Below are positions 1 through 64,000 of a DNA stretch of 64,000 nt, one piece after another. Each line of letters opens with the position of its first letter. The first letter of the stretch is position 1. The position numbers and the translations under genes are program-made. This DNA comes from Promethearchaeota archaeon. GTDB taxonomy: Archaea; Asgardarchaeota; Lokiarchaeia; Sigyniarchaeales; SOKP01. Under the pieces are notes generated by a model. It made no database searches. It saw only the letters and a program-made list of their open reading frames with translations, and was not told the origin of the DNA. The stretch is from NCBI GenBank assembly GCA_016839585.1, contig JAEOTZ010000018.1, positions 32,001 to 96,000 of the forward strand. The letters run 5' to 3'.

Positions 1-1090
1 AATCTCAAATATTGAGAGAGACTGTTGTGTTGAATGTTTCGCATGTGTAGATGCCTGTGATACTGAAGCAATAGATTTTAGTCAAAAAGAAGAAATCGTG
101 GAATTAGAAGTAGGAACAATAATAGTGGCTACAGGGTGGGATCTATATCAAGGAGATGATTATGGATATGGAATATACGACAACGTAATTACTCAAATAC
201 AATTAGAAAGAATTCTTGCACCAAATGGACCTACGTTAGGTCATTTAATGAGACCCTCGGATAGAAAACGCCCTAAAAGAGTCTTATTTATAAATTGTGT
301 AGGTTCAAGAGATTTAAAGGCGCATGAGTATTGTAGCGTTGTATGTTGTAATTTATCAGTAAAGAATTCTAAGCTAATAATGTCTGAATATCCTGATTCT
401 GAGATTGTTGTTAGTTATATAGATATGAGATGCGGTGGAAAAATGTATGAGGAATATTACAGAAGAGCTAGAAATGCGGGAATTATCTTTCTTAAAGGTT
501 TAATAGGGAAAATTGAAGAAGATCCTAAAACAAAGAATCTGAGAGTACAATTTGAGCCAGTAGGTACAGATTCAATTATGGATATGGAATTTGAAATGGT
601 GGTTCTTTCATCAGCTTCATTACCATCTCAAGGTACAAATGAAATAGCTTCGGTAATGAATATAGAAAAAACATCAGATGGATTTTTAAAAGAAGTACAC
701 GCACGACTCGATCCAATTAATACAAAAGTCCCAGGTATATATTTAGCAGGTTCTTGTCAAGGACAAAAATCTATAGATTTAACGGTTAGTCAAGCGAAAG
801 GTGCTGCTTCTACGGCGAGTATACCTATGAAAAATGAGAAATATACTATGGAATTAATCCGTGCCCAACCTATAGATGAACGTTGTGCCAAATGTTATAA
901 ATGTATTGAGGCATGTCCTTACAGTGCGATTTCAGTTAATGAAAATGGATTAATCCAAGTCGATATTATTAGCTGTAGAGGATGTGGAATTTGTGAATCA
1001 TTATGTCCGTCAAAAGCTATAGAATTAGCACATTATAAAGATAATCAGTATATTGCATATATTGATGAATTATTACCTATTGAAGATTAG
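1..1090 (+). CDS. hdrA: Heterodisulfide reductase subunit A-like flavoprotein, C-terminal part (5' end outside window)
   Basis: Frame is open from base 2 (ISNIERDCCVECFACVDACDTEAIDF, ferredoxin motif) into the ORF at 98. HdrA motifs: VGTIIVATG, CVGSR, YCSVVCC, GIYLAGSCQG, plus a C-terminal 2x[4Fe-4S] domain. Confidence 0.92.
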   Translation, partial: ISNIERDCCVECFACVDACDTEAIDFSQKEEIVELEVGTIIVATGWDLYQGDDYGYGIYDNVITQIQLERILAPNGPTLGHLMRPSDRKRPKRVLFINCVGSRDLKAHEYCSVVCCNLSVKNSKLIMSEYPDSEIVVSYIDMRCGGKMYEEYYRRARNAGIIFLKGLIGKIEEDPKTKNLRVQFEPVGTDSIMDMEFEMVVLSSASLPSQGTNEIASVMNIEKTSDGFLKEVHARLDPINTKVPGIYLAGSCQGQKSIDLTVSQAKGAASTASIPMKNEKYTMELIRAQPIDERCAKCYKCIEACPYSAISVNENGLIQVDIISCRGCGICESLCPSKAIELAHYKDNQYIAYIDELLPIED

Positions 1091-1104
1091 AGAGGTAGAA
1101 AATA

Positions 1105-1557
1105 ATGACAAATAATGATATAAAAATATTAGCATTTTTATGTTTAAAATGAGGTTACGGTGGTGCAGATATGGCGGGAACTATTCGAGCACAGTATCCA
1201 ACGTCATTAAGAACAGTTTTAGTTCCTTGTACAGGAAGAGTTGGAGCAGATTTAGTAATGCGAGCATTTGGAAGAGGTGCTGACGGAGTATTAATTGCAG
1301 GATGATATCCGAAAGAATGTGATTATGAAACAGGCAATTATTTTGCTTATCGTTTAGTAGATTATTTGAAAGAAATTGTTAAAGCTATAGGAATAAATCC
1401 AGAGAGAATAAAAATGACTTTTTGCAGCTCCGCGGAAGGTGCAAAGTTCCAGAAGATAGCGACAGAATTCGATAAATTGATTCGAGAACTAGGTCCAAGT
1501 CCTTTACGTACTAAAAGCGGCACACCAGAAAAAGCTAAAGCGAAAGCTGAAGCTTAA
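1105..1557 (+). CDS. mvhD: F420-non-reducing hydrogenase delta subunit MvhD/VhuD, selenoprotein with two Sec (TGA 1150-1152 and 1303-1305), 150 aa
   Basis: ATG 1105 follows a GAGGT SD. Translation MTNNDIKILAFLCLKUGYGGADMAG...VPCTGRV...GADGVLIAGUYPKECDYETGN continues in frame into the track ORF 1366-1557. Both TGAs sit at conserved [2Fe-2S]-domain Cys positions. Confidence 0.93.
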
Positions 1558-1561
1558 GAAT

Positions 1562-1636
1562 TAATGTGTTACCTAATGATTCTGAGTTAGAAAAATGAGA
1601 ACTCAGTTGAAGAAATGGTTGCACCATTAGCACATA
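1562..1636 (+). promoter_or_regulatory. Eukaryote-like SECIS element in the 3' UTR of mvhD
   Basis: ATGA (1576-1579), stem CTGAGTT/AACTCAG, A-rich apical loop AGAAAAATGAG, GA (1609-1610), and an imperfect lower stem GTGTTACC/GGTTGCAC. Lies directly after a gene with two in-frame TGA. Confidence 0.85.
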
Positions 1637-1747
1637 AAATTGAAATATTAATAAGTATAAAATTGGTAAAAAAAATTATATATAGGAAAATTTTAAAAGA
1701 ATTTTTTTAAGAAAAATTCAAATTTAAGAATATAGAGTTGGAATTTC

Positions 1748-2887
1748 ATGGATGCAATGGCAGATTATCTAATAAAAATAGAAGATTTTCCCAAGATTTT
1801 AGAAACATTATTAAAAGAAAAAGTAGTAGATAAGATAATTGGAGCCGAAACTAGAATAGATAAAAAAACAGAAAAAGAAGATAGGTTTACTGTACAACCG
1901 AAATTATATGAAAAACCAGAAGATATCAAGGGATTCCCATTAACAAACCTGATTTCGTACGGTTATGCTAGAACGGATTCAGCTTCAAAATATTTACATA
2001 AATCAGTAGAAGGGGCAATGAAAGAAAAAGTAGCGCTCATTGCTCGACCTTGCGATACAAGAGCTTTAATCGAATTAGCAAAAATAAGACAAGTCAATTT
2101 AGATAATTTATTTATCATAGCTTTTGAAGATAGAGGAATGGTAATAAATGTATCACGGCAAATGAGAAGTTATAAAGACATCGATCCTACAAAAGTAGTG
2201 AAAGAAAAGATTGGAGATAAAGGATTAATCCTTCAATTTGATGATGGAAAAACCAAAGAAATTGATTTACCTATTGCAGAAAATTGTTCAAGATGTACAA
2301 AAAAAATCCCTGTTGTAGCAGATTTAGGAATTAGTGATTTAGGAATTCCAATAGATTCAGATGAAATTATTTTAAAAGTGTATTCTGACAAAGGGAATGA
2401 AGTATTAGAAAAGTCAAAAATAAAAACAAAAGCCATTCCAGATGATGTTAAAAAGTCCCATATGGATAAGATAAAGGAAATTAAAGAGAATGCAATAGCT
2501 AAAAGAGCAAAAGATTTAGAAGAATGGGGAAATCTTTCACAAGAAGAAAAGATGGCTAAGCTTCAAGGCTGTACTATGTGTAATACATGTATTCGTGGAT
2601 GCCCAGTTTGTTATTGTGTTGATTGTATATTACAAAAGAAACGAAAAGAGAAAATAATTAATAAAGAAACGTATCAATTAACTCGGATTGCTCATGTTGC
2701 AGACCGCTGTATTGAATGTGGTAATTGTGATAATAACTGTCCACAGCACTTACCATTATCTCTATACTTTCAATCATTAAATGAAGTATTTAAAGAAAAA
2801 TTTAAATATTCATCTGGAGAAAGTGTAGATGATATACCTTTCCGTTCTGGAAAGGCAATTGCTGAGATGGAATTAGAAAAAAGTTAA
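1748..2887 (+). CDS. FdhB/FrhB-family (F420-interacting beta subunit-like) protein with C-terminal 2x[4Fe-4S] domain
   Basis: KVALIARPCDTRAL, ENCSRC, CTMCNTCIRGCPVCYC and RIAHVADRCIECGNCDNNCP match FdhB-like architecture; follows hdrA-mvhD. Confidence 0.8.
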   Translation: MDAMADYLIKIEDFPKILETLLKEKVVDKIIGAETRIDKKTEKEDRFTVQPKLYEKPEDIKGFPLTNLISYGYARTDSASKYLHKSVEGAMKEKVALIARPCDTRALIELAKIRQVNLDNLFIIAFEDRGMVINVSRQMRSYKDIDPTKVVKEKIGDKGLILQFDDGKTKEIDLPIAENCSRCTKKIPVVADLGISDLGIPIDSDEIILKVYSDKGNEVLEKSKIKTKAIPDDVKKSHMDKIKEIKENAIAKRAKDLEEWGNLSQEEKMAKLQGCTMCNTCIRGCPVCYCVDCILQKKRKEKIINKETYQLTRIAHVADRCIECGNCDNNCPQHLPLSLYFQSLNEVFKEKFKYSSGESVDDIPFRSGKAIAEMELEKS

Positions 2888-2941
2888 ATGCAATTTTTTT
2901 AAATTTTAATTTTTTAATACTACTTTTTAGTTTAGAGTTTT

Positions 2942-4528
2942 TTATTGACCATTAGTAATTTCTGCTGTTTTTCTTGGTTCTTGAGCTACTATAATATTCG
3001 CTGTTTTCTCTTCAGGTTTTTTATGTTTATTGATTTTTAATTGATCTTCAATTTTAGCTTGGGTCATAATATCATTTAATTCTTCTGAAATCATTGAACT
3101 CGTCATTCCCATATTGTGAAGCATTTCTAATCCACTCACCACTACTGTTTTAGCGAATCTCGGAAGATTTTTAGTCATCCATCCAAATTTTCCAAATGGA
3201 TTCATATATCTTTTTGCTTGAGATTTTATCCACCCTCTAAGGTAGTAAGCAGAATACGCTTCACCAACTAATCGGTACATTTCTTTCGATGTAAGCTGTT
3301 CAGTTCGCATCATTGAATGGAATAAATCGTAATGCTTATAATTATTGCTTGTAATCATGCCTTTTTCTTTCATCTCATCATAGAACGAAGTTCCTGGAAA
3401 GGCGGTTATTGGAGTAAATTGGATACAAGATAAATTAAGTGATTTTGCAAATTGGATGTTTTGCCGAACCATTGTTTTGGTTTCTCCTGGAAAACCTATT
3501 ATTACACCTCCAAAAATCGATATTCCACGATCTTGTAACATCGCGACAACTTTTCTCGCCATCTCAGGAGTAGTATTCTTTTTATTCATGGCGTCAAGAC
3601 TTTGTTGATGAACAGATTCGATTCCAAGGAAGACTTGTCTCATCCCTGCCTTATGCATAAGATCAATTAACCATTGATCTCGATATAAGGTATCTACGCG
3701 AGATTGACATGAGAAATACATTTTATTAGGAACTCCAGATTTAATTAAAGTTTCGAGAATTTTTTTCGTTCTCTTGACTTTAATTGTGAAATTATCTTCA
3801 CAGAAAAAGATGAAATCATTTTTCCAGTCAATATCGTAAACTTCCTGCATTACTCGATTCAAACTCTTGGTCCTATAGCTTATATAGTGATAATGATCTT
3901 TCCACATTTTAGTGATACAACAAAATTTACATGAATGTGGGCAACCACGTGAAGTTTCCATTTGTGCTACTCTTGTTCCTAAATAAATATATTTTTTATC
4001 TTGGAGAAGATCCCTACGTGGTAATGGAAAATTATCCAAATTTGGTTCTAATCTCCGATCCTTGTTATGATTTACTTTACCTTCTTCATTTTTATAAGAA
4101 ACTCCATCTATATCTTTTAATGAAATTTGCTTTCTATTTCCATCAATGAAGTCTATTAATTCTTTAAATGTATGTTCCCCTTCTCCTCTTATTGTATAAT
4201 CAACAGATGGCTGTTTAGCTACATATTCAGGAGCTAATGTTGGATGGTAGCCCCCAAGAACTGTGATACATCCTTGTTTTTTAGCCATTTCGGCTATTTC
4301 TAGAGCGTGAGAGATCTGGGGTGTCATCGAACTTATAGCAACCACATCACTTTTATTCAATTCTCTCCGAAATTGATGTTCAAGATATTTATGAACTTTA
4401 AAGTCAAATAGTTTAGCTCCATGTTCAGGAACCATTGCAGCTATTGAAATCAGGGCTAAAGGAGCACCTTTAATAATAGCATCCAATCCAGATTGGAGAC
4501 GAGCAGGGTTTACATATAAAATTTGCAT
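2942..4528 (-). CDS. B12-binding domain radical SAM protein
   Basis: VLGGYHPT, RGEGE, SRGCPHSCKFC (CxxxCxxC), LGIES. Confidence 0.9.
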   Translation of the reverse strand: MQILYVNPARLQSGLDAIIKGAPLALISIAAMVPEHGAKLFDFKVHKYLEHQFRRELNKSDVVAISSMTPQISHALEIAEMAKKQGCITVLGGYHPTLAPEYVAKQPSVDYTIRGEGEHTFKELIDFIDGNRKQISLKDIDGVSYKNEEGKVNHNKDRRLEPNLDNFPLPRRDLLQDKKYIYLGTRVAQMETSRGCPHSCKFCCITKMWKDHYHYISYRTKSLNRVMQEVYDIDWKNDFIFFCEDNFTIKVKRTKKILETLIKSGVPNKMYFSCQSRVDTLYRDQWLIDLMHKAGMRQVFLGIESVHQQSLDAMNKKNTTPEMARKVVAMLQDRGISIFGGVIIGFPGETKTMVRQNIQFAKSLNLSCIQFTPITAFPGTSFYDEMKEKGMITSNNYKHYDLFHSMMRTEQLTSKEMYRLVGEAYSAYYLRGWIKSQAKRYMNPFGKFGWMTKNLPRFAKTVVVSGLEMLHNMGMTSSMISEELNDIMTQAKIEDQLKINKHKKPEEKTANIIVAQEPRKTAEITNGQ

Positions 4529-4753
4529 TATTATTTTTCATCTATTTTCTCCTCAGATTTATGCCTAATTAGAACCATCATCAAAGAATTATTTTACTAA
4601 TTTTACGAAACAGTTTTATAGCATAAATTTAAGGGTTTTGATATTTATTAATATATAAATCTAAATTATTTAAAGTTATTGTTGGATCTACATACATGTT
4701 TGAAAAAGATCTTTATAACAAATCTTGTTGAAAAATAGATAATAGATAAAAAT

Positions 4754-5443
4754 ATGACTCATTATTATAATTATAAACTTTCTGCATTAAGATTGAAAAG
4801 ATGTTATGATATAGCTCCACCTAGAGTTCAAAAATATTTAAAAGCAGAAGTGGATCATGTTTTACAAAAGATAGGATCAAATAATATTGTTTTAGAATTA
4901 GGATGTGGCTATGGACGTGTTCTTTCTCAAATTGCTTCTAAAGCAGCTATAGTATTAGGGATTGATAATGCATATTCTAATTTGATTTTAGCAAAAAAAG
5001 TGCTTAAACGCTTTTCAAATTGTTTTTTATTAACAATAGATGCGGCTAACTTAACATTTCGTAGCCAGATGTTTGATTTAGTGATATGTATTCAAAATGG
5101 AATATCTGCATTTCATATTGATAAAATTAGATTAATAGCAGAAAGTATTCGAGTTACTAAAGCTAATGGATATGTTATTTTTTCTAGTTATTCCGATAAA
5201 TTTTGGGAAGATAGATTAAAATGGTTTCAAATACAATCTAAATATGGTTTAATTGGAGAAATTGATTATGAAAAAACTCAGAATGAGATTATTGTGTGTA
5301 AGGATGGTTTCACAGCAACCACCATAGGTCCAGAAGAATTTTTATCACTAACTTCTAATTTTCATATTGAGCCCAAAATAGTGGAAGTTGATAATTCAAG
5401 CCTGTTTTGTGAAATTAAAATCCCTCAAAACAATAATAACTAA
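4754..5443 (+). CDS. Class I SAM-dependent methyltransferase
   Basis: VLELGCGYGR motif I, VLGID, FDLVIC. Confidence 0.88.
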   Translation: MTHYYNYKLSALRLKRCYDIAPPRVQKYLKAEVDHVLQKIGSNNIVLELGCGYGRVLSQIASKAAIVLGIDNAYSNLILAKKVLKRFSNCFLLTIDAANLTFRSQMFDLVICIQNGISAFHIDKIRLIAESIRVTKANGYVIFSSYSDKFWEDRLKWFQIQSKYGLIGEIDYEKTQNEIIVCKDGFTATTIGPEEFLSLTSNFHIEPKIVEVDNSSLFCEIKIPQNNNN

Positions 5444-5536
5444 AATATTCGATGAAAAATTCCAAAGATACTTATAATGTTTTCTTCAAATCTTATAGCT
5501 CAAAAAGTTTATATTTTAAGAGATTAGATTTTATGT

Positions 5537-6730
5537 ATGGTGTTAGATGACTTTGGCAAAAATTATTTACTTCTTGGTCTCCGAATAGGGAAACTAATAG
5601 AGGGGTATATCGATGCTTATTTTGGACCACCAGAATTGAAATATACTGTTGAGAAAGAGAAACCACACTCCCCTAAAGATTTACTTAATAAATGTAAAGC
5701 ACTTCAAAAGGAATTACCTAATCAAGATTTTATTAAAGAACGTATCAGATTCCTAGGAAAAATGCTTGGAGCCATGGAAACTTCATTAGAGATACTTAAT
5801 GGACATGAAATTCCATATTTAGAGAAAGTTAATAGATTATACGATATTAAACCAGAGTTAATTGATGATTCTGTATTTTATAATGTAGCTAAAGAGTTAG
5901 ATAGTATATATGAAGGATCTAGTAGTCTAGCTGAACGTATGGATATAGTTCAGAAACGGAGGGCTGTACCTGAAAATAAAATTGAAGGAATTTTTAGAAG
6001 AGCTTGTGAAATTGTGCGTAAACGTACACTAGAATTATTTCCTGGCTTATTACCTAATGAAGAAGAATTTACCATCAAAATAGTCAAAAATGAACCTTGG
6101 GGTGCATATAACTGGTATTTAGGTAACTTTAAATCTAGAATAGATGTAAATACTGATATTCCCAATGCTTGGACTAGAATTTTATTAACTGCTGCTCATG
6201 AGGGATACCCTGGTCATCATACTGAGCATGTTGTTAAAGAAAAATTACTTTATATTGAAGAACAACGGTTTGAACATAGTATATTATTAAACCAAACACC
6301 TGAATGTGTAATTGCAGAGGGTATTGGAAACACAGGACTCGATGTCTTATTTTCTCAACGTGAAAAGGTAAAAATAGGTCTTGAAGAATTATGTCCAGAT
6401 CCCCAAAAGGAATTTTCTTTAGATGTATTGGTAAGTGAAATCGAGGCTAAAAAGAATCGTTGGGCTTTAATGAATAATTTAGCAATTCACGCTCATGTAG
6501 ACGGTTGGTCTGATGATCAATTAATAAAATATGGATTAGATTTTGGTTTTGTTATAGAAGAGCGTCTTAGACAAAACTTACTGTTCATTCGCAATCCTTT
6601 ATGGTCAACCTATGTCTTTAATTATTTTATAGGTGAAATGTTGATTAAAAAGAAATTTGGAGAACGTCCTTCTCCTTCTGATTTTAAAAAACTCCTAGCT
6701 CAGCCAATATTACCCTCGGATCTTATATAA
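5537..6730 (+). CDS. DUF885-like putative metallopeptidase
   Basis: AHEGYPGHH motif with downstream AEG. Confidence 0.65.
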   Translation: MVLDDFGKNYLLLGLRIGKLIEGYIDAYFGPPELKYTVEKEKPHSPKDLLNKCKALQKELPNQDFIKERIRFLGKMLGAMETSLEILNGHEIPYLEKVNRLYDIKPELIDDSVFYNVAKELDSIYEGSSSLAERMDIVQKRRAVPENKIEGIFRRACEIVRKRTLELFPGLLPNEEEFTIKIVKNEPWGAYNWYLGNFKSRIDVNTDIPNAWTRILLTAAHEGYPGHHTEHVVKEKLLYIEEQRFEHSILLNQTPECVIAEGIGNTGLDVLFSQREKVKIGLEELCPDPQKEFSLDVLVSEIEAKKNRWALMNNLAIHAHVDGWSDDQLIKYGLDFGFVIEERLRQNLLFIRNPLWSTYVFNYFIGEMLIKKKFGERPSPSDFKKLLAQPILPSDLI

Positions 6731-6833
6731 GTTTCATAACATAGATAGAAGGTTTGATTGAAAGATAAACCTTTATTATATTTTTTAAATTATAAACTAT
6801 TAATTACTAAATTTCAAATAAAATTGAAGAATT

Positions 6834-7604
6834 ATGTCGCTACCGGCTAAAAAAGCAATTGAAATTGATGAGAACATCACTCATTATATTCATAAAATGT
6901 TAAACATGGAAATGATTCTTAAATATGACGAATCAAAATGTATTGAATGTGGTTTCTGCCACAGAGTTTGTCCTGTAACCGTATCTATCTATGATGAACC
7001 TCTCAAAAAAACAGCTATCGGCACTCCAGAAGAAATGGGAGTTGAATCCGAGAAAAAGATTGTAGTTGATACTGAGAAATGTATTTGGTGTGGTAGTTGC
7101 TCATGGATATGTCCAGGATATACACTAGAACTTTTAATCAATGGAGAAAATAAGATTTTATTGGTAGAAAATGGCTCTCTTGCTGAATTTGATGAAGAAG
7201 TTCGAACTTTGGAGAATGGAAATAAAGTTCGAAAGGTGGTTGAAGGGAGCATAACGATTACGTGTAATGAAGGGGATACAAAAGTCATAGATCAATTTGC
7301 AGAGGAGTGTTCTGTTGGAGCTATGACCCGAAAAGATAAAGATATTGAGGTAGATAGAGATAAGTGTATTTTATGCTTTAAATGTACAGAAGCATCAAAA
7401 AATTATGAAAACATAAGTGTTGAAGTACATCGAGATAGATTTAAACAAGTCAAAGGAGAACCTTCTTCAGTATGGAATGGTATTATGCTACGTGTTCTAG
7501 GGAAAGAGGGAAAAATAAAAGGTATTATGAGCCGTAGCCAGAATAAACTTGCTGATGCCGTAATGCGATTAATGGGAAAAGAAGAAACTGAAGATGAAGG
7601 TTAA
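6834..7604 (+). CDS. Polyferredoxin / 4Fe-4S dicluster protein (FwdF-like)
   Basis: CIECGFCHRVCP, CIWCGSCSWICP, CILCFKC. Confidence 0.8.
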   Translation: MSLPAKKAIEIDENITHYIHKMLNMEMILKYDESKCIECGFCHRVCPVTVSIYDEPLKKTAIGTPEEMGVESEKKIVVDTEKCIWCGSCSWICPGYTLELLINGENKILLVENGSLAEFDEEVRTLENGNKVRKVVEGSITITCNEGDTKVIDQFAEECSVGAMTRKDKDIEVDRDKCILCFKCTEASKNYENISVEVHRDRFKQVKGEPSSVWNGIMLRVLGKEGKIKGIMSRSQNKLADAVMRLMGKEETEDEG

Positions 7605-7670
7605 TCTAATTAAATTACAATTTTCCTTATTATTAATTAGAATGTATTTTAGCATTCTAGTGATTATTAT

Positions 7671-8549
7671 ATGATCAATCAAAACTCTAAATCGGGCGAT
7701 ATTTCGGGTTTTATAACAGTCGATGGTATTAAACTCAATTACATCATCGAGGGGGAGGGAATTCCTTGCCTAGTTATTGGTATGTTATCAAAATTCTACC
7801 AACCTGTTTTTTCCAGCAAAATAAAGAAGCATTTAAAATTTATTTTCGTGGATTTTAAAATATTTATCCCTGGGGTTTCTATTGATGTAAATAATATATC
7901 AATGGATATAATAGTTGAAGATCTTGAAAAAATACGCATTGCATTAGGCTTTGAAAAAATTGCTGTATTGGGGCACTCAGCATTTGGGATAATTGCTCTC
8001 GAATATGCTTTCAATTATCCACAGAGAACATCCCATATTATTATGATTGCTTCTTTTCCACCAAACATGACTGATGAAAATTTAAAAAGAGGTTCAGAAT
8101 TCTTGGAATATGATGCATCGAAAGAGAGAAAAATGATTCAGAGAAAAAATAATGAACCCCTTACAGAAGAATTTTTGAGCACTGTATCTCCTACAAAAGC
8201 TCTTGCTTTGCAATATGTAGCTAATGCTCCTATTTATTGGTATGATCCTACTTATGATTGTTCATGGATCTGGCGAGGAATTGAACTCAACATGGATGCA
8301 TTTAATTATTTCTATTCTAAAATTATTAGAGGGAAGGATACCACTCAAAAAATCTTGAATATAACAATTCCTAAGTTTTTATCTATGGGTCGCTATGATT
8401 ATAGTGCACCATATATCTTATGGGATAATTTGATAAATGAAATACCAAACTTAACGCATTATTTATTTAAGAAAAGTGGTCATTGGCCAATGCTCGAAGA
8501 GCAAGTCCTATTTGATAAGAGAATAATTGAATGGATTAATAATTTATAA
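7671..8549 (+). CDS. Alpha/beta hydrolase (proline iminopeptidase-like)
   Basis: GHSAFG nucleophile elbow, GRYD, SGHWP. Confidence 0.85.
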   Translation: MINQNSKSGDISGFITVDGIKLNYIIEGEGIPCLVIGMLSKFYQPVFSSKIKKHLKFIFVDFKIFIPGVSIDVNNISMDIIVEDLEKIRIALGFEKIAVLGHSAFGIIALEYAFNYPQRTSHIIMIASFPPNMTDENLKRGSEFLEYDASKERKMIQRKNNEPLTEEFLSTVSPTKALALQYVANAPIYWYDPTYDCSWIWRGIELNMDAFNYFYSKIIRGKDTTQKILNITIPKFLSMGRYDYSAPYILWDNLINEIPNLTHYLFKKSGHWPMLEEQVLFDKRIIEWINNL

Positions 8550-8572
8550 AAAGAGAAAAAAAGTTTTATTAC

Positions 8573-9364
8573 TTAGGGATATTTTTGATGTAAATTCTTT
8601 ATAAAATCATCCAGCTCCTTCATAGATTTCTTTTCTGTAGCATAAGCAGCTTTCCCGCATTCGTCTTCTAAATCGAGGCATGATTTAATATAGACTTTAT
8701 TCATAATCGTTAACATGGATTTTGTAAAGAAGATAAATTCTGTTTGATATTTGACTATTTTTTTAGCAAAATTAAGGGTTTCAGCATCAATTTGATCGAG
8801 TGGAAAAACTCTCGTTGGAAAATTAATATTTTTTAACTGTTCCACACTAACTCTATCTGCAGTAAAAAGTAACTGTTTTGCGTAAGATAATCCAAAAGCC
8901 AGCAATGGTAAAAGGGTTGCTCCAGTCTGCGGGAAGGCAGAAATAGAGAGTTCGGGTAATTGTATATATAACTCATCCTTAGGTCTATCCGCAAAGATCC
9001 TTAAATCAGAAGCAAGTATCAGTAAAACACCAAATCCAACAGCAATGCCTTGAACTTGAGTTATTACTGGTTTCTTCATGAGAAGAATAGTTTCATTGAC
9101 TTTTCTACCCCACTCTGTTACTTTAACTGCTTTTTCAGGAGCCCCTTGTATTTCTTTAAGGTCATACCCCGCAGAAAAGAATCTCTGGCCAACACTTTTA
9201 ATAATAATACATTTAACTTTTTCATGTTTATCTGCTTCTACTAACTTCTCATGTATCAGTTTTAACATCGAAATATTACAGGCATTTGCTTTATCGGGTC
9301 TATTTAATGTAATTATAGCGATACGTCCTCTCACTTCATATATTATATTTTCTTGAATACTCAT
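8573..9364 (-). CDS. Enoyl-CoA hydratase/isomerase family protein
   Basis: ITLNRPDKANA, FSAGYDL, KKPVITQVQG. Confidence 0.88.
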   Translation of the reverse strand: MSIQENIIYEVRGRIAIITLNRPDKANACNISMLKLIHEKLVEADKHEKVKCIIIKSVGQRFFSAGYDLKEIQGAPEKAVKVTEWGRKVNETILLMKKPVITQVQGIAVGFGVLLILASDLRIFADRPKDELYIQLPELSISAFPQTGATLLPLLAFGLSYAKQLLFTADRVSVEQLKNINFPTRVFPLDQIDAETLNFAKKIVKYQTEFIFFTKSMLTIMNKVYIKSCLDLEDECGKAAYATEKKSMKELDDFIKNLHQKYP

Positions 9365-9476
9365 AAGATCTTTAACTTAAATTCTAATTTAAAGTATATT
9401 GAACTTAATTAATCTTATTAAATTAGATATATTATTCCACGAAATATCTAAAAATTTCAATAGTAAATGAATTATC

Positions 9477-10403
9477 ATGAAAATTAGACCTTTTGAATCA
9501 AATGACAAGACTAGAGTTGTAGAGGTACTGGATCGAGTACTTAAGTATGATAATCCTGCTTTGGGGATGGATGAAGACCTGTTTAATGCAGCATTAGCAT
9601 TCGAGGGTGAGCAGACTATTCTTTCCCGTGATTTTTTGGTTGCAGAAGATAATGAAGGAAAAATAATTGATTTTAGTGGTCTTCTTAAATCTTCTAAGCG
9701 AGATTCTTGGCGGTTAGCATTTGAGGTAATACCAGAATATTTTACATCAACTATTTTTGTAGAATTATTTGAATCGATATTAAACATCAAAAATGAACAA
9801 AATGGCCCAGAGATTAGATTTTCCTTAAAAAAATATAAATTAACAGATTCACCACTTCAAAGAAAGCTCAATGAAATGGGATTAAAACCAGTTCATTATA
9901 ATTGGGAGATATTTTTAGAGGATACTGACCCACCTCCCAAAATAAACGTTCCACCTGGCATTAATATTCATTCAGGTAAGGATGTAACTGATATAGCGAG
10001 TTATATTAATGTGCATAATGAAGCTTTTAGTGAACATTTTGGATTCAGACCTTATTCAGAAAAAGAATTCAAATTAATCCTTAAGAAAGCATGGAAAGCA
10101 TATGATATTGAACATTGGTTTGCTTATGACAAAGAAAAACTTGTTGGGGTTTGCACCTCTCAAATCAATCCAGAATTTAAAACGATTGGTCTTATACAAA
10201 TATTAGGTGTTCTTCCAAGTTATCAGCACCGGGGAATTGGAAGATGCTTGCTGGCATCTAACATTCAATCACTTATTGAGAAGGGATGTGAAAAGATCGA
10301 GTTAGGTGTTGAGGCTAATAATGAAAAAGCGTTAACTTTGTATAAGAAATTTGGTTTTAAAGAAGATGAATCACGAACAGTAATGATCTATAAAACTAAA
10401 TAA
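9477..10403 (+). CDS. Tandem GNAT N-acetyltransferase (MshD-like)
   Basis: LGVLPSYQHRGIGRCLL and NEKALTLYKKFGF in the C-terminal GNAT; a degenerate N-terminal GNAT domain. Confidence 0.85.
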   Translation: MKIRPFESNDKTRVVEVLDRVLKYDNPALGMDEDLFNAALAFEGEQTILSRDFLVAEDNEGKIIDFSGLLKSSKRDSWRLAFEVIPEYFTSTIFVELFESILNIKNEQNGPEIRFSLKKYKLTDSPLQRKLNEMGLKPVHYNWEIFLEDTDPPPKINVPPGINIHSGKDVTDIASYINVHNEAFSEHFGFRPYSEKEFKLILKKAWKAYDIEHWFAYDKEKLVGVCTSQINPEFKTIGLIQILGVLPSYQHRGIGRCLLASNIQSLIEKGCEKIELGVEANNEKALTLYKKFGFKEDESRTVMIYKTK

Positions 10404-10600
10404 CACATACCTCATATTATCTCTCTTTTTAAAAATTACTTCTTCGATTTTCTCTATAAAAATCTCCTTTAAATTATAATAACTATAATCTTTGATGCTG
10501 AAAAATATAAAACTAAAAAATTAAAAAACTATCTACCACATATTTAGATTGTCATTTCTAATATAAAGAATTAAATAAAAAAAAAATAAAGTGATAAAAA

Positions 10601-11638
10601 GTGGCTAAAAGAATATCGATCAATGGATTCGGAAGGATTGGGCGCAATTTTTTTCGCGCGTTATCGGAAAAATATCCCAATGATATCGAAGTTGTTTCCA
10701 TTAATGATTTGTTTGAACCCAAATATCTAGCTTATGTCTTAAAATACGATACAGTATTTGGAAGATTTCAGGGTACTGTCGAGTCTAATGAAAATGCGTT
10801 AGTTGTGAATGGGAAAGAAATTCCAATCACAGCTGAGAGAGATCCAGCAAATTTACCACATTCGAGTAATAATATTGATGTAGCAGTAGAATGTACTGGA
10901 TTCTTTACTAAAAGAGAAGGTGCCGCAAAGCATTTAGAAGCAGGGGCTAAACGAGTCCTTATCAGTGCACCTGCCGTTAATCCAGACTTTACTGTCGTTA
11001 TCGGGTGTAATGATGATAAATTAACTAATGAGCATAAAATTATCAGTATGGCGAGCTGTACTACTAATTGTTTAGGTCCTGTAGTAAAAGTGTTAAATGA
11101 CAATTATAAAATACAAAGCGGTATTATGACCACAATTCACTCATACACCGGTGATCAGAGAACTGTGGATACCGCACGAGCAGGAGATCCTGTAAAGATG
11201 ATTAGAGGAAGAGGCGCCGCTGCAAATATTTTACCAACAAGTACTGGAGCGGCAAAAGCAATTGGTGTAGTCTTTCCAGAGTTGAACGGTAAGCTAGATG
11301 GTATAGCAATGCGTGTCCCAACACCAGATGGATCAGTAGTAGATTTAAAATGTAATGTAGAAAAAAGAGCGACAGCAACAGATATTAATAATAAAATGAA
11401 AGAATATGCAAATGGACAATTAAAAGGAATTTTAGAATATACTGACGATGCGATTGTAAGTAGCGATATAATAGGAAATCCAGCGAGTTCTATTTTCTCT
11501 TCACTATGGACAAAAGTTATAGGGAGTATGGTTGGCGTAGTCTCGTGGTAATCTTGCTACAATTAGTAAAAAGACCATATTGATAATGAATGGGGCTTCT
11601 CGAACCGTATGGCTGATTTGATCGTTCAAAAATTATAG
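10601..11638 (+). CDS. gap: Class I (bacterial/eukaryote-type) glyceraldehyde-3-phosphate dehydrogenase, predicted spliced CDS join(10601..11550,11581..11638), 335 aa
   Basis: NGFGRIGR, ASCTTNCL catalytic motif, TGAAKA, RVPT. The ORF stops at VVSW*, but the missing C-terminus DNEWGFSNRMADLIVQKL* is encoded in the same frame at 11582-11638. Confidence 0.93.
11551..11580 (+). other. Predicted 30-nt bulge-helix-bulge (archaeal tRNA-type) intron in gap mRNA
   Basis: Central 4-bp helix GUGG(11545-48)/CCAU(11575-78); 3-nt bulges UAA(11549-51) and AUU(11579-81); intron helix UCUU/AAGA capped by GCUA-caau-UAGU; exon pairs UC/GA. Cutting after the second nt of each bulge gives TGG TA|T GAT AAT GAA TGG = WYDNEW. 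Confidence 0.88.
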
Positions 11639-11835
11639 ATGATTAATTACTAAATTCTCTTATTTTTTTATTTTTTTATCGTTTAATTTTCTTTCTAAAA
11701 TTCAATTGATAAATAAACCAATTTCCAAATTCTTCATCTAATTCAAAATTGTACTTTCTAATTGAGAAAAAGAAAAATTCTTTGTTTATTCCCATAAAAT
11801 ATATTTAATTGAAAGGACATTAGAATTATTATAAA

Positions 11836-12255
11836 ATGAATGTTGAAAAAATAAAGAAAGTATTAACAGAAATTTTATTAGAAAATAAGGAGATTATCGC
11901 ATCCTATCTTTATGGTTCTGTATTATACAGTGATTTATATGAAGATATTGATGTTGGATTATTAATTAGCGATATTTTTAAACCGAAACTAATGTATGAA
12001 GCAAAAATAGCTGGAAAATTAGAAAAAAAGCTTAGAGATACTTTTGGGGAGATTAAACCAGTAGATGTTAGAATTTTAAATGACAAACCTTTAAGATTTC
12101 TTTTTTCAATGCTTAAAAATTCTAAAATTATTTGCTCGAGTGATGAGACCAAAAGAATTAAATTTGAAGCAGAAGTTATGAAAGAATATTTAGATATTAA
12201 GCCACATTTCGAAATTTATGATAAGATGAGAGAGTTAAGATATGCAAATAGATAG
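11836..12255 (+). CDS. Minimal nucleotidyltransferase (MNT/MntA-type antitoxin)
   Basis: YLYGS...DIDVG, VDVRILN; overlaps the downstream HEPN gene. Confidence 0.88.
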   Translation: MNVEKIKKVLTEILLENKEIIASYLYGSVLYSDLYEDIDVGLLISDIFKPKLMYEAKIAGKLEKKLRDTFGEIKPVDVRILNDKPLRFLFSMLKNSKIICSSDETKRIKFEAEVMKEYLDIKPHFEIYDKMRELRYANR

Positions 12256-12664
12256 AGAATTAATTCATGGAAAAATAGATATTATTGAACGAAATATTAC
12301 CTTTTTAAATACATATAAAGAAAAGAGTGAAGTTGAAATTTTAAGTAGCTATAAAGATGTTCAAGCTATTAAATATTCACTATTTGAAATAATTGAAGCT
12401 TGCATTGATATTGCGTCGCATATAATTTCTGGTAAAGGCCTTCAAAGAGCCGAAAGTTATGCTGAAATGTTTGAGATTCTTGGAAAAAATGATATTTTAA
12501 AAACTCAATTGAGTAAAGAATTATCCAATATGGCAAGATTCAGAAATGTCCTTGTTCATGGATATGCTAAAATTGATAATTCTAAGATTCTTGTTTTTAC
12601 AAAAGAAAAACTAATAGATGTGGAAAATTTTATTAAAGCAATAATAGAATTAATAAAAGAATAA
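12242..12664 (+). CDS. HEPN/DUF86 RNase toxin (HepT-like)
   Basis: RFRNVLVHGY (Rx4H-Y motif); paired with MNT. Confidence 0.88.
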   Translation: MQIDRELIHGKIDIIERNITFLNTYKEKSEVEILSSYKDVQAIKYSLFEIIEACIDIASHIISGKGLQRAESYAEMFEILGKNDILKTQLSKELSNMARFRNVLVHGYAKIDNSKILVFTKEKLIDVENFIKAIIELIKE

Positions 12665-12697
12665 TCTTTTTAAAGTTCTTTAAATAATAAAATAACC

Positions 12698-13627
12698 ATG
12701 GATCTTAGCACGGGAAAACCAATTGAAATAACTCACAAAACACTATTTGATGAGTACTTTCAAAAATATCCACCAGAAATTTCTGAATTTACATTTACAA
12801 ACCTCTTCATGTGGAGGAATTATTATAATTTCTTACTCATGGAGTTTAAGGAGCACCTAATCTTATTTTCTAATGATTATCTGAAAAATAGGAAAAATCC
12901 AATTAATGCAGGCTCTAGCGATTATATTTACTTCTTTCCTCCAATCGGTCCACATCCAGATGAAATCATTATTAAATTATTTGAGGATATTAGTAATATA
13001 GAAATTCATAGAATTCCAGAAGAAATATGCGAAAAAGTAACTCAAAATGAGAAATATAATAAATTAAATCTAGATTATCTTGAAGATCGGAATAATTGGG
13101 ATTATATTTATAACAAAGAAGAGATTTCTAATTTAGCGGGAAATAAGTTCAGACAAAATAGAAGATGGCTACAAAAATTCCTTAACAATTATGATTATGA
13201 TTTCCAATTGATAACAGGAAATCTTATTGAGAAATGTAAAGAACTACAATTGGAATGGTGTGTAATGAGAGCTTGCACTGAAGATGAAAGTTTAGAAGCA
13301 GAACAAGAAGCAATATATGAAGCACTAAACAATTTTAATACGTTAGGTTATATTGGGGCAATACTTTGTGTGGAAGATAAATGTGCTGCTTATACATTTG
13401 GTGAAATGTTAAATGAAAGAACTTTAGTAATTCACATTGAGAAAGCCCATATGGAATACGATGGTGCCTATCAAGCAATCAATAATTTATTTTTAAAAAA
13501 TTGCTGTGTAGATGCGGTTTATGTTAATAGAGAACAAGATTTGGGAATAGAAGGGTTAAGAAGAGCAAAAGAATCTTATAAACCTACTTATATGGTAAAA
13601 AAAAGCATAATTTACCGAAAAGACTAA
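12698..13627 (+). CDS. DUF2156 family protein (aminoacyl-tRNA-dependent transferase/LPG synthase C-terminal-like)
   Basis: SEFTFTNLFMW, DYIY, IHIEKA, YVNREQDLGIEGLRRAKESYKP. Confidence 0.85.
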   Translation: MDLSTGKPIEITHKTLFDEYFQKYPPEISEFTFTNLFMWRNYYNFLLMEFKEHLILFSNDYLKNRKNPINAGSSDYIYFFPPIGPHPDEIIIKLFEDISNIEIHRIPEEICEKVTQNEKYNKLNLDYLEDRNNWDYIYNKEEISNLAGNKFRQNRRWLQKFLNNYDYDFQLITGNLIEKCKELQLEWCVMRACTEDESLEAEQEAIYEALNNFNTLGYIGAILCVEDKCAAYTFGEMLNERTLVIHIEKAHMEYDGAYQAINNLFLKNCCVDAVYVNREQDLGIEGLRRAKESYKPTYMVKKSIIYRKD

Positions 13628-13753
13628 ACAAAATCAGATTAAAATTTCTCAAAAAGAAGAAAAATCGCTTAGATTTAAATTCTTAAAATTTCTAGTATCA
13701 ATATAACTTATATATTTTTTAATTTCCGATGATTCTAGAACATTAAGTTTTGT

Positions 13754-15421
13754 GTGATTATTATGGCAGATGAAGATTTAAAAGAAGAAAAACCCGTAGG
13801 AAGACTGACTGGTAAAACGACAACACATACCGTTACAGTGGTATTTGAAGGTCCTTCAGTTGAAAGGAATAATTATTTAGTTGTTTATGGTCAAAAAGAT
13901 GAAGGAGGGAGCAAGCCATATTATGTACTTTACATTACCGACATGTGGACTGATGAGAAGGGACGTATGGCAAAATTACAAGTATTAGGAGACAGACCAA
14001 CAAAACCTTTTGAAATTGGCTCAGATATCTTCATGGCTAAAGAGGAACAAATTTCAAAAATTTTAGGAATCTTTAATCCACCAGAAGAATCTCTCTCTTT
14101 GGGAAAGCTTATCGGTTATCCTTATGAAGTTTATTTATTAATAAAGAACTTTGGCAGAATCTTTATTACCGGAAAATCTGGTTCGGGGAAATCGTACAGT
14201 ATGGGCGTTCTAATAGAAGAGTTTCTTAAGAAGGGAATTCCTGTTGTAATATTAGATAGACATGGAGAATATGGTAGCTTAAAGGTTGCTGCTGAAGATG
14301 CTGGAGAAGGTGAAAGCGAATTTGTAGATAGCATAATTGAATTTTCTGATTTAAAGAAAAATAAGGGTGGAGATATTGATATAGAATACTTATTCTCATT
14401 AAAACCAACTGATATTGTAGCACCTAATCTTTGTACTGTAGTGAATTTGAATGGTTTAGCTTTAGAAGTTCAAGAGTCTATAGCAGGTAAACTATTAAAA
14501 AAGTTATATGAAGCAAGTACAACAAGAAGTATTCCTCCGTTCTACTTGTTTTTGGATGAAGCTCACTTATTTGCTGGAAAAAAGCAGACAGAAACCTGTG
14601 AAGTTGTTAAATTATTTGCCCAAGAGGGAAGAAAATTTGGAGCTAATATTATTATAGGAACACAACGTCCACAATTATTAGACACTACAATAAGAGCTCA
14701 AGCGGGAACTTGGGTTGTTCACAATCTTTCTGATATAAGAGACATTGGAATTACAATCTCAAGTGCTGAAGATTTAAGTAATGACAATAAATCAGATATT
14801 TCCGGTTTGGATAAAGGACAAGCTATTATCTGCGGGGAAGCAGTTAAAGGTATCCCCCTCTTTGTTAAGATAAGAAAAAGACGTACAAGACATGGAGGTG
14901 TAAGCTTTAATCCTCTAGACTTCCTTTCAGGTCAAACTGTAGAGGAATTGCAGAAAAGGAAGCAGAGACTTTTAGGAGGAAAGTCAGCAGATGAATTAGA
15001 AACAGGAAAATCAATTTATCAAGAGATGATGGAACCTAAAACTTCAGCAGATTATTTAGAAGAGATTGCTGAATTAAAAGTTAGAATAAGAGAATTAGAG
15101 GATGAAGTATCTAGATTAAAACAAAAGGTAGCTGATGTAAAAGAAGGAAAGGAACTACCACTCGAAGCAACCGATGATGTAATACAAGAATTACAAACAG
15201 AAATAGATGTATGGAAAGAGAAATATAATTATCTAAAGGAAATGGCAGAGAAAGGAGAAGGGGAAATTCTTCAATTAACAGAAGATAGTGGAGCACTGTT
15301 AGATTTAAATAATAATATCATTGAATTAGAAGCTCAAGTTAAAAAATTTAAATCACGATACGACGATGCTTTAATCTTGGCAGAGAAATCAATAGCAGAA
15401 TTGAAAAAGAGAAAAAAATAA
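13754..15421 (+). CDS. HerA/DUF87-family ATPase with N-terminal HAS-barrel-like domain and C-terminal coiled coil
   Basis: GKSGSGKS Walker A, LDRHGEY, FLDEAH Walker B, EGRKFG, TQRP; heptad-rich C-terminal ~140 aa. Start may be the ATG at 13763. Confidence 0.85.
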   Translation: MIIMADEDLKEEKPVGRLTGKTTTHTVTVVFEGPSVERNNYLVVYGQKDEGGSKPYYVLYITDMWTDEKGRMAKLQVLGDRPTKPFEIGSDIFMAKEEQISKILGIFNPPEESLSLGKLIGYPYEVYLLIKNFGRIFITGKSGSGKSYSMGVLIEEFLKKGIPVVILDRHGEYGSLKVAAEDAGEGESEFVDSIIEFSDLKKNKGGDIDIEYLFSLKPTDIVAPNLCTVVNLNGLALEVQESIAGKLLKKLYEASTTRSIPPFYLFLDEAHLFAGKKQTETCEVVKLFAQEGRKFGANIIIGTQRPQLLDTTIRAQAGTWVVHNLSDIRDIGITISSAEDLSNDNKSDISGLDKGQAIICGEAVKGIPLFVKIRKRRTRHGGVSFNPLDFLSGQTVEELQKRKQRLLGGKSADELETGKSIYQEMMEPKTSADYLEEIAELKVRIRELEDEVSRLKQKVADVKEGKELPLEATDDVIQELQTEIDVWKEKYNYLKEMAEKGEGEILQLTEDSGALLDLNNNIIELEAQVKKFKSRYDDALILAEKSIAELKKRKK

Positions 15422-15550
15422 ATAGTACTTGAGAAGATCCTCATAATTTAATTTTTTTTAAAAATTTTTTACCTATTTCTAAAATTTGATTAATTAGTTT
15501 TAATTATCTCAAATTATTTAAGTTCTTAATAAACTCAATTTCTTTTAATC

Positions 15551-16639
15551 ATGAAGAGTGAAATATTAAATATTGAAAGTATTAAAGCCTTACAGCGAAA
15601 ATTATCCTCCTTCTTTGGTGTTTCGGGATTTGAAGAAGATGTAAGTAGCTTTATCCTTAGTGAAATTGAGAGTAAAGGATTAGCTGATAAAGCTTGGATT
15701 GATCCATTAGGGAATGTTCTTGCCGTAAAAAAAGGAAATGATGGTCAGAAAAAAATCTTGTTAGATGCTCATACTGATGAAATAGGGTTCATGGTTTCTC
15801 ATATTGAAAAAACTGGTTTCCTAAGATTTGTTCCAATCGGTAGCTGGGATATTAGAATATTATTAGGACAAACAGTTATCATAAGATCTGAATCTGGAAA
15901 AGTTATTCACGGAATCATTGGTTCTAAACCTCCACATCTTACTTCAGTAAATGAACGAAAAAAGATTGTAGAAATTAATAATTTGTATATTGATATAGGA
16001 ATGGGCTCCAAAGATGAGGTATTAAATGGTAATATTAATATTGGTACTGTAGGTACCCTTTATTCTCCCTTTGAAGAATTTCCAAATAATATGGTTCGAG
16101 GAAAAGCATTTGACGATAGAACGGGGTGTAATGTACTTCTACATATAATGATGCTATTAAAAGAGAAATCTGAAATTAAAATTAAAGATACTATACTATT
16201 TAATTTTGCTGTACAAGAAGAAAGAGGAAGAGTTGGAGCTATAACAGGCGCTTTTAATCTTAATCCAACCATGGGACTTGCGATTGAAAATACTACGGCG
16301 GCAGATGTGCCTGGTATCAAAGAATCTGAAATCCCTGTATACATCGGAAAAGGTCCAGCCATTACAGTTGCTGATAAATCAATTATCTCAAGTCCTAAGG
16401 TAAATCGAAGGCTTATTAAAAATGCTGAGCATGAAAAAATTCCATTCCAAATAAAAAAACCGATGTATGGTTATACTGACGCTGGAAGAATTCAAGTTAC
16501 TCGGGAAGGTGTACCAAGTTCAGTAGTTTCTGTACCTTGTCGATATATTCATTCACCTACTTCCTTATTAAAGCTTGAAGATATATATGAAACAATTCGG
16601 TTGATTGATGTATTTATAAGAAACCCAGTGAATTTTTAA
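15551..16639 (+). CDS. M42 family (TET) aminopeptidase
   Basis: DAHTDEIG, GKAFDDR, VQEE, RYIHSP. Confidence 0.92.
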   Translation: MKSEILNIESIKALQRKLSSFFGVSGFEEDVSSFILSEIESKGLADKAWIDPLGNVLAVKKGNDGQKKILLDAHTDEIGFMVSHIEKTGFLRFVPIGSWDIRILLGQTVIIRSESGKVIHGIIGSKPPHLTSVNERKKIVEINNLYIDIGMGSKDEVLNGNINIGTVGTLYSPFEEFPNNMVRGKAFDDRTGCNVLLHIMMLLKEKSEIKIKDTILFNFAVQEERGRVGAITGAFNLNPTMGLAIENTTAADVPGIKESEIPVYIGKGPAITVADKSIISSPKVNRRLIKNAEHEKIPFQIKKPMYGYTDAGRIQVTREGVPSSVVSVPCRYIHSPTSLLKLEDIYETIRLIDVFIRNPVNF

Positions 16640-16697
16640 CTATTAAAAAAGGTTTAAGAGAAATAAATAGATAAAATGCAATTTCATTCTTCAAATT

Positions 16698-17972
16698 TTA
16701 CTTGTAGAGATCTTTTTCTAAAGAATAAGTTATTAAGATGAACATTCCTGAAATTCCAAATAATACAACTGAAGTTAATATTAGAAATTCCATTACTACA
16801 AAAGAATAGAGTAAATAGCTTATTGGAACAAATATAATTTTAGCCAAAGAGGTATAGGTCTGAAGAAATTGAAATTTACATGTTTTATACTTTTCATTTT
16901 TAGAAATATCAGTAATAAAAGAAGTATATGAGAAAATAGCCAAGCTTGCTGTAAAAGAAAGCCCAAAATTTATAATCAAAATCAACATGAAATTTGAAAC
17001 TGCTAAGGAGCCCATCAAAAGCATATATGAAATTATACCAATAAACATCAATTTTCTCTTATCATACTCCTTTCCATTATTACCTTTTTTAAGATCTAAT
17101 TTATAGGCAATAATATTGCCTAAAAGTTGCCCTATTGGAAAAATCAATAATAAAAAACTATATACTCTAAATGATGATTCTCCAAATTTATTTAAAATCC
17201 ATGAACTAAAAAGATAAAGGAATAATAAATCGGAACTTCCAAGAAAAAATGCAATATATATAATTAACATAATAGGATTTTTATTATTCAGAGAATTACT
17301 TTTACTAGATTCTTTTATACTAGAAGTAGGGGAGAGTAGTTGTATTTTACTATTTAAAGCAACACTTATTATAATAAAGATAATCATTACTGAAAAACAA
17401 AGAAAAAAGAAAATATGCCATAACGTCAACAATGATATTTTAACTATAATAACTTGAAAAAGTATTGATGTCGTTAGATAAGCTATAATTGTAGTGATTC
17501 TGAGAATTAGGATAATAGTTTGTTTAACAGAGGGAAATTCTTGAGAAATTCGTAAATAAAGATTACTCATTATTGTTCTGATTAAGAAAATTGAAAAAAG
17601 TGAAAGAAAAGTAAATAATCCGAATAAATATAGTGATTCCTTATAAAAAATAAATATTAAAATACTTCCACACAAAATTAGACAACAAATATAGAATAAA
17701 AGTTTACTTTGAACTTCCTTTTTAAAATATCTATCATAAAAATAGCCAAATAAAGGAGACATGAATAAGGGTAAGTATGGGAATATTTGTACTAAAGCTA
17801 ATTCTTTAGGATCTACTTTTAAAACATCTAAATAAAATAAAGGGATAAAATAGAGAAAAATTACTTGAAACATGGTAATAACGAAATATATCAGAAAGAA
17901 GCTGAGATAGATTTTGCTTTTATGGAAATTCATACTTATTCCTTTCCCATTATTATTAATTTTAATTTTCAA
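16698..17972 (-). CDS. MFS-type membrane transporter (divergent)
   Basis: About 12 hydrophobic segments, GYFYDRY motif-A-like loop; AGGAG SD before the TTG start. Confidence 0.7.
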   Translation of the reverse strand: MKIKINNNGKGISMNFHKSKIYLSFFLIYFVITMFQVIFLYFIPLFYLDVLKVDPKELALVQIFPYLPLFMSPLFGYFYDRYFKKEVQSKLLFYICCLILCGSILIFIFYKESLYLFGLFTFLSLFSIFLIRTIMSNLYLRISQEFPSVKQTIILILRITTIIAYLTTSILFQVIIVKISLLTLWHIFFFLCFSVMIIFIIISVALNSKIQLLSPTSSIKESSKSNSLNNKNPIMLIIYIAFFLGSSDLLFLYLFSSWILNKFGESSFRVYSFLLLIFPIGQLLGNIIAYKLDLKKGNNGKEYDKRKLMFIGIISYMLLMGSLAVSNFMLILIINFGLSFTASLAIFSYTSFITDISKNEKYKTCKFQFLQTYTSLAKIIFVPISYLLYSFVVMEFLILTSVVLFGISGMFILITYSLEKDLYK

Positions 17973-18060
17973 ATACTCCTTTTAAAGTCCAATTTTTATT
18001 CAGAATTGGATATTGCTTTATATTAAAGAGAATTATAAACGGTATTATAAAATATAAAAT

Positions 18061-18084
18061 GTAAAATTCGAAAACGAATTTTAC
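18061..18084 (-). terminator. Perfect 10-bp hairpin followed (on - strand) by a U-rich tract
   Basis: GTAAAATTCG-AAAA-CGAATTTTAC; the - strand continues ATTTTATATTTT. Confidence 0.5.
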
Positions 18085-18091
18085 GGTCAAT

Positions 18092-18121
18092 TTAGGGAAC
18101 TGTCTCTCCACCAAAATACAT
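18092..18121 (-). CDS. Candidate 9-aa small ORF MYFGGETVP
   Basis: ATG TAT TTT GGT GGA GAG ACA GTT CCC TAA, 9 nt downstream of GGGGAGGAGG. Confidence 0.3.
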   Translation of the reverse strand: MYFGGETVP

Positions 18122-18300
18122 TATAATAAACCTCCTCCCCGTTAACCAATACGTAGATAACCTTATCTACAATAACATATTTCTAGATTTATTTTTAAAG
18201 TAAACGAAAAAAAGAAAAATAACTAAGGAAAAGGTGCCTTAGGCAAAATATGTTTTTATATAAATGTAAAAAAAGAAAAAATGGATTAGGATATACTTAT

Positions 18301-19593
18301 TTAAATGTTTCTACTTTTAGGGGGTTTAATAAAAAATGCTAAAATTGCTGCGACAATAGACATCGTTCCCATGACAACAAAAAGGATCAAATAACTTCCG
18401 AAAACTGATACAAACGCACTCACCATAGTTGCTCCTATGAATCCAGCAATACCATAGGCAGTAAATACTATTCCATAGTTAGGTCCTAGATTTTTAGTAC
18501 CAAATAAATCAGCAGTCGCTGTTGGAAATAATGAGAAGTTACCTCCAAAACAAAAATAAATAGCACATGTCATAATTAGAAAGTAAATTGCATTCTCGTT
18601 AGTTGTGAAATATAGAAACATCAAAATCGCTTGAGTAGTAAACATAATTAGCATTACTTTCTTATAAGTGATTAAATCAGATAATTGTCCCCAGACTATT
18701 CTTCCAGCTGCGTTAAATAAAGCAGCTAAACTTCCAATTAATGCGAAATCGGCAGCTCCAATGACATATATCAGATCACCTAAATCATTTTCTGATTTTG
18801 CAAAAGCAGAATAAGATCCAATCACCATTAACCCTGATATTGCACTTAATACAAATGTTGCCCATAACATCCAAAATTGAGATAACTTGACAGTTTTACT
18901 TCTTTCAAACTCAATTCCAGAAATCCCACTTTCTTCTGAAGGTGGAGGAGGATTCCATCCATCAGGTTTCCATCCATCTGGAGGATTGCTTAAAGTCATT
19001 GCGCCTCCAATAATTAAAGCAAGATAAACTATTCCTAATACAATAAACATAATTGGCATATTTTTTGAGATTTCAGAAACGAAATTTAGATCAGTTGTTT
19101 CCAAATTCTTAGGGTTTGCCAAAGCTTCTATAACATAATTAAATATAAAGGATCCAGCTCCAAATCCTGCGACTGCGATTCCATTAATTAATCCCTTTTT
19201 ATCAGGAAACCATTTATTTGCTGATGCAATAGGACAAACATAACCAAATCCGATACCTGCTCCAAAGATAATACCATAAGTAATAAATAATCCTATAAAT
19301 GTGTTCATTACTGCTGAAGTAATAACACCAATTCCAATTAAGATACCTCCAAGAATAGCTATTTTTTTGGGACCATATTTCTGTTGTAATTGCCCTGCAA
19401 ATACCATAGTAATCGCAAAAGACAATAAACCAATTCCGAAAATAAAGACCGTCAATTCCTTAACTTCCCCCAAGTAAGGGCTAACGAATATGGTAAGTGT
19501 GCCCCATGAGTAAATCGTCCCAAGAGCTAATTGGATGAGAATAGCGCCTATTACAATTATCCATCGATTTCTAACTTTTTTTTCTGTAATCAT
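18301..19593 (-). CDS. OFA family MFS transporter (oxalate/formate antiporter-like)
   Basis: GTIYSW, YVCPIASANKWFPDKKGL, FGTKNLGPNYG; 12 TM. Confidence 0.9.
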   Translation of the reverse strand: MITEKKVRNRWIIVIGAILIQLALGTIYSWGTLTIFVSPYLGEVKELTVFIFGIGLLSFAITMVFAGQLQQKYGPKKIAILGGILIGIGVITSAVMNTFIGLFITYGIIFGAGIGFGYVCPIASANKWFPDKKGLINGIAVAGFGAGSFIFNYVIEALANPKNLETTDLNFVSEISKNMPIMFIVLGIVYLALIIGGAMTLSNPPDGWKPDGWNPPPPSEESGISGIEFERSKTVKLSQFWMLWATFVLSAISGLMVIGSYSAFAKSENDLGDLIYVIGAADFALIGSLAALFNAAGRIVWGQLSDLITYKKVMLIMFTTQAILMFLYFTTNENAIYFLIMTCAIYFCFGGNFSLFPTATADLFGTKNLGPNYGIVFTAYGIAGFIGATMVSAFVSVFGSYLILFVVMGTMSIVAAILAFFIKPPKSRNI

Positions 19594-19754
19594 TGTTTTA
19601 TACTTAATTAATTTACTGTGTGTGAAAATTCTTTGAAGATTAAAAATTTTGTATTAATATTTTATTAATAATCAAACTAAATATTTTTCAAAAACAAAGG
19701 AAATCACTTTATACTTTTTTGTATTATTAATTTGAAAAAAATTAATATTAATTA

Positions 19755-21506
19755 ATGGTTAAATCTAATAATCTAAATACAAATCTATCAAAAATATTTA
19801 TTTATGAAACTATAATGAAGCGGATTGAAATTTCGAAAAAGCATTTAGTTTTGATATCCTTATTTTTATTAATTTTCATTATTGGTACAGTATTAATCTT
19901 AATAACTCCAACGGGTATAAAAATTACTTATGGGCGAACTGTAAAAACATCCGATGGCGAAACAATTTCGTTTAATGTAATTGAGCCAAAAAAAGGCGGA
20001 ACCAACAAAAAAGCTGTGATTATTGGACATGGTGTTATGTCGAATAAAGAAATGATGAAGGGTTATGCGATAGAGTTAGGCGCTGCAGGATTTGTTGCTA
20101 TACCTTTCGATTTCAGGGGACATGGGCAAAGTTCAGGTGAACTTAATAGAGATAGGTTAATATATGATATACAAGCAATCTTATCTTATGTAAATTCTAG
20201 AACAGATATCAATTCAAGTGCTCTTGGATATTTGGGATTCTCTATGGGGGGATTCCCAGGAATAGAGATTGTAAATCAATCAACAAATTTTAAGTGTTTT
20301 GTTGGAGCTGGAACAAGACTTCCAATTAATGTAAGAATCGGAAATTTTTCTGATCCATTAAATATTTTGATGATTGTAGGGCGATATGATGAAGTAATTA
20401 CAGTTGAAGAACTAAAAGAAGGATTAGCAGATCGAGTGGGCTTATCCTCTAATGATATTGATGTAAATAAATTATACGGAAGTTTTCAAGATGGAAATGC
20501 TTCAATGATTTATTTAGATGATACTACTAATCACGTTTTAGGAATTTGGGATCCTGATTTCATTAGAGAAGCAAGAAATTTTGTGATGAATACATTTCCA
20601 GATGTAAAAGCCATTGATGAGAATTTTTTTGTAAACATTAGATTTCTAATCTTTTCTCTACAGATTATAGGAGGAATTGGCTTTTTCTTTCTCATAATTC
20701 CACCTATATCTAAATTTATGCTAAAATCTAAACGTAATGACAAAATGACTATAGAAATAGAAAGTGAATCGGTGAATAGAATCATTATAAAAACGATATC
20801 TTATAGTATTGTCCTTGGTATACCAGGAGTAATGATCTTCATTCCAATCTTAATAATTTTACCTCTAGCTATAGCTGGATTTGTTTCAACACTTTTATTT
20901 GGTCAGATGTTTGGAGTATTAATTTTATTGCTTAGACTTGGAAAAAAAGAGAATTTAACCTTATTAAATATCATAAAAAGACCATTTTATAATTCAAAAG
21001 AAAAACTAGTTAAACAAATAGTATTAGGAATAATTTTTGCAGTTATTTATTATATTATTCTCTATTTATCAATTGGATTAAATTATCTAGGGATGGTTCC
21101 CACTTTAATGAAATGGTTTTGGGTACCAATATATTTTGGGATTTTCTTCTTCATACTCGTTATATTAGGATTGTTATTTCACGGTGTTATCCAAAATAAA
21201 GTAGGACCAGGTCTTCGAAACTTTATTAAAGTATCGCTAATGACTTTTGGATTTCTCTTTTTATACATGTTTAGTTATTTATTTATCCTAGCTATTATTA
21301 TGAATAGTTACTTTTATTTTGGTTCTTTTTTACCAATTGCAATTCCAATATTTCTATTAACTGCATTTAACTCAACCATTATATACCAGAAAACAGGGAA
21401 TGTTATCGCAGGTGCCATTGTAAATTCTCTTTTTATAACGCTAGTGATTTGTACATTATCACCATATCAAAATGGATTAAGCTTTATTTTGGGATTTTTT
21501 CAATAA
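19755..21506 (+). CDS. Membrane-bound alpha/beta hydrolase
   Basis: N-terminal TM, IGHG, DFRGHGQS, GFSMGG, then about 8 TM helices. Start may be the later ATG (MKRIEI). Confidence 0.8.
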   Translation: MVKSNNLNTNLSKIFIYETIMKRIEISKKHLVLISLFLLIFIIGTVLILITPTGIKITYGRTVKTSDGETISFNVIEPKKGGTNKKAVIIGHGVMSNKEMMKGYAIELGAAGFVAIPFDFRGHGQSSGELNRDRLIYDIQAILSYVNSRTDINSSALGYLGFSMGGFPGIEIVNQSTNFKCFVGAGTRLPINVRIGNFSDPLNILMIVGRYDEVITVEELKEGLADRVGLSSNDIDVNKLYGSFQDGNASMIYLDDTTNHVLGIWDPDFIREARNFVMNTFPDVKAIDENFFVNIRFLIFSLQIIGGIGFFFLIIPPISKFMLKSKRNDKMTIEIESESVNRIIIKTISYSIVLGIPGVMIFIPILIILPLAIAGFVSTLLFGQMFGVLILLLRLGKKENLTLLNIIKRPFYNSKEKLVKQIVLGIIFAVIYYIILYLSIGLNYLGMVPTLMKWFWVPIYFGIFFFILVILGLLFHGVIQNKVGPGLRNFIKVSLMTFGFLFLYMFSYLFILAIIMNSYFYFGSFLPIAIPIFLLTAFNSTIIYQKTGNVIAGAIVNSLFITLVICTLSPYQNGLSFILGFFQ

Positions 21507-21602
21507 TTAAAATTCTTTTTTTTTCAAAAACATAATTTTTTAGTTTAGGCTTAAAATTATAAAAATAATTATCTTACTAAATCGTGGATCAATAAAATTT
21601 AA

Positions 21603-22670
21603 TTGACAGAAATTGAGAATTTAATAAATATGTCTCAAGATCAAATATTATGTATTTCGTATTTTGACCATGTTATAGGTCCAAATACATTATATTGTAG
21701 CGAACAACAATTAAACTCAATAGAAACCCCTGATTTAGGGAGAATTCTTGAATTTAATGAAGAACCGGGAACATTCATATTTGCTTATCGAAAGTATCAG
21801 ACTGTAAATCATATCTTTTATATTGACTCTAAATTGGCTCGAGGAGGCAAGGATCTTATGATGATCTCATATCTTATTAGGACAGCTATTTTTAAAGATG
21901 AAATAGTAGATGTTTTTAAATATTTAGATTCAAAAGCACCTATATTGGAAGAATTTGCTTCTGAAATCAAAAAACTAAAAGAAATTTCAAGGTTATTACA
22001 TGTTGAGAAAAGTGCAGTTTCAAGTGAGAGTATTCTTGATCTAGCCAATGATACATTGAAAAAAGAATTTTTAAGAATATTTAATAATTATTATAGAAAG
22101 TTAACTCCAAGATTCCAATTTGAACCTCCATTAAAGGGCAAGCAATATATTAAAAAAATCTTTATAATTGGGGCTCCAAAGGCAGGAAAAAGTACTTTTT
22201 TAAAAAATATTGAATTAATTCAATTTTTAAATATAAAAAACAACGATATAACCACACGGTTTCTTGAAGTTTTAATCGAGAATTTAGAAATTTTACATTA
22301 TGATGACGTCAAAAAGGAATTCAAATGTAAATTTTTTGATAATTTTGATGACTGTATTAAAAATGCTCAAGGATTTATTGTACTAGCAAATATTACAGAT
22401 AAAAGATCAATAGATATAACAAAGAAGCTTTTTAATATCATTAAAGATAAATGTACAGAATTAATAAATGAAAAAATACCACCCGTTTTAATAGTTGGTA
22501 ATAAATTTAAGAATAAAGAAAAGTACAATATCGAATATATTTTCCAAATTTTTAAATTAAAAGATTTGCAGCAAAAGGGTGTGAAAGTTAAATATCAGCC
22601 GCTAAATGTAATGACCGACGATGATGAGGTTATGAAAGCACTACGATGGCTAATAAAAAGCTTATTATAA
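21603..22670 (+). CDS. Longin/uDENN-like domain fused to Ras-like small GTPase domain (degenerate G3/G4)
   Basis: N-terminal LCISYFDHVIGP motif; IGAPKAGKST P-loop; AQGFIVL; PVLIVGNKF. Confidence 0.7.
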   Translation: MTEIENLINMSQDQILCISYFDHVIGPNTLYCSEQQLNSIETPDLGRILEFNEEPGTFIFAYRKYQTVNHIFYIDSKLARGGKDLMMISYLIRTAIFKDEIVDVFKYLDSKAPILEEFASEIKKLKEISRLLHVEKSAVSSESILDLANDTLKKEFLRIFNNYYRKLTPRFQFEPPLKGKQYIKKIFIIGAPKAGKSTFLKNIELIQFLNIKNNDITTRFLEVLIENLEILHYDDVKKEFKCKFFDNFDDCIKNAQGFIVLANITDKRSIDITKKLFNIIKDKCTELINEKIPPVLIVGNKFKNKEKYNIEYIFQIFKLKDLQQKGVKVKYQPLNVMTDDDEVMKALRWLIKSLL

Positions 22671-22802
22671 AATCTTAATGATTTTTGTTGTTTCAAAATC
22701 CAGAGATATGCCCTAACAAATCTTATAAATCATTAAGAATATAATAAATAAAAATAGATCGTTATTCATAAATTAAATATCAAGTGAATAATAGTTAGAA
22801 AA

Positions 22803-23153
22803 ATGGCACTAAAAGGAATTTTATGGAGTATAGTTTTTTTCCTTACAGCAGCTATATATAGTGCAATCCCTACATACTTAATTGTTAGATATTGGGCATG
22901 GTTAAATACATTTCCAATATATACTCTATCCCTACTGATGTTATTTTTATGGATAGTCAGTTTAATTGTAGTATTAATTTACATTGTTGCTATGATTCGA
23001 GCAATTATTCAGAGAAAGAACGAAGAGGGCCTAGGTATTCCTAAAGGTGTAAAAGGTTTTGGATTAGTTTCTACAGCAATAGCACTGTTGTTTATGTTAG
23101 TTTGGTTTATTATTTTTGATCAAATTGCTTTTTTTGTAATGGCTCCTCCTTAA
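22803..23153 (+). CDS. Small membrane protein (3 TM), unknown function
   Basis: 116 aa, three hydrophobic stretches. Confidence 0.7.
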   Translation: MALKGILWSIVFFLTAAIYSAIPTYLIVRYWAWLNTFPIYTLSLLMLFLWIVSLIVVLIYIVAMIRAIIQRKNEEGLGIPKGVKGFGLVSTAIALLFMLVWFIIFDQIAFFVMAPP

Positions 23154-23190
23154 TTTATTCTTCATATTTAAAATTAGCTTTTTATAAAGT

Positions 23191-24366
23191 TTAAAAATTT
23201 AGAGGATATTGCCCAAATTCGCGAGTAGCTTCGACCATCCATCTTAAATTTTGTACTTTTACAGCAGGATGCATATTGGCAGCAGAAATAATAAACCCCC
23301 CTCCTGGTCCTGCTGTTTTAATGGCATATTTTACAGCATCATAAACCTCATCTTTGGTTCCATATACAAGAACATGTGCTACATCTATATTACCCATAAG
23401 ACAAAGCTTATGACCTACTTTCTTTTTAACCAAAGCTAAATCAACTCCGGCAGTAGGTTCAAGACTTTGAAGACCATCAAAACCACAATCAACTATAAAA
23501 TCTAATAATGGTGTAATTTGACCATCAGTATGAAGAACTATTTTTTGTCCTCTTTCATGAACAGCATCAGTAATAATCCTATAAGCAGGTAATAATACCT
23601 CATAAAATTTCTTTGGACTCATCATTGGACCCGTATGATAAGCCAAGTCACCAGATTCAATAAATAATTCTGTTCCAACCTCTATATAGCTTCTATAACA
23701 AGCAGCAGTGAATTCAGCTATTACTTCATGAACCTCTTTTATGAATCTTGGATTTTTATGAAGCATCTTTGAATAATAAGTCATCCCCATTCCTTGGCTT
23801 GCACTTTCAAAAACACCTGCTAAATCATTTGTAACTGCTACAAATATTTTATCTTTATGTTTTTTATTTATACGGCGATAAAATTTCTTGACCATTTTTG
23901 TGTATTTCTCGGTTATAGGTCCCTCTAAATTTTCTTTTGTTTCTTTCCATTTCTCAAGGGAATTCATAGTACCATATAAATAGTAAGGGTTAAAATTCCC
24001 CTCATTATTACGAGCTTCCCAGACTCGTCCAAATATATCTTTCATTAAGTTTCTTTCATCAGAAGACTCATCAATAAATTCGACAGGTACTATGCCCACT
24101 TGCATACAATCGAGCCCAATCTCGGCTGCAGCTTCCACACATCGAGAAAAAATTGATGTTTCTACGGATTCAACTAATTTACTGATTTCTTCTGCCCAAT
24201 TATCAGGATGATCATGTTTAACTTGATCTAATGTATCAAAATCAGTTATTTGAGGTTTTCCAAGAATTTCATCTACATTATTAGCATCAATGAGAATAGT
24301 ATGGCATGGGACGCAATCTGGTTCATCTAAATTTAAAGCTGTGAGTACTCGTTCTCTACAATTCAT
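23191..24366 (-). CDS. Uroporphyrinogen decarboxylase/MtaA-like family protein
   Basis: MNCRERVL..L...PD, GDLAY...MMSP, LHTDG, LMGNID, GGGFIISAAN. Confidence 0.85.
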   Translation of the reverse strand: MNCRERVLTALNLDEPDCVPCHTILIDANNVDEILGKPQITDFDTLDQVKHDHPDNWAEEISKLVESVETSIFSRCVEAAAEIGLDCMQVGIVPVEFIDESSDERNLMKDIFGRVWEARNNEGNFNPYYLYGTMNSLEKWKETKENLEGPITEKYTKMVKKFYRRINKKHKDKIFVAVTNDLAGVFESASQGMGMTYYSKMLHKNPRFIKEVHEVIAEFTAACYRSYIEVGTELFIESGDLAYHTGPMMSPKKFYEVLLPAYRIITDAVHERGQKIVLHTDGQITPLLDFIVDCGFDGLQSLEPTAGVDLALVKKKVGHKLCLMGNIDVAHVLVYGTKDEVYDAVKYAIKTAGPGGGFIISAANMHPAVKVQNLRWMVEATREFGQYPLNF

Positions 24367-24424
24367 ATTTTACAATATTTTTTCTATTTAATTGAAAATT
24401 TATGTTTAAAATTATAAAAAATTT

Positions 24425-25639
24425 TCATTTCGTTAATATTTTTAGAAATCTGACAAAAATGTTAGGTTTTTTTAATATAAATTTTATAAAGAAAGAAAGA
24501 AATAATGGATTTTTTATTAGTTTAGTTAATAAGCCTTTTGGAAAATCCATATCCCCATAAATAGAGATTAAATGTTCAATTTTACTAGTTTTAATCATTT
24601 GGAACATTTTTTCATAATCATAATTTGTAAATAATTCTAATACAGTTCTTATAAGATAATGAATCTTTAGTTGTTTTCCTATAGTAGATCGACTAGGTCT
24701 TTCATAAAACCTTCTAATAAAACTACTTGAAAAATTATTCATGTTAAAACATTTTATAATACAATTTGCTGCATATTTAGCACCGGTTAATAGCATTATA
24801 ATACCTCCTCCCGTCGTTGCTTTAACTTGACAAGCTGAATCTCCTAAGAGCAAGACATTATCGAATGCTGATTTATTCAATATACCATATGGAATAATTC
24901 CTCCTTGATGCTCAATTGCCTTTAAGGAGTCAATTTTTAACTTTTTCAAAAAGATACGAAAATTTCTGGCAACATTTTTAGCAGATGCGAGCCCTATACG
25001 ACAAATATTATTGAAACCCTCAGGGATAATCCATCCAAATAATTCTTTCCATCGAGGGTCAAAATACATTACAACCTCATCATCTCTAAAATTACCTTGA
25101 ATCCGAATTTGAGTAGCATACAGTTTATTGTACTTAATTCCCATCAGTTTTGCAACAGAAGATAGAGGTCCATCACATCCAACTAAAATTTTAGTTGTTA
25201 ATCTTCGTTTTGAAGTTTCTACTGTTATGATCTGCTTCTTTTCTTGGACTAAATATCTATATTTTAATGATTTAAATCTCTCTTCAAGATAGTAAGTAAT
25301 ATTTGGATTATCTTTAACTTTCGAATAAAATAATAGGTCTAAAGCATGGCGATCTATGATATAAGGTTGTTCATTCCCAGACAACCTTATAATTTTTCCA
25401 GAAGGAGCAACTAATTTAACTTTATCTACACGATTTTGTACAATTTCTTGAGGAAGCTCAATTAATTGAGATAATTTTTGAGAAACAATACCAGCGCATT
25501 GGACAGGCAATCCAATTTCTTTATGTTCTTCGATAACAGCTATTTTTAACTTTGTTTTAGATAATAGATAACATAAATAATTACCTGCAATACTTCCTCC
25601 TATAATACAGACATCATAATGCTCGATATTTCTATCCAT
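24425..25639 (-). CDS. Geranylgeranyl reductase family flavoprotein
   Basis: IIGGSIAG, IGLPVQCAG, VGCDG, GWIIP, LLGDSACQVKATTGGGI. Confidence 0.88.
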   Translation of the reverse strand: MDRNIEHYDVCIIGGSIAGNYLCYLLSKTKLKIAVIEEHKEIGLPVQCAGIVSQKLSQLIELPQEIVQNRVDKVKLVAPSGKIIRLSGNEQPYIIDRHALDLLFYSKVKDNPNITYYLEERFKSLKYRYLVQEKKQIITVETSKRRLTTKILVGCDGPLSSVAKLMGIKYNKLYATQIRIQGNFRDDEVVMYFDPRWKELFGWIIPEGFNNICRIGLASAKNVARNFRIFLKKLKIDSLKAIEHQGGIIPYGILNKSAFDNVLLLGDSACQVKATTGGGIIMLLTGAKYAANCIIKCFNMNNFSSSFIRRFYERPSRSTIGKQLKIHYLIRTVLELFTNYDYEKMFQMIKTSKIEHLISIYGDMDFPKGLLTKLIKNPLFLSFFIKFILKKPNIFVRFLKILTK

Positions 25640-25691
25640 TATGAAAGAATAAAGAAGATTAGTAATTAGAAGTTTTTGGAAAAATAATTAA

Positions 25692-26678
25692 TTACTCTTT
25701 CCTATAACCTAGATCCATCATCATGCCATAAACTATACCTAAAGCAATGCTATTAAAAACAGGGTTATGATCAGCAGTTAGATCTGTTCTTTCAGTTAGA
25801 ATAGGTATTATCTTATTAACAATATATTTAGTATCAGGTTTTTCTTCATAGAATTTTATTATTAATTTTCTAAATTTTTTCATAAAGGATTCATGTTCTA
25901 ATAAAATTTCTTTTATATTTTTTTCTCCATTAACGATTCCAAAATGACCAAAACCTGCTATTAAGGGTTGAAGTTTCTTAAGATTTTCAATTGAATTCAT
26001 ATAGTCTTTATGATTATAATATACTGGCATTGATACTGGCATCGTTACTAATTTCGTAGTGTGATACAACGTCCCTACAGCTTCTCCAAAAAATAGAAAT
26101 TCAATTATATTATTCCTTATTAACATAGAAGATTGGTGGTCAGGAGTATGTCCTGGAGTTTTTAAAATTACTAATTTTATTTCTGATCCATTTTTATAAA
26201 ATGTATCAACAATATCAAAATCGGCATTAAAAATTAGATTTGGTTCTATGATTTTGAAAGCTTTATTTTCGATTGGTTTCATATCACCAACAAGATTTCC
26301 ATAAGTACGTCTTGCTCGATCTAAATGGCTTTCATAGTTATTTAGTAATTCTTTAGTTTGTTGATTTGTAATAATTTTAACGTCTTGATTATGTTTTTTT
26401 ATCTCTTCATATAATTTCCATAAACCACCATTATGATCAAAATGATGATGAGATGTAATAAGATACTTTATTGAAGATAAGGGAATTTTATGATTTTTAA
26501 GGTATCTTAGAGTTTTTTTAACATCTAATGATGAACCACAATCAAATAAGATTGAACAGTCATCGAATACTCCAAGATACAGGGACAGCATTCGAGTTGT
26601 TCCATATGCTCTCACATCAATTTGATGAAGATAATCACTTACCTTTCCGGATGTGGTAGTGATTAATTCTTGAACCAT
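25692..26678 (-). CDS. Metallo-beta-lactamase-fold hydrolase
   Basis: SHHHFDHNGG, TPGHTPDH, FGHFG. Confidence 0.88.
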   Translation of the reverse strand: MVQELITTTSGKVSDYLHQIDVRAYGTTRMLSLYLGVFDDCSILFDCGSSLDVKKTLRYLKNHKIPLSSIKYLITSHHHFDHNGGLWKLYEEIKKHNQDVKIITNQQTKELLNNYESHLDRARRTYGNLVGDMKPIENKAFKIIEPNLIFNADFDIVDTFYKNGSEIKLVILKTPGHTPDHQSSMLIRNNIIEFLFFGEAVGTLYHTTKLVTMPVSMPVYYNHKDYMNSIENLKKLQPLIAGFGHFGIVNGEKNIKEILLEHESFMKKFRKLIIKFYEEKPDTKYIVNKIIPILTERTDLTADHNPVFNSIALGIVYGMMMDLGYRKE

Positions 26679-26773
26679 AGATAGACTAATTAAAAATAGA
26701 ATAAGAATGATTTTGTTATAATATAAAATTGACTAAGATGATAAAAGTAAAAATTTTTTTTAGAAATATAGAT

Positions 26774-28963
26774 TTAAAGACTAAGCTTTTCTTTCCATGA
26801 CTTCATTGATAACTTTAATTCTTCTCTTTCAGGTCGACTGAGTAATTCAATATTTTTTTTGAGTTCAGTACTAACATTGTGGATGCTTTTTAAAATGCTA
26901 TTATATCCTTCTATTTTAACATATTCACTTTGAAATCTTTCTAGAGTAGATGAAATTTCAATTCCTGTCATTTTATCTAAATTATTGATGATATCATTAA
27001 ATTGTTTTGAAATAAAAGATGGTTTTTTCTCTTCTGGTTCTGCTTTTGCTGGAAGAGGAGCCTCTTTAGCTAGTTTAGACATAATTTTAGGTTCATGAAT
27101 AACCGGTTCTAATTGTGTCTCCTCTTTTGAGAGTGAACTTTTAATGGATCGCATAATTTCTTTTCTTGCAGAAACCCACGCATCTTCAAGGACAGGAACA
27201 AAAATTTTAATATGTTCTTCAATTATACTTCCAATTCCTGCAATTTCAGTTATAGTTTCTCCTCGAAACTCAGTTTTAGAAAGTACACATAGGATTACTT
27301 CTTCATAATCCCTGTTTATTCCCCATAAATTTTGTAATGTGCGGTTTCTGTAATCAACGTTATCCATTTTATCGAATTCTCGTAAGATTGCTTCATGTAC
27401 CGGTGATGTTGGGTCAATATAAGAAGCGATTCTAAAATTTATTCTAGAAGGTCGTGCTTTTATAGCATCAATATCAACGTCAGTGATTTGAGGTGCAACT
27501 ATTAAAACTCGCATTTTAGCTTTTGCAATTTCATCATTAATATGAGCTTTAGCACTTTCCATAGACCGGATAAACCAAATATCCTTCATAGTAAACAATG
27601 AACCCCTTTTTGCTTGATCCCAGAACTCCTTGGTAGTTATCTCGCTAATTTCCAATCTTTTTAATATATCCTCTAATGTGTTATTTAAAGTATCTACAAT
27701 TTCTCTTGAAAAAACGTCTTTTATATTACCAAATGATTGAAAAATTCCGCCAGAAATGCCGCTTATTTTTTCTTCTGCCATTTTAACAGCTTTATCGAAA
27801 TTTTCACTCATTTCTGAAAATATCTTATCCGTATCTTCACCAGACTTAGCAGTAATCCCCTTAATATTTTTCACTGCGTCTTCAATTGTTTTTTTTAAGT
27901 TTGAAATAATTTCAGTGTCTAATCCTTGAGTTGCTTTTTTCAATTCATCTACAAAAACAGTTTGACTTACACTTAATTGTATATTAATATTATCTGTTAT
28001 TTCTTTTAATCGATTTGCTATTATTTTTTCAATTACATCAACCACAGTTTGCTGGAGTACACCCAAACGTAATTTTCGCAAATTTTCAGCTATTATTTCT
28101 TTTAGTTCTTCAAATTGATCTTTTAATGCATCAAGTTGATTGTTAATAATTTGAGACGTTTTTGTATTAAGATTTTCAAATTGTTTAGTTAGATCTCCAA
28201 TTTGTTCTTCCGAAATAGTTTTTGCAAAATCACCAAGACTACTTACATCCACTGATATATTTCTAATTTTATCAATTGCCGCAACGGTATCATCAAATTC
28301 TTGTTTTTGAGCATGGATTTGATCTATCATCTTTTGTTTTAAATTACCAATGAGTTCACCAGAGTCTTTAAGTTTCTCCATATCTTTAGCTTCAGACTCT
28401 AGCTGAGTGAAAGCTTTATCCAATTGAGTTGGTAATTTTGATTTTATATTTGAAATGAAGTCATAAAAGCTTCTTAATTGAGCAACTAAAGCAGCATAAG
28501 GTGGTAACGCGGCATAATGTGGTGTAGCACCAATAATTTCTTTAAATAATCCCTTTTCAACAAATTTATCTGCAATTTTTTTACAATCCTCTTTAGGTTT
28601 ACTTATTAAAAGTGCCATTTCACCTAGAGAAACAGCTTCTCTTCCAGTTGTTCGAAAGTATAATTCTATTTCTTCATCATTTAAATCAATCTCACTTAAT
28701 ACTTGTCTTGTTAATTCTTCTGAATATACAACTTCCTCTTCTTTTCTCACAACATCTTTAATTTCGAAGTTTTCTACTTCTAAATATTGATTAATGAAGA
28801 CTATTAATTTATGAGGAGGATCACCATGAACATATTCCTTCTTAATAGGGAATTTTTTGACTTCCTTATACTCATCTTTTGATATTTTGAACTTAATTTC
28901 TTTTAAACATATTTTACAACTAACTGGAATATCAATTTCATCTTTTTCCTTAAACAGATACAT
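26774..28963 (-). CDS. TrmB-like multidomain protein: CxxC/HxxxxH domain, winged HTH, long helical/coiled-coil insert, TrmB/PLD-like effector domain
   Basis: CKIC...HGDPPH; LNDEEIELY...FVEKGLF...YAALPP (TrmB-type HTH); about 300 aa heptad-rich; DIWFIRS...INDEIAKAKMRVLIVAP. Confidence 0.55.
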   Translation of the reverse strand: MYLFKEKDEIDIPVSCKICLKEIKFKISKDEYKEVKKFPIKKEYVHGDPPHKLIVFINQYLEVENFEIKDVVRKEEEVVYSEELTRQVLSEIDLNDEEIELYFRTTGREAVSLGEMALLISKPKEDCKKIADKFVEKGLFKEIIGATPHYAALPPYAALVAQLRSFYDFISNIKSKLPTQLDKAFTQLESEAKDMEKLKDSGELIGNLKQKMIDQIHAQKQEFDDTVAAIDKIRNISVDVSSLGDFAKTISEEQIGDLTKQFENLNTKTSQIINNQLDALKDQFEELKEIIAENLRKLRLGVLQQTVVDVIEKIIANRLKEITDNINIQLSVSQTVFVDELKKATQGLDTEIISNLKKTIEDAVKNIKGITAKSGEDTDKIFSEMSENFDKAVKMAEEKISGISGGIFQSFGNIKDVFSREIVDTLNNTLEDILKRLEISEITTKEFWDQAKRGSLFTMKDIWFIRSMESAKAHINDEIAKAKMRVLIVAPQITDVDIDAIKARPSRINFRIASYIDPTSPVHEAILREFDKMDNVDYRNRTLQNLWGINRDYEEVILCVLSKTEFRGETITEIAGIGSIIEEHIKIFVPVLEDAWVSARKEIMRSIKSSLSKEETQLEPVIHEPKIMSKLAKEAPLPAKAEPEEKKPSFISKQFNDIINNLDKMTGIEISSTLERFQSEYVKIEGYNSILKSIHNVSTELKKNIELLSRPEREELKLSMKSWKEKLSL

Positions 28964-28994
28964 CTTTTAATATCATCTCTTTTATTAAATTAAT

Positions 28995-30248
28995 CTAAAA
29001 AGTAACCTTCTCTGGATATGTTATCTCTAATAAAGTAAGGGCTTTTTTGGCTATTTCATAGGTAATTGCTCCATCAGTATCTTGGTTTTTAAAAGCTTCT
29101 CTAATTTTTGGTAATAGATATTCTGGGAAAATAATTAATGGTTTAATATCTGTAAGTAACAGTATCCAACTTCGCTTTTTATCATCTTTAATCTCAGTAA
29201 TAATATTCAAATCCTTTAAATCATCAAGGAGAATCTCTGTTACTGCAAATTCGCTAAATATTTTAGGAATTTTGTCAAGAGGATAATGATTATGTCGCAT
29301 GAGCACAAAAAAATCATATACATCAGGATTTAGCATGATAGATGCTAATTTTTTTGTTTCTTCAACTGGTTGCGTATATGGATCGTAATTTGAAAAAAAA
29401 TCAATAACTCTTTGTTTAAATTCTGTTAATAATTCATTTTTTGTTTCTTTGAAATGATTTAATAGATTTTCATTTGGGATTCTTGCCATAAGAATATCTT
29501 TTACTAAAAATAAATATTCTCCTTGGTGTTTAATCTCGCCAGTTTTCTTATCTTTTTCTCCTTTAATCCAGTCACGTCTGATTAAATTTAGTTCTAAGAA
29601 AGGTCTTAGTAAAATATCTACATTTGGGGTAGATTTAAATTTTTCCAATATATCCTTCATTTCTCTTTTAGATATCGGACGATCACGTAAGAGTTCCAAG
29701 ATTTTCATCCTTTCAACACTATTATATATTAAAGAAACTTTCTGAAGTTTATCCAAATTAGATAACCTATCAACTTGAAATATTGTAAACTTTACTTCAT
29801 TTTTTAATCTTATATTTATATTAGAGATTAATGAAACCTGTTTTGAGCTTTTTGCCCGTGTAAGTTTATCAAATATTTTATCCAGTCGATTTCCCATTTC
29901 TTTAATTAGATCCTCAAAAAGCTCAATTTCATCATCTAATTCGAATATTGATATCGCTAAGAATTGTGATCCATCAGCAGATTGCTTAAAATATGAAATA
30001 ATCTGATAAGGAGTTTCTTTTAACCTTCCTGTATAAAAATTGCTGTAGCTATATTTTACGCCGAAGAGTCCAGTTGTATGTTGATAAAATGTAGCAAATA
30101 TATCGTTTTCAGCAATCAATACTGAATAATTATCCTCATTATATGTTTCGTCCCTAAATTCTAATTGTATTGGTTCAAATTCTGGCTCTATTTCGCCTGT
30201 CTCCTTTTGATTTATCTTAAATTGAAATGTTAAAATACCTTGAATCAA
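28995..30248 (-). CDS. Uncharacterised protein, possible longin-like N-terminus plus winged HTH
   Basis: Long ORF apparently co-transcribed with 26774-28963; ERMKILELLRDRPISKREM...PFLELNLIRR is HTH-like. Confidence 0.5.
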   Translation of the reverse strand: MIQGILTFQFKINQKETGEIEPEFEPIQLEFRDETYNEDNYSVLIAENDIFATFYQHTTGLFGVKYSYSNFYTGRLKETPYQIISYFKQSADGSQFLAISIFELDDEIELFEDLIKEMGNRLDKIFDKLTRAKSSKQVSLISNINIRLKNEVKFTIFQVDRLSNLDKLQKVSLIYNSVERMKILELLRDRPISKREMKDILEKFKSTPNVDILLRPFLELNLIRRDWIKGEKDKKTGEIKHQGEYLFLVKDILMARIPNENLLNHFKETKNELLTEFKQRVIDFFSNYDPYTQPVEETKKLASIMLNPDVYDFFVLMRHNHYPLDKIPKIFSEFAVTEILLDDLKDLNIITEIKDDKKRSWILLLTDIKPLIIFPEYLLPKIREAFKNQDTDGAITYEIAKKALTLLEITYPEKVTF

Positions 30249-30605
30249 TATTATATCCCTCGAAAATTGTTATTATTTAAATTATATATAATTATTTCTT
30301 AAGCAATTTACTTAATTAAAGTTTATCTAATAATGTTTTAAAAATTTAATTTTCTTTGCTTTAATTATTCTGACTTTTAAACAATAATAAATTATAAATA
30401 ATCAATTCCTGAAATTTATATTATACTATCTATATTATACTAGGTAATTTCAGAATATATTTATAGTAAAATAATGTTTTGAAAACAAAATCACAATTCA
30501 ATAAATTAAATTATATATAATGAATTCTTACTAATAATTTATATTTTTTAATTTACTTGTAAATATTAAATTAATACTCTAAGATAGTTAAGGTAAATTG
30601 AGATT

Positions 30606-32228
30606 ATGAAATTCACAATTAAAAAAAAAATTAGTGTAATTTTAACCTTTTTTATATTATTAATTATAATCGTAAATGTACCTGGATTAAACACCCTTAT
30701 TTTCGAAAAAAAGAACGTTAGTAAAATAATGGATAATGATAATATTCATACTTCAGGTGAGATTCGGATCGTTTCTGACTTTTCCTCTCAAGGTTCATGG
30801 TTTTCAGAGTTTGAAGGAGATGAGAGTGATATTAGTACGTCAATAAGTCAAGAACATGCAAATTATGTTATTATAGGAGATTCAGGAAGAACTAATATTG
30901 ATAGTCCTCTCAGTGATACAGATTGGACTGTATTTAATAATCCTGAGTTACCCATATTGCCAGATATATATGAAATTAACTCATCTGGGTGTTATGTTTC
31001 TCATTTATGGCATGAAGATATAAACCAAACTCGAAATAGACCTAGTATACACTGGAAGAGAAATATTACTATGCCTGTTAATATGTCAGATTATATAATT
31101 ACATCTGCGTCTCTTAAAGTTATATTTAATGCAACAGTTACAGTTTCTCCTCATGGTGAACCTACAGGTGGAGAGGGAATAGATAGATTAGGAGATGCAA
31201 ATCTTGATGATTATTCTACAGGGGATTATGCTAGGTTTTATGTTCTCTTGTCTGATATTGAGGAAACTTTTCAACCTATTGAAATAGCAAATAATAATAC
31301 TGCATTGGGGGATCTAGGGCAAGATAGTCCAGCAATAAGTCACTTTTCTGATACTCCGATGGATAAAGTTCCAGAAAATGTCTTAGGTAGTGTTTTAACA
31401 TCTGTTTTAAGAACTGATGGTTATAACTTTACAATTACATTAGGAATAGATATTTATTGTGAAGATAATGAAATTGGTGTAGATATAGATCGATGGAATT
31501 CATTGATAATTCGGTCCTTCAATTTAACCTTTACTTATGAAAAGAAAATTGATCAGTTTACAGCTGCATCTTGGAATCAAATAGGAGAAGAATTAAAGAA
31601 TAGTACAGATATTCAACTTAATGAAGCTACCCTTGAAATTCAAAACTATAAAGTTGATCGCCTGTGGCCTTATCTATCTTCTCCAAACTCTGAAATAAGA
31701 ATTTTAATTAATGACAAACAACATATTGAAACCATAAAATTAAGTTCAGTCGATACCGAGGGTGATGACGACGAATTTGATGTAACTTCATTAATTACAA
31801 AAGGTATAAACATCAGTCTAGCAATTCAAGTTTTTCTCGCAGATACTTTCGAATTAGCTGAGAACATCACAGTTTCAATTAATAAAGTAAGTCTTATAAT
31901 TGATTACACCGACCTTTCTGGCGAAAGTACTGAAGAACCTCTTATATTTGGAATATTATTTATAGTTGTTTTAATAGTTTCTGCTGGATTAGGTGGTTAC
32001 CTTTATCTCTATCAAAAAATATTGAAATACCCAAAACCCGTGAGAAAAGTAAGAAAATTTCGTAGAACGTTAAGAAAGACAAATGCTCCTAGTACACCTA
32101 TTATAAGCAGTGAAAGAGCATTTAATGTTATTTATGCAGGTGAATTGGGTAAAACTACTGGGTTTTTAAAACCTTCTAGTGCACCTTTAAAGAAAACACA
32201 AGGAATAAAAATTACAGAAAAATCATAA
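30606..32228 (+). CDS. Membrane-anchored cell-surface glycoprotein (paralog 1)
   Basis: N-terminal signal/TM, acidic beta-rich ectodomain with many NxS/T sequons, C-terminal TM followed by KYPKPVRKVRKFRRTLRK. Confidence 0.75.
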   Translation: MKFTIKKKISVILTFFILLIIIVNVPGLNTLIFEKKNVSKIMDNDNIHTSGEIRIVSDFSSQGSWFSEFEGDESDISTSISQEHANYVIIGDSGRTNIDSPLSDTDWTVFNNPELPILPDIYEINSSGCYVSHLWHEDINQTRNRPSIHWKRNITMPVNMSDYIITSASLKVIFNATVTVSPHGEPTGGEGIDRLGDANLDDYSTGDYARFYVLLSDIEETFQPIEIANNNTALGDLGQDSPAISHFSDTPMDKVPENVLGSVLTSVLRTDGYNFTITLGIDIYCEDNEIGVDIDRWNSLIIRSFNLTFTYEKKIDQFTAASWNQIGEELKNSTDIQLNEATLEIQNYKVDRLWPYLSSPNSEIRILINDKQHIETIKLSSVDTEGDDDEFDVTSLITKGINISLAIQVFLADTFELAENITVSINKVSLIIDYTDLSGESTEEPLIFGILFIVVLIVSAGLGGYLYLYQKILKYPKPVRKVRKFRRTLRKTNAPSTPIISSERAFNVIYAGELGKTTGFLKPSSAPLKKTQGIKITEKS

Positions 32229-32249
32229 TTTTGGAGGATTATATTAATT

Positions 32250-34040
32250 ATGAATACAAAAAAATATAAAATTAGTAAATTACTGCTATTAGGCATCATT
32301 TTATTTAATATAGCATTTAGTATGTCTATGTTAAATCTATATATTGATCAAAATTCAAGCAGTATTTCAAAAACATATACTACTAATCAAAATAATATTC
32401 ATACATCCGCAGTGGAGTCATTTACAAGACAATGGCTTAAAAATTCTAATTTTTCCTCTCAAGAATCATGGGAATCACAAATAGAAGGAGATAATAGAGA
32501 TGCAGTGGCTTATATTGGTGAAGAGCACGGGAATTATCTTATTATTGGTGATTCAGGAGTACTAAGCATCGATGATCCTCTCAGTGATATAGATTGGACA
32601 TCTTTCAACAATCCAGAATTTCCAATCGAACCGGAAGATTATGGAATTAATACTGCTGGTTGCTATGTTTCTCATACTTGGGATGAAGGAGAAGATCAAA
32701 CTCTAAATACTCCTAGTATGCATTGGAAAAGAAACGTTACTATGCCAGTTAATATGTCAGATTACATAATTACATCTGTATCACTTGAAGCAATATTTAA
32801 TGCAACAGTAACAGCTGTAGGATCAAATCCATTGCAACCTCACATTAATGGTATTGAACGCCCTGGAGATTACACAGAAAGTAATCCCCCTAGTATTCCA
32901 CAATTTGGAATCGGCGATTCAGCAACGTTTTATGTTCTAATTTCAGATGTAGAAGATAATAATGTGTATCAAATAGCAGTAAATAAAACGACTGACCTTG
33001 GACAAGATACTCCAGAGGTAAATAACTATACAGATACACTTCTTAATGTTGTTCCAGAAGAGCTATTAATATCTTATTTAACTTCTGTATTGGAAAATGA
33101 TAATTATAATTTCACAATTACTTTGGGAATAGATATTTATTGCGAAGATAATGAATACAATGCAGATATTGATGTATGGGATTTGTTAATTATAAGATCT
33201 TTTAATTTAACTTTCACTTTCGAAAAAAGAATTGATAAATTAACTACAATTTCATGGAGTCAAACGGGAGATAAAGTCCCAAGTAATGCCCAGATTACAG
33301 ATGCAGGTCTTAATTTTACTTATTCTATAAATCAAACTTGGCCTGAGACTTTATCTCCAAATACTGAAATGAGAATTTTAATAAATGATAATGCTTATAG
33401 AAGAGCAATTAAGTTAAATAGATTTACAGCAATTTTCCAAGAAGAAAGAATAAATGGTTCTGATTTTACTTCTCTATTTCAGAGGAATGTAAATATCACT
33501 CTTTCTCTCCAATTATTTTTAGCGGATACATTTGCATTAAATCGAAATATATCAATTTCAATAGATGAGGTGTATCTTAAAATTACCTATATTGTGGTTA
33601 CACTGGAATTTTATCAAGAACCTTGGTTCTTTTCGCTACTTTTAATAATTGCTAGTATTATAGGCGCATGTATAGGTGGTTATCTTATTGCTTATTATAA
33701 AGTCTTAAGGTATCCAAGACCCGTGAGAAAAGTAAGAAAATACCGAAAAACCCTGAGAAAAACGAATGCTCCGAGTACACCCATTGTGGATCGTGAAAGG
33801 GCCTTTAAGGGAGCATATAAACGAGAGATAGCTGCAGTTGCTACTATAGCTAAGGTAAGTCCTGCTGTACAAAAAACTATACCAGATAAATTAAAAACAA
33901 CAGCACCCAAACAGACACCACCAGCGGAAGTTAAAACTAAAACACTTGAAGAAAAAATAGAACAGGATAAGCTTATAGAAAAATCATTAGAAAAAAAAGA
34001 AGAGCTAGATAAATTAGTTGAGAAAGCTAAAGAAAAATAA
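32250..34040 (+). CDS. Membrane-anchored cell-surface glycoprotein (paralog 2)
   Basis: Same architecture as paralog 1; shared motifs HWKRN.TMPVNMSDYIITS, NFTITLGIDIYCEDNE, YP.PVRKVRK..RTLRKTNAPSTPI; GGAGG SD. Confidence 0.75.
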   Translation: MNTKKYKISKLLLLGIILFNIAFSMSMLNLYIDQNSSSISKTYTTNQNNIHTSAVESFTRQWLKNSNFSSQESWESQIEGDNRDAVAYIGEEHGNYLIIGDSGVLSIDDPLSDIDWTSFNNPEFPIEPEDYGINTAGCYVSHTWDEGEDQTLNTPSMHWKRNVTMPVNMSDYIITSVSLEAIFNATVTAVGSNPLQPHINGIERPGDYTESNPPSIPQFGIGDSATFYVLISDVEDNNVYQIAVNKTTDLGQDTPEVNNYTDTLLNVVPEELLISYLTSVLENDNYNFTITLGIDIYCEDNEYNADIDVWDLLIIRSFNLTFTFEKRIDKLTTISWSQTGDKVPSNAQITDAGLNFTYSINQTWPETLSPNTEMRILINDNAYRRAIKLNRFTAIFQEERINGSDFTSLFQRNVNITLSLQLFLADTFALNRNISISIDEVYLKITYIVVTLEFYQEPWFFSLLLIIASIIGACIGGYLIAYYKVLRYPRPVRKVRKYRKTLRKTNAPSTPIVDRERAFKGAYKREIAAVATIAKVSPAVQKTIPDKLKTTAPKQTPPAEVKTKTLEEKIEQDKLIEKSLEKKEELDKLVEKAKEK

Positions 34041-34076
34041 GAATTAGATAGTACCAATTAAAATAAGATATTTATT

Positions 34077-34655
34077 TTATTTACTTTTAACTTTTTTAGT
34101 ATTCAAACAAGCCAAAATTAGGGCATCATGATAAATTCCGTTGAAATTCAAATATTGTTTGAGTGTTCCTTCTTTTATGAACTCACATTTTTTAAAAAGA
34201 GTTATTGATCTAATATTATCAACCGCGACATGAGCTTCAATACGATTTAATTTAAGATGATTAAAGGTGATTATTTTAATTAAGTTTATTGCTTTTTCCC
34301 CAATTCCTTGTTTCCAATAATCAGGAACAAGCCAGATACCTATTTCTGCTCTCATGTGGAGCCAGCTTATATTCCAAAGACTGATTGAGCCAGCATTATT
34401 AATTGTATTCCCTTCTTTTATTTCTATGATATAATTATATTGGCTAAAATTGCTCCAATATTTAAGATAATTACCAATTAATCTTTTAGAACTATCAAGC
34501 GTCTTTAAAGGACCTAATGACATGTAATTAGTAATTTCTCTCTGTTTTAAGCTATGATAGAGAAATTTAGCATCATTTTTGGAAATTTTTCTAAGAAATA
34601 TATTATTATCGTTAATTTCCTCAATAACTTCGATATCATGAACCATAATTTTCAA
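34077..34655 (-). CDS. RimJ/RimL-type GNAT acetyltransferase
   Basis: AEIGIWL.PDYWKQGIG, LNRIEAHV..DNIRS, F.KEGTLK. Confidence 0.88.
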   Translation of the reverse strand: MKIMVHDIEVIEEINDNNIFLRKISKNDAKFLYHSLKQREITNYMSLGPLKTLDSSKRLIGNYLKYWSNFSQYNYIIEIKEGNTINNAGSISLWNISWLHMRAEIGIWLVPDYWKQGIGEKAINLIKIITFNHLKLNRIEAHVAVDNIRSITLFKKCEFIKEGTLKQYLNFNGIYHDALILACLNTKKVKSK

Positions 34656-34755
34656 AAACTAAAAATTTTTGCACTTATTAATTGTCAATAGTATAAATTC
34701 TATAAGAATAATATAAGTAAAAAAATACTTAAAAAAAAAAAGAAAGAAAAATAAA

Positions 34756-35712
34756 TTATATCCCCTTGAAATGTGGAGTATCTTTTATTCTTCTACTCCC
34801 ACCACAATTTTTACATGTACTCCCATCTTCCATTTTACCTTTACCACTACAAACAGGACATTTGATTCTCCGATTAAAAGCTGCAAGTCCCTCTCTAGCA
34901 TCAAAACTGGTAAAAACTTCTCCAAAACCCAATTGTTCCATAATAAGGCCCAATTGAATATTTCGAGTGCCAAATTTAACACACTTTTTAATTATGAATA
35001 ATGATGTTGTCGGAGCATCCCCTAACCATTTAGCTTTTTCATGTACCAATTTTTCAAATTCTTCACCAGCAGGAGCTATCCAAGATACTAAACCCCAATC
35101 TAACATAGTCTTAGCACTATGATGTTCTCCAAACATTGCCATTCTTAATGCTCTATTGACTCCAATTCTAGACGCCATTCTCGTGATACCTCCATTAGCT
35201 GGAAATATCCCTCTGTTTATCTCTGGGGTTCCAAATTCAGATCTATCAGTAGCAATCACAATATCACAGCATAATACCATTTCACAACCTCCTCCTAAAG
35301 CAAATCCATCAACCGCTGCAATAATGGGTTTTGGGAATTGTTCTATTTCATCATAATCCCTGTGCCTTTTTCTCATTGCTTGACTCATATGCCGAGGGAT
35401 AGACGGGTTTAATCTAGTATCAAACCTTGCTGCTAAATCAGCTCCAACTGAAAATGCTGGTTTTTTTGTCACTTCTTTTGTACCTCGAATAACAACTGCT
35501 CTTATTGAATCATCAAATTCCATTAATCTTAATGCACGAGGTAATTCAGCAACTACGTCATCAGTCAAAGCATTTAATCTATCTGGTCGATTAATTGAAA
35601 TCACAGCATAATTACCATCAATGGTGCCTTCCCTTATAACATTTCCTTCACTATCTACTAATTCTGGCCATTCAATATTAATATATTCGAAATTTTCCAT
35701 TTTATCAAACAC
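34756..35712 (-). CDS. Enoyl-CoA hydratase with C-terminal CxxCxGxG zinc-knuckle insertion
   Basis: INRPDRLNAL, FSVGADL, GGGCEM, PEINRG; CPVCSGKG...CKNCGGS before the terminal PHFKG. Confidence 0.88.
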   Translation of the reverse strand: MFDKMENFEYINIEWPELVDSEGNVIREGTIDGNYAVISINRPDRLNALTDDVVAELPRALRLMEFDDSIRAVVIRGTKEVTKKPAFSVGADLAARFDTRLNPSIPRHMSQAMRKRHRDYDEIEQFPKPIIAAVDGFALGGGCEMVLCCDIVIATDRSEFGTPEINRGIFPANGGITRMASRIGVNRALRMAMFGEHHSAKTMLDWGLVSWIAPAGEEFEKLVHEKAKWLGDAPTTSLFIIKKCVKFGTRNIQLGLIMEQLGFGEVFTSFDAREGLAAFNRRIKCPVCSGKGKMEDGSTCKNCGGSRRIKDTPHFKGI

Positions 35713-35868
35713 TTCCTTTTTTAATTCTTTCTTAAGTCTATTAATAAGTTAAAAAATTTAAATATCTGAATAATTAGTATTATTTTTTTAATAATTAAAA
35801 ATTTTCAAATTTGGATTTGAATAAGTCTTAAATCAAAATAAAAAGAAAAAAAATTAAATTTTATCGGG

Positions 35869-37056
35869 TTATTTTCGCATTTTAGCAAATTCTCCCGATT
35901 TCATCAACTCAATAGGTCGAAAATAATCTTTTCCTGTTTTGTCAGCTAAATCGTTTAAAACTTTTGCCCATGCTTCATAATTCTTTTTTCCTGCACCAAA
36001 AGGGCCTGGAGCATTCATGCCTGCCATATTTGCATCATCAATAATTTTAAATCCGCTGGCAATACCCTCATCCAAAATGCGACAGCCTTCATTTAACATT
36101 ATGGCAAAGATCGTATTTAAATCAAATATACCTGCTGGTTCAGCTTTTTTAATTTTTTCCATAATTGCATCTCTTCCTTGACTCCAATCGTAAAATCCCT
36201 TTCCGGTTTTTGGACCTAAATCTCCTTTTTCATTTAATTCCTTTATAACTTTTCCAGGTTCAAAATCAGGAGAAAGAGTTTCTTTATAATAATTCATAAT
36301 ATGAAAGTTTGTGTCAATACCTGTAAAATCTGACAAAACGCAAGGTGGCATTGGCATTTTACCCCCCGCATCAGCATCTAAACGTTCCCATGGGATACCT
36401 CGTTTGTCTGCTTCATCAAAAGCCCAATGTAAATAGATAATAACTGGAGCATTCATTCGATTCACAATAAATCCTGGCCGATCTTTTAATACTGGAGCAA
36501 TATATCTTTGACCTCTTAAACATGGTAATTTACCAGCCAAATCCATAGCAATATTAAATGTTTCATCCGAGGTATCTTTCCCTCTAATTACTTCGATTAA
36601 TCGCATCAACGGGACAGGATTAAAGAAATGCATTCCACATACTCTATTAGGAGCTCCTGAATCTTTTCCTATTTCTGTTATGCTCATTGTGGAAGTGTTG
36701 GAGGCAAAAATCACGTGGGATGGGCCGTTATCCATGACAGTTTTACATACATTCTTCTTAATATCCATTTTTTCTACAACTGCCTCTATTACAAAATCGA
36801 TATTTTTAACAGCGGAAGCAAGATCAATTGATTTTCTTAATCTTGATAACACAGCAGCAGCAGTAATACCTTCACCTAATGCATTTTTGGATTCTAATTT
36901 CTTTAGTCCCTCTTCGATTTTTGCAGCTCCATTATCTACAAATTCATCTTTAATATCTACTAAAGTAACATTATAACCTGCCATGAGAGCTACTTGGGCA
37001 ATCCCATGTCCCATTAAGCCTGCGCCCAGAACTAATAAATTTTTTACATCACCCAT
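35869..37056 (-). CDS. 3-hydroxyacyl-CoA dehydrogenase
   Basis: GAGLMGHGIA, EAVVE, ASNTS, GMHFFNP, KTGKGFY. Confidence 0.93.
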   Translation of the reverse strand: MGDVKNLLVLGAGLMGHGIAQVALMAGYNVTLVDIKDEFVDNGAAKIEEGLKKLESKNALGEGITAAAVLSRLRKSIDLASAVKNIDFVIEAVVEKMDIKKNVCKTVMDNGPSHVIFASNTSTMSITEIGKDSGAPNRVCGMHFFNPVPLMRLIEVIRGKDTSDETFNIAMDLAGKLPCLRGQRYIAPVLKDRPGFIVNRMNAPVIIYLHWAFDEADKRGIPWERLDADAGGKMPMPPCVLSDFTGIDTNFHIMNYYKETLSPDFEPGKVIKELNEKGDLGPKTGKGFYDWSQGRDAIMEKIKKAEPAGIFDLNTIFAIMLNEGCRILDEGIASGFKIIDDANMAGMNAPGPFGAGKKNYEAWAKVLNDLADKTGKDYFRPIELMKSGEFAKMRK

Positions 37057-37366
37057 TTTTAAATATCAACCAACTTTAATTTAATTTTTTGATAAAAATT
37101 TTAACATTTAATTAAATCTTATTTTTATTATAACTTTTAACATTTTATTTATCTGAAAAGTAAAAATCATTGATGAAAATCTTTAATTTATTTAATGGCT
37201 TTTGATAATATTCAAAATGTATCTAATTTTCAATTAAAATTACTTTAGCTATCTAAATTTTATTTTATAATGTAGAATCATTGGTTAATTACTAAATATA
37301 AAAAGAATGAATTTATAACTAGATTTTTATATAATTATTAAGTAAGGTTTAAATGAGGTAAAAACA

Positions 37367-38488
37367 ATGAAATTAGCAAAAATTTATGGGATTGAAATAA
37401 AGTTACATCTAAGTACATTGTTGATAATTGGATTAATTGGTTTTTATGCTGTTAACTTTTATTTTTCGGCTGTTGTTAATCCTTCACTACTTGAGATAAT
37501 TATAGTAGGATTGGCAAGTGGTATAATTATTTTATTTTCTATTTTGATTCATGAACTAGCTCATTCAATTTTAGCTCAAAAATATGGATTAAAAGTCTCT
37601 GAAATTGAATTATATTTATTTGGGGGTGTTTCAAAAATAGAAGAGGAACCTAAAACTCCAAAAAGTGAAATTTTAATAAGTGCAGTCGGTCCTTTATCCA
37701 GTTTAATTATTGGAGGAATATTTGTATCTATACTTACATTCATACCTATTACTTTCCCAACTTTCATTTTCATCATATTATTTTATACAGGTATCACTAA
37801 TATTGGTTTAGCAATTTTTAATTTAATTCCAGCATTTCCTATTGATGGTGGGAGAATTCTAAGAGCTATTTTATGGCATCGAAGAGATAATATAATATCT
37901 GCTACTAAAACAGCATCAAAAGTAGGGAGTTTTTTTGCATATGGACTGATTGCTTATGGTGTTTTACAAATCTTCTTATTTGGTTTTTTAAGTGGTCTAT
38001 GGGTAATTATAATAGGGTTTTTCTTGAACAATCAAACGAAACAATCATATTATAACATTCTAAATGATATGACTTTATCAAAAATAAATGCTCGAGATAT
38101 GATAAGTATGCCTAGATTAGAAGTACCTTTTGATATGTTAATTAGTGATGCGCTTAGAGAATATTTTATGCTTTACAAAAAATCTTATTTTCCGGTAATT
38201 CAGGGAGACAAAATTGTTGGCATAATTCATATAGATGACATAAAAAAGATTCCACTTGAACTCAGATCAAATTATATTGTAGGTTATGTAATGAAAAACA
38301 TTTCAAATTTTCCTATGATTGATGAGCTAGACAATGGGAAAGAAGCTTTAAAACAAATAAGAAATTTAACAGAGAAACCGCAATTAGTAGTAGTAAAAGA
38401 TAATAGTGATTATATCTTAGGTCTAATTGGTCAGGATGAATTATCTTTATCCTTACGATTTTGTCAATTAAATCCTGAAAAATGTTAA
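37367..38488 (+). CDS. Site-2 protease (M50) with C-terminal CBS pair
   Basis: HELAH, FNLIPAFPIDGGR, CBS domains. Confidence 0.92.
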   Translation: MKLAKIYGIEIKLHLSTLLIIGLIGFYAVNFYFSAVVNPSLLEIIIVGLASGIIILFSILIHELAHSILAQKYGLKVSEIELYLFGGVSKIEEEPKTPKSEILISAVGPLSSLIIGGIFVSILTFIPITFPTFIFIILFYTGITNIGLAIFNLIPAFPIDGGRILRAILWHRRDNIISATKTASKVGSFFAYGLIAYGVLQIFLFGFLSGLWVIIIGFFLNNQTKQSYYNILNDMTLSKINARDMISMPRLEVPFDMLISDALREYFMLYKKSYFPVIQGDKIVGIIHIDDIKKIPLELRSNYIVGYVMKNISNFPMIDELDNGKEALKQIRNLTEKPQLVVVKDNSDYILGLIGQDELSLSLRFCQLNPEKC

Positions 38489-38558
38489 TAAAAGGTTTTT
38501 TTATTCTTTTTAATAAATTCTTTATAGAGAGACCATAATCTTTAATTCTATAAATGAT

Positions 38559-39086
38559 TTAAAAGTAAAAATTAAGTTCCTCTATGCAAACATCCTTCTG
38601 CGGATCATTTTCAAGGAAATTAATTTCAATTTTTTTTATCTTTTCTCCTAATAATTTTTTAAAAGCAGTTTCAAAATAACCTTTATTAATTCTACAAAAA
38701 GCCTTTCCATATTTTAATTTGTCCCGATGCTTTATTGATTCACGTAAAAAGCAATAATTTTCAATCTCAATCCGAATTAAATCATCAAAATATTCGATTT
38801 TTCTTACCTTTATTGAATAGAATTCTTTTAATTCATCCATTAACACTATGAGTGCTTCTATTATCTCAAACTCATTTCTGCTATATTTTTCTTTTAATCT
38901 TTTTGATATTACTTCCCCAGGACCTACCCCTATTTGGTATAACATAGAAAGGAGACTATTTCTTCCAAAAAGATCTAAAATCTTATATACCATAGACTCA
39001 GATATAATTTCAAATCCTTTTAATGAATCAATGTTTTCTATAGGATTGTATATTCTTTTGTTTAATTCTTCTTTATAACTATCCAA
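38559..39086 (-). CDS. V4R/HNOX/Bet3-like fold protein
   Basis: LYQIG..PG, IEIENYCF, FCRINKGYF, C-terminal C. Confidence 0.6.
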   Translation of the reverse strand: MDSYKEELNKRIYNPIENIDSLKGFEIISESMVYKILDLFGRNSLLSMLYQIGVGPGEVISKRLKEKYSRNEFEIIEALIVLMDELKEFYSIKVRKIEYFDDLIRIEIENYCFLRESIKHRDKLKYGKAFCRINKGYFETAFKKLLGEKIKKIEINFLENDPQKDVCIEELNFYF

Positions 39087-39210
39087 TATGTTTACCCCTA
39101 ATAATTAAGAATTTGAAGTACTATTCTTAACTAATAACAAGAAAAAATTATTCATTAAAAATTTATTTATTTGCCAAATTTATAAAAAAAAAAAGTAAAG
39201 TAAATTAAAA

Positions 39211-40371
39211 TTAAAGTATTGCTGTTCGTCGCTGGAATAAAATAATTCCAAGGATGGTTAATACGAGGCCAAAACCCAACAGAACTAGTATATCTGTACC
39301 AAGGGCTTCCCATGTGGAGACACCAGACACCATTATAAGCCGCATGGCATGATTAGCATATGTTGTGGGTATGTAATCGGATACTGGATTATCAATAAGA
39401 AAAAATACGCCACCTAAAAATTGGAGTGGAAGAATAATAAACCATGCTAGCCCCCCCGCAGATGATTGAGATCTAGTGAGTGATGCCAAAAGGATTCCAA
39501 ATCCTAAACAAGTAAAAGCAAATAGCATAGGAATTAAAACCAGAAGAAAAATATTAACTTCAGGAGAAAAATATGCTCCAAAGAGAAAAAGTAGCAATAT
39601 TAAAATTACGATTTGGACGGCTATTACAACAAGTTGGGAAAGCATTCCAGAGAATAAAATATTGCGTCTAGCGACGGGTGTTGTATTTAACCTTTTTAGT
39701 GTTCCTGTTTCTTTTTCTTCCGCAAAATGCAATGCTAATTGGCTAATACAAACTGTAATACCAGCAATAATGAAAGCAGGAGCAGTATAATCGAATGATG
39801 TTAATTGAACTGTATTTGAATAACGATTGGTATCAATTTCAGAGGGAGTACCATTATTGTGAATTATAATAATATTGTCTACGATTTGTTTAATAATTGA
39901 ACTAATAACACCTTCAGTAACTGGATCTGGGATAGTTGTTATAGATATTTTTGCTGTATAGTTATTTTTAATTGCTTCAGTAAAATTATTTGGAATATAA
40001 ATAATCCCGTCAATTTCTTCAAATTTTAACTCTTCCTCCGCTTCTTCATGAGTATAACTAGTTGTATTAAGGTCGATAAAATCATCCAAATAAGTTTCAA
40101 TAATTCCAATAAGAAGTAATGAAAATTCATTATCATTTTCCGGAAGTTGACCATCCTCATCAAAAACTATAACATCATATTCTGGACGAGCTGCCGTAAA
40201 ACCAAATGCCAATGAAAATACAACAATTAAAATAAATGGGTATCCAATTATCCATAGCATTTGTGTTCTATCTCTAAACATAGTCTTTATATTCTTTATG
40301 GATAAAGATAGAATATGTCCTTTATACTTTTTCTTCTTTTTAGTTTTTCGCTTTCTATTTACCATATTCAT
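39211..40371 (-). CDS. ABC-2 type exporter permease
   Basis: EKETGTLKRL.TTP; 6 TM with an extracellular domain. Confidence 0.9.
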   Translation of the reverse strand: MNMVNRKRKTKKKKKYKGHILSLSIKNIKTMFRDRTQMLWIIGYPFILIVVFSLAFGFTAARPEYDVIVFDEDGQLPENDNEFSLLLIGIIETYLDDFIDLNTTSYTHEEAEEELKFEEIDGIIYIPNNFTEAIKNNYTAKISITTIPDPVTEGVISSIIKQIVDNIIIIHNNGTPSEIDTNRYSNTVQLTSFDYTAPAFIIAGITVCISQLALHFAEEKETGTLKRLNTTPVARRNILFSGMLSQLVVIAVQIVILILLLFLFGAYFSPEVNIFLLVLIPMLFAFTCLGFGILLASLTRSQSSAGGLAWFIILPLQFLGGVFFLIDNPVSDYIPTTYANHAMRLIMVSGVSTWEALGTDILVLLGFGLVLTILGIILFQRRTAIL

Positions 40372-41318
40372 ACATCTCTCAACCTCCTACCTGTTAAATC
40401 AATAAAAACATCCTCCAAAGTATTGTTTCTAATTGAAATATCGAGCATTTTTACTTCTACGGTATCTAAAATCTCGTTAATTCGACGCAGCCCATCTAAA
40501 GCATTCAAAATAATTCGATGCTTTCCTACTGCTTTAGTCCACTTAATAAAATCGAGTTTCTCAACACGTTCAATAATCTCTTCTCTGTTAACCTTATCTT
40601 TTACTTTAAATTCTATTACATCACCCTTTCCAATCCGTCCTTTTAATTCTTTTGGGGTTCCTTGGGCAATTATTTTTCCATGATCAATAATTACTAATTC
40701 ATCTGAGAGATCATCAGCTTCCTCCATATTATGTGTTGTTAAGATTATAGTTGACTCTCTTTTTTGAAAATCTCTTATAAAGTCCCACACTACACGTCTA
40801 CTCTGCGGATCAAGCCCTGCGGTGGGTTCATCAAAAATAACGATTTCTGGATCATGAATCACTGCCATTAATACATTAACCCGACGTTTCATCCCGCCTG
40901 AATATGTTTTTACAAGAGAATCAGCTCTTTCTAGTAATCCCATACGGTCTAATAGTTCATCTGTTTTTTTATTATATTCTGTTTTATTCATACCATGCAT
41001 TTTAGCAATTAAGTTAATATTTTCTCTTGCCGTTAATCGTTCATAAAGAACTATCTCTTGAGGACATACTCCTATGATTTGTCTTATTTTTTTAGCATCT
41101 TTATGAATATCATATCCTAATATCTTAGCGGTACCACTAGTAGGTGGAAGAATAGTACTTAGCATTGATATTGTGGTTGTTTTACCAGCCCCATTTGGAC
41201 CTAAAAGTCCATACAATGAACCTTTTGGAATTTGCAAATCAATACCATCAACAGCATGTATATCACCAAAATATTTTTTTAAATTTATAGTTTCGATAGC
41301 TATTTCCATAATCATCAC
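40368..41318 (-). CDS. ABC exporter ATP-binding protein (DrrA-like)
   Basis: GPNGAGKT, YSGGMKRR, FDEPT, TTH. Confidence 0.93.
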   Translation of the reverse strand: MMIMEIAIETINLKKYFGDIHAVDGIDLQIPKGSLYGLLGPNGAGKTTTISMLSTILPPTSGTAKILGYDIHKDAKKIRQIIGVCPQEIVLYERLTARENINLIAKMHGMNKTEYNKKTDELLDRMGLLERADSLVKTYSGGMKRRVNVLMAVIHDPEIVIFDEPTAGLDPQSRRVVWDFIRDFQKRESTIILTTHNMEEADDLSDELVIIDHGKIIAQGTPKELKGRIGKGDVIEFKVKDKVNREEIIERVEKLDFIKWTKAVGKHRIILNALDGLRRINEILDTVEVKMLDISIRNNTLEDVFIDLTGRRLRDV

Positions 41319-41471
41319 ATTTTTGTTGTTAAATTTTCGATATGCTTATTTTAATTTTCTTATATTAAAAATTATCCTATATTGATAAACTAAAAAAAAT
41401 GATTTTAATTTAAGAAAACTATTAGCATATGAAATTGGAAAAGAAATTGAAGATATTAAAAGATAACGAGA

Positions 41472-42014
41472 TTAAATTGCGATGGTATCAAGTACATTTT
41501 CAAATTCTTTATAATCAGGTAAAGTTTCAAGGCAAATTGAAACATTCTTTAAATTTTGATTTTTTTCTAACACGTATTTTTTAATGGTCGGAAGCATCAC
41601 TTCAGCGCATAATTTAGCAGTGAAGCCTAACATATTTTTAGAAATAGGAGGTAATACTAGAGAAGTTAAACCAGTTTCATCTGCGATTTTTAATGAGTTC
41701 CATGTAGCCAACATTAATTTTTTTCCTTCGTTCCCTTGACCCAATTTGGGTCCATTTGTATGAATAATATAGCTTGTTAAATTACCTCCTGAAGTTATTA
41801 CTGCACTACCTACAGCAACTTTAATAATCTTATTAATAATTCTGTTACATTCAACTTGTACGGTTGAACCTGCTTTTCTTAATACATTACAACGTAATTC
41901 TCCACTTGGTAAAAGTCGACTGTTTGTAGGGATTACTAATCCATCATATTCTGTATTAGTTAATTCTCCTACAAAAATCTCTAGAATAGAATTCTTAATG
42001 GTTAATTGATTCAT
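41472..42014 (-). CDS. Macro domain protein (non-canonical motifs)
   Basis: GSAVITSGGNL..YIIHTNGP, SLVLPPIS; GDIT->GELT, NAAN->IPTN, GGG->SGE. Confidence 0.8.
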   Translation of the reverse strand: MNQLTIKNSILEIFVGELTNTEYDGLVIPTNSRLLPSGELRCNVLRKAGSTVQVECNRIINKIIKVAVGSAVITSGGNLTSYIIHTNGPKLGQGNEGKKLMLATWNSLKIADETGLTSLVLPPISKNMLGFTAKLCAEVMLPTIKKYVLEKNQNLKNVSICLETLPDYKEFENVLDTIAI

Positions 42015-42074
42015 TACAAAAATAGCCTAAAAAATTATATTTATATTTTTTTTATTACAAAGGTGTTATGAAAT

Positions 42075-42575
42075 TTAGGAACTATCTTCAGATTCATTTA
42101 GTTTAACTATTTTTTTTACAAGTTTTTCTACGTTCTCATCCACAATTGCCAGAATTCGGTTGTAATTTTTAACACCAGTTTTATATGGATCAGGAATGTT
42201 TAAATCGTGTTTATCCGCTCCATTGAATTGTTTTAAAGTAAATAATTTACCCTTGAGATGTTCTTTTAAATCCCTAAATCTTTTTCTGAGTTTAATCAAA
42301 TTGTATCTTTCCATTCCAATGATTAGATCTTGATTTTCAATTAGCTTTCTTGTAATAAGCTTTGGATGAAATTCTTGTATATATATTCCCTTTTTTCTAA
42401 TATAATTTAATGTTTCAGGTTGTGCGTGATCAAAAGCATCATGCCATCCGGCGGAGTTAAAGTTGACATCCTTCAGTTGATGTTTATTAGCATAATATTG
42501 AGCAAGATATTCTGCCGCAGGACTTCTACAAGTATTAGCATAACAGATAAATAAGATGTTTTTTACTTTTGGCAT
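42075..42575 (-). CDS. Low-molecular-weight protein (tyrosine/arginine) phosphatase, copy 1
   Basis: CYANTCRS P-loop, SAG, DLIIGM, IPDPY. Confidence 0.9.
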   Translation of the reverse strand: MPKVKNILFICYANTCRSPAAEYLAQYYANKHQLKDVNFNSAGWHDAFDHAQPETLNYIRKKGIYIQEFHPKLITRKLIENQDLIIGMERYNLIKLRKRFRDLKEHLKGKLFTLKQFNGADKHDLNIPDPYKTGVKNYNRILAIVDENVEKLVKKIVKLNESEDSS

Positions 42576-42716
42576 TTTATATTTTTGTACATTAAATCTT
42601 TCTAAGATAGCAATAATTAAATAAAGAACTAAAGAGTTTCAAGTTAAACTTTATATTAAACATAATAATTATATTATAATTATATAATAATATTATAGTT
42701 ATGTGGAGAATTTAAT

Positions 42717-43427
42717 ATGGATGATATAAGAAAAGATAAAGTAATAAGAACTCGACTTAGGATAATTTATTTGCTATCTTTTATTTTTAGCTTAGTAGGG
42801 GCGATACTTCTATTTGCTGAGGATTTTCTAGAATGGTATACTGATAACCCTTTTCCTGAACTTGATGAGTATGGCTATATACATCTTGATGATGAAGTTT
42901 ATGGTGGACTTATACTCATGTTAGCACTCTTTTTAATAGTTTGTATGATTATTAGTATTCTTGGAATTTATAATCCCAAGTTCATGAACATAGGGATTTT
43001 AGCTCTTGGGGAGATTTTTGCCATTATTGTATTTCTTATGGCAATAATTGGAATCGCAATTGCGGCTGGTGATTTGGAGGATAAATCCTCTTGGAATCCA
43101 GATGCAGGTTTTTATGGGGCATTATTAGGAGGTTTACTTACTTGTATATTCTTTTCTATTAGTATTTGGGGCTCAATAAAGATCAAAAAACACAAACCCA
43201 TACAAAAAGTAGCTCCAGAAAGAATTGCCCCAAAAGGAGTAGTTTCAGAGATGAGCTATTGTACTTATTGTGGTAAACCAGTATCTGGACTATTTTGTAC
43301 CTATTGTGGTTCAGATTTGAGAAAAATTCAAGAAGATATAGCAGTTCCAGAGATAAAGCATTGTCCTAAATGTGATAAACCAGCATCTGGACAATTTTGT
43401 ACCTATTGTGGAACAAAAATGTTCTAA
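42717..43427 (+). CDS. 4-TM membrane protein with two C-terminal zinc ribbons
   Basis: Four TMs; CTYC..FCTYCG and CPKC..FCTYCG (internal DNA repeat, period 102 bp). Confidence 0.75.
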   Translation: MDDIRKDKVIRTRLRIIYLLSFIFSLVGAILLFAEDFLEWYTDNPFPELDEYGYIHLDDEVYGGLILMLALFLIVCMIISILGIYNPKFMNIGILALGEIFAIIVFLMAIIGIAIAAGDLEDKSSWNPDAGFYGALLGGLLTCIFFSISIWGSIKIKKHKPIQKVAPERIAPKGVVSEMSYCTYCGKPVSGLFCTYCGSDLRKIQEDIAVPEIKHCPKCDKPASGQFCTYCGTKMF

Positions 43428-43516
43428 AATGATTTTAAATAAAACTGGTATGAAAAGCTTGTTCATCTAAGTTAAAAAAAAAAGTAAATTTATTTAATTT
43501 TCTTTATTTTTATAGC

Positions 43517-44209
43517 TTAACGTTTAAATGCAGTTCCACAACTTGGACAAAACTCTCCAGGTACTTCTGCACCACAACTAGGGCAATACTTTACCTGGGT
43601 AGGGGGCACAGCTTGAGGTTGGGCAGTTTCTTTAGGTTGAGTGGGAGCTACTGGTGCTTTTCGTTCCCTCGGCGGCGCTTCAGGCATGAAAAATGATGCA
43701 ATGGCAATAACTCCACCAATAATAGGAGCAATTACACCAAAACCCGGAGAAAATTTATAATAGATTGTAGTTCCCAGGTAATCATAAGTATCACCAGAAT
43801 AGAGCTTCCATTCAACCTCTACCCAAATTATAAAGATAATACTGAAAGCAACCATTAAAACTCCGCCAAGTAAAGCAATAGGTTTTTTAAAATCCTTACG
43901 AAAACCTAACACACCTGAGCCAATCGCTGCAATTGCACCAATTAATACCCCGATAAAACTTATAATAAAAGGCGTCGAGTTCAATCTAAAACCCATACCC
44001 CCAGTCAAATCATAGAGCTCCTCCATCCCCCATCCAGATTCAGAACCCAATTCGAAGAATCCAATCATCCAAATATCCAAGCCATAAGGTGCTGGAATCC
44101 CATCTGCAGTTAACTTTGATGAGACAATAGCAGGAAGGGCCATCGATATGAGTGTGAGGACTCCACCAACAATGGGGATTACCCAAATATAATTTTTCCA
44201 ATCAGCCAT
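43517..44209 (-). CDS. 4-TM membrane protein with Pro-rich linker and C-terminal zinc ribbon
   Basis: Four TMs; APVAPTQP linker; CPSC..FCPSCG. Confidence 0.75.
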   Translation of the reverse strand: MADWKNYIWVIPIVGGVLTLISMALPAIVSSKLTADGIPAPYGLDIWMIGFFELGSESGWGMEELYDLTGGMGFRLNSTPFIISFIGVLIGAIAAIGSGVLGFRKDFKKPIALLGGVLMVAFSIIFIIWVEVEWKLYSGDTYDYLGTTIYYKFSPGFGVIAPIIGGVIAIASFFMPEAPPRERKAPVAPTQPKETAQPQAVPPTQVKYCPSCGAEVPGEFCPSCGTAFKR

Positions 44210-44537
44210 TGGATATCAACTCTTTTAAGTCTTAATTTTTTTTTTTTAATAAAATTTTGTAGATAAAGATTTAATTCTAAAATATTTAAAGATTTGCAAA
44301 AAAAGATCATATTCGATAGTCCTTCATGTATTATGTGTAGAAAAAGGATCATTTAAGAGTTGTTTGATTGATTAAGATAAAAGTTTTTTATCCTATATTT
44401 CATTTTGAATTTAAGTAAAGTATTAATAATAATAGTAAAAAGTTGGAAAAACCGTAATTCGAGATAATCTTCTATTCGGCTTTTTCAAGAGTAAGGGAAA
44501 AAAAAAGTAAATCTTTTCAATTTATAGATATATTGTC

Positions 44538-45245
44538 TTACTCTATAATATGTGGAGTCTGAGCAGCTCCACAATGCGTACAAAACTTAGTATCAATTGG
44601 AATTTGCTTACCACAGTTAATACAAGCTTTTATATTTGCAGTAATTGGCGTCTCAGCTTGAATCTGAGTAGCTCCACAATGCGTACAAAACTTAGTATCA
44701 ATTGGAATTTGCTTACCACAGTTAATACAAGCTTTTGTATTTGTGGTTATTGGTATCTCGGCTCGATGTGGTTTTGATTCACCTTTCCTGGAAACTAATA
44801 ACTTTAAGGCTTTTTCGATATCCATTTTAAATGCAGTATAGGCTTTCTTCTTAGAAACATAGATCCAAATCCATACTGGTGCGCAAATACCAGTAAATAC
44901 AACAGGCATAATCATGACAAAAGCACCCCCAGTCCCAATTGCAATAGGTATAAAAATACCAAAGAAAATAATAACCAGAATACCGAAATTTCTAATCTCT
45001 GTAATCGGTTTTTTATGTATTGGAGCATTTCCACTATATATTTGTACAAGATAACAAAATGGACAGAAAAATCCGATATCCCTCTGTGTTACCATATCAA
45101 CACTAGAAAATGAAACAACACGACTTCCCACTACTAATTCCATCGCACATTCATAACAAAGTTCTTCACCACATCCATAACAACGTTTTACCTTAGGTCT
45201 TTCAGAATGTGCGCATCCTTTTTCTTTTCCTTTAATCATTTCCAT
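44538..45245 (-). CDS. B-box-like/2-TM protein with duplicated zinc ribbon
   Basis: CAH..CYGC..LCYEC..FCPFC; two TMs; two copies of KACINCGKQIPIDTKFCTHCGA. Confidence 0.75.
   Translation of the reverse strand: MEMIKGKEKGCAHSERPKVKRCYGCGEELCYECAMELVVGSRVVSFSSVDMVTQRDIGFFCPFCYLVQIYSGNAPIHKKPITEIRNFGILVIIFFGIFIPIAIGTGGAFVMIMPVVFTGICAPVWIWIYVSKKKAYTAFKMDIEKALKLLVSRKGESKPHRAEIPITTNTKACINCGKQIPIDTKFCTHCGATQIQAETPITANIKACINCGKQIPIDTKFCTHCGAAQTPHIIE
44565..44736. repeat. Tandem duplication, period 105 bp, 67-bp identical core (44565-44631 = 44670-44736)
   Basis: agctccacaatgcgtacaaaacttagtatcaattggaatttgcttaccacagttaatacaagctttt occurs twice. Confidence 0.95.
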
Positions 45246-45459
45246 TTCATTTCACCTTTATTTTTAGATTAAAAATCAGAAAAATTACATATTTTTTAAA
45301 TAGATATAGTAATGAATAGATCTCAATTTTAGTTAATATGCAAAAATATGACAATTTTCTTTAAAAACTTTTTTCACTTTTAAGCAAAAAATTTTTGGAA
45401 AATGCTTTAAAATTTAAGATTTCATTTAATATAGTTTAATCAAATTTTAGATTATAGCA

Positions 45460-45957
45460 TTAATTAGAATTAGACTTATTAATTTCAATAATTTTTTTAA
45501 TTGCTTTATTAACATAATCATCAATAGTTTTAAGGACTTTATCAAAAACGATTCTTGATGTATAATATGGGTCAATTATATCTATATCTCTTGTTTCTCC
45601 AGCGAATTCTTTTAATGTAAATGTTTTTTCATCTATGTCTTTTACATTTGGATAATTGTTTTTAATATCTCTTGAATGACTATACTCCATTGTTAAAATT
45701 AAATCTTGATTTTCTAGTAAATTCTTATTGATGATTTTTGGTATAAAATCAGAGGATTCTATTCCTTTACTTATCAAATAATTTATTGTTTCAGGCTGGG
45801 CATATCCAAAAGCATTAAAAAAGCCAGCACTATCAAAAGTTATATCCTCAAGCTCATTTTTAAATCGTTTTTTAAGTCCTTTTGCTAAATATTCTGCTGC
45901 AGGACTCCTTGCTGTATTCCCCATACAGACAAATAAAACATTCTTGATTCTATTCAT
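45460..45957 (-). CDS. LMW phosphatase, copy 2
   Basis: CMGNTARS, DSAG, DLILTME, IIDPY. Confidence 0.9.
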   Translation of the reverse strand: MNRIKNVLFVCMGNTARSPAAEYLAKGLKKRFKNELEDITFDSAGFFNAFGYAQPETINYLISKGIESSDFIPKIINKNLLENQDLILTMEYSHSRDIKNNYPNVKDIDEKTFTLKEFAGETRDIDIIDPYYTSRIVFDKVLKTIDDYVNKAIKKIIEINKSNSN

Positions 45958-46465
45958 GGTTCTTATATTCTGATTTTTTATTTATCTCAATAATTTTTTC
46001 AAGCACTTTAATTAATCCATCTTCAATTCTTTTAAGAGCTTTATTATATTCTGCTTCTTCATAATAAAATGGATCTTCAATTTCAAGATTTTCCTTTTCG
46101 CCAGCAAAATCTAGCAATAAAAAGAGTTTATTATCTAAATCTTTTAAATTTCTAAATCGTCTTTTTAACTTTCTAATATGCCATTTTTCTTCAAATCCAA
46201 GAATTAAATCGTGTTTTTTTATTAATTCTTCGTCAATTCTCTTTGCGACAAAATCATTAACCTCAATTCCCTTCGATTCTAAATATTTTAAAGTACCTTT
46301 CTGAGGTGTTTCATAATAATGAAATAGCCCAGCAGAATCAAAATTAATATCTTTCAATTCCTCATTATATTTATTATCCTTATACCATTTTGCCAAATAT
46401 TCCGCAGCTACACTTCTACAAGTATTGCCACTACAGAGAAACAAAACTCGTTTGATTGTACTCAT
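45950..46465 (-). CDS. LMW phosphatase, copy 3
   Basis: CSGNTCRS, DSAG, IEDPF; overlaps copy 2 by 8 nt. Confidence 0.9.
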   Translation of the reverse strand: MSTIKRVLFLCSGNTCRSVAAEYLAKWYKDNKYNEELKDINFDSAGLFHYYETPQKGTLKYLESKGIEVNDFVAKRIDEELIKKHDLILGFEEKWHIRKLKRRFRNLKDLDNKLFLLLDFAGEKENLEIEDPFYYEEAEYNKALKRIEDGLIKVLEKIIEINKKSEYKNHE

Positions 46466-46649
46466 TTTATTTTAAATTTTTATCCATTTTATTTTGCGTT
46501 TCATAGAGTAGGAAAACAAGATATCTTTAATTTATCCTATACCTTAATTTACTAAAAATTAATTAATTCAAAAAAAAATTATTATTTACTTTATAAAGTG
46601 TAAAATAAAACAATATTAAAAAGCGTTTTAATTTGTAAGGAATAGGAAA

Positions 46650-49061
46650 ATGGGTAATGAGATAGACTTTGTAGAATATGAAGAGAGTATTGAATCCTTA
46701 TTTTCTCCCAAATCTAGTTATACTTTTTTAGTAGGAGCCGGGATTTCCATGGATCCTCCAACAAATATGCCTTCTGCACGGGAAATTGTAAAAAGCCTAT
46801 TGGAATTATGTGCACCATCCGAGGAAATAAACAATCTGCTCTCACTTAAAATGTTAAGGTTTGAATTAGTTGTAGAAAAGATAAAAAACGAATTTGATGA
46901 AGATTTAAGGTTTCTAGACTACTTAGAGTATGTTAACGAACCTAATCTTATTCATTTATTCTTAGCTAATACAATAACTCGCGGAAATTATGTTGTAACA
47001 ACAAATCTCGATTATATGATTGAGCGAGCACTACTGCTAGTTCTTGATAAGCAATGGCACAAGGAAATTATTCCAATTATAACGAAAGAGGATTTTATTT
47101 TTTATCAGGAGCCTGATAATCTTATAAAATCAGGAAAGTATCCTTTGTATAAAATCCATGGATCGAAGTACAATATAATTACAGGAACTAATACACAAGA
47201 ATCATTGATTACAACTATAAGTGCATTAGGGAAAGGTCGTGAAGAAGGGGAAGTTTTTGCGATTGAACCTTTTAAGAAATCTACAGTATACAATTTAATG
47301 AATGATCGCACTCTTGTAGTTTTGGGTTATTCAGGAAGTGACGATTTTGATATTGGCCCAACGTTAAGAGAATTGCCATTTCTTAATAGAATTATTTGGA
47401 TTGAACATTATCAAGGAAATGAAATAAAAATTTCAAAAATTAAACCAGATGAGATCTTAAAATCTCGATTAGATTCTTCTCAATTACATAATTTATTAAG
47501 AGAAATAAGTTTAACTGGCAATTTTGATGTAATATTAATTAGAGCAAACACACACAATTTTATTAAAGAAAATTTGTGGGAAATTTTTCTTCCTTATATC
47601 CCTATAAACAGAGTTAATTTAGATGAACCAGGAACAACTGTTCCAAAATTTTCAAAATGGATCAAATCTCTGTTTCAGGATATTCCTTTGGTTAAGAAAT
47701 ACCGGTTAGCAACCCAATTATTTTATTCTTTAAAAGATGTTGAAGCAACAAAACGATGCTCGGAAAAGGGGCTCTCACTTTCTGATGAAGCCAATGATCT
47801 AACCTCAAAATCATACTTTCTTAATTTTTTAGGTATGATCAATCAAATAACTGGAAATTATGAGAATGCAATAAAGTATTATGAGGAAGCTTTACAAATT
47901 GATGAAACTCTAAAAGAGGATGCTAGTAAATCTACAGATTTGAATAATATTGGCTCGATCTATTTGACTCTTGGTAGATATAATGAAGCTTACGAAAATT
48001 ATTCAAGAGCATTAGGAATAGCTAATAAATTAGGTGATCTGCCAGGAAATGCATCTTGCAAGAATAATATAGGGAGAGTACTTGAAATTCAGGGTGAGTT
48101 GGATATAGCATTAGAGAATTATAAAGAAGCCCTGAAAATTTATGAAGACATAGGATATCTTAATAATAAGGCGGCTATGCTCAATAATATTGGTATGATT
48201 TATGCCGTTCGAAAGGAATATGGATTAGCGGTAAAAAATTATGAAGAAGCATTAAAGATTTCAGATCTCTTAGGTGATCTCTATGGAAAAATTATCCTTT
48301 TGAACAACATTGGAAGAGTGAATGATGAAAATCAAAATTATACGAATGCTTTAGAAAAATATAATGAAGCAGTATATATCAGTGAACAATTAGGTGACAT
48401 TTCAAAAAAAGCTGGATGTTTTAATAATATAGGATCTGTTTATCTGGCTCAAGGCCAACCTAGAAAAGCTTTGGAAAAGTACAAAGAAGCATTGAACATT
48501 GAGGAAATATTGGGAGATCCGTTAATGAAGGCAATTTATCTTAATAATATTGCCATGATTTATGAAAATCTTAAAGAGTATAATCTAGCATTGGAATACT
48601 ATTTGGAAGCTTTAAATATATTTAAAGAATTAGGTGATCTTTCAAAGAGAGCTCTAATGCTCACTAAAATTGCGTCAATTGATATGATTAAAAACGATTA
48701 TTGGTCAGCCCTTGATAAATATCAGGAAGCAGCTTTGATTTATGGAGAATTAAAAGACTTATCTAATAAAGCAGCTTGTCTAAATAATATTGGAAAAATA
48801 TATGAAAAATTTGAAAGTTATAATAAAGCTTTAGAGATTTATGAAGAGACTGTTCAAATTGATGAGCAATTAGGAGACTTATCTGGCAAGGCTAATGACT
48901 TTTTTAATTTAGGTAATATTTATGAACTTTGTGGGGAATATCGTAAAGGTTTAAACAAATTTGAGGAAAGTTTAGAAATTTTTAATCAATTAAAACAAGA
49001 TCAATATTCTAATGTTGTTCAACAAAAAATTAATGAAATAAAAAGAAAAATAGGAAAATAA
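46650..49061 (+). CDS. SIR2-like (Sir2_2) domain plus about 10 TPR repeats
   Basis: LVGAGIS, VTTNLD, LYKIHGS, VLGYSGSD; repeated LNNIG..Y...G....AL..Y.EAL.I...LGD units. Confidence 0.85.
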   Translation: MGNEIDFVEYEESIESLFSPKSSYTFLVGAGISMDPPTNMPSAREIVKSLLELCAPSEEINNLLSLKMLRFELVVEKIKNEFDEDLRFLDYLEYVNEPNLIHLFLANTITRGNYVVTTNLDYMIERALLLVLDKQWHKEIIPIITKEDFIFYQEPDNLIKSGKYPLYKIHGSKYNIITGTNTQESLITTISALGKGREEGEVFAIEPFKKSTVYNLMNDRTLVVLGYSGSDDFDIGPTLRELPFLNRIIWIEHYQGNEIKISKIKPDEILKSRLDSSQLHNLLREISLTGNFDVILIRANTHNFIKENLWEIFLPYIPINRVNLDEPGTTVPKFSKWIKSLFQDIPLVKKYRLATQLFYSLKDVEATKRCSEKGLSLSDEANDLTSKSYFLNFLGMINQITGNYENAIKYYEEALQIDETLKEDASKSTDLNNIGSIYLTLGRYNEAYENYSRALGIANKLGDLPGNASCKNNIGRVLEIQGELDIALENYKEALKIYEDIGYLNNKAAMLNNIGMIYAVRKEYGLAVKNYEEALKISDLLGDLYGKIILLNNIGRVNDENQNYTNALEKYNEAVYISEQLGDISKKAGCFNNIGSVYLAQGQPRKALEKYKEALNIEEILGDPLMKAIYLNNIAMIYENLKEYNLALEYYLEALNIFKELGDLSKRALMLTKIASIDMIKNDYWSALDKYQEAALIYGELKDLSNKAACLNNIGKIYEKFESYNKALEIYEETVQIDEQLGDLSGKANDFFNLGNIYELCGEYRKGLNKFEESLEIFNQLKQDQYSNVVQQKINEIKRKIGK

Positions 49062-49152
49062 TATTATAGTTTTAATTTTTTAGAGAATTTTATTAATTTA
49101 ATAAACAATTATTAATTCCTAAATGTAATTTAGAGTAAATTAAGAGATTTTT

Positions 49153-50724
49153 TTGAAGCTCAAGACCGACATTTTAATCATAGGTGGAGGGATTGCTGGA
49201 TTAACACTTGCAATTAAACTAGCAGAGTTATCAAAAGATCAAAAGATATTAATCATAACTAAAGAGACTTTAATCGATTGTAATACTTATAATGCCCAAG
49301 GTGGTATTGCATGTGCTTGGGATAAGATGGATTCTGTTGAAAAACATATTCAAGATACATTGCTAGCTGGAGATGGATTATGCGATGAAACGGTAGTAAG
49401 AGAAATAATAGCTCAAGCCCCTGCCAGAATAAATGAATTAATTGAAATGGGTGTGAAGTTTAATAGAAATGAAAATGGAGACTATGATCTTGGAATAGAA
49501 GGAGGTCATTCAAAAAGGAGAATACTTCATGTGAATGATCTTACTGGTCAAGCTATTCAAAGAGCATTGATAGAGAATATAAAGAAATTGGAAAATGTTG
49601 AAGTTAGAGAATATTGGTGCGCTGTAAATCTTTATGTTAAAAATGTTAAATGCTATGGAGCACACGTATTAGAACAAGAAACAGAAGAAATTCACAATAT
49701 TTCAGCGAAAGCTACTATACTAGCAACGGGAGGGGCTGGAAAGATATATTTATATACAACAAATCCAGATATAGCTTCAGGTGATGGAATTGCAATGGCA
49801 TATAGAGCAGGAGCTATGATATCAAACATGGAATTTTATCAATTTCATCCTACTTGTTTATATCATCCTTATGCTAAGTCGCTTCTAATTACAGAAGCGT
49901 TACGTGGAGAAGGGGCTATATTAAAAGATATTAAAGGAAATGAATTTATGGCAAAATACCATCCTTCAAAGGAACTTGCTCCTCGAGATATTGTATCTAG
50001 AGCTATTGATGCTGAATTGAAAAGAACAGGGGATGATTATGTTTATTTAGACATAGCATCTTATAGAAATACAAAATTTATAATAAAACACTTTCCAGGG
50101 ATATATGAAAATTGCTTAAAATTTAATATTGATATCACCAAGGAACCTATTCCTGTTGTACCAGCAGCTCATTATTGTTGTGGAGGAGTAATAGCAAATA
50201 TTGATGGAACAACAGAAGTAAAAAATTTGTTTGTCATTGGTGAAACCGCATGTACAGGTCTTCATGGAAGTAATAGATTAGCAAGTAATTCCCTGCTTGA
50301 AGGCTTAGTTTGTGCTCATGAATGTGCAAATTATATAATAAAAAACATATCTGAGTTAAAGATTAAAGATTTTTCTGAGTGGGAACCTGGGAATGCTATT
50401 CCCTCAAGTGAAGCAGTAGTAATAACACAAAATTGGGATGAAGTAAGAATGATGATGCAAAATTTCGTAGGAGTTGTTAGATCAGACATGCGATTAAAAA
50501 GAGCTCTTAAACGAATGAATATATTTTCAGAAGAAATAGATTACTACTATTGGAACTATAAAGTTGAGAAAAATTTAGTAGAGCTAAGGAATTTATCAAT
50601 GGTTGCCGAACTTTTAATTAGGTGTGCGTTATCTCGGAAGGAAAGTAGAGGAACTCATTTTAATGAAAATCATCCCACTAAAAATTCATTAGCTAGAAAT
50701 TCATATATAAAAAGACCTTGGTAA
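49153..50724 (+). CDS. nadB: L-aspartate oxidase
   Basis: AQGGIA, EGGHSKRRILH, EFYQFHPT, ELAPRD, GLHGSNRLASNSLLE, ESRGTH. Confidence 0.93.
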   Translation: MKLKTDILIIGGGIAGLTLAIKLAELSKDQKILIITKETLIDCNTYNAQGGIACAWDKMDSVEKHIQDTLLAGDGLCDETVVREIIAQAPARINELIEMGVKFNRNENGDYDLGIEGGHSKRRILHVNDLTGQAIQRALIENIKKLENVEVREYWCAVNLYVKNVKCYGAHVLEQETEEIHNISAKATILATGGAGKIYLYTTNPDIASGDGIAMAYRAGAMISNMEFYQFHPTCLYHPYAKSLLITEALRGEGAILKDIKGNEFMAKYHPSKELAPRDIVSRAIDAELKRTGDDYVYLDIASYRNTKFIIKHFPGIYENCLKFNIDITKEPIPVVPAAHYCCGGVIANIDGTTEVKNLFVIGETACTGLHGSNRLASNSLLEGLVCAHECANYIIKNISELKIKDFSEWEPGNAIPSSEAVVITQNWDEVRMMMQNFVGVVRSDMRLKRALKRMNIFSEEIDYYYWNYKVEKNLVELRNLSMVAELLIRCALSRKESRGTHFNENHPTKNSLARNSYIKRPW

Positions 50725-50813
50725 AAACAATTAGCTTTTTGATATCTATAATTTTAAATTATTACTTAAATTAATATTGATAAATTAAATAATTAAGTAG
50801 AAGGAGTCTAATC

Positions 50814-51617
50814 TTGGACATCGGTAAAAATATTAGAATTGAAAGGATAATTAATCGGAAAAGTAAAAGAACAATTATTATTCCTATGGATCATGGATTA
50901 ACTATGGGAACAATTAAAGGGTTGGAAATTTTGGCTGATATGGTTGATAAAGTTGCTTTAGGTGGCGCAAATGCTGTTTTGATGCATTCAGGAATGGTTG
51001 GTGCTGGTCATCGAAAACATGGAAAAGATATTGGTTTGATAATTCATTTATCGGGGGCAACAAATTTAGCACCTGATCCAAATAGAAAAGTATTAGTATG
51101 TTCCGTTGAACGTGCTCTGAAAATGGGAGCTGATGGAGTTTCAATTCACATTAACATTGGCGCAGATGATGAGCCAGAAATGCTTCAAGATGCTTATAAA
51201 GCTGTAGAAGCTTCACGAGAATGGGGAGTTCCTTTACTAGCAATGATGTACCCCAGAGGAAAAAAAATTAAAGATGAAAATGATCCCGAGGTTGTGAATA
51301 TAGCCGTAAGAGCAGGCACAGAGTTAGGAGCTGATATTGTTAAGACAAATTATACTGGTGATATAGATTCATTTAAGCAAATTGTAGATGGAGTTCGTCA
51401 CATACCCGTAATAATTGCTGGTGGACCTAAAATGGATACTATCCCTGAATTATTACTGATGGTGTATGATTCTATTCAGGCAGGAGGTGCTGGTGTAGCC
51501 TTTGGGAGAAATGTATTCCAATCTAAAGATCCTGCGAAATTAGTTAGAGCAATTAGTAACATAGTGCATGATAATTATACCGTTGAGGAAGTTTTAAGAG
51601 AGTATAAATTCGATTAA
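50814..51617 (+). CDS. DhnA-family class I aldolase, most like 2-amino-3,7-dideoxy-D-threo-hept-6-ulosonate synthase (AroA')
   Basis: [45 protein letters not shown]. Confidence 0.85.
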
Positions 51618-51638
51618 AAAATATAAATTTCTATAATT

Positions 51639-52916
51639 ATGAAATACGAAAAGATTTATCCTCATTTTCTTAAAAAGATTGAAAATAAAGAAGGTAATAT
51701 TCTTGATAAGGAAAAAGAATTAAGGATAATAATCTCATTTGAGGATATTTTAAAGCGAGATACTTTTCTTTCAAAACACACAAATCTTAGAATTTTGAAA
51801 ACTTTCGATATTATTCCTTCAATAAATTTGCATCTAACATTTGAACAAATAAAAAGCTTAGAAAAAGAGGAGCTAATAAAAATTATTGAAGAGGATCAAA
51901 GAATCTATCTTTCTATTCTGGAGGTTAATGATATCTTAGATTTAAGTGAATATAGAACATCTCAAATATCTTATACAGGAAAAAATGTTAAAATAGGAAT
52001 AATCGATAATGGAATTAATAAGACATATGATTCGATATATGATATTGATTTAGATGAGTTCGATTTTATAGAGGAAAAGGTAAGTGTAGTCTCAAAAAAG
52101 ACAGATGTATCACATGGAACAATAATAGCAAGTATAATTGGCAATCATTTTAAAGATAGTTATTATAGCTTTTTAGGAATTGCTCCTAATGCAAAATTTA
52201 TTGATTTCAATATATCAGTCTCTAATAATAAATATTATTTTTCTAATATCTTGGAAATTTTCGATTTAATAAATTCACAGTCCATTAAAATTGATATTCT
52301 TTTAATCTCTTTTACTACTTTACATCCATCTGATGGAAATGATATAGTATCTCTAGCCTGTGATTTGTTAGTTGATAAAGGAATTATAATTGTGTGCCCT
52401 GCTGGAAATTTTGGACCAGAATCTTATAGTATTGGAAGCCCTAGTGCTGCTAAAAAGGTAATAACTGTTGGGAGTCTTACAAAAAATTTAGAGATCTCTA
52501 ATTTTAGTAGTAGAGGACCAACTTTAGATGAACGATTAAAACCTGATTTTTGTTTACCAGGCTCAAATATAGAAGTTCCGTTATCAAAGGAATTAGGGAT
52601 AAGAGTATCTGGTACAAGTGTTTCTGCGGCATTTTGTGTTGGAATTATTGCTTTATTGAAAGAATTTAACCCAAATGCATCATATAATGAAATTTTAAAT
52701 CTTATGCAAAAAGCGAGCTCAGATTTAAGTTATGAACAGAACTCTCAAGGACATGGAATTATTAATATTATTAATATTTTTAAAAATTTAGACTTATATC
52801 AAGAAAAAGTTCTTCCTTATAAATATCTAATAAAAAGATCTTTCAAATTTACAATTGAATTTATTTTAATTCTGATCCTCTTTTATTATATATTTTATTT
52901 CTTCAATTCATTATAA
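51639..52916 (+). CDS. S8 subtilisin-like serine peptidase with C-terminal TM
   Basis: IIDNG (Asp), SHGT (His), AGN, SGTS (Ser); propeptide-like N-terminus; hydrophobic tail. Confidence 0.85.
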   Translation: MKYEKIYPHFLKKIENKEGNILDKEKELRIIISFEDILKRDTFLSKHTNLRILKTFDIIPSINLHLTFEQIKSLEKEELIKIIEEDQRIYLSILEVNDILDLSEYRTSQISYTGKNVKIGIIDNGINKTYDSIYDIDLDEFDFIEEKVSVVSKKTDVSHGTIIASIIGNHFKDSYYSFLGIAPNAKFIDFNISVSNNKYYFSNILEIFDLINSQSIKIDILLISFTTLHPSDGNDIVSLACDLLVDKGIIIVCPAGNFGPESYSIGSPSAAKKVITVGSLTKNLEISNFSSRGPTLDERLKPDFCLPGSNIEVPLSKELGIRVSGTSVSAAFCVGIIALLKEFNPNASYNEILNLMQKASSDLSYEQNSQGHGIINIINIFKNLDLYQEKVLPYKYLIKRSFKFTIEFILILILFYYIFYFFNSL

Positions 52917-52946
52917 AGGTCATATATTATAAAAGAGGGAACAAAA

Positions 52947-53477
52947 ATATTTCCAATCTTTCACGTAGCACTTCCATTGATTATCTTTGAAATCCCTCAA
53001 ATAAAGAAATTTAATCTTAATAGATATTCATTAATAATTGGTTCATTATTACCAGATTTAATTGATAAACCTTTATTATTTTTAGGTTTGGGAGCAGGTA
53101 GATTTCTATCACATTCCTTAATATTTATTTTTATTATCTTTTTAATTATTTTTGGAATTACTAAAGGAAATGAAAAAGTTTCTTTACCACTTTTAATTGG
53201 AATGATTTTTCATGTTATATTAGATCTTCCCGATGTTCCATTACTTTTTCCTTTTATCTCCTTTGAATATATAGTTCTAGAAGACCCCTTTTCAGTTTGG
53301 ATTACTGCTTTGTTAACAAATACTATAGTGATAATAACTGAAATTACTGGAATTCTATTTATTGTATTTATTTTAATAAGAAATAAATTATACCATATAA
53401 AAGATATTACAAATTATTTAAAAGGCATTAATCAACCATTAATTAAGAGGACCAAAGAAAAAGATATAAATATCTAA
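52947..53477 (+). CDS. Membrane metal-dependent hydrolase (YdjM/DUF457-like), likely starting upstream of the called TTG
   Basis: GSLLPDLIDKP, RFLSHS, HVILD; the in-frame upstream extension IFPIFHVALP supplies the N-terminal His. Confidence 0.75.
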   Translation: MFPIFHVALPLIIFEIPQIKKFNLNRYSLIIGSLLPDLIDKPLLFLGLGAGRFLSHSLIFIFIIFLIIFGITKGNEKVSLPLLIGMIFHVILDLPDVPLLFPFISFEYIVLEDPFSVWITALLTNTIVIITEITGILFIVFILIRNKLYHIKDITNYLKGINQPLIKRTKEKDINI

Positions 53478-53574
53478 CTTTAAAAAATTTTCATTTTTAA
53501 ATCTCAAAATTAATAGTTTAATAACTTGCATATGAAATATTTAATACGTAACTCATTAATCTTTAAATAGTAGA

Positions 53575-54312
53575 ATGAATCAAAACAAACCACTTCATGT
53601 AATTGTTGATAATAGAGAGCAAAAATTAATGGCTCTATTAGATAAAAAAAAAGATATAATAACTTATGAATCAAAACAATTGGATATTGCTGATATAGTT
53701 ATTTCGGAAGATATTGCTATTGAAAGAAAAGAAGGTTTCGATTTTATTGCTTCTATAATGGATAATCGATTATTTGAACAGGTATTACGTTTAAAAGACA
53801 CATATGCAGATCCCATCTTAATCCTTGAAGGATTGAATGATAAAGTGTTTGAAAACACAGGTATGAATATTAAATCTATTTATGGGGCACTTTCATTTAT
53901 TTCATATAAATTGGGGATTTCTGTTATTCCTACAAGAAATATTGAAGATACTGCGATTGTTATTGAAAGAATTGCACATAGAGAACAAGTAAAAGATAGT
54001 ACGCCAATATTTTCAAGAAAAGCTCCTAAAGAGATGTCAAAAAACGAGAGAAGAACTTTTATTATAGAAGGATTGGTAGATATAGGTCCAAAAAAAGCGA
54101 GAGCATTAATTGAAAAATTCAAAACTCCATACCAAGTTTTTAAAGCAATTAAACGTACAGAGATAACTTACACGAGAACAGGACGAATTAAAGGGATAAA
54201 AGGTCCGCTGGAGGATTTAACCGGATTTGGACCTATGTTTATCGAAAAAAATCAAAAACTTCTATTTAGTAAAAAGAAAAAAGATCCTCAAAAAAAGATC
54301 AATCAATTTTAA
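53575..54312 (+). CDS. ERCC4/XPF-Mus81 family structure-specific nuclease (short form with HhH)
   Basis: IVDNRE, ADIVI, IERK, RLFEQ, LILEG, GPKKA HhH. Confidence 0.88.
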   Translation: MNQNKPLHVIVDNREQKLMALLDKKKDIITYESKQLDIADIVISEDIAIERKEGFDFIASIMDNRLFEQVLRLKDTYADPILILEGLNDKVFENTGMNIKSIYGALSFISYKLGISVIPTRNIEDTAIVIERIAHREQVKDSTPIFSRKAPKEMSKNERRTFIIEGLVDIGPKKARALIEKFKTPYQVFKAIKRTEITYTRTGRIKGIKGPLEDLTGFGPMFIEKNQKLLFSKKKKDPQKKINQF

Positions 54313-54515
54313 TTAGTGTTAGGCAGAATTTCTTCTTCTATTTTGACTAATATTTACATTCCATTTCCAATTCTAAAAAGAAAGATAAAAAAATAAATTC
54401 AAAATGTTTTGTAAGTTCTTAAAAATTTGATTCAACATTTAAATAACTTGATTCAATACTATCTTAAACCTTAATTCAATTAACATTTATTACTAATCAA
54501 TTTCAGGTAGTTCTT

Positions 54516-56015
54516 TTGAAAAATTATGATGTAATCTTCATTCATCCACCTAGATTATTACAACCTGATTATGGTAAAAATATTAAATTTAGACGAGGTT
54601 CATTTATTTTCATCCCAATGGGTGTTTTTGCTATTGCTGATTTCCTTGAGAGAGAGGGTTTTGGAGTTAGAATAATAAATTATCCTTTAGAGCAATATTT
54701 AAATTATGATTGGAAATTAGAGGATTTCCTTAAGAATATTAATTTTGATGTATGTGCAATAGATTTACATTGGATACATAATGCACATGGAGCTATTGAA
54801 GTTGCTAAAATCGTAAAAGATGTAAATCCAAATGCAAAAGTGGTGCTTGGAGGTTTTAGTGCTTCATATTACCATGATCAAATTTTAAAATATTATGAAG
54901 AAATTGATGGAGTAATTAGAGGAGAAGGAGAAATTCCACTTTTAAAATATGTTCAAAATATTTATAAAAATCGATCTTTAGATTCCAATCCCAATTTATC
55001 TTATCGAGATCACTCTAAACAGATAAAAGTAAACTCTCTTTCCTACACAGCAAAAACTTTGGACAATTTGAATTTTACAAATGTATCTCTCCTGAAAAAT
55101 GCAAAACAATATTTTCAGTATAGTAGAAAGCTTATGGGGATCTCTTTCAATCTTCCCATTGGAAGAGGTTGTCCATTTAATTGTCCTTTTTGTGCGGGAG
55201 GACAGAGAGCTCAAAAAAGTTTGGTTGGCCGAGATAACGTCGTTCTTAGAAGTCCAGAAAAAGTTATAGAAGATATCAACGAAATTTTCTATAAATATAA
55301 AGTTCCAAGTATCTTTTTTGGACATGGTACCTACCCTGCAAATATAAAATATTGGAAAAAACTATTTAGGTTGATTCAAAAAGAAAAACTCGATATTAGT
55401 GGAGATTTAGAGATATGGAGGCTACCATTTCCTAAAGAGATGTGGGAAATATTTTATAAGACTTTCAATAGCAGTTATTCATCAATTAGTATTTCACCTC
55501 GAACAATGTCAACTAAAGTTCATAAAAAAATCGCTAAAATTTGTGATCCGACATTTAAATTTCCTGAAAGCCAAATTAATGATTTAATAAAAAATGCGAA
55601 TTTATACCAAATAATATTACGAATTTGGTTAACAATTGGTTTTCCATTCCAAACTCGGTTTGATATTCTTAAGGATTTTACCTTTGCGATGAAATGTCTT
55701 TTAAAATATGGAAAATCCAATCTTAAGCCAATTACAATTATGAGCGAACCATATCACATCTTCCCCGGTTCTCCTGCCCATGAATCTCCTGAGAGCTTCG
55801 GAATAAAATTAAAATATCATTCTTTTCCAGAGGTTGCTGAAGCTTTTAAACGAGCTAAAATATCTTTTTTTTATAATGTAATAAATTATGATACGGAATA
55901 TTTATCTCAAGTTTCTATTCGTAATTTTAATTTGTTATTATCTTTAAGCACTGCGCTCATGTTTTTAACAACGGGTTCGAAATATCCTAACGTGAGCGAA
56001 AAATCCAAAATTTAA
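54516..56015 (+). CDS. B12-binding domain radical SAM protein
   Basis: VVLGG, RGEGE, GRGCPFNCPFC. Confidence 0.88.
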   Translation: MKNYDVIFIHPPRLLQPDYGKNIKFRRGSFIFIPMGVFAIADFLEREGFGVRIINYPLEQYLNYDWKLEDFLKNINFDVCAIDLHWIHNAHGAIEVAKIVKDVNPNAKVVLGGFSASYYHDQILKYYEEIDGVIRGEGEIPLLKYVQNIYKNRSLDSNPNLSYRDHSKQIKVNSLSYTAKTLDNLNFTNVSLLKNAKQYFQYSRKLMGISFNLPIGRGCPFNCPFCAGGQRAQKSLVGRDNVVLRSPEKVIEDINEIFYKYKVPSIFFGHGTYPANIKYWKKLFRLIQKEKLDISGDLEIWRLPFPKEMWEIFYKTFNSSYSSISISPRTMSTKVHKKIAKICDPTFKFPESQINDLIKNANLYQIILRIWLTIGFPFQTRFDILKDFTFAMKCLLKYGKSNLKPITIMSEPYHIFPGSPAHESPESFGIKLKYHSFPEVAEAFKRAKISFFYNVINYDTEYLSQVSIRNFNLLLSLSTALMFLTTGSKYPNVSEKSKI

Positions 56016-56093
56016 ATATAGCACTCCCAGCTAAAGAAATTTTGGGTAAAAAATAATATAAAGAAAAAATATAGATTTTCATTAGTCTAATTT

Positions 56094-57353
56094 TTATATT
56101 AATCTCATAAATCTTCGAATTTGTGATTGAATGAGAAGTAATTGAATGTTTCTTGCACCCCCAATAACCTCCTCAATTTTACTTACATCCGTCAATTCAT
56201 CTATTGGAGTATTATCTGTTACTGAAACTCCACCACAGTGTTGTTGAACTTCATAACAGATATCATGTGTTAGTTTAGATACATAATACTTACCTTGAGA
56301 AGATATTGAAGCAACCCATTTTTCAGCTTCTTTTGAAGGCTTTTCTGCAAATAGGATTTGATCATCATAAATTGTGGCTGCTTGTAAGGCTAATGATGTT
56401 GCTGCTGTAGCTTTAGTTAATAAATCTGCTAATCCATATCCTACTCCCTGGTATCTAATTACAGGCTTACCAAACTGTTGTCTTAAGTTAGTATAAATTA
56501 TACCATTAATTAATCCACTCCAACAGATACCTATCCCTGAACCCATAATACTTAAACGCTCTGGAACTAAGCCTTCAAACAATCTTACATATCCAAGTCC
56601 GTTATCCGCTAATACATATTCCATTGGAACTTTAACATTATCTAATATTGTATGTGCAATATGAACTCGAGGAACAGAATTAATCTTCAAACGTTCAGTT
56701 TTTACACCGAACTTGCTGGCGATCATTCCTTGAACCATAGTATCTCTAGGATTTGCTTCATCATAAACTCCATAGCAACAAAAATAATCTGCGCTAGGGC
56801 CATTTGTTGTAAATACTTTTTCTCCATTAAAAATGACGCCATCATCTGTTTTTGTACAAATTGTAGTCAAGTTTACAGCATCAGAACCTCTTTCAGGTTC
56901 GGTTATCCCAATACAACCAACTTTTTGTCCAGATAGTAATTCATCTTGTACTTTATATATTGTATCTCCCGTACCTCCATAATGATAATAGTGAAAGGTG
57001 GGGTTCGCACATAGAATCCCACTTGCAACTCGCCCTAATTCTAATTGAGGGTCTAAAAAAGAAATATGAGTACCTAATAGAATTTCTTTTTTCATTCCAT
57101 ACGGTTTAAAATCCTTCCACTCATTAATTCTTTGCATATATCCTTTTTTCCCTAATTCAGGAAATAGAACATACACATCTTTGGACTTATCTATTTTTGG
57201 TTGTAAATCTATACAAAATTGTTGTAACTCTATACAATATTCCCGTTCTTCTTCATTTAACATAGGAAAAACATTGTCATTAAAGATTTTGAAGATATTT
57301 TCTAACGACATTTTTGCAAGAATTTCATCATTGATTATTTTCTCTTGAAACAT
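56094..57353 (-). CDS. Acyl-CoA dehydrogenase
   Basis: GITEPERGSDA, NGEKVFTTN, RQQFGKP, QHCGG, EVIGG. Confidence 0.9.
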   Translation of the reverse strand: MFQEKIINDEILAKMSLENIFKIFNDNVFPMLNEEEREYCIELQQFCIDLQPKIDKSKDVYVLFPELGKKGYMQRINEWKDFKPYGMKKEILLGTHISFLDPQLELGRVASGILCANPTFHYYHYGGTGDTIYKVQDELLSGQKVGCIGITEPERGSDAVNLTTICTKTDDGVIFNGEKVFTTNGPSADYFCCYGVYDEANPRDTMVQGMIASKFGVKTERLKINSVPRVHIAHTILDNVKVPMEYVLADNGLGYVRLFEGLVPERLSIMGSGIGICWSGLINGIIYTNLRQQFGKPVIRYQGVGYGLADLLTKATAATSLALQAATIYDDQILFAEKPSKEAEKWVASISSQGKYYVSKLTHDICYEVQQHCGGVSVTDNTPIDELTDVSKIEEVIGGARNIQLLLIQSQIRRFMRLI

Positions 57354-57474
57354 TTTTTCGTCAATTCTAATAGTGTTTTTTATAATTTGAAAGAAAATAT
57401 ATTAATTAGTTTAAATTTTTTATTGCAATTAAATTTTAGATATTGATAAAAATTAGTTAAATCAAAAAAAGGAT

Positions 57475-58239
57475 TTAATTTTTAGTATCTACAGTTTCGA
57501 TTATTTTACCATCTCGCATTTTTAGTATTCTTTCAGCAAGAGCACCAACCATAGGGTCGTGGCTTACCATTAAAATCGTTTGATTAAGCTCCAAATTAAG
57601 TTCTCGTAGTAATTTAACAATCTCCATCCCCATTTTTGTATCAAGTTCTCCTGTTGGCTCATCAGCAATTAATATAGAAGGCTCATTACATAATGCTCGT
57701 GCAATTGCAACTCTTTGTTGTTCTCCCCCTGAAAGCTCTGATGGTAGGTGATCTTTCTTGTCACTTAGACCTACAAGATCGAGGAATTTATTAACATTTT
57801 TTTCTATTTCCTGTTTAGTCCTAGCAGCAAATAACATTGGTAGTTCAACATTCTCATAAGCTGAAAGAACAGGTACTAGATTATAAAACTGAAAAATGAA
57901 TCCTATTTCCTTAAGTCTTAAATTTGTCCGTTGTTTATCATCCATATGAGCTATATTTGTTCTATTGATGTATACCGCACCACTTGTAGGATTATCCAGT
58001 GCTCCAATCATATTTAAAAGGGTAGTTTTTCCAGAACCTGAAGGTCCCATAACTGATACAAATTCACCCTTCTTAATATCTATACTAACACCATTTAAGG
58101 CCCTAATTTCAATCCCTTCGGTGATATTATAAATTTTAGTTAAATCAAAAGTTTGAATCATCGCATTAGGGTCTAATTCATAATCTTTTGGCTCCTGAAA
58201 TACTAAACCTTGTTGTTTACTCTTTTTGGCTTTTCTCAT
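57475..58239 (-). CDS. ABC transporter ATP-binding protein (LolD/MacB-type)
   Basis: GPSGSGKT, LSGGEQQR, ADEPTGELD. Confidence 0.92.
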   Translation of the reverse strand: MRKAKKSKQQGLVFQEPKDYELDPNAMIQTFDLTKIYNITEGIEIRALNGVSIDIKKGEFVSVMGPSGSGKTTLLNMIGALDNPTSGAVYINRTNIAHMDDKQRTNLRLKEIGFIFQFYNLVPVLSAYENVELPMLFAARTKQEIEKNVNKFLDLVGLSDKKDHLPSELSGGEQQRVAIARALCNEPSILIADEPTGELDTKMGMEIVKLLRELNLELNQTILMVSHDPMVGALAERILKMRDGKIIETVDTKN

Positions 58240-58257
58240 TTTTTATATACCTCTGAA

Positions 58258-59070
58258 TTAGAATTTATAGATTTCTTCAATTGATTTTCCACCAGTCTTT
58301 TCACCAGTAAATTCACCATCAGTAAGAGTAATAACCCTATCTGCCACTTCTGCTATTCTTACATTATGGGTAACCATTAAAATTGATTCTCCAGCTTTCT
58401 TTAAGTTGAGAAAAATTTTCATAATATTTGTTGTTGTCTCCGTATCTAGTTCACCTGTAGGCTCATCAGCAAGAATGATAAGAGGTTCGTTAACTAAAGC
58501 TCTAGCTATAGTTACTCTTTGTTGCTCTCCACCGGACATCTGTGTGGGTAAATGTTCCATACGCTCCGTAAGTCCAATTCTTTTTAAAAGGCTTTTAACT
58601 TTTTCTTCTCTTACTTTAGAATCCTTTTTATCAATCACCATTGGAAGCTCTACATTCTCGTAAGCTGTAAGAATTGGAAAAAGATTATAGAACTGAAAAA
58701 TTAATCCTATCTTTCTCAATCGCATTTTTTTATGTTGTTTATTGGTCATTTGTGTAACATCAAGTCCCATCCCCTTAGCATCAACATTATATATAATCTT
58801 ACCTGAATCTGGAAAGTCAAGAGCACCTAAGCAATTTATTAGAGTTGTTTTTCCTGCACCAGATGGACCAACTACTGCAATAAATTCACCTTTCTTAATT
58901 GTAAGATTTACGTTATTGAGGGCTGTGATTGTTGAATTACCTACCGTATAAGTTTTAATAAGATCATGCACTTCTAGAACGATATTAGGATCTATCCTCA
59001 CTGCTCTTGCTGTAGATCTTTGTTGTTTATTCATCCTCACTTTTTTCTTTTTAGTCGATATTTTTAACAC
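58258..59070 (-). CDS. ABC transporter ATP-binding protein (LolD/MacB-type)
   Basis: GPSGAGKT, MSGGEQQR, ADEPTGELD. Confidence 0.92.
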   Translation of the reverse strand: MLKISTKKKKVRMNKQQRSTARAVRIDPNIVLEVHDLIKTYTVGNSTITALNNVNLTIKKGEFIAVVGPSGAGKTTLINCLGALDFPDSGKIIYNVDAKGMGLDVTQMTNKQHKKMRLRKIGLIFQFYNLFPILTAYENVELPMVIDKKDSKVREEKVKSLLKRIGLTERMEHLPTQMSGGEQQRVTIARALVNEPLIILADEPTGELDTETTTNIMKIFLNLKKAGESILMVTHNVRIAEVADRVITLTDGEFTGEKTGGKSIEEIYKF

Positions 59071-59095
59071 CTTCTTTTATATTATATTATTATAA

Positions 59096-62000
59096 TTACC
59101 TCGTTCTCACAGCATCTATAATGTTTAAGTTAGCCGCCCATTTTGCAGGATATCGTGAACTCAGAATTGTTGTAATTAAAACTGTTAATACCAAAATGCC
59201 AATAGTTAACCATGGAATCGTCCAAGTGACTGTAAGAAATCCACCTGCAGGCATCGTATCAACCATTAAATAACCTTGTACTAATCCTGCGAATATGCCT
59301 GTAAATACACCTAGAAGTGCCAAGATTAAAGTTTCTCCCGATATTGAACGTATTACACCCTTTTTACTTAATCCTATTGATCTGAGCATTCCTATTTCCC
59401 TCCTACGTGCCATGGTTGTTAGTAGACTATGAAGTGTTAATCCAATCATAGCAATTATTATTGAAAAAATAAGTAAGCCGTTAGTTATGAAAGTAACTAA
59501 GTTAAGCATAGTTCTGAAAATAGAACTCGCAAACGATTTGGTGAAACCAAAAATCACAAGATATCCTTTGTCTTCTATATATCCTAATATTTCTTCTAAT
59601 ACATCCTCATCACTTACTCCCTTCTCCACCCATGCAAACCAATCATATACATTAGTTCTAATTATAAGAGTGAAAGTTTTAAGATCAATAAGCGACCAGG
59701 ATCCTCCTGCCATAAAAAATAGATTTGGCAGTAGTAGGTCCTTAATAGTTGTAATATTTTCTGGTTGATCACAATGAACAAGTATTGAAGTTACCTTATC
59801 ATTGGAGTAATTGGATCCCCTATAATCAGGATATATAATGTTTCGTGCTTGTTCGTAATTTATATATATAGTATAATTTCTACTTACATCGTAACCTGTT
59901 TCAAAACCAGCATACCAATCATATCTTTCTGCATTATACAAAGTTGGTGCTTCTATAATACCAATAATTTCAAATTTTGGCCATTCTGGGAATAAAGGGT
60001 TGACTGGGGAATAAACTGAGGTAGCTACTCCAAATTTTAGACTATCAATAGTTAAATTATAGTTGTTATTAAATGTAGAGTTATACCCTCTTATTCTTAA
60101 CTTGAGATCTCCAATCGGATCAATAAATTGATGATTTAAATCGAAAATAAAAGTGTTATTATCTTCTATAATATTATTAATAGGACCTAGTTCTTCAAAT
60201 GTGTTAGTGTAAATATTAAATACTTCTAAATTGAGAGAATCCACAGTCGAATTCACAGAGCTCTCTATTGTAACATTGATAGCTTTATAAAAATTAGTAG
60301 GTAAGAAATTTACCGTAATATTTACAGCAAGCCATTCCTGATTACTCACAAATGATAAGTAAACATCATCAGAGTCAGTTAAATTTGAAACACTACCTGA
60401 TACCGAAGTATAATTATAAGGAGGAATAAAGGTTGGAATACTCCCTGCAGAAATAGTATCCAAAATGAATTCTTGTGGAAAAATAGAAATATTATCACCA
60501 ATTCCTATCGAAGGATTATATTTTATGAATGTTTCATCAACCACACACACTTGTTCTGTTGTATTTAGGAGTTCTTCCATCGAAGATCCAGCATATCCAC
60601 TATTATTTCCAAAATATGAATCAGATCTTAATTTTCCACTTGAATTTGTATGAATACCTACGACTGAAGATGCATAGTCTATTACTGAACCATTAAAAGA
60701 TGTAGGTGTAAAATAGTCCATTCTTGTCGTATAATATTCAATTCCGACAATGCTATTTAAAATTGATTCCACGGTTGAAAAATTAAACCAATTTGGCTGA
60801 ACTATATCCAACATAGGATTTCCAGTTTGAGTTAATTGTCGAAAAACCATATCTGTTCCTCCACCGGGTAGGTTTTCAGATGCAACTTCTTCATAAGTAT
60901 TCCAAGAAATAAACATGTTATAGGTTTCTCCTTCGCTTTGTAATCCTAAGAGATTAAGTGTTGAGAAGCCTTGTATACTCCTAACAATTGCAATTACACT
61001 CATATTTATTACAATAGTATCTTCATGCGCATTATAATAATCTCCATAGATTAATGCTGTAAGGTTCGCATAAGTTATACCGAGAGAAAATTTAACAGAT
61101 AAATTTTCACCAACTTTCACATCATAGTTATCAGCAAATTTTTTATCAATTATGATTTTATTTCCAGTATCAAGTTCATCCATCATTTCACTAAGAGACA
61201 TTGATGAAGGGGATATAATTTCAGTTTTAGTCATATGTCTTTTAACTTTAGCTGGATCTATTATATTCATCATAATAGATTGATTAAATTCAATATCAAG
61301 TAAGCTATGCCCTATCCATTCACTATTTATTTGAATAAGGGCATTTTGATGGCTTACACCCATTACATCTTCTACTCCTGATTGATTAAGAAGTCCATCT
61401 TCAAAAGACCTGGGAGTATTATATGTATATACTCGAATATCAGCACCCATAAAGTTATTAACTGTAGTATTAATACCTGCTCTCATTGAATCCATCATAA
61501 CACTTATTCCAATAAGAAAACTCGTTGTCAAAGCAATCATCGTGAATGTAAGAGTTGTTCTTCTCCGGTGTCTTAAGATGTTCTTTTCTGTTAACAATTT
61601 TGTTTTCCGGAGATATGGAGAGAAAACCATTACAAAAGCTTTATTAATCGGTCTTAAACTAAGTGCTAATAACCATATAATCCCAAATAATATTAGTATA
61701 GGAGCAAACATTGTAAGTACCACACCTTGGGGTGGACCTGGGCTTGTCTGAACCTCAGTAGTGGTTTCAGGTGCAGAATACATAAGCCAAAAACCAGAGT
61801 AAATAAGTAAACCTCCTAAAATAAAGAAGATAAGTTTTTTCCAAATATGTTTTCTCTCTCTTTTAGACTTTTCTTCAAGAGGATTTAAATTTTCAATAAT
61901 AGGCTTACGACTTGCTTTCCAACTAGGATATAGTGAGGCAACAATACAAGAAACTAAACCTACTATAAATGTTAATGCTAAAGTTGTTGGATATAAAACG

Positions 62001-63238
62001 ACAGTAAAATCTGAAATTACCATTCCTCCCACTTGAGCTGCAATATCCTTAATAGTCTGTAATGTGACTGAAAAAATTACGTATGATATGAAGTAAGAAC
62101 ATATTGTTCCAAAAAACGCTCCGATTACTCCCATTACTACTCCTTGAGTTAAAAACATCTTAAAGGTTTCTGTTTTAGATGCTCCTATTGCTTGAAACAT
62201 CCCAGTCTCATATTCCTGCTCTTTCTTAATAATATTAAAAATATTCCACATTAGTATTATTGAAAGGATTAATGCAATTATACCGAACATCAAAAACATG
62301 GTACGCATCGTACTCATTGTAGTCTCTATCATCTCTATACTGTCAGATTTTAAATCATTAACTTTCCAATCCCTTCCATCATTAAGGTCTGCTAAGCGGG
62401 TTTCTATTTTCTTAACAACAGAAGCAGTCTTATATATATCATCAACACCTACAACGCCCAGATTATATTCACCAGTATGATTTTCTATACCATCTACGAG
62501 TTGATGCGTATTATTAATATTTACAAATATACCTGGGCCTTGGGAAAACATAGCCCCTGATGGATCTTCTGGATCAAAATCACGTGCTTCACCAATATCT
62601 CTTATTACAGCAACAACAGTATATTCGAGCCATGTCCCTGTATCTAAAGGATTATATCCTAATAGTTCTCCATCTTTTGGAAAAATCCAAATACTATCAC
62701 TTGCATTAAAATCTTTTCCTAATTGAATTTTTAATGATTCTGAAATTACTACTACTTTATCTCCATTAATTGGATCACTGTATTCAAGTAGTTCTTCAAT
62801 CGTGTCTTCATTACTAACTGAATCTAATATATATGGTTTCCCACCCAATTTTCGCTCATCTGCTTCTTGATGATCAAGACCATTTATCCCTGTCCTAGTA
62901 CTATTATCTACTTGATTCCCACTATCAGTTGCACTAGCAAAAACATTAAAACCAGATATCCTGTAGGCTATTAATTCAACATGTTTTATATCCTCGAGTT
63001 CACTATTAATCTCATCGGGATCAAACCAACCATCAGTACTATTTGCAGATCTAATTAATATATCTGCAGTACCTAGTTGTTCATCAATTGTTTCAATCAT
63101 CATTACTTCGAAAGAATCAGAGACAATCATAACACCTCCAAACAAGGCAACACTAATGACTAATGTGATAGTTGTTAAAATATAGCGTAACTTTCGCCTT
63201 CTCATATTACGTAAAGCAATTTTAAGTATTACACCCAT
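59096..63238 (-). CDS. Large FtsX/MacB-like ABC permease (two FtsX modules, expanded ectodomain)
   Basis: ALRNMRRRKLR, ETGMFQAIGA, RRREIGMLRSIG, YPAKWAA. Confidence 0.88.
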   Translation of the reverse strand: MGVILKIALRNMRRRKLRYILTTITLVISVALFGGVMIVSDSFEVMMIETIDEQLGTADILIRSANSTDGWFDPDEINSELEDIKHVELIAYRISGFNVFASATDSGNQVDNSTRTGINGLDHQEADERKLGGKPYILDSVSNEDTIEELLEYSDPINGDKVVVISESLKIQLGKDFNASDSIWIFPKDGELLGYNPLDTGTWLEYTVVAVIRDIGEARDFDPEDPSGAMFSQGPGIFVNINNTHQLVDGIENHTGEYNLGVVGVDDIYKTASVVKKIETRLADLNDGRDWKVNDLKSDSIEMIETTMSTMRTMFLMFGIIALILSIILMWNIFNIIKKEQEYETGMFQAIGASKTETFKMFLTQGVVMGVIGAFFGTICSYFISYVIFSVTLQTIKDIAAQVGGMVISDFTVVLYPTTLALTFIVGLVSCIVASLYPSWKASRKPIIENLNPLEEKSKRERKHIWKKLIFFILGGLLIYSGFWLMYSAPETTTEVQTSPGPPQGVVLTMFAPILILFGIIWLLALSLRPINKAFVMVFSPYLRKTKLLTEKNILRHRRRTTLTFTMIALTTSFLIGISVMMDSMRAGINTTVNNFMGADIRVYTYNTPRSFEDGLLNQSGVEDVMGVSHQNALIQINSEWIGHSLLDIEFNQSIMMNIIDPAKVKRHMTKTEIISPSSMSLSEMMDELDTGNKIIIDKKFADNYDVKVGENLSVKFSLGITYANLTALIYGDYYNAHEDTIVINMSVIAIVRSIQGFSTLNLLGLQSEGETYNMFISWNTYEEVASENLPGGGTDMVFRQLTQTGNPMLDIVQPNWFNFSTVESILNSIVGIEYYTTRMDYFTPTSFNGSVIDYASSVVGIHTNSSGKLRSDSYFGNNSGYAGSSMEELLNTTEQVCVVDETFIKYNPSIGIGDNISIFPQEFILDTISAGSIPTFIPPYNYTSVSGSVSNLTDSDDVYLSFVSNQEWLAVNITVNFLPTNFYKAINVTIESSVNSTVDSLNLEVFNIYTNTFEELGPINNIIEDNNTFIFDLNHQFIDPIGDLKLRIRGYNSTFNNNYNLTIDSLKFGVATSVYSPVNPLFPEWPKFEIIGIIEAPTLYNAERYDWYAGFETGYDVSRNYTIYINYEQARNIIYPDYRGSNYSNDKVTSILVHCDQPENITTIKDLLLPNLFFMAGGSWSLIDLKTFTLIIRTNVYDWFAWVEKGVSDEDVLEEILGYIEDKGYLVIFGFTKSFASSIFRTMLNLVTFITNGLLIFSIIIAMIGLTLHSLLTTMARRREIGMLRSIGLSKKGVIRSISGETLILALLGVFTGIFAGLVQGYLMVDTMPAGGFLTVTWTIPWLTIGILVLTVLITTILSSRYPAKWAANLNIIDAVRTR

Positions 63239-63367
63239 TTTTTCCTTAACTCTTTTTTTTTATAGATTTAATATTAAATATTTTTTATTTGAAGATTAGT
63301 TAAAACAAGTTTCAATCGATTAAATATTGATTGATTATAACTTATCATTTAATAAAACATATAAATA

Positions 63368-63386
63368 TATCGATCAGTGCTCGATA
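63368..63386. promoter_or_regulatory. Candidate TetR operator palindrome
   Basis: TATCGAtCAgTGcTCGATA in the divergent intergenic region; a second imperfect inverted repeat TCAATCGAT-n5-ATTGATTGA at 63312-63334. Confidence 0.5.
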
Positions 63387-63453
63387 ACTTTAAATTATTT
63401 TTAAACAATATTAATATTAATATTCAATTTATATAATCAAAATCTTGAAAAAT

Positions 63454-64000
63454 ATGGTCCAGATTGAAGGTAAAGAAAAGATATTAAAAGTTGCTGAAGA
63501 ATTAATAGTAAAAAACGGGTATAATACAATTAGTGCAAGGAAAATTGCAAGAGATGCGAAAATGAGTATTGGAACGTTATATCACCATTTCCCAAACGGC
63601 AAATTATCTATCTTATATGAAATCATACTTTCTTATAGAAATGAATTCTTAGAGGATTTTGATTTTTCCAAGATTGAACAATTTGACAATCCAGAAATAG
63701 CTAAGGATTATTTAATAACAATAATAGAACAACATCGTAAATTTGCACCATTAATAAAAGGGTTTGAAGTAGAACTGTTGACTAATAAAAAACTCTTAGT
63801 AGATTTAGATAATCTTATTAAATCGCAAGAAATTCGTTTTGAAAAGTTTTTTACCGATATAATTTTAAGATTTTACCCAGATATAAAAGAACCAGAGAAA
63901 ACTTTTTCAATTATAACAAGAATTTTTACCACTATTATACATACACATGTTATTTTTGAAAATTTTTATGGAACAGATGATGATTTAGTAGAAATATTAT
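63454..64000 (+). CDS. TetR/AcrR family transcriptional regulator (3' end outside window; absent from ORF track)
   Basis: MVQIEGKEKILKVAEELIVKNGYNTISARKIARDAKMSIGTLYHHFPNGK; frame is open to the window end. Confidence 0.9.
   Translation, partial: MVQIEGKEKILKVAEELIVKNGYNTISARKIARDAKMSIGTLYHHFPNGKLSILYEIILSYRNEFLEDFDFSKIEQFDNPEIAKDYLITIIEQHRKFAPLIKGFEVELLTNKKLLVDLDNLIKSQEIRFEKFFTDIILRFYPDIKEPEKTFSIITRIFTTIIHTHVIFENFYGTDDDLVEIL

What the first reader, a model, noticed from the sequence alone, without database searches (positions are those of the whole stretch)
11543..11583. Canonical bulge-helix-bulge intron in a protein-coding gene (GAPDH): predicted tRNA-type mRNA splicing in a probable Asgard archaeon
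Seen: GAPDH reads ...GTC TCG TGG TA|ATCTTGCTACAATTAGTAAAAAGACCATAT|T GAT AAT GAA TGG GGC TTC TCG AAC CGT. Removing 11551-11580 restores the conserved VSWYDNEWGFSNR and a normal 335-aa enzyme. The RNA folds into a textbook BHB: 4-bp helix GUGG/CCAU, two 3-nt bulges (UAA, AUU) on opposite strands, intron stem UCUU/AAGA with a GCUA-caau-UAGU hairpin, and exon pairs UC/GA. Established: the archaeal splicing endonuclease EndA cuts after the second nucleotide of each bulge and RtcB ligates. That rule gives exactly the junction TA|T (Tyr), so RNA structure and protein conservation agree independently. The archaeal mRNA intron I know as well documented is the one in crenarchaeal cbf5. Inference: this lineage splices an mRNA of core metabolism with the tRNA machinery, and other genes annotated as truncated in such genomes may hide similar introns.
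Basis: partly seen in the sequence, partly recalled or inferred. Interest (0 to 1): 0.96.

Follow-up and report, generated by a model that had tools for sequence, protein, structure and literature searches.

The report
tRNA-type mini-intron in Asgard GAPDH gene

Summary
No RNA data could be obtained.

- **The insert:** removing window 11551-11580 restores a 335-aa class I GAPDH. The insert folds as a canonical bulge-helix-bulge (BHB) whose rule-based cut sites rebuild the invariant Tyr codon. Chance of such a motif at a fixed site and length is about 3e-4.
- **Same site elsewhere:** five other Promethearchaeota contigs carry an insert at the same site. The four complete ones are also 30 nt; one contig ends inside its insert. 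The hairpins differ in sequence but share one layout (1+9+5+9+4+2), and all 9 stem pairs show compensatory changes.
- **Exon evidence:** all six intron-bearing alleles use the Ser codon TCG, which the BHB needs. It occurs in 0 of 18 close intronless alleles. Exon 2 stays in frame.
- **Genome context:** this is the only Gp_dh_C-family gene here. An alpha/beta EndA pair and RtcB are present.
- **Distribution:** intron-bearing alleles are scattered on the gene tree, and alleles 98-99% identical lack the insert. In two lineages, synonymous differences cluster around the insert, which suggests gain or loss by recombination.
- **Other genes:** the scan had already noted similar mini-introns in other genes of this genome. 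I confirmed several. The RNase HII intron is present in 23 species of the genus.

It is a new member of the cbf5-type class.

The parts
10601..11550 (+). GAPDH exon 1 (GTG start to the first two bases, TA, of the Tyr codon)
   Evidence: ORF list; Pfam Gp_dh_N and Gp_dh_C, E 3e-36 and 1e-55; 73-99% identical to intact 335-aa Promethearchaeota GAPDHs
11551..11580 (+). 30-nt BHB mini-intron: 1 nt, 9-position stem (11552-11560), 5-nt loop (11561-11565), stem (11566-11574), H3 CCAU (11575-11578), 2 nt; holds three in-frame stop codons, counting the TAA that spans the 5' boundary
   Evidence: Direct reading; absent from 113 other species genomes of the order and from 98-99% identical alleles; same layout in 4 other contigs, with 9 of 9 stem pairs covarying
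11581..11638 (+). GAPDH exon 2 (T of the Tyr codon, then DNEWGFSNRMADLIVQKL and stop TAG 11636-38)
   Evidence: Spliced translation; exon 2 intact and in frame in all five complete intron-bearing alleles
11543..11548 (+). Exonic half of the BHB: h strand UC (11543-44) and H5 GUGG (11545-48). Bases 11543-45 are the Ser codon TCG
   Evidence: TCG in 6 of 6 intron-bearing alleles, 0 of 18 close intronless alleles and 3 of 44 intronless alleles overall
11549..11551 (+). 5' bulge UA|A; predicted cut after 11550
   Evidence: BHB geometry checked against this genome's own tRNA-Leu(CAA) 37/38 intron and the published rule
11579..11583 (+). 3' bulge AU|U (cut after 11580) and h strand GA (11582-83)
   Evidence: Direct reading; both h pairs invariant in the five alleles
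11542..11608 (+). Tract of clustered synonymous differences around the intron (candidate co-conversion tract)
   Evidence: 9 of the 18 CDS mismatches to the closest intronless alleles lie at 11542-45 and 11590-11608. All 7 closest alleles share them. The same pattern is seen for L043 against L041

Best explanation
Window 11551-11580 is an archaeal BHB intron inside the GAPDH mRNA. In the transcript, exon bases UC-GUGG pair with exon GA and intron CCAU, and the intron forms a 9-position stem-loop. This presents two 3-nt bulges separated by a 4-bp helix. The (alpha-beta)2 splicing endonuclease EndA cuts between the 2nd and 3rd bulge residues (after 11550 and after 11580). RtcB then joins the exons, rebuilding the codon TA+T (Tyr) and a full 335-aa GAPDH. 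Unspliced RNA would give a 316-aa truncated protein.

Shown here: the anatomy, the restored reading frame, structure conservation and covariation, exon codon covariation, presence of the enzymes, and further introns of the same build in this genome and genus.

Inferred, not shown: cleavage and ligation in vivo.

The intron is a rare allele. It appears to enter or leave GAPDH genes by homologous recombination that carries about 10-30 nt of flanking exon with it.
For: 1. Removing the 30 nt restores the invariant SWYDNEWG(Y/F)SNR motif and the normal C-terminus. All 113 other matching genomes of the order have an uninterrupted gene.
2. A strict BHB at the protein-defined junction has a chance rate of 2.75e-4.
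3. L043, L114, L115 and L116 carry 30-nt inserts at the same junction, and L117 has one cut by the contig end. On alignment A1, 86.7% of cells pair, against 28-45% when the partner is slid. All 9 h' pairs change on both sides, and 0 of 500 shuffles reach the observed values.
4. The cut rule gives TA|T in all five complete alleles.
5. The Ser codon TCG occurs in 6 of 6 intron-bearing alleles and 0 of 18 close intronless ones.
6. Exon 2 is kept in frame, and within DNEWGxSNR the differences are synonymous apart from F/Y.
7. There is a single Gp_dh_C-family match in a 99%-complete genome.
8. EndA alpha has the Y/H/K catalytic residues (my reading of the ORF) and is most similar to the A. pernix catalytic subunit. 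A second paralogue has no His at the aligned catalytic position. RtcB is present. Asgard EndA is reported as the broad-specificity (alpha-beta)2 type (PMC5829648).
9. Other genes of this genome are split the same way: RNase HII (DEAG|RGP), a Ras/Arf-like GTPase, thioredoxin and DnaG.
10. The RNase HII intron is present in 23 of 23 matching genomes of the genus and absent in the 6 inspected loci from the other three families. There 92% of cells pair, against 28-41% slid.
Against: The outer helix h is only 2 bp, and the minimum-energy fold prefers a slightly different register. One allele with an insert at this site (L115) pairs at only 2 of 4 positions in the central helix, so at least one copy is relaxed or decaying. 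The intron is absent from 98-99% identical alleles, so in G000 it is young, and a very recent inactivation cannot be excluded from this genome alone. A homology-free genome scan for more ORF-restoring BHBs showed no enrichment over its local control.
Confidence: 0.85

Rival explanations
1. A recent inactivating insertion: the GAPDH gene of this strain is a fresh pseudogene, and the hairpin only resembles a BHB.
For: The insert is absent from alleles 98-99% identical, so little time has passed for decay to show. L115 has a weakened central helix.
Against: This is the only Gp_dh_C-family gene in the genome. The BHB fits the junction at a chance rate of 3e-4. Five other lineages carry an insert at the same site; the four complete ones are also 30 nt, show compensatory stem changes and keep exon 2 intact. 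The Ser codon TCG covaries with intron presence.
Confidence: 0.05
2. The BHB is cut by EndA but the exons are not efficiently rejoined. The element would then act mainly as a cleavage switch that lowers GAPDH expression, not as a productive intron.
For: BHB cleavage without coding consequences is known: a 5'UTR BHB in Haloferax HVO_1309 (PMC7714728). The intron contains in-frame stops.
Against: Exon 2 is conserved at the protein level in all intron-bearing alleles, and there is no second GAPDH, so a productive joined mRNA is needed. RtcB is present.
Confidence: 0.05
3. Translational bypassing: the ribosome hops over the 30-nt hairpin, as over the 50-nt gap of phage T4 gene 60.
For: There is a stop codon right at the take-off position (TAA in G000, L043 and L116) and a hairpin at the start of the gap.
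Against: No matched take-off and landing codons exist. A hop cannot assemble the Tyr codon from TA plus T. The in-frame codon before GAY is ATT or AGT (Ile or Ser), not Tyr, in all alleles. L114 and L115 have no stop at the take-off site.
Confidence: 0.02
4. An assembly or binning artefact introduced the 30 nt.
For: The genome is a 91-contig assembly, and I could not inspect reads.
Against: Independent assemblies from NCBI, JGI and Logan hold inserts of the same length and layout at the same site. The flanking exon carries a matching haplotype.
Confidence: 0.01

Closest known systems
cbf5 pre-mRNA intron of Crenarchaeota (Watanabe 2002; Yoshinari 2006; Yokobori 2009, PMC2738675)
   Same: A BHB-type intron inside an archaeal protein-coding gene. 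Cuts are predicted between the 2nd and 3rd bulge residues. The host has a hetero-oligomeric, broad-specificity EndA. Gain and loss occur among relatives.
   Different: A different gene (core glycolysis/gluconeogenesis, not an RNA-modification enzyme) and a different phylum (Promethearchaeota). Here the BHB is canonical and the length is a fixed 30 nt. The distribution is patchy at strain level rather than clade-wide. The cbf5 introns were confirmed by cDNA; this one is not.
Archaeal tRNA BHB introns (hBHBh' motif), for example this genome's own tRNA-Leu(CAA) 37/38 intron
   Same: Identical geometry: h, 4-bp H, 3-nt bulges, h', and cuts after the second bulge nucleotide. The same enzymes are expected to act.
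   Different: The exons are mRNA coding sequence, so helix h and strand H5 are built from codons and constrain synonymous codon choice (TCG). The intron carries in-frame stop codons.
BHB intron in the 5'UTR of Haloferax volcanii HVO_1309 (PMC7714728)
   Same: An EndA substrate in an mRNA outside tRNA and rRNA.
   Different: That one lies in an untranslated leader. This one interrupts the reading frame and must be removed precisely to make the protein.
HAC1/XBP1 unconventional mRNA splicing in eukaryotes (IRE1 endonuclease plus tRNA ligase/RtcB); comparison from general knowledge, not tested here
   Same: Spliceosome-independent removal of a short intron from an mRNA by a protein endonuclease and the tRNA ligase. 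The C-terminus of the product changes.
   Different: A different endonuclease and recognition motif (twin stem-loops). It is stress-regulated, and there is no evidence of regulation here.

Membership tests
Archaeal BHB (hBHBh') intron | Two 3-nt bulges on opposite strands separated by a 4-bp helix | tested here: met
   GUGG/CCAU between bulges UAA and AUU. H pairs in 90% of cells across five alleles.
Archaeal BHB (hBHBh') intron | Flanking helices h (exon-exon) and h' (intron) of at least 2 bp | tested here: met
   h is UC/GA, 2 bp, invariant in five alleles. h' has 7 of 9 positions paired in G000 and 82% of cells across alleles. h is at the minimum length.
Archaeal BHB (hBHBh') intron | Cuts between the 2nd and 3rd bulge residues yield a functional joined product | tested here: met
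   TA+T gives Tyr and restores WYDNEWG and a 335-aa protein. The same holds in four other alleles. The rule is stated in PMC2738675.
Archaeal BHB (hBHBh') intron | Host encodes the splicing endonuclease and the RtcB ligase | tested here: met
   PF01974 matches twice (an alpha-like and a beta-like ORF) and PF01139 once.
Archaeal BHB (hBHBh') intron | Structure, not sequence, is conserved among inserts at the same position (covariation) | tested here: met
   9 of 9 h' pairs have changes on both sides; 0 of 500 shuffles reach the observed values; slid controls pair at 28-45%.
Archaeal BHB (hBHBh') intron | Excision and exon ligation observed in RNA or in vitro | not testable with these tools
No transcript data were reachable.
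Programmed translational bypass (T4 gene 60 type) | Matched take-off and landing codons flanking the gap | tested here: not met
   Take-off would be TGG. No TGG or cognate codon precedes GAY, and the Tyr codon exists only after joining TA and T.
Multi-copy mobile DNA element (MITE or repeat) | Other copies of the same sequence in the genome | tested here: not met
   blastn-short of the 30-mer and a 60-mer finds only the locus itself.

The most novel reading that the evidence does not exclude
Promethearchaeota carry a population of stereotyped BHB micro-introns of about 30 nt (1+9+5+9+4+2) in protein-coding genes, and these behave like exchangeable alleles. Some are fixed across a genus, such as the RNase HII intron in 23 species. 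Others, such as the GAPDH intron, are rare and patchy, and move in or out of genes by homologous recombination that co-converts 10-30 nt of flanking exon, which is tuned to form the BHB through the Ser codon TCG. [quoted passage not shown]
Probability: 0.45. Interest if true: 0.9.

Novelty: new member of a known kind. Interest (0 to 1): 0.8.

Why it matters
A 2020 paper (PMC7714728) knew of only one reading-frame-interrupting BHB intron in archaeal mRNAs, in crenarchaeal cbf5, plus one 5'UTR case. Four full-text searches found no report for Asgard archaea.

This locus puts such an intron in a central-metabolism gene of an Asgard archaeon, and the genome holds several more. Three consequences follow.

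- **Annotation:** genes called truncated or split in these genomes may be intact. The database protein for this gene is the 316-aa fragment (P0001).
- **RNA structure and coding:** the exons show that RNA structure can constrain synonymous codon choice.
- **Intron dynamics:** the strain-level presence or absence, with clustered flanking differences, offers a direct way to study how protein-gene introns are gained and lost in the lineage closest to eukaryotes.

Tried and rejected
- **Homology-free genome scans for more introns.** I scanned for BHB motifs whose removal fuses two coding-looking ORFs, in strict, architecture-specific and loop-specific versions. Against a local control (intron length changed by 1 or 2 nt) none showed enrichment. 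The AT-rich genome gives too many chance hits. This is no evidence for or against further introns.
- **Genome-specific loop motif.** I considered that this genome's introns share a loop motif (C-AAUUM-G), which would point to spread within the genome. Hits with that loop were no more frequent than with a scrambled loop (18 against 18), so I dropped the idea.
- **Rfam.** No family matches around the locus.
- **Repeat element.** There is no second copy of the insert in the genome.
- **Pattern scan of 185,579 species genomes.** I searched for TCGTGGTA, then 20-50 nt, then TGAYAAYGARTGGGG. It gave four chance matches and no further interrupted GAPDH.
- **tRNA introns.** ARAGORN output and my BHB listing were too noisy to compare intron architectures systematically. 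I used only the clear tRNA-Leu(CAA) case.
- **Readthrough.** Stop-codon readthrough of the insert is rejected because the insert holds two or three in-frame stops per allele.

Full report
**What is at the site**

The window is G000 contig C90, bases 32001-96000, in a 3.45-Mb genome of 29% GC that is 99% complete. An ORF from GTG 10601 carries Pfam Gp_dh_N and Gp_dh_C and stops at TAA 11549-51. Thirty bases later the frame continues as DNEWGFSNRMADLIVQKL. Joining 10601-11550 to 11581-11638 gives a 335-aa class I GAPDH. The closest database homologues are labelled type I GAPDH of Promethearchaeota/Lokiarchaeota, so the Asgard assignment holds.

**The RNA motif**

Read on the sequence, the motif has these parts:
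- exon UC (11543-44) pairs with exon GA (11582-83), forming helix h;
- exon GUGG (11545-48) pairs with intron CCAU (11575-78), forming helix H;
- the bulges are UAA (11549-51) and AUU (11579-81);
- the intron forms a stem-loop, helix h'.

This is the hBHBh' arrangement. I checked the geometry against a bona fide intron of the same genome. The tRNA-Leu(CAA) 37/38 intron has anticodon stem, then CUCA, then AG|A, then the intron, then UGAG, then AA|A, then stem. Yokobori et al. state that cleavage falls between the second and third bulge residues (PMC2738675). Applied here, the rule cuts after 11550 and after 11580 and joins TA to T, giving the invariant Tyr.

The MFE fold uses a neighbouring register (-11.3 kcal/mol, z = -2.6). 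On a 65-nt segment, forcing the BHB costs about 2 kcal/mol (-9.2 against -11.5). Across this genome a minimal strict BHB at a given site and length occurs with frequency 2.75e-4. The match between the protein-defined junction and the RNA rule is therefore not chance.

**Relatives without the insert**

Thirty relatives examined in detail have an uninterrupted gene reading SWYDNEWG(Y/F)SNR. So do all 113 other matching species genomes of the order, apart from genes cut by contig ends. This includes a species 98% identical. Metagenome contigs and MAG contigs 97-99% identical at the protein level, with the same neighbouring genes, also lack the 30 nt (L034 and L124-L129). In G000 the insert is therefore a strain-level allele.

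**Relatives with an insert at the same site**

Five other contigs are interrupted at exactly TGG TA|...|T GAY:
- L043, a metagenome WGS contig;
- L114 and L115, from two NCBI MAGs;
- L116, a Logan assembly;
- L117, a JGI contig that ends 8 nt into its insert.

The four complete inserts are all 30 nt. All share the layout 1 nt, 9-position stem, 5-nt loop, 9, 4 nt complementary to GUGG, then 2 nt, while their stem sequences differ almost completely.

On the five-sequence alignment, 86.7% of cells form standard pairs, against 28-45% when partners are slid by 1-3 columns. All nine h' pairs show changes on both sides, and none of 500 shuffles reaches the observed values. H3 is CCAU or CCAC, a G-U to G-C change. 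L115 is the exception, with only 2 of 4 H pairs.

In every allele the cut rule gives TA|T. Exon 2 is intact and in frame in all five. Within DNEWGxSNR it differs only synonymously, apart from F/Y.

**The exon covaries with the intron**

The serine codon before TGG supplies U43 and C44 (helix h) and G45 (the first base of H). It is TCG in all six intron-bearing alleles. Among 18 close intronless alleles it is AGC (11), AGT (5), TCA (1) or TCT (1), never TCG. Among all 44 distinct intronless alleles in hand it is TCG in 3, all distant. AGC could form neither h nor the first H pair.

**Distribution and mode of gain or loss**

On a quick maximum-likelihood tree of 120 alleles, the six intron-bearing ones are scattered, and several pair directly with an intact allele. 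Six changes are needed, and well-supported branches force at least five.

G000 differs from its closest intronless alleles at 18 CDS positions. Nine of them lie in the 37 exon bases next to the insert (11542-45 and 11590-11608). All nine are synonymous, and all seven closest alleles share them. That is 21% divergence locally against 0.9% elsewhere.

L043 shows the same pattern against its 98% identical intronless relative L041: 9 of 21 mismatches lie within 42 nt of the junction. The flank it carries, from GGCGTAGTCTCG-TGGTA to TGATAATGAATGGGGC, is identical to G000's.

The simplest reading is that intron presence or absence is exchanged between alleles by homologous recombination, with co-conversion of a short exon tract. 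Some of the changed bases (positions 39/87, 43, 44, 45) also create outer-helix pairs, so selection for the BHB may contribute. The data do not tell whether each event was a gain or a loss.

**Is the gene needed, and is the machinery there?**

Gp_dh_C has a single match in this genome, which is this gene. The same search detects the GAPDHs of all 14 control genomes, archaeal ones included.

The genome has two EndA-family ORFs. One (201 aa) carries what I read as the catalytic Tyr, His and Lys and is most similar to the catalytic subunits of the heterotetrameric crenarchaeal enzymes (3p1z_B, 3ajv_B, 2zyz_B). It aligns without gaps through what I take to be the Crenarchaea-specific loop region. 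The other (200 aa) has no His at the aligned catalytic position, as expected of a beta subunit.

RtcB is present. This matches the published statement that Asgard archaea have the (alpha-beta)2 EndA with the L1 insert associated with broad substrate range (PMC5829648).

**Other mRNA introns in the genome and genus**

Earlier notes of this scan listed similar inserts in other genes of this genome. I treated them as leads and checked several myself.
- **RNase HII (contig C52).** The gene is split inside DEAG|RGP by a 30-nt insert of the same layout, and its exon 2 covers Pfam positions 9-199 of 199.
- **Ras/Arf-like GTPase (C47).** It is split by a 30-nt strict BHB, and exon 2 starts at Ras model position 40.
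- **Thioredoxin (C25).** It is split by 25 nt, with Pfam positions 17-64 before the insert and 68-87 after it.
- **DnaG (C61).** It is split by 40 nt between DIVGAIFGQ and TEGLL.

The RNase HII insert is present in 23 of 23 matching genomes of the genus (30 nt in 22, 29 nt in one). It is absent in the six inspected genomes from the three other families of the order. There 92% of cells pair against 28-41% slid, and H covaries (UGGU/GUUA, UGGC/GUUA, UGGG/CCUA, UGGU/ACCA). An essential catalytic motif kept split for the lifetime of a genus, with both halves conserved, is hard to explain unless this lineage splices such mRNAs.

**Rivals**

- **Fresh pseudogene.** This cannot be excluded for G000 alone, because the allele is young. 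It does not explain the recurrence at one site, the covariation, the TCG codon or the conserved exon 2.
- **Ribosomal bypass.** This fails because there are no matched take-off and landing codons, and the Tyr codon exists only after joining.
- **Assembly error.** This is unlikely given independent assemblies with the same feature.
- **Cleavage without efficient ligation.** This remains a minor possibility.

**What is not shown**

No RNA, cDNA, peptide or enzyme assay supports the splice. My homology-free scans for further introns were uninformative.

**Comparison with the literature**

The closest precedent is the cbf5 pre-mRNA intron of Crenarchaeota. A 2020 paper states that this was the only BHB intron known in an archaeal mRNA besides its own 5'UTR case (PMC7714728). 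Four full-text searches found no report of such introns in Asgard archaea. That covers only the library searched.

I file this as a new member of a known kind. Its unusual features are the fixed 30-nt build, several host genes in one genome, and a patchy distribution linked to recombination.

Noticed in passing
window 11718-12647: About 930 nt holding two small ORFs (11836-12255 and 12242-12664). From their size and overlap I guess they are a nucleotidyltransferase/HEPN-type toxin-antitoxin pair; I did not run a family search. The stretch is absent from all seven close relatives, where the GAPDH gene is followed directly by the LPG_synthase_C gene. It is a strain-specific insertion right downstream of the intron-bearing gene.
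   Followed up: partly
L134-L156 (RNase HII loci of 23 genomes of the genus); G000:C52 around 9653-9682, minus strand: A 30-nt BHB mini-intron splitting the RNase HII catalytic motif DEAG|RGP is present in every matching genome of the genus. It is absent in the six inspected loci from the other three families of the order. It shows 92% pairing and covariation in the central helix.
   Followed up: yes
G000:C47:50778-50807 (+), G000:C61 around 45800 (-), G000:C25 around 15400 (+), G000:C2:58875-58904 (+), G000:C53:10955-10984 (+): Further BHB-type inserts of 25-40 nt. They lie in a Ras/Arf-like GTPase, DnaG, thioredoxin, a protein of unknown family (10 of 10 stem pairs) and a gene reading ...GAEVIKVE|PPPFGESF. 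The first three split recognisable Pfam domains or conserved motifs.
   Followed up: partly
intron positions 14-16 (window 11564-11566) and the same columns in L043, L114 and L115: An in-frame TAG sits at the same position of the loop and 3' stem in four of the five complete GAPDH introns. L043 and L115 share CGCTTAG, and L114 has CGCATAG, although these alleles lie in different parts of the gene tree. This could reflect common descent of the introns, a loop constraint, or selection for a stop in unspliced mRNA.
   Followed up: no
G000 whole genome (ARAGORN): Only 30 tRNA genes were called, 19 of them with introns, many at non-canonical positions. One call is a tRNA-Gln with a 1376-nt 'intron' on C50. 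The tRNA set is probably heavily disrupted and under-predicted.
   Followed up: no
L157 (G021:C43:15021-15641): The RNase HII match in this genome of the genus has one in-frame TGA inside it.
   Followed up: no

Follow-up and report, generated by a model that had tools for sequence, protein, structure and literature searches.

The closest described counterpart of the element analysed here is the bulge-helix-bulge (BHB) intron of the cbf5 pre-mRNA in Desulfurococcales and Sulfolobales (Watanabe 2002; Yoshinari 2006; Yokobori 2009, PMC2738675). It is a single, old intron, vertically inherited with losses, and its splicing has been demonstrated; it is the only BHB intron inside archaeal coding sequence documented in the literature that we found. 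The HVO_1309 mRNA of Haloferax carries a BHB intron in its 5' UTR, outside the coding sequence, where it alters expression and not the reading frame, and the paper describing it names cbf5 as the only earlier mRNA example (PMC7714728). The gap gene of a Promethearchaeota archaeon, presented here, would, like HVO_1309, give an mRNA substrate of the tRNA splicing endonuclease. It shares with cbf5 a short BHB intron within a conserved codon, predicted to be cut between bulge bases 2 and 3 by a two-subunit EndA. Unlike that of cbf5, however, the gap intron has a patchy distribution, is not shared by alleles that are 98% identical and is one of about 12 in its genome, and its splicing is deduced from sequence.

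Two further systems bear on how such an intron may arrive. The tRNA genes of Asgard archaea have gained BHB introns repeatedly and independently, by no general route that could be found (bioRxiv 10.64898/2026.10.13.758758). Lineage, motif and enzymes are those of our case, but the preprint deals with tRNA genes only, the word "mRNA" is absent from it, and flank co-conversion lay outside its tests (bioRxiv 10.64898/2026.10.13.758758); silent sites in coding genes can reveal such co-conversion. In the 16S rRNA of Thermoproteales, the hairpin intron Pog.S1205 (Pyrobaculum) undergoes co-conversion through the homing endonuclease encoded by Pog.S1213 (PMC4496867). It resembles the gap insert in being a hairpin BHB intron of less than 50 nt, lacking an ORF and, apparently in both cases, spreading laterally with flanking bases. 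Its mobility is driven by a neighbouring LAGLIDADG intron, whereas neither an endonuclease intron nor a linked nuclease was found for gap. In the literature searched, which lay mostly outside subscription papers, we found no report of mRNA introns in Asgard archaea.

The initial annotation of this locus had turned to a eukaryotic comparison, proposing that a stop-laden insert makes GAPDH activity depend on splicing in a HAC1/XBP1-like switch. HAC1/XBP1 mRNAs are cut not by the tRNA endonuclease but by IRE1, which stress activates, at a pair of 7-nt loops; their splicing is conserved across eukaryotes, and XBP1 is ligated by RtcB. Both systems would be protein-only ways of cutting and joining an mRNA whose unspliced form encodes a different product. 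The gap insert differs in that it has a BHB motif for the housekeeping EndA, in that no sensor was found, and in that the intron is not conserved. We favour another reading, with a probability of roughly 0.75: gap mRNA would contain a live housekeeping BHB intron, recently gained and most likely recombined in from the intron-bearing allele of another lineage.

Results

The gap gene and its insert

The gene occupies 10601-11638 of the window, that is, of the whole 64,000-nt stretch of DNA that was analysed. Its product is a class I GAPDH (profile TIGR01534, 385 bits, above the cut-off) with both the catalytic ASCTTNC and the WYDNE motifs, and its homologues are labelled Promethearchaeota/Lokiarchaeota. 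A 30-nt insert at 11551-11580 splits the Tyr codon of WYDNE. The unspliced frame ends VSW-stop and reads on as W-stop-SCYN-stop-stop-KDHIDNEW. The sequence thus agrees with the initial description of a frame-preserving insert with three stops (TAA 11549, TAG 11564, TAA 11567), the first being the 5' bulge itself (TA-A at 11549-11551 in this allele, the hyphen marking the predicted cut). That first stop consists of the TA of the Tyr codon and the usual first intron A, and three or more stops arise in shuffled inserts with a P of 0.11, which becomes 0.17 when the first A is kept constant; the number of stops is therefore unremarkable. Among 20 candidate 30-nt deletions tested, only that of 11551-11580 regains W-Y-D-N-E; it gives a 335-aa ORF (10601-11638, stop TAG 11636-11638) whose junction matches the intron-less alleles base for base. 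The unspliced product has 316 aa, and it is as a 316-aa protein that databases carry this GAPDH. The features of the locus are:

10601-11550, plus strand: gap exon 1, codons 1-316 and the TA of Tyr317 (TIGR01534, 385 bits; sole GAPDH found in the genome)
11551-11580, plus strand: predicted BHB intron, 30 nt, comprising 1 bulge base, a 23-nt hairpin, a 4-nt central-helix strand and 2 bulge bases (single WYDNE-restoring register; missing from 98%-identical alleles; covariation in same-site alleles)
11581-11638, plus strand: gap exon 2, YDNEWGFSNRMADLIVQKL, stop TAG 11636-11638 (pN far below pS; in a structure model, end of strand 310-317 and helix 321-333)
11543-11548, plus strand: TC (11543-44) and GTGG (11545-48), from the Ser codon TCG and the Trp codon, forming the 5' sides of exon helix and central helix respectively (partners GA 11582-83 and CCAT 11575-78)
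11549-11551, plus strand: 5' bulge TA-A, predicted 5' splice site and first in-frame stop (from the sequence)
11552-11574, plus strand: intron hairpin TCTT/AAGA, TAC/GTA, with a 5-nt loop, containing TAG 11564 and TAA 11567 (9/9 pairs change on both sides among alleles)
11575-11581, plus strand: central helix 3' strand CCAT and 3' bulge AT-T, predicted 3' splice site (register; same-site alleles; covariation)
11542-11608, plus strand: tract of silent exon changes round the intron, at 11542-11545, 11590, 11596, 11599, 11602 and 11608 (9 differences in 40 exon bases versus 5 in 528 upstream, P ~1e-10), read as co-converted donor DNA

The register that restores WYDNE is also the one that the bulge-helix-bulge predicts, with a 4-bp central helix (GTGG/CCAT), two 3-nt bulges (TAA and ATT) and an exon helix TC/GA. 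A 4-bp central helix together with four inner pairs occurred in 0.1% of shuffled inserts. In nearest-neighbour folding of a short stretch the central helix forms with pair probabilities of 0.86-0.99; the exon helix, of just 2 bp, is not favoured in free folding. The strict BHB lies 6.1 kcal/mol above the minimum free fold, a difference that drops to 2.3 when the 2-bp exon helix is left out, so that splicing of gap could be slow; the value of 6.1 falls within the 0.1-8.3 kcal/mol of other inserts of the class. The genome, which is 99% complete, encodes two EndA paralogues (PF01974), one with the GADFVVY/H/RK motifs, and a single intact RtcB gene (PF01139) without stops. The features of archaeal BHB introns that were tested (helices, bulges, register, EndA and RtcB genes) were thus all found. 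Promoter and terminator scans gave results at chance level. A MntA-HepT toxin-antitoxin pair directly follows the gene (11836-12664); it is present in L201 and absent from L200 and L204, and so varies between close strains and independently of the intron.

Inserts at the same site in other alleles

A metagenome pattern scan and a search for truncated proteins recovered eight further alleles interrupted at the very same base (L185, L189, L193, L197, L203, L207, L208 and L214), and the sequence of L202 ends inside an insert at that site. Of 14 pattern matches in metagenomes 10 were judged chance; the pattern gave only chance matches in genome contigs and no match in viral contigs. The inserts fully read are 29 or 30 nt long and differ strongly, with no conserved intron sequence among them, although L189 and L197, whose hosts belong to different clades, have similar 29-nt introns. 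Each allele contains one to three stops, and all seven in-frame alleles have at least one. The bulge stop itself is not conserved, since the 5' bulge of L207 and L208 is TA-T and lacks it.

What these alleles keep is structure. When aligned, 86.5% of cells are paired versus 30-43% in slid controls, a lenient comparison, as the structure was drawn from the same sequences; the covariation score was reached by none of 500 shuffles. All nine inner-stem pairs show two-sided changes, 89% of central-helix cells are paired (L208 has a weak helix, with 2/4 pairs), and the exon helix TC/GA is unchanged in the seven distinct aligned alleles. Different inserts at one base with covarying pairs very probably represent a spliced intron, and the retention of structure rather than sequence is as expected of a live splicing substrate. 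Overall, 11551-11580 is very probably a real intron.

It might be argued that the insert is unspliced and gap newly dead, a pseudogene in progress. A very recent insert would leave exon 2 without decay, and class I GAPDH was not found in 12/54 genomes of the genus, and G015 retains only a remnant of the 3' end. We consider this highly improbable, because nine alleles carry different inserts at one base with the motif kept by compensatory change, several of them sit on long branches with exon 2 intact, only 7 frameshift events were seen among 1832 aligned genes, and pgk is intact in this genome. An assembly or sequencing artefact deserves almost no weight: the exact insert was seen in this assembly only, but different inserts of like geometry occur at that base in independent assemblies.

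Consequences for the enzyme

The earlier observation that the downstream exon shows no decay is borne out, with pN of 0.04-0.13 against pS of 0.41-0.95 in comparisons with eight relatives. The exon 2 protein is identical to that of the intron-less alleles P0002-P0019. We also considered whether the whole of exon 2 came from a distant clade with a WGFSNRM motif; this is ruled out, as near-identical intron-less alleles share the exon 2 protein. The YDNE segment and final helix do fall in exon 2, as had been stated: Y317, D318, N319 and E320 are invariant among 40 relatives, and the model places the end of the last strand (310-317) and the last helix (321-333) there. This model is alignment-based, a single-sequence fold reaching a pLDDT of only 31. 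We infer that the 316-aa unspliced product is inactive.

A second, intron-free GAPDH, whose presence the initial annotation had proposed to check, was not found in this genome, class I or II, with the queries used. Sequence evidence supports the view that removal of the intron is needed to make full-length GAPDH. The gene need not be essential, since the 12/54 genus genomes in which class I GAPDH was not found include some that are more than 90% complete. In G015, a member of the genus that is 95% complete, only the last ~25 GAPDH codons remain (L053:2490-2610, contig C65), and the gene looks lost.

Arrival of the intron

Only one of the 126 class genomes with a gap gene that were examined, the present one, has stops within gap. 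In a DNA tree built on exon 1, with the insertion site left out, this allele is placed among nine that lack the intron, with a branch length of 0.007, and the hypothesis that intron alleles form a single clade is rejected (p-AU 3e-9, six changes). The intron-less alleles are 97.6-98.2% identical to it in DNA. The tree thus indicates that the intron is a recent gain in this lineage.

The flanks suggest how it was gained. From its nearest intron-less allele the gene differs at 18 of 1008 nt, and half of these differences (9/18) lie within -9 to +27 of the insertion site. All nine are silent: -9 to -6 (GTT AGC to GTC TCG), +9, +15, +18, +21 and +27. This amounts to 9 differences in the 40 exon bases at the site against an upstream background of 5 in 528 (P ~1e-10). 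The empty alleles agree at 7/9 of the tract positions, so the state seen here is the derived one. Comparable tracts lie beside the introns of L185 (P 5e-7) and L193 (2e-6) when each is set against its own kin, and none was found among intron-less control alleles. The exon helix and the first central-helix base are provided by the serine codon TCG. This codon is present in 8/9 intron alleles and in none of 27 intron-less ones, counts in which kin are not independent; genome-wide it makes up 5% of Ser codons. Two intron alleles of another clade match the tract most closely; no donor was found for the whole of it, the best having 5-6 mismatches in 44 nt. Other introns show a similar pattern. All six of the introns that are present here, absent from the closest genome (G043) and comparable with it have 5-15 flank mismatches per 40 nt, where the median window has 2; these flanks rank in the top 0.4-27% of windows and come from four genes, so they are not six independent tests. 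Besides gap, raised flank divergence is seen at five intron sites. Genome-wide, the GAPDH tract itself falls only within the top 13.5% of windows. The single intron that both genomes share has the same sequence in each; the 100 nt before it contain 1 difference, whereas downstream of it the gene is ~10% different. Genes of the two genomes are patchy mosaics everywhere, as in pfk, where near-identical patches alternate with patches 15-20% divergent. Some flank tracts could therefore be coincidence, and ordinary short-patch recombination may suffice to move introns.

Lateral arrival with co-converted flanks is, on these sequences, rather probable, and its simplest reading is homologous recombination with short co-conversion. 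The intron could instead have arisen in place, or repeatedly at a favourable site, the flank changes being due to error-prone repair or later selection. The strong differences between intron sequences and the failure of any donor to fit the whole tract speak for such an origin. Even so, it seems unlikely to us: AGC to TCG takes three changes, yet TCG is common to intron alleles of separate clades, the two nearest tract matches are both intron alleles, and L189 and L197 share similar introns in hosts of different clades. Recombination from an intron-bearing allele remains our preferred route.

Of the features of homing introns, gap has the co-conversion tract (-9 to +27; also in L185 and L193); a homing endonuclease in or linked to the intron was not found in a search that covered inserts of up to 45 nt. 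PF00961 is absent, and PF14528 matches lie on contigs other than that of gap. A search of this genome and of its relative G006 for a source of intron sequences gave nothing convincing, an 18-nt AT-rich match in G006 being taken as chance. A LAGLIDADG_3 match lies in a free 243-aa ORF (C20:18099-18242; L217:1087-1818). Others (C27, C33, C53 and C84) lie inside frames of 600-700 aa and may be inteins, and in C33 and C53 such matches and mRNA introns occur within ~1.3 kb. L211 and L212 carry a 125-nt block of dense differences from other close alleles at -284 to -159 from the GAPDH splice site, a recombination patch without an intron.

Inserts in other genes

A census by motif-free spliced alignment of 1832 proteins of G006 onto this genome detected, in unrelated coding genes, ~12 inserts that measure 25-40 nt and whose flanks are conserved. 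It is a lower bound, as 83% of G006 was used and introns common to both genomes are missed. The interrupted genes include those for thioredoxin, two small GTPases, Sm, pfk, dnaG, a CoA-transferase (two inserts), a 665-aa ligase-like gene, a small Cys-rich protein and an Fe-S oxidoreductase. Besides that of gap, the BHB-type inserts of this genome, all of 25-40 nt in coding genes, lie at:

C25: 15416-15440
C43: 72715-72743
C53: 4382-4411, 10855-10886 and 10955-10984
C62: 43149-43178
C33: 8087-8116 and 20954-20984
C59: near 53203-53232
C27: 6607-6637
C61: 45771-45810

Five inserts of the same class were obtained from G006 by the reverse alignment:

C1: 1129379-1129406, 1621948-1621977, 2599625-2599654, 1505072-1505101 and 1410020-1410049

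Judged by motif, the genes interrupted in G006 are those for uL11, a zinc-ribbon protein, NAD synthetase, cis-prenyltransferase and a CinA/molybdopterin-binding protein. The canonical BHB rule is passed by 11/18 listed inserts against 2.5% in the null. A reference-free scan for BHB plus ORF had no excess (5699 matches versus 5593-5752 for control geometries). One census entry, C5-52627, was removed as what we judge to be probably a tRNA read on the wrong strand. As further observations, pfk (L219:677-1900 versus L220) is interrupted here by two introns, 31 and 30 nt long, whereas that of G043 is intron-free; in databases, many pfk entries have a length of 357 or 265 aa, probably from gene calls truncated by introns; and the orthologue of the C33 Fe-S oxidoreductase in G017 (C19:203193-204497) has one internal TAA, perhaps another intron. 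ARAGORN finds only 18 tRNA genes in the genome, a number to be expected if several introns interrupt most tRNAs; one of its calls has a 1376-nt "intron" (C50:48710-50179).

Every census insert truncates the product or shifts the frame. Truncation results from 88% of random AT-rich inserts of 25-40 nt, and stops are present in 10/10 in-frame census inserts (joint P ~0.003); only 3/48 stop-free in-frame inserts pass the BHB rule, about the chance rate. This suggests that stops may be selected class-wide, as a fail-safe, and not for GAPDH in particular. In-frame eukaryotic introns likewise have a stop bias. One could go further and suppose a passive, global coupling, in which, whenever EndA or RtcB is limiting, truncated proteins would come from at least a dozen mRNAs (gap, pfk, dnaG, Sm, thioredoxin, small GTPases) alike, the in-frame stops having been selected against a full-length protein with a 10-residue insert. 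The stop counts in the census and in the seven in-frame same-site alleles agree with this, as do the rarity of stop-free inserts passing the rule and the interruption of two glycolytic genes, gap and pfk. We nevertheless find it improbable, as the sets of interrupted genes differ among this genome, G043 and G006, unlike a regulon, and the A-richness of bulges and ascertainment may account for part of the stop excess. It is compatible with a constitutively spliced, recently gained intron, from which it differs only on whether splicing is ever limiting.

The census also bears on the switch. The initial annotation had supposed that EndA/RtcB activity could gate glycolytic or gluconeogenic flux; splicing of gap would then be tuned by a signal, as HAC1/XBP1 splicing gates the unfolded-protein response. 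Its premise of a splicing-dependent GAPDH stands, in that the intron is of tRNA type, the GAPDH is the sole one found and the EndA and RtcB genes are present; the regulated gate is not supported, given a recent gain in one of 126 class genomes. In favour of a gap-specific switch, this only GAPDH found loses invariant residues when unspliced, the strict BHB competes with other folds, and the cbf5 intron has been proposed as a negative regulator (PMC2738675). But the intron is missing from 98%-identical alleles, its sequence is not conserved, the number of stops (one to three) and the first stop differ between alleles, and the fold competition is typical of the insert class (0.1-8.3 kcal/mol). 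With ~12 unrelated genes carrying the same type of insert, GAPDH is not special. The IRE1 cleavage consensus CNGCNGN has no match in 11531-11600, where the junctions sit in bulges, and the IRE1 RNase (KEN) domain PF06479 gave no match in a search run without a working positive control. We thus regard a HAC1/XBP1-like switch as very improbable, and splicing of gap as quite likely to be mainly constitutive.

Discussion

We infer that the gap intron is spliced, constitutively, and that it came by recombination. In the mechanism that we propose, the two-subunit tRNA splicing endonuclease would cut after base 2 of each bulge, between 11550 and 11551 and between 11580 and 11581, and RtcB would ligate the exons, giving TAT (Tyr317) and the 335-aa enzyme. 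RNA left unspliced would yield the 316-aa product, which lacks both YDNE and the last helix. The intron would be tolerated because it is spliced, and not retained for regulation. It would have entered the lineage recently, most likely by homologous recombination with an intron-bearing allele of another lineage, in a patch that also took in exon sequence, ~10 nt upstream and ~30 nt downstream, and with it the AGC-to-TCG change that builds the motif.

A broader proposal, to which we give even odds, is that Promethearchaeia hold a shifting population of protein-spliced mRNA introns of 25-40 nt, at least a dozen per genome. These would be non-coding yet mobile as patches of 60-80 nt, comprising the intron and recoded flanks that build the motif, possibly by means of a nuclease or of short-fragment recombination. 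GAPDH would then be a transfer caught at less than 1% divergence, and the obligatory stops a fail-safe against unspliced products.

What is new here is that one allele has the intron and 98%-identical ones lack it, and that its arrival has left a footprint. A regulatory switch, if true, would be of greater consequence, but the evidence speaks against it, and the interest of the locus lies in the class of mRNA introns and in the transfer footprint. If such introns are many, gene calls in these archaea would be truncated, as is the GAPDH that databases carry with 316 aa. The GAPDH case makes the spread of archaeal introns testable with strain-level genomes, and many mRNA introns in the archaea closest to eukaryotes would mean that an intron-rich mRNA population can be sustained without a spliceosome.
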